16,064 bases of DNA from Myxococcales bacterium (GCA_038320275.1 JBBQEB010000083.1:1-16064), one strand, 5' to 3'. Shown: positions 1-16,064, counted from the stretch's first letter. The notes: generated by a model from the letters alone, not told the origin. A program made the numbers and translations.

Positions 1-1161
1 CACCTGCCGCAGCTTGGCCGGGCTCCCCTGAGCCTCCGCCTCGCCCACCACGCGGACCTCGACGCCGGCGAGCGGGCCCGCCTCGCCGAGCCGGGCCACC
101 ACCTCGTCGCAGGCAGCGCGCAGGTCCACCGGCTCCGCGCACGCCTCCTGGGGGCGGGAGAGATCGAGCAGCCCGTCCACGGTCTCCTTCGCCCGCAGCG
201 CCTCCTCCTCGATCACGCGCAGATCGTCGCGAAGCGGCGCGTCCGCGCGCCGGGCGAGGAGCTTCGCGTAGCCGAGGATGACGCCCAGCGGGTTGTTGAT
301 CTCGTGCGCGACGCCTGCCGCCAGCCGGCCGATCCCCGCCAGCTTCTCGCTCTTCACGAGCGCGTCCTGGTGGGCGGCGAGCTGGCCCGTCATGACGTTG
401 AACTGAGCGGCGAGGGCGCCCAGCTCTCCCGACGAGTCCACCTGGATGCGGGTGGAGAGGTCGCCCGCGCCGAGCCGCGCCGCGCCTTCGCGCAGCCGGG
501 CCAGCGGGCGCGCGATGGAGCGGCCGATGGAGAAGGTGACCGCCGCCGCGAGCAGAGGAGCGCCCACCAGCAGCGCCACGAGGATGCGGTAGGTGCGCCG
601 CTCCACCGCCGTCGCCTCCGCGCGGGCGGCGGCGATGCTCGCCTCGAAGCGCGCCACCAGCTCCTCGGCCCGATCCTGGATGCGCGTCACCACGAGCTGC
701 GCCCGCGCGTGCTCAGCCTGGACGAAAGGCCGGTCGCCCCGGACCACCGCCGGAACGATGGAGCCGCGGAAGATGGCGTCGAGCTCCGCGCTGGCGGCCT
801 CGATGTCCGCCACCCAGGCGCGCTCCTCCTCGCCCTTCACCCGCGCCCGCAGCGCGCGGGTGAGCAGGAGCACGTGCCGCTCGGCGGCGGTGTAGAAGCC
901 GAGGTGGCTCTCGTTGGCGATGATGATGGTGTGCGCCTGGTGCGCGTACTGGTCGCGCACCGCGCTCGCGAGCTCGAGGGCGAGCCGGACGCTCTCCTCC
1001 TCGCGGGTCATCCGCTCGATGACGGCGTGGATCCTTCCCAGCCCGGCGATGGCGAGGAGCGACGCCAGGGCGAAGGTGACCACCAGCGCCCCGAAGCCCA
1101 GCAGGAGCTTGCGGGTGGTGGTCAGGGTGGACCGTCGCAGCGCAGCGGGAGACGTGACCAT
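1..1161 (-). CDS. Membrane sensor histidine kinase (TM-sensor-TM-HAMP-HisKA, NtrB type), probably copper-sensing and CorS-like; 3' end lies outside the window
   Basis: Manual translation from ATG at 1161 (in-frame GTG at 1170): MVTSPAALRRSTLTTTRKLLLGFGALVVTFALASLLAIAGL (TM1), RDQYAHQAHTIIIANESHLGFY (sensor), ILVALLVGAPLLAAAVTFSIG (TM2), SIARPLARLREGAARLGAGDLSTRIQVDSSGELGALAAQFNVM (HAMP), H-box SEKLAGIGRLAAGVAHEINNPLGVILGY, and ends at KLRQV just before the N-box. Not in the ORF track because it runs off the edge. Confidence 0.93.
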   Translation of the reverse strand, partial: MVTSPAALRRSTLTTTRKLLLGFGALVVTFALASLLAIAGLGRIHAVIERMTREEESVRLALELASAVRDQYAHQAHTIIIANESHLGFYTAAERHVLLLTRALRARVKGEEERAWVADIEAASAELDAIFRGSIVPAVVRGDRPFVQAEHARAQLVVTRIQDRAEELVARFEASIAAARAEATAVERRTYRILVALLVGAPLLAAAVTFSIGRSIARPLARLREGAARLGAGDLSTRIQVDSSGELGALAAQFNVMTGQLAAHQDALVKSEKLAGIGRLAAGVAHEINNPLGVILGYAKLLARRADAPLRDDLRVIEEEALRAKETVDGLLDLSRPQEACAEPVDLRAACDEVVARLGEAGPLAGVEVRVVGEAEAQGSPAKLRQV

Positions 1162-1190
1162 CGCGGTCACACTGTAATGGCCTCCGTGAC
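1154..1190. promoter_or_regulatory. Putative tandem upstream activator sites for a sigma54 enhancer-binding protein
   Basis: Palindrome GTGACC-N5-GGTCAC (1154-1170) and a degenerate partner GTAAT-N7-GTGAC (1174-1190), 20 bp apart and centred about 73 bp upstream of the -24 GG at 1245. Confidence 0.45.
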
Positions 1191-1243
1191 GCAACGCCCG
1201 CCCTCCAGACCTCAAACGTCGCGTGATTCCCGATGGATAGGAG

Positions 1244-1259
1244 TGGCACGCCCGCTGCT
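1244..1259 (+). promoter_or_regulatory. sigma54 (RpoN) -24/-12 promoter of the cupredoxin-cusCBA-copA operon
   Basis: TGGCACG-CCCG-CTGCT versus consensus TGGCACG-N4-TTGCW; GG(1245-46)-N10-GC(1257-58); followed by AGGAG at 1283-1287 and ATG at 1293. Confidence 0.8.
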
Positions 1260-1292
1260 TACCGATGGTGTAACCCCTTTTCAGGAGCGCCC

Positions 1293-1631
1293 ATGTTTCG
1301 ATCCATCGCAATCGCCCTCCCCGTCCTGTTCGCCCTCGCCGGGCCAGCCGCAGGCTCCGGCGCGGCTCCTCGCACCGTCACGATCGAGGTCACCAAGGAC
1401 GGCTTCGTCCCGGCGGTGGTGAAGGTGAAGGCGGGACAGCCGGTGAAGCTCGTCATCACGCGCAAGACCGAGGTGACCTGCGCGACCGACATCGTGATGA
1501 AGGACTTCGGGGTGAACCAGCCCCTGCCGATGGGCAAGGCGGTGACCGTGACGGTCACGCCGAAGAAGAAGGGCTCGTACCGCTACGCCTGCGGCATGGA
1601 CATGATCGCGGGCGTCCTCGAGGCGCAGTGA
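1293..1631 (+). CDS. Exported cupredoxin-domain protein, CupA-like copper chaperone (112 aa)
   Basis: ATG at 1293 after AGGAG; signal peptide MFRSIAIALPVLFALAGPAAG; cupredoxin pattern GFVPAVVKVKAGQPVKL...TCATDIV...GSYRYACGMDMIAGVL; stop overlaps the next start (GTGA). Confidence 0.88.
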   Translation: MFRSIAIALPVLFALAGPAAGSGAAPRTVTIEVTKDGFVPAVVKVKAGQPVKLVITRKTEVTCATDIVMKDFGVNQPLPMGKAVTVTVTPKKKGSYRYACGMDMIAGVLEAQ

Positions 1632-3154
1632 AGCTCCGATCCCTTGCGGTCGCGCTCGCCGCGGCGGTGCTCGCCGCGCTTCCTGCGGTCGGGCGGGGCT
1701 CGCCGGTCCGTGCACCGGTCAGCGCGCCACCCGCCGCTCCCAGCGCCGCAGGGGCCGCGCCATCCGCAGGGGTCTCGCCCGTCGCCGCGGCTGCGGCGGG
1801 CGGCAGCGTCGCGGAGGACCCGCTCCTCGACGGACTGGTGCGGGAAGCGCTGGAGCGCCGGCCGGAGTGGGCGCAGGCCCGAGCGCTCCTCGTGGCGCAG
1901 CGAGAGCGCGTGCCCCAGGCCGGGGCGCTCCCCGATCCCACGCTGACGCTCGGGATCCAGAACGATGGCTTTCGCGAGATCCAGATCGGAAAGATGGGGA
2001 CGAGCTACTGGCAGGTGATGCTCACCCAGCCACTCCCCTGGCCCGGCAAGCGTGGCCTGCGCACCGAGGTCTCCTCGGGCGAGGCTGCCGTGGCCGAGGC
2101 CTCGCTGGAGCGGGTGCGGCTCGGCGTCGAGGCCGACGTACGGCGCGCCTACCTCGAGCTCTTGCTCACGCGCGACCAGCTCGTGCTGCTCGCGCGGCTG
2201 GAGGAGCTGTGGGCCGAGTCGGAGGGCATCGCCAAGATCAGGTATGGGGTCGGCGGGGCCCCGCAATCCGACCTGCTCCGCGCGCAGCTCGAGCGCACCC
2301 GGCTGCAGGGGCAGCGCTGGTCGCTGGAGCTCGCGGAGCAGATGCGCCTCCAGGAGCTGAACCGGCTCCGGGGGAGGCCGGTCGACGAGCCGCTCGCGAC
2401 CTCTCGCCATCTCGCCGGTGCGGCGCTGCCGGCGCTTCCCACGGTCTCCGAGGCGGAGGCCGATGCCGAGGCCCGCAGCCCGGAGCTGCGCGCAGCGGCG
2501 CTGTCGACGAAGGCGGCGGCGTCGAGGGCGGCCCTGTCCCGCCGCGACCGCTATCCCGACCTGTCCGTGACGGCGGCGGTGATGCCGCGCGGCGGGCTCG
2601 AGCCCATGTGGCAGCTCGCCGTCGGGATCGGGCTCCCCGTCTGGTCCGGTCGAAAGCAGGCGCGCGCCGTCGCGGAGAGCGAGGCCCGGCAGGGCGCGGA
2701 GGAGCGAGGCGAGGAGGGCGTCCGGCAGGTGCTGCGGATGCGCACGCACCAGCGCCTGACCCAGCTCGAGACGGCGCTGCGGGTGGTGGAGCTCTACCGG
2801 GGAGGCCTCCTCGTGCAGTCGAGCGCCGCGGTGGAGAGCACGTTCGCGAGCTACCGGGTCGGTCGGGTGACGTTCGGCGCGGTGCTGGAGGCGCTCGGCG
2901 GCTACGTCGCCGACGAGGGCGGGTCGCTCGAGGCGCTGGCGCAAGCCCAGCGCGTCGCCATCGCGCAGCGCGAGCTCTCGCTCGAGGCTGCCCCGGGCGG
3001 CGGGGGAGGCCTCGTGGCTGCCAGGCCTGGTGCAGGGAGCAGCGCCGGCAGCGGAGCCGCTGGGATGGGCTCGGGCCTGGGCAAGGCCCAGGCGGCAAGC
3101 TCACCCGCGTCCGGCTCGGCCTCGGGCGGCGCGGGCGGAAGCTCCGGAATGTAG
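1628..3154 (+). CDS. cusC: TolC-family outer-membrane efflux channel (CusC-like)
   Basis: Signal peptide; OEP patterns LVREALERRPE, ALPDPTLTLG, QPLPWPGKRGLR, VRRAYLEL, QSDLLRAQLE, YPDLSV, SYRVGRVTFGAVLEA; first gene of a C-B-A cluster. Confidence 0.9.
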   Translation: MKLRSLAVALAAAVLAALPAVGRGSPVRAPVSAPPAAPSAAGAAPSAGVSPVAAAAAGGSVAEDPLLDGLVREALERRPEWAQARALLVAQRERVPQAGALPDPTLTLGIQNDGFREIQIGKMGTSYWQVMLTQPLPWPGKRGLRTEVSSGEAAVAEASLERVRLGVEADVRRAYLELLLTRDQLVLLARLEELWAESEGIAKIRYGVGGAPQSDLLRAQLERTRLQGQRWSLELAEQMRLQELNRLRGRPVDEPLATSRHLAGAALPALPTVSEAEADAEARSPELRAAALSTKAAASRAALSRRDRYPDLSVTAAVMPRGGLEPMWQLAVGIGLPVWSGRKQARAVAESEARQGAEERGEEGVRQVLRMRTHQRLTQLETALRVVELYRGGLLVQSSAAVESTFASYRVGRVTFGAVLEALGGYVADEGGSLEALAQAQRVAIAQRELSLEAAPGGGGGLVAARPGAGSSAGSGAAGMGSGLGKAQAASSPASGSASGGAGGSSGM

Positions 3155-3173
3155 GTGGAATGTGAAAGAGACC

Positions 3174-4667
3174 ATGAACGACGCGACTCCTTCGGCACCG
3201 GTCACCTCTCCGCGGCGCCGCTTCGGCCCCCTGGCAGTCCTCCTCGCGCTGGCCGTGGGCCTCGGGGGCGGCGGGCTCGGCGCGTGGTCCCTCGCGCGCC
3301 ACCGCGCCGCGCCCGGCGATGGCCACGACCACGACCACGCGCAGGGCGGCGACGCGAAGGCGACCGCCGAGGCGAAGACCACCTACGTCTGCCCGATGCA
3401 CCCCACCATCACCTCTGACCACCCGGGCGACTGCCCGATCTGCGGCATGAAGCTCGTGCCGATGAAGCCGGCCGTCTCGGCGACCACCGGCGCCGCGGGA
3501 GGAGGGGCGACGAAGAGCGGCGAGCGGAAGCTGAAGTTCTACCGCTCGCCCATGGACCCGAAGCAGACCTCCCCCACGCCGCGCAAGGACGAGATGGGGA
3601 TGGATTACCTGCCCGTGTACGAGGACGAGGTCGGCGGGGCGACGCCGGTGCAGGGCCTCGCAGCGGTCACCATCGACCCGTCGCGCCAGCAGCTCATCGG
3701 GCTCCGCACCGCGGAGGTGACGCGCGGGCCGGTGTCGGCGAGCTGGCGCACGGTGGGGAAGGTCGCGGTGGACGAGACGCGCGTGCACCACGTCAGCGTG
3801 CGCGTCTCCGGTTTCATCGAGACGGTGTACGCGGACTACATCGGAAAGTTCGTCAAGGTCGGCGACCCGCTGTTCTCCATCTACAGCCCGGACCTCTTCT
3901 CTGTGCAGCAGGAGTACCTCCTCGCCTTGAAGACCCAGCGCGCGCTCGCCGCCAGCGGCGGCGGGGTGGCCGGCGCGGGCGAAGATCTCGTCTCGTCGGC
4001 GCGCGAGCGGCTCCGGCTCTGGGAGGTGCCGGAAGGGGAGATCCGCCGGCTGGAGCGGACGGGCAAGGCGTCGAGGACGCTCACCTTCCGGTCCCCCATG
4101 AGCGGCGTCGTGACGAAGAAGGATGCAGTGATGGGCCACCGCATCACGGAGGGTGACATGCCCTTCGAGATCACCGACCTCTCCTCGGTATGGGTCCTCG
4201 CCGACGCCTACGAGAGCGACCTCGCGCGCATCAAGCTCGGGATGACGGCCTCGCTCGCCCTCCAGGCGCTCCCCGAGCACAAGTTCCAGGGCAAGGTCGT
4301 CTTCATCGACCCGCTGCTCGATCCCAAGACCCGCACGGCCAAGGTGCGCCTCGCCTTCGCCAATCGCTCCGGCGAGCTCCGCCCCGAGATGTTCGGCGAG
4401 GTGACGCTGCGAGGGAAGGCGCGCGAGGGCCTGCGCGTGCCCACCGACGCGGTGATCGACTCCGGCAGGGCGAAGGTGGTCTTCGTGGCGCTGGGGGACG
4501 GCAAGTTCGAGCCTCGCGAGGTCCGTATCGGCACCGTCTCCGCCGACCAGTCCGAGGTCCTGTCCGGAGTCGAGGCGGGCGAGCAGGTGGTGACCCGGGC
4601 CAACTTCCTCATCGACTCGGAGTCGCGCCTGCGCGCGTCGCTGGCTGCCCTGGGAGGCGGCAAGTGA
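3174..4667 (+). CDS. cusB: RND periplasmic adaptor subunit (CusB-like) with N-terminal metal-binding domains
   Basis: ATG at 3174 (alternative GTG at 3162); TM anchor, HDHDH, YVCPMHP..PGDCPICGMKL, FYRSPMDP..RKDEMGMDYLPVY, then MFP motifs VKVGDPLFSIYSPDL, ITDLSSVWV, DPKTRTAKVR, LRPEMF, ANFLIDSESRL. Confidence 0.93.
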   Translation: MNDATPSAPVTSPRRRFGPLAVLLALAVGLGGGGLGAWSLARHRAAPGDGHDHDHAQGGDAKATAEAKTTYVCPMHPTITSDHPGDCPICGMKLVPMKPAVSATTGAAGGGATKSGERKLKFYRSPMDPKQTSPTPRKDEMGMDYLPVYEDEVGGATPVQGLAAVTIDPSRQQLIGLRTAEVTRGPVSASWRTVGKVAVDETRVHHVSVRVSGFIETVYADYIGKFVKVGDPLFSIYSPDLFSVQQEYLLALKTQRALAASGGGVAGAGEDLVSSARERLRLWEVPEGEIRRLERTGKASRTLTFRSPMSGVVTKKDAVMGHRITEGDMPFEITDLSSVWVLADAYESDLARIKLGMTASLALQALPEHKFQGKVVFIDPLLDPKTRTAKVRLAFANRSGELRPEMFGEVTLRGKAREGLRVPTDAVIDSGRAKVVFVALGDGKFEPREVRIGTVSADQSEVLSGVEAGEQVVTRANFLIDSESRLRASLAALGGGK

Positions 4668-7600
4668 TCAAGGCCATCATCCGCTTCTCGGCCCACAACA
4701 AGTACCTCGTCATCGCCGCCGTGATGGTGGTCCTCGGGATCTCCTTCTGGACCATGAAGAACATCCCCCTCGACGCCCTGCCCGACCTCTCGGACACGCA
4801 GGTCATCGTCTACTCGAAGTGGGACCGGAGCCCCGACATCGTCGAGGACCAGGTGACCTATCCCATCACCACGGCGCTCCTCGGCGCGCCCCGGGTGAAG
4901 GCGATCCGGGGCTTCAGCGATTTCGGGTTCAGCTACGTCTACGTGATCTTCGAGGACGGCACCGATCCGTACTGGGCGCGGACGCGCGTCCTCGAGTACC
5001 TCTCCAAGATCACCGCCCAGCTCCCGCAGGGCGTGAAGACCGAGCTCGGCCCCGACGCGACGAGCGTGGGGTGGGTCTTCCAGTATGCGCTGGTGGACAA
5101 GACCGGCGCGCACGCCTCGGACGAGCTGCGCTCGTTCCAGGACTGGTTCCTGCGCTACGCCATCCAGGCGGTGCCCGGCGTCTCCGAGGTCGCCACGGTG
5201 GGTGGGCAGGTGCGCCAGTACCAGATCACCGTCAGTCCGACCGCGCTCGCCTCCTACAAGCTGCCGCTCGACGCGGTCATCCAGGCGGTGCGGCGCGGGA
5301 ACGCCGACGTGGGCGGGCGCCTCGTCGAGCTGTCCGGCCGCGAGTACATGGTGCGCGGTCGCGGCTACGTGAAGTCGCTCGCCGACCTGGAGCAGCTCGT
5401 CCTCAAGACCGAGGGCGGCACGCCCATCACCGTGAAGGACGTGGCGCAGGTGACGCTGGGTCCGGAGATGCGGCGCGGCGTCGCCGACCTCGACGGGAAG
5501 GGCGACGTGGTGGGCGGCATCGTCGTCATGCGCCAGGGCGAGAACGCCCTCAACGTCATCGAGCGCGTGAAGGCGAAGCTCGAGGAGCTGAAGCCCTCCT
5601 TGCCCAAGGGCGTCGAGGTGGTGACGACCTACGACCGCTCCGAGCTCATCGACCGGGCCATCGACACCGTGAAGCACAAGCTCATCGAGGAGATGATCAT
5701 CGTCTCGATCATCATCCTCATCTTCCTGTGGCACGTGCCGTCCGCCATCGTCCCCATCGTCACCATCCCGGTGTCGGTCGCCATGGCGTTCATCCCCATG
5801 TACCTCCTGGGCCTCAACGCCAATCTGATGTCGCTGGCCGGCATTGCCATCTCCATCGGCGTGCTGGTCGATGGCGCGATCGTGGAGGTGGAGAACGCCT
5901 ACAACAAGATCCACCACTGGCAGGCCGCCGGCTCGAAGGGCGACTTCCACCAGGTGCGCCTCGACGCGCTGCTGGAGGTGGGGCCCAGCGTCTTCTTCTC
6001 GCTCCTCGTGATCGCGGTCGCCTTCATGCCGGTGTTCACGCTGGTGGACCAGGAGGGCCGCCTCTTCCGGCCGCTCGCCTACTCGAAGAACCTCGCCATG
6101 GCCATCGCCGCGATCCTCGCGGTCACGCTCGATCCGGCCATGCGCATGCTCTTCGCGCGGGTGAAGCCGTTCCGGTTCAGGCCGAAGGCGCTCGCCTGGC
6201 TGGCCACGCAGGCGCTCGTCGGGAAGTACTACTCCGAGGAGCGCCACCCCATCAGCCGGTTCCTCCACCGCATCTACGAGCGACCCTGCCGCTTCGTGCT
6301 GCGCCACGCGCGAGCGACCATCGTGGCCAGCGTCGCGGTGGTAGCGCTCACCGTGCCGATCTACCTGAAGCTCGGCTCGGAGTTCATGCCGCCGCTCAAC
6401 GAGGGCACCATCCTCTACATGCCCTCGGCGGTGCAGCCGGGCATGTCGGTGGCGGAGGCCCAGTCGGCCCTCCAGCTCCAGGACAAGATCCTGCGCACTT
6501 TCCCGGAGGTGGCGCGCGTGTTCGGCAAGGCGGGGCGCGCCAACACCAGCACCGACCCCGCGCCGTTCTCGATGATGGAGACCACGGTGGTCCTGAAGCC
6601 CGAGGCGCAGTGGCGGGAGAAGCCGCGCTGGTACTCGTCCTTCGCGCCCGGCTGGCTGAAGCCCGTGCTGCGGCCGTTCTGGGGCGACCGCATCAGCGAG
6701 GACGACCTGCAGAACGAGATGGACGCTGCGCTGCAGCTCCCCGGCATCTCGAACGCCTGGACCATGCCCATCAAAGGGCGCCTCGACATGCTCTCCACCG
6801 GCATCCGCACGCCCATCGGGATCAAGATCGCCGGGGCCAAGCTGGAGGAGATCGAGCGGGTGGCGCTGGAGACCGAGGCGGCGATCCAGAAGATGCCGGA
6901 GACCCGCAGCGCCTACGCCGAGCGCGTGGCCGGCGGCTACTTCGTCGATTTCGTGCTGAAGCGCGAGCAGCTCGCCCGCTACGGCCTCACCATCGACGAC
7001 GCGAACACCATGGTGATGACCGCGGTGGGAGGGGACGAGCAGGGCGTCACGGTGGAGGGGCGCGAGCGCTACGGCATCAACGTCCGCTACGCGCGGGACT
7101 TCCGCGACGATCTCCCGGCGCTGAAGCGGGTGCTGCTCCCGCTCCCAGGCGGCGGGCAGATCCCGATGGAGGAGATCGCCGACGTGAAGCTCGTGCAGGG
7201 CCCGTCGATGATCCGCAACGAGAACGGGCTCCTCGCCGGCTACGTGTACGTCGACTTCGACACCTCGAAGATCGACGTCGGCACGTTCGTCGAGCGCGCC
7301 AAGGCGGCCGTGGCAGCGTCGGTGAAGGCGCCGACCGGCTACTCCATGACCTGGAGCGGCCAGTACGAGAACATGCTGCGCGTCCGCGAGCGACTGAAGG
7401 TCATCCTGCCCATCACGCTCGTGCTCATCTTCGGGCTGCTCTACATGAACACGAAGTCCTCGGCGAAGGCGGGCATCGTGATGATGGCCGTTCCGTTCTC
7501 CGCCGTGGGCGCCGTGTGGCTCATGTGGGGGCTCGGCTATCACGTCTCCATCGCGGCCTGGGTCGGCATGATCGCGCTCATGGGGCTCGACGCCGAGACG

Positions 7601-7996
7601 GGCGTGTTCATGCTGCTCTTCCTCGACCTGGCCCACGACGAGGCCCGGGGGAAGGGCCTCCTGCGGACCACCGGGGATCTCCGCGAGGCGATCATCCACG
7701 GAGCGGTGAAGCGCGTCCGCCCCAAGGCCATGACGGTGTTCGCCGCCTTCTCGGGCCTCCTCCCCATCATGTGGTCGACCGGTACGGGCGCCGACGTGAT
7801 GAAGCGCATCGCGGCGCCCATGGTGGGCGGGCTCGTGACGTCGTTCGCGCTCGAGCTGTTGGTCTATCCGGCCGTCTACTTCCTGTGGAAGAAGCGGGGG
7901 CTCGAGGACGGCCCTGCGAGCGCGCAGCCGGCCGCGGTCGAGGCGCAGGTGGGACCGGGCACCCTCGCCCTGCCGGCGCAAACGGCTGGAGGCTGA
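4664..7996 (+). CDS. cusA: CusA/CzcA-family heavy-metal RND permease, Cu(I)/Ag(I) type (1110 aa)
   Basis: True start is GTG at 4664, overlapping the cusB stop; motifs [59 protein letters not shown]; equivalents of the CusA three-Met site in ILYMPS, PFSMMET and RLDMLSTG. Confidence 0.96.
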
Positions 7997-8000
7997 CGAC

Positions 8001-10460
8001 ATGACGCAGCAGGGAACCTCACCAGCGGCGCAGGACGTCCCGGACGACCTCGCCATCGATCCGGTGTGCGGCATGAAGGTGAGCCCGACCGCGCCCAAGG
8101 GTGGCTCGGCCGAGCACGCAGGACACACCTACTTCTTCTGCAGTCCAAAGTGCCGCGCGAAGTTCATCGCCAGCCCTGCGACGTATCTGGAGCGCGCGGC
8201 GGGCCAGGGCGCGTCACCCGCGCCCCCCGCCGCGCCCGGAGCGACGTACGTGTGCCCGATGGATCCGGAGGTCCGCCAGGACCACCCCGGCGCCTGCCCG
8301 AAGTGCGGGATGGCGCTCGAGCCGGAGACGCCCGTGGCAGCCACCAAGGTCGAGTACGTGTGCCCGATGCACGCGGAGATCGTGCGGGAGGCGCCGGGGA
8401 GCTGTCCGATCTGCGGGATGGCGCTCGAGCCGCGGACGGTGACGCTGGCCGAGGCCCCGAGCCCCGAGCTGCGCGACATGACCCGCCGGTTCTGGGTGGG
8501 CCTGGTGCTGACGCTCCCGGTGTTCCTGGCCGGGATGGCGGAGATGCTCCCGGTTGATCCTTTGAGGGGGCTGCGCGGCCACGGGCTGGAGTGGTTCGAG
8601 CTCGCGCTCGCGACGCCGGTGGTCCTGTGGGGAGGCTGGCCCTTCTTCCAGCGTGGCTGGACCTCGGTCGTGAACCGGCACCTCAACATGTTCACGCTCG
8701 TCGCCCTGGGGACCGGGGTGGCCTACCTGTTCAGCGCCTTCGCCACGATCTTCCCCGGCCTCGTCCCGGAGTCGGTGCGCGGCCACCACGGCGCGGTGCC
8801 GGTCTACTTCGAGGCGGCCTCGGTCATCGTCGTGCTGGTGCTCATGGGCCAGGTGCTGGAGCTCCGGGCGCGTCAGGCGACCTCGGGAGCCATCCGGGCG
8901 CTGCTGGGCCTCGCGCCCAAGACCGCGCGACGCATCGGACCCGATGGCCGGGAGTCGGACGTCGGCCTCGATGCGGTCCAGCCCGGCGATCGGCTGCGCG
9001 TGCGGCCCGGCGAGGCCGTCCCGGTGGACGGGCTCGTGGAGGAGGGCGCGAGCGCGGTAGACGAGTCGATGGTCACCGGCGAGTCGATGCCGGTGGAGAA
9101 GGCTGCGGGCGCGCGGGTCACGGGCGGAACCGTGAACGGGTCGGGCGGGCTCGTGATGCGCGCGGAGCGGGTGGGACAGGACACGCTGCTCGCCCGCATC
9201 GTCCGCCGGGTGAGCGAGGCGCAGCGCAGCCGCGCGCCCATCCAGAAGGTCGCCGACCGGGTGGCCGGCTGGTTCGTCCCGGTGGTCGTCGCGGCGGCGG
9301 TGGTCACCGCGGTGGTCTGGGGGGTGGCCGGCCCCGAGCCGCGCCTCGCGCACGCGCTCGTGAACGGGGTGGCGGTGCTCATCATCGCCTGTCCCTGCGC
9401 CCTGGGGCTCGCGACGCCCATGTCCATCATGGTGGGGACGGGTCGCGGCGCGGGGGCCGGCGTGCTGGTGCGCGACGCCGAGGCGCTGGAGGTCATGGCC
9501 AAGGTCGATGTGCTGGTGGTGGACAAGACGGGCACCCTCACCGAGGGCAAGCCGCAGCTCACGAGCGCGATCGCGGCGGAGGGCTTCGACGAGCGCGAAC
9601 TGGTTCGACTCGCCGCCAGCGTGGAGGTCGCGAGCGAGCACCCCCTCGCGGCGGCCATCGTGCGCGGAGCGGAAGCGAGGGGTGTGGCTCTGGCCCCCGT
9701 CACAGGGTTCGGGTCGACGACGGGGAAGGGTGTGAAGGCCACGGTCGAGGGGCGGGCGGTGGCGGTCGGGACGGAGAGCCTCGTCGAGGAGCTTGGAGCG
9801 CCGGCCGGGGACCTCGCCGCGCGCGCGGCCGAGCTGCGGCGCGGGGGCGAGACGGTCATGTTCGTCGCCGTCGACGGGCGGATCGTGGGGCTGCTCGGGG
9901 TGGCGGATCCGGTGAAGGCGAGCACGCCGGCCGCGCTGGAGGCGCTGCGCGCCGAGGGGCTGCGCATCGTGATGCTCACCGGCGACAACCGGCTCACCGC
10001 GGACGCCGTCGCGCGCCGCCTCGGCATCGATCAGGTGGAGGCGGAGGTGCTCCCGGAAGGCAAGGGCGAGGTGGTGGCGAAGCTGCAGGCCGAGGGGCAC
10101 GTGGTCGCGATGGCGGGCGACGGCGTCAACGACGCGCCCGCACTGGCGCGAGCCAACGTGGGGATCGCCATGGGCACAGGCACGGACGTCGCCATGGAGA
10201 GCGCCGCCCTGACGCTGGTGAAGGGCGACCTGGGCGGCATCGTGCGCGCGCGCCGCCTCTCCCGCGCGACCATCCGCAACGTGCGGCAGAACCTCTTCTT
10301 CGCCTTCGTCTACAACTCGGTGGGCATCCCGCTCGCTGCCGGCGCGCTCTACCCGTTCTTCGGCCTGCTGCTCAGCCCGATGATCGCCAGCGCGGCCATG
10401 AGCCTCAGCTCGGTGTCGGTGATCGGGAACGCCCTGCGGCTGCGGCACGCGAAGCTCTGA
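8001..10460 (+). CDS. copA: P1B-1 copper-translocating P-type ATPase with an N-terminal YHS-like domain and two CPM..CPxCGM domains
   Basis: [16 protein letters not shown]; two YVCPM..CPx[55 protein letters not shown] and MSLSS Cu(I) ligand motifs. Confidence 0.97.
8247..8432 (+). repeat. Intragenic duplication of a 26-codon heavy-metal-binding domain in copA
   Basis: 8247-8324 and 8355-8432 share tacgtgtgcccgatg and tgcgggatggcgctcgagccg; a related unit is in cusB at about 3384-3461. Confidence 0.85.
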
Positions 10461-10773
10461 GGTGGTGTTGCCGCGCACGCCAGAAGAAGGCGCCACGAGA
10501 CTTCGCGCAGGCCGGGTCAGGGCGTGGCGGGCAGGGCAGCGGTGGTGCCGACCGACGAGGCTACAAACTGGCGGGCGCGTACCGTGATGGTCGGCCGGAG
10601 CGCGGAGACGGGGTACTGGCATGGAGCCGGCCCCCAGAAATAAGTGACGGGGGCGTGCTGGAAGCGCGTCTCCCGCCCTGTCCTGGGAGGCCAGCCTCCC
10701 CGCGTTTCGATGGCCGTCCGCGAGCCGCGGTACTGCACGACCGAGCCGCTGATACTCTCGGTGAGGGACAAGA

Positions 10774-11625
10774 ATGATCATCGACGGAGTGATGCTTCTG
10801 TGGTTCGCGCTGGTCGCGCTGTCGGTCGCCTTCGTGGCCATCGACATCCGGTCGACGCCCGAGAACCCGGTAATGAAATGGGGCTTCATCCTGATCACCC
10901 TCTACTCGGGGCCGTTTGGCGCGTTCTTGTACGTGCTCGGCTGCCGTGAGCCGCTACCCGGGCTCCACGAGCAGTATGTGTCGGCGCGCTGGCGGCAGGT
11001 CCTCGGCTCGACCATGCACTGCGTCGCCGGCGACGGCATCGGGATCCTCGTCGGCGCCGTGATCGGCTCGTCGATCGCCCTGCCGGTGCTCGCCGATCTC
11101 GGGGTGGAATACGTCCTCGGCTTCGGCTTCGGCTGGACGATCTTCCAGGCGCTGTTCATGCGCGACATGTTTGGCTCCTACGCGGCCTCGCTCGAGCGTA
11201 CTTTTCGCTCCGAGCTTTTATCGATGAACTGCTTGATGGGCGGCATGATTGCCGTATCGACGCTCGCCTGGGCGAGCACGCGGGAAGCCCACGATCCGGC
11301 GGCTCCGCTGTTCTGGTTCCGCATGTCGCTGGCGCTGATGTCCGGCTTCATCGTCGCCTTTCCGATGAATTGGTGGCTGGTGGCGAACCACCTGAAACAC
11401 GGCATGACGACGGTGCGCCCCAAGGACCAGGCCGGCGGGCGGGATGCCAGCGGCAGCACGGACAAGTCGGGGATGGACAAGGGCGACAAGGCGAAGGCCG
11501 AGGGTGGACCCGCCAACCAGGAGACGACGCCGTCCATCGGCGTCATGACCGTGGTGTCGTTCGCGGTGCTCGCCGCCGGGCTACTGATCGCCTGGGCCCT
11601 TGGCGGCTTGTCAGGTCGGATCTGA
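10774..11625 (+). CDS. DUF4396-like multi-pass membrane protein
   Basis: GAGGG upstream of the ATG; several hydrophobic helices; motifs STMHCVAGDGIG, GWTIFQALFM, SELLSMN..MGGM, LFWFRMS, FPMNWWLVANHLKHGM recalled from DUF4396 proteins. Confidence 0.8.
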   Translation: MIIDGVMLLWFALVALSVAFVAIDIRSTPENPVMKWGFILITLYSGPFGAFLYVLGCREPLPGLHEQYVSARWRQVLGSTMHCVAGDGIGILVGAVIGSSIALPVLADLGVEYVLGFGFGWTIFQALFMRDMFGSYAASLERTFRSELLSMNCLMGGMIAVSTLAWASTREAHDPAAPLFWFRMSLALMSGFIVAFPMNWWLVANHLKHGMTTVRPKDQAGGRDASGSTDKSGMDKGDKAKAEGGPANQETTPSIGVMTVVSFAVLAAGLLIAWALGGLSGRI

Positions 11626-11747
11626 GATCCGAAACGCGGCCAAGGCAAGGGATCGACAAGCCGGTCGGAGCATGATCGACGATGTTGAGCCTGACCTCCC
11701 TCCACTCTGGACGAAGCGGGCAGCCGGCACGATGGGGCTACAAGCCG

Positions 11748-12230
11748 CTATTCTCCCGCTCGATGCCCGAAGATCAGCCGGTACCACCACGAACCAAGAC
11801 ACCAGAGCGTCGTGGTGAGGAGGGCGCCCCCGATGACGACCAATCCTCCGAGGACAAAAGCATACCCCGGGTGCCCGTAGTAGAACGACAAGGCTGATCC
11901 CGTCAGGAAGGCCGTGGAAAGAAGGTATGAAAAGCGTCGCGGTCTGGGCGTCGGCGGTAGAGGCGGGGCGTGGAACAGATGGCGGACGGCGAGGTTGTAG
12001 ACCACATCGATCAGCATGCCGCTGGGAAACAGGAATCCGCTCAGGGCGACGAGCGCCATCGACCCAAGCCAGGCGGGGGACCGAAAGGCCAGCCCGATCA
12101 GGATCAGGGTGATGCTGACTCCCGGCGTGAACCGGAGCGCCAACAGGTACCTGGACTTGGCTTCGTCATCGAGCCGACTGAAGCCCTGCTTGTCCAGGTT
12201 GACACTTTCGAAGTTGCTGAGTTTTGCCAT
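11748..12230 (-). CDS. DUF4395-like membrane protein (160 aa)
   Basis: GGGAG upstream on the minus strand; four hydrophobic segments; PPTPRPRRFS and the C-terminal WCLGSWWY resemble the DUF4395 P-x-RF...C-x-G pattern. Confidence 0.7.
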   Translation of the reverse strand: MAKLSNFESVNLDKQGFSRLDDEAKSRYLLALRFTPGVSITLILIGLAFRSPAWLGSMALVALSGFLFPSGMLIDVVYNLAVRHLFHAPPLPPTPRPRRFSYLLSTAFLTGSALSFYYGHPGYAFVLGGLVVIGGALLTTTLWCLGSWWYRLIFGHRAGE

Positions 12231-12271
12231 GAGGTGGTCTCCCGGCGAGCATCGCTAGCCAGTATCAACTG

Positions 12272-12550
12272 TTACACGGGCCCGCGCTGCGCGCTTCAGC
12301 GCCTCGCCGAATACCGACACCGAGCCCAAGCTCATTGCGGCGGCGGCGATCATGGGGGAGAGCAATAGACCAAAGAAGGAGGAGAGGGGCCATTGCTGCG
12401 ATCGGCACCGCCGCCGTGCCCTTCACTTCACCATCCCAGGGTGAGCGGGGGCTCGGGGGCTGCTTCACGTCGATCCGGCCGCATGGTGGAAGGCGAGGGA
12501 CAGGCTCCGTTGCTGTTGCTCATCGTTCTTCGCGACAGGTGGAGAGCGCG
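12272..12550 (-). pseudogene. Degraded 3' remnant of a second copA-type ATPase gene
   Basis: Minus-strand 12377-12297 reads [27 protein letters not shown] versus Cop[28 protein letters not shown] (23/27 identical). It is preceded, across a 1-nt frameshift, by AVPIAA (CopA GIPLAA). Further upstream, from 12550, RALHLSRRTMSN matches Cop[13 protein letters not shown], with about 60 nt of unrelated sequence in between. Confidence 0.85.
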
Positions 12551-12616
12551 TGGAGGTTCACTCCCGCGCTCCTGCGTGGCCGAGAGCGACGCCTTCGAGC
12601 GCCGCGACCGCGCTCC

Positions 12617-12652
12617 GCACCGTCGCCCTCGGTCGCCCGGGTGCGACGGCGC
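12617..12652 (-). terminator. GC-rich hairpin just after the lipoprotein gene (terminator or 3'-stabilising stem)
   Basis: Minus-strand GCGCCGUCGC-A-CC-CGG-GCGA-CCG-A-GG-GCGACGGUGC: long stem with a GNRA tetraloop, 14 nt after the stop; no U-tract. Confidence 0.45.
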
Positions 12653-12666
12653 GCTGCACATCGGGG

Positions 12667-13341
12667 CTACCCCGCCGGAAGCACTGCGGGGGAGCCAGCT
12701 CCAGACCCGGAGCTCGGGTGATGCGTCCCACCGGCGAGCGTGCAGCCGTGCATCGAGTCGCTCCAGTTCATGTGGTGACCGTCGGGCGCGGTGAAGCCGT
12801 CCGTCATCATGGTCCCCATCGCCTCCGTCATGTCGCTGTTCCCCATCATGCCCCCCGAGCCCATCATCCCGCCGCCGCTCGTCATCGCGCCCATCCCGGC
12901 CGCGCGCATCTGGAGGTGGTCGGCGTCCGCGGCCATCTGCTGGCAGTGCTGGGCCGCGAGCGCCCGGTTCTGGGCCATGTCGGCGGAAGAGCAGGCGACG
13001 TCGAGGTGCTGCTGGAGCACTTGCGCCATGACGTCCGCGCCGCAGGTCATGTCGGCGGCAGCCGACTGCCCCATCGAATGCATGTGCTCGTCCATGCCGC
13101 TCGAGGTCTGGTGCATCACCTGGAGGGCGCCGTTCATCTGCGCTGCGTACTGATGCGCAGCCGCCTCGCACTCGGCCGGCGCGGCCATGGACTGGGTCGT
13201 GGCCTGATAGGTCGACACCGCGCTCGAGGCGGACAGCGCCGAGCGCTGGTACGCGGCCACGTCGGTGGGGCTCACACCGGAGCCCGATCCACCGCACGCG
13301 GAGAGGGCCAGGGCTGCGGCGAGGGAGAATTGGGTCTTCAT
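12667..13341 (-). CDS. Uncharacterised Met/His/Cys-rich lipoprotein (224 aa), putative copper-binding
   Basis: ATG at 13341 with GGAG 7 nt upstream (3' part of the track ORF 12667..14988); lipobox MKTQFSLAAALALSA-CGGSGSG; hand count 24 Met, 12 His, 6 Cys; has its own sigma54 promoter. Confidence 0.85.
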   Translation of the reverse strand: MKTQFSLAAALALSACGGSGSGVSPTDVAAYQRSALSASSAVSTYQATTQSMAAPAECEAAAHQYAAQMNGALQVMHQTSSGMDEHMHSMGQSAAADMTCGADVMAQVLQQHLDVACSSADMAQNRALAAQHCQQMAADADHLQMRAAGMGAMTSGGGMMGSGGMMGNSDMTEAMGTMMTDGFTAPDGHHMNWSDSMHGCTLAGGTHHPSSGSGAGSPAVLPAG

Positions 13342-13391
13342 GGGTTGCTCCGTGTCGAGGGCCGCTGGAGTGCGGCGTGGCTCGACGCAAG

Positions 13392-13407
13392 AGCAACCGG
13401 CGTGCCG
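13392..13407 (-). promoter_or_regulatory. sigma54 -24/-12 promoter for the lipoprotein gene
   Basis: Minus strand CGGCACG-CCGG-TTGCT, near-perfect consensus, 50 nt upstream of the ATG. Confidence 0.82.
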
Positions 13408-13460
13408 CAGCGCGGCGCGCCCATTTTTCGCGGCTCTTGCGGCGCGCAGCCCCGCAGCGA

Positions 13461-13498
13461 CGTACGTGCCGGTACGCCTGACCGTACCGGCTGGTACA
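13461..13498. promoter_or_regulatory. Tandem palindromic sites (GTAC-N6-GTAC x2), putative shared enhancer
   Basis: GTAC at 13462, 13472, 13484 and 13494: cGTACgtgccgGTACg and cGTACcggctgGTACa, 22 bp apart, midway between two divergent sigma54 promoters. Confidence 0.65.
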
Positions 13499-13552
13499 CC
13501 TCCGCCGCGCGAAGGCCACGCGAAGGCCGTGCACGCCCGCGGGAAGTCCTGA

Positions 13553-13568
13553 TGGTATGTAGCTTGCT
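13553..13568 (+). promoter_or_regulatory. sigma54 -24/-12 promoter for the secreted-protein/TPR/barrel operon
   Basis: TGGTATG-TAGC-TTGCT; GG(13554-55)-N10-GC(13566-67); followed by GGGAG at 13599-13603 and ATG at 13611. Confidence 0.75.
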
Positions 13569-13610
13569 GCTTCTCGCCGACGGGCCGGTACGCCCGACGG
13601 GAGCACCTTG

Positions 13611-14021
13611 ATGTCCGTCTTTCACGCCTTCGCGCTCGCCGTGGTCCTGACCGCTGGGGACGACCCAGGCGCGGCGCGCGAGGCCGTGCGCGAAGCGCTC
13701 CGAGCAGCGGCGCCGCCGCCTTCGGGACGAGCGGTACTGCCGGAGGGCGCCCTGCCGGCCTCCCGGATGACCGACGCGACGCGCGCCATGAAGCGCGATG
13801 CGGAGCGGATGGCCGTCGAGCATGCGAAGAAGGGCGCCGGTCAGGCGCGGCATGAGGCCGGCGGCGCCGCCCACCGCGGCGAGCCGGGCGAGGCGATGCA
13901 CGGCGACCGCGAGAACGGCGATCCGAGCTGCGCTCCGGCCGAGATGATGCGCTCGCACGGGACGACGCCAGGCCAGGACCACTCCATGCCGGCCCCCGGG
14001 CCGCAGCACCGCGGCATGTAG
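13611..14021 (+). CDS. Small exported Met/His-rich hypothetical protein (136 aa)
   Basis: RBS GGGAG; hydrophobic N-terminus MSVFHAFALAVVLTAG; helical middle (RAMKRDAERMAVEHAKK); Met/His-rich flexible tail (AMHGD, AEMMRSHG, DHSM, QHRGM). TTG at 13608 is an alternative start. Confidence 0.7.
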   Translation: MSVFHAFALAVVLTAGDDPGAAREAVREALRAAAPPPSGRAVLPEGALPASRMTDATRAMKRDAERMAVEHAKKGAGQARHEAGGAAHRGEPGEAMHGDRENGDPSCAPAEMMRSHGTTPGQDHSMPAPGPQHRGM

Positions 14022-14037
14022 CCGGGTGTCGGCTGCG

Positions 14038-14643
14038 ATGATCGCGCTCCTGCTTGCTTTCGAGGTCCTGCTGGCTGCCCCGGGACAGCCCGGGGCCGAG
14101 GAGCACCTCCTCGCCGGCGCACGGGCGTTCCGCGAGGCGCGCTACGACGCGGCGCTGGTCGAGTTCCGGGTGGCGCGGGCCCTCGGCGCCAGCGACGCCG
14201 CCGGCTATGCGGCCGCCAGCCTCGTGATGCTCGGACGTGCCGAGGAGGCGGTGGAGGCCTTCGGCGCGGCGCACGAGGGGAGCGACGACGCTCTGCTCGG
14301 CTACTACCGCGCCATCGCTTGTCACGACGCGCGGCTCTACCTGTGCGCGGACCGACTCCTCGGCGAGGTGGGCGAGCGCGCCGGACCGCGCATCGCCGAG
14401 CAGGCCCGACGGACGCGCGCCGCCATCGCCGCCGAGCTGTCGCGCGAACCCTCGCGCGCCTCCGTCGACTGGTACCTCGCCCGGTGCGCCGAGCGGCGCG
14501 CCGACGGCCGGCCCGTTCTCGCCGGCGCGTACTGCGACGAGGCGGTCGCGCTGGCGGGGAAGCGTGGAGACCGGTACCGCCTGGCCGAGGCCGCGGCGCA
14601 GCGCGCGGCGATCCCGGCGGGCGCGGCGAGCGGTCCGCGATGA
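14038..14643 (+). CDS. Exported TPR-like helical protein
   Basis: ATG at 14038 (alternative GTG at 14026); signal-like MIALLLAFEVLLAAP; TPR-like EEHLLAGARAFREARYDAALVEFRVA and YAAASLVMLGRAEEAVEAF; four Cys; stop overlaps the next start (ATGA). Confidence 0.75.
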   Translation: MIALLLAFEVLLAAPGQPGAEEHLLAGARAFREARYDAALVEFRVARALGASDAAGYAAASLVMLGRAEEAVEAFGAAHEGSDDALLGYYRAIACHDARLYLCADRLLGEVGERAGPRIAEQARRTRAAIAAELSREPSRASVDWYLARCAERRADGRPVLAGAYCDEAVALAGKRGDRYRLAEAAAQRAAIPAGAASGPR

Positions 14644-16046
14644 CGGGCCTCCTCCTCGCGCTGGCGCTGGCTGCGGGCGACCCGTGCGCGCCGGTGGGGC
14701 CGGCAGCCGGCGCACCCGATGAGGCGGCTGCGCGCGCGTACCGAGAGGTGGCCGACGCGGAGCGCCGGGCAGGCGCGACCGAGACGGCTGCGCTCGCCTA
14801 TCGGGAGGCTCTGGCGCGTGACCCCGGCGACCAGGCCTCGCGGTCGGCGCTCGACGCGCTCTGCCGCGACCGCAGCGGGGCCCCTTCCTTCGGGCGCGGG
14901 CTGCATGCGATGGAGGCGGGCGATCTCCGCGCTGCGGCGCGCTCCTTCGAGGAGGCACGCGCGGCGGGTGCGGGTGCCCCGGCCACACTCCTCGAGGGCG
15001 TCTGCCTCTACGAGCTGGGCGACGATGCCGAGGCGCGGCAACGCCTCACCGAAGCGCGGGAGGATCCGGCCCATCGCGAGACAGCCGACCTTTACCTTGG
15101 GCTCATCGCCCTACGGGAGGGCGACGGCGATGCGGCGGCGCGCGCGCTCGACGCCGCAGGCCAGGATCCGCAGCTCGCCGCGCTCGCGGCGCCGCTGTCG
15201 CGGCTCGCCCGCCGCACCGGCCGGCTCGTCCTCGCCGCGATGGCTGCATCGGGCTGGGACTCGAACGCGCAGCTCGCGCCGAGCGGCACACCCATCGACA
15301 CCTCGAACGACGGGCAGCTCGACGTCGCGGCGAGCGCGCTGTACCGGCCGCTGGGCGAGAGCGGCCCCTACATCTCGGGTCGGGGACTGTTGCACCAGCA
15401 GTTCCGCTTCGGCGACCTCGATGCGTGGGGTCTCGGGGGCGCCGCCGGCTGGCAGCTGGGGCGAGGACGCCGCGCCCTCTGGGCGGAGTACGGGTACGAG
15501 TACCGCACCCTGGGCGGATCGCCCTTCCTGTCCGGGCACGGGCTGCGCGCAGGGGGCTGGGCGCCCGCCGGCCCGTTCACGCTCTCGGCATCGTACTTCC
15601 TGCGCTTCGAGAGCTACCGGGGGACCCTCTACCAGCCCTTCTCCGGGGCGTTCCAGAACGGCGAGGTGAGCGCCTCGGCGCTCCTGTCACCTGGGGCCCG
15701 CCTCTTCCTCGGTTACCGGCTCTCGCGCGATGGTGTGGACCTGCCGCAGCTCTCGTTCGTGGAGCACGGGCCGCGCGCCACGCTCCGGCTCGAGGTCTCC
15801 CCACGCGCGCGGCTGCTCGTGGACGGCGCCCTGTCGTGGCGCCTCTACGACGCGGTCGATCCGCAGCTCGGCCTCACCCGGGCCGACACCTACCTCGACG
15901 GCGCAGTCGGGCTGGAGTGGGAGCTCACGGCCCACACCTTCCTCCGCGCATCGGTCGAGGCGCGGCAGGCCTGGTCGAACGCCGCCGCCTTCACCTACTT
16001 CCGCCTGGCGCCTACCCTGGGGCTGGGTTGGGTGGCGGGCCTGTGA
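14640..16046 (+). CDS. TPR + outer-membrane beta-barrel protein, Slam/DUF560-like architecture (468 aa)
   Basis: ATG at 14640 coupled to the previous stop; signal peptide; TPR motifs (AALAYREALARDPGD, LLEGVCLYELGDDAEA, YLGLIALREGDGDAA); then ASGWDSNAQLAP and alternating aromatic strands (WAEYGYEYR, LSASYFLRFESY, LFLGYRLSR, VGLEWEL, LGLGW). Confidence 0.8.
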   Translation: MTGLLLALALAAGDPCAPVGPAAGAPDEAAARAYREVADAERRAGATETAALAYREALARDPGDQASRSALDALCRDRSGAPSFGRGLHAMEAGDLRAAARSFEEARAAGAGAPATLLEGVCLYELGDDAEARQRLTEAREDPAHRETADLYLGLIALREGDGDAAARALDAAGQDPQLAALAAPLSRLARRTGRLVLAAMAASGWDSNAQLAPSGTPIDTSNDGQLDVAASALYRPLGESGPYISGRGLLHQQFRFGDLDAWGLGGAAGWQLGRGRRALWAEYGYEYRTLGGSPFLSGHGLRAGGWAPAGPFTLSASYFLRFESYRGTLYQPFSGAFQNGEVSASALLSPGARLFLGYRLSRDGVDLPQLSFVEHGPRATLRLEVSPRARLLVDGALSWRLYDAVDPQLGLTRADTYLDGAVGLEWELTAHTFLRASVEARQAWSNAAAFTYFRLAPTLGLGWVAGL

Positions 16047-16064
16047 TCGCGCCCCGGGTGCTCG

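Follow-up and report, generated by a model that had tools for sequence, protein, structure and literature searches.

The operon described here represents an undescribed variant of the accessory-protein two-component systems, with a branch that is probably copper-responsive. Few integral outer-membrane barrels are, to our knowledge, linked with classical histidine kinases, and work on Slam-like barrels has dealt with them as exporters in Proteobacteria. The operon is a small system in which a role of a Slam-like barrel in signalling can be put to the test; its defined enhancer can serve directly as a reporter, and its Met/His-rich, copper-linked branch can be set against a DUF4382-linked one as a natural comparison. 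The conserved gene order is small secreted protein, TPR protein, TPR/14-strand barrel, kinase and regulator. The window analysed is the whole of contig C83 (16,064 nt), in which four open reading frames lie within 12667-16046. Its features are as follows.

13341-12667, minus strand: Met/His/Cys lipoprotein of 224 aa with lipobox cysteine Cys16, no Pfam match and a predicted four-helix bundle, its gene being a predicted target of the regulator encoded by the operon
13393-13407, minus strand: sigma-54 -24/-12 element of the lipoprotein gene (10/11 of the consensus)
13461-13476, no strand assigned: enhancer palindrome 1, GTAC-N6-GTAC, predicted binding site of the operon's regulator
13483-13498, no strand assigned: enhancer palindrome 2, 22 bp after palindrome 1
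13553-13567, plus strand: sigma-54 -24/-12 element of the operon (9/11 of the consensus)
13611-14021, plus strand: small secreted protein with a signal peptide, a conserved short helix, a Pro-rich motif and a low-complexity tail
14038 (or GTG 14026)-14643, plus strand: secreted TPR-like protein, about 55% identical between loci
14640-16046, plus strand: TPR domain and 14-strand outer-membrane barrel, SlipAM-like, below the Pfam model
16043-16064, plus strand: start of the histidine kinase gene (first seven codons), the remainder probably on contig C94 of the same assembly (G000)

An earlier note on this DNA had placed four exported proteins here, and their positions, signal peptides, lipobox and GWDSN motif at the first strand of the barrel were all recovered, as were the two outward-facing sigma-54 promoters (scored against the -24/-12 consensus). 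The Met/His richness is also real: Met and His together make up 16% of the lipoprotein and 12.5% of the small protein, which rank second and fourth among the 3393 proteins of at least 100 aa called in the genome with a simple in-house gene caller (mean 3.8%). Pfam gave nothing informative for the four window proteins beyond weak TPR matches in the barrel protein; the named homologues are from Anaeromyxobacter and Archangium.

Kinase, regulator and conservation of the operon

The kinase and the sigma-54 regulator are the barrel's most constant partners and were absent from the earlier reading of this region as a four-gene unit. The four genes do co-occur, but the last 22 bases of the window open a kinase gene whose GTG start at 16043 overlaps the barrel stop codon and which then leaves the contig, so that the unit is larger than four genes. 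Contig C94 (locus L112) begins inside a histidine kinase gene (2-1207), which is followed by a sigma-54 regulator (1217-2548) and then by a paralogue of the lipoprotein. The C94 kinase shares 80-87% identity with the kinases encoded next to the barrel, on its downstream side, in L021 and L022, and the regulator is 86-91% identical to theirs; from this synteny (80-91% identity) we infer that C83 and C94 adjoin, with about seven codons missing between them. The kinase comprises HisKA and HATPase domains and the regulator comprises receiver, sigma-54 activator and Fis HTH domains which, with the -24/-12 site and the upstream enhancer, identify an NtrC-type two-component system. No HAMP domain was found in the kinase. 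The conserved residues inside its sensor domain include no His, no Cys and one Met, so the sensor has no obvious metal site of its own.

In a profile search of 401 genomes of the phylum, the barrel was found directly upstream in 72 of 75 strong kinase-sensor loci (E below 1e-15, taking two pieces from G228 as one, leaving out 11 weak rows above 1e-9 and matching coordinates by hand; 71/74 without the unpublished genome G215). The three exceptions are the contig break of the window itself, a match at a contig start in G274 and a partial match in G365, the last two being genomes of 630 and 1260 contigs. The barrel-domain profile matched 74 of the 401 genomes (70 at E below 1e-14) and 607 clusters of a representative library (129 at 1e-30); a related-locus search from a single protein gave two loci only. 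Among 61 barrel loci, examined as a selection from the search matches and classified by profile labels, the TPR gene is present in 56 (fused in four), the kinase in 52, the small protein in 50 and, within the stretch fetched, the regulator in 49. Co-occurrence of the genes in other genomes is thus borne out by both the locus set and the 401-genome search. The Met/His lipoprotein, which had been counted as a fixed member, is present in only 12 of the 61 loci and also occurs away from the operon. Six second-copy barrels stand without an adjacent kinase, each in a genome that has a full operon as well, and the barrel can therefore have a role away from the kinase.

Predicted enhancer targets and the copper-linked branch

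A sigma-54 site lies upstream of the small-protein gene in 36/48 loci, compared with 58/837 other genes. The tandem GTAC-N6-GTAC enhancer was detected in 41 of 48 operon promoters, with the 22 bp spacing in 31; the enhancer matrix was trained on these same promoters. A search for the pattern matched 35/251 genomes (reversed control, 0). The pair at 13461-13498, between the two window promoters, is the only strong tandem site in its genome (score 38.7; next 14.5). From this co-occurrence we infer that the operon's regulator binds the tandem enhancer. One genome of 90% completeness (G278) carries the enhancer and gave no barrel or kinase match.

Across all loci fetched, 85 genes lie behind an enhancer and a sigma-54 site, of which 45 encode small proteins and 40 encode others. 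Lipoproteins, assigned by a lipobox heuristic or by family, account for 25 of these 40 compared with 187/3559 in the genome; 14 belong to the Met/His family, six to DUF4382 and five to other groups, and several contain Ig, TIG or Kelch domains. Two cupredoxins and more small secreted proteins are among the remaining targets, along with a few matches that probably arose by chance (e.g. L187). The predicted target set is the operon itself together with a changing set of lipoprotein genes. The cus and cop genes were not found among the direct targets: the window's cus promoter lacks the enhancer (score -21.8) and has its own divergent HAMP kinase (window 1-1160), so copper efflux appears not to be under the control of the operon's regulator. 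The lipoprotein paralogue on C94 likewise has no enhancer.

The lipoprotein had been expected to be helical, in agreement with its predicted fold. It defines an unannotated family present in 41 of the 92 genomes of the window's family, including genomes without a barrel match (e.g. G247 and G278), with C58, C100, C117, H112, H132, H142, M105 and M136 conserved. Fold searches returned generic four-helix bundles only (Z of 14 or less), with Atlas scores of 0.80 or less. Twenty further lipoprotein regions were fetched, 19 of which gave a called gene: four lie immediately after cusA or a gene for a Cu-type ATPase (in one case, L144, next to a complete operon), three are near other efflux parts and 12 have no efflux gene nearby. 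In L154 the same enhancer precedes a fusion of the lipoprotein with a multicopper oxidase, and in L159 and L161 the fusion partners are CxxCH domains. Met/His clusters bind Cu(I); the lipoprotein is likely to be metal-binding and may sequester Cu(I) or Ag(I).

In a tree of TPR protein, barrel and kinase from 44 loci, those with Met/His-rich small proteins (9% or more Met+His) form one clade (24/44 tips, FastTree support 0.94), the only clade in which the tail of the small protein is rich in these residues. At looser thresholds, a heavy-metal efflux, P1B-ATPase or cupredoxin neighbour was found at 15/28 Met/His-rich and 0/22 Met/His-poor loci, against a background for metal-efflux and cupredoxin genes of 49/3762 genes; these counts are not independent because the copper branch is one clade with a single origin. 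Close CusA, CusC or CopA homologues lie near nine of the 28; for 13 the stretch fetched contains no metal gene, and the gene arrangements around the Met/His-rich loci differ from one to another. The 22 Met/His-poor loci include seven from the window's own family. The Met/His lipoprotein occurs at 11 rich and no poor loci, and DUF4382 at no rich and eight poor loci, where lipoproteins of this type often fill the partner slot. The proposed association with copper genes thus holds for the window's branch and fails as a defining theme of the system. In the window itself, cusCBA/copA are indeed nearby, but they are not adjacent, as had been stated: the cluster stops 2.2 kb short of the region, and genes for DUF4396 and DUF4395 lie in between. 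The copper link is branch-specific, and the window's branch probably responds to copper.

The barrel and accounts of its role

The AlphaFold model of the barrel protein contains TPR helices and 14 strands (mean pLDDT 92.4). Its nearest Atlas clusters have feature scores of 0.95-0.97 (159-197 shared), uncalibrated for parts of proteins, and carry SlipAM on 16-89% of their members. The Pfam SlipAM model itself (PF04575) matched none of the 19 barrel domains searched with E values up to 1 and none of 29 distant homologues at 1e-4, and no Slam model is among the NCBIfam matches of 44 members. Fold searches returned OmpG (Z 21.5, rmsd 2.6, 235 aligned), CymA (Z 21.9, rmsd 4.0, 272 aligned) and other barrels and no Slam structure, and a sequence search of the PDB returned generic TPRs only. 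The Slam-like barrel of the earlier note is upheld in its architecture and probably in its Atlas likeness, but not in sequence-model or fold matches, and an assignment to DUF560 is not supported by the PF04575 result; the protein is best called SlipAM-like, not a SlipAM/DUF560 member.

In four paralogous loci, all with second-copy barrels that lack an adjacent kinase, the TPR and barrel genes are fused, which argues that the TPR protein and the barrel form one unit. C16 and C75 are both conserved and are both lost in the fusions of L093 and L096, suggesting a disulfide in the barrel protein. Assignment of the barrel itself as a lipoprotein was rejected since it has no lipobox. In L181 the operon's enhancer precedes a gene for a protein without TPRs, whose homology to the barrel could not be demonstrated (hhalign probability 3%, first strand only).

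We propose, with confidence that is evenly balanced, that a cue from the envelope or the cell surface reaches the kinase through the periplasm by way of the barrel and the TPR protein, and that the kinase's regulator would switch on the operon itself (autoregulation) and one or more lipoprotein genes, the Met/His-rich branch being probably copper-responsive. The relay would involve a predicted coupling in which barrel and TPR protein contact the kinase sensor. The output in the Met/His-rich branch would be the likely copper-binding lipoprotein. That barrel and TPR protein work upstream of the kinase is argued from the sensor without a conserved metal site and from the kinase not being found without a barrel wherever the contig allowed a check; their co-location could reflect co-regulation only. 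We think that they may stand to the kinase as QseG does to QseE in the account excerpted from PMC6075780, and the small protein may modulate the kinase by analogy with the ZraP/CpxP-type accessory proteins treated in part of PMC4987338. Of the options in the earlier note, the second, a trans-envelope sensing complex, fits best.

The SlipAM-like features and the 14 strands would also suit a Slam-type translocon for the co-regulated lipoproteins or the small protein, with the kinase pair controlling expression and sensing a cue of its own. The targets are mostly lipoproteins, several with the Ig, TIG or Kelch domains typical of surface proteins, and the small protein is retained beside the kinase-less fused barrels of L093 and L096. 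Such a role nevertheless seems doubtful to us, given the lack of a PF04575 match and of TbpB-type cargo in any neighbour scan; the lipoprotein partners have unrelated folds, are often absent and, in the Met/His family, occur in genomes without a barrel match (e.g. G247, G278), and a kinase never seen without the barrel is left unexplained. Export could instead be the signal itself, the barrel secreting a small protein that restrains (or activates) the kinase until it is exported. The small protein combines a conserved short head with a disordered tail, is encoded first in most operons and accompanies both barrel and kinase, but 11 of the 61 barrel loci have no match to it, several of them with a kinase, and we consider this mechanism unlikely. 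The copper-export or display system acting with CusCBA/CopA that the earlier note had proposed draws on the copper neighbours, the Met/His richness and the oxidase fusion in the window's branch; it appears quite improbable, since 22 loci, seven from the window's family, have the same operon but neither Met/His tails nor copper neighbours, and the direct enhancer targets recovered include no cus/cop genes. We also entertain, tentatively, a composite in which a Slam-superfamily barrel and the TPR protein would bridge the surface to a classical histidine kinase, transport of the small protein or lipoprotein would be the signal and one branch would have become a copper sensor through Met/His tails and a new four-helix family of copper-binding lipoproteins.

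Relation to known systems

CopM, of the DUF305 family, is reportedly a helical, Met/His-rich exported protein encoded near a two-component system and efflux genes. Unlike CopM, the present lipoprotein has a conserved Cys triad and no DUF305 match, and the structural comparison listed only generic helical bundles (Z of 14 or less). No description of the operon was found in the literature searched, which takes in a minority of subscription papers and the main text of the T11SS papers.

DUF560 proteins have a 14-strand barrel and known Slam cargo shares an 8-strand barrel, according to the part of PMC8406197 consulted. With Slam/DUF560/type XI secretion, as presented in portions of PMC8406197 and bioRxiv 10.1101/2024.09.26.615229, the operon has in common the TPR and 14-strand barrel, neighbouring lipoproteins and PF04575 on the nearest Atlas clusters; it differs in its separate TPR partner, its constant association with a kinase and a sigma-54 regulator and its lack of a PF04575 match. 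A TbpB-type 8-strand cargo barrel gave no Pfam match in the selection of neighbouring genes scanned, and the term 'two-component' is absent from the main text of both papers.

In QseE-QseG-QseF, as far as the excerpt of PMC6075780 goes, an outer-membrane component from the same operon likewise controls a kinase and sigma-54 regulator via the periplasm. QseG is a lipoprotein, whereas the outer-membrane part here is an integral barrel with TPR domains, accompanied by two more exported proteins; QseEGF is given there as not autoregulated, whereas the present operon carries a predicted enhancer. ZraP-ZraSR, in the sections of PMC4987338 used, shares divergent sigma-54 promoters, an autoregulated kinase pair and a metal-binding exported partner, but has no barrel or TPR genes. 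The LTXXQ and Metal_resist Pfam domains that mark ZraP, CpxP and Spy gave no match in the small proteins scanned. The Myxococcus xanthus CorSR/curA system, in the passages available from PMC3707914, is also a myxobacterial sigma-54 two-component system, lying in a copper cluster with His-rich and lipoprotein genes; CorS has a HAMP domain, unlike the kinase here, and curA is described there without a barrel or TPR gene. The HAMP kinase beside the cus promoter (window 1-1160) would be the better candidate for a CorS-like protein.

Probable control of copper efflux in the window

The histidine kinase gene at the start of the window encodes a HAMP domain, and a sigma-54 site lies upstream of the efflux genes:

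1-1160 (-), HAMP histidine kinase gene, divergent from the sigma-54 site
1244-1258, sigma-54 site, preceding cupredoxin-cusCBA-copA
10774-11625, DUF4396 membrane protein, between copA and the lipoprotein gene
11748-12230, DUF4395 membrane protein, between copA and the lipoprotein gene

Homologues of this kinase, each accompanied by a sigma-54 regulator, adjoin cusC at locus L026 and are found close to cus genes at L148. The real regulator of copper efflux in the window is probably the system of this HAMP kinase, a candidate counterpart of CorSR of M. xanthus. The DUF4396/DUF4395 stretch has a lower GC content (about 64%).

Copies and fusions of the Met/His lipoprotein

Further occurrences of the Met/His lipoprotein include:

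L112:2709-3458 (contig C94, same genome), second paralogue, directly 3' of the regulator gene
L154:5312-7498, gene joining the lipoprotein domain to a multicopper oxidase, with the tandem enhancer in front

The paralogue has neither the enhancer nor a good sigma-54 site, and the genome carrying the fusion (G278) gave 0 matches each for the operon's barrel and kinase. Another Met/His-rich secreted family (16-21%; G000:C5:4882-5352, L032:12512-12946 and L145:7795-8307) recurs near operon loci and supplies the most Met/His-rich protein of the window's genome (G000).

Variants and distribution of the barrel operon

Several well-sampled genera of the order lack a barrel match (g23, 0/11; g32, 0/21; g37, 0/32). 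At L180:2802-3907 and L181:4133-5250, a small secreted protein and a TPR-less, probable barrel of 267 residues, which shares only the first-strand motif with the operon barrel, follow, and would be driven by, the enhancer and a sigma-54 site. At L103:7849-10536, one 895-residue frame spans barrel and kinase; because these belong in different membranes, an assembly error or a lost stop codon is likely. At four loci of one genus (L074, L085, L072 and L073), inserted genes part the kinase from the regulator or the regulator lies outside the fetched stretch.
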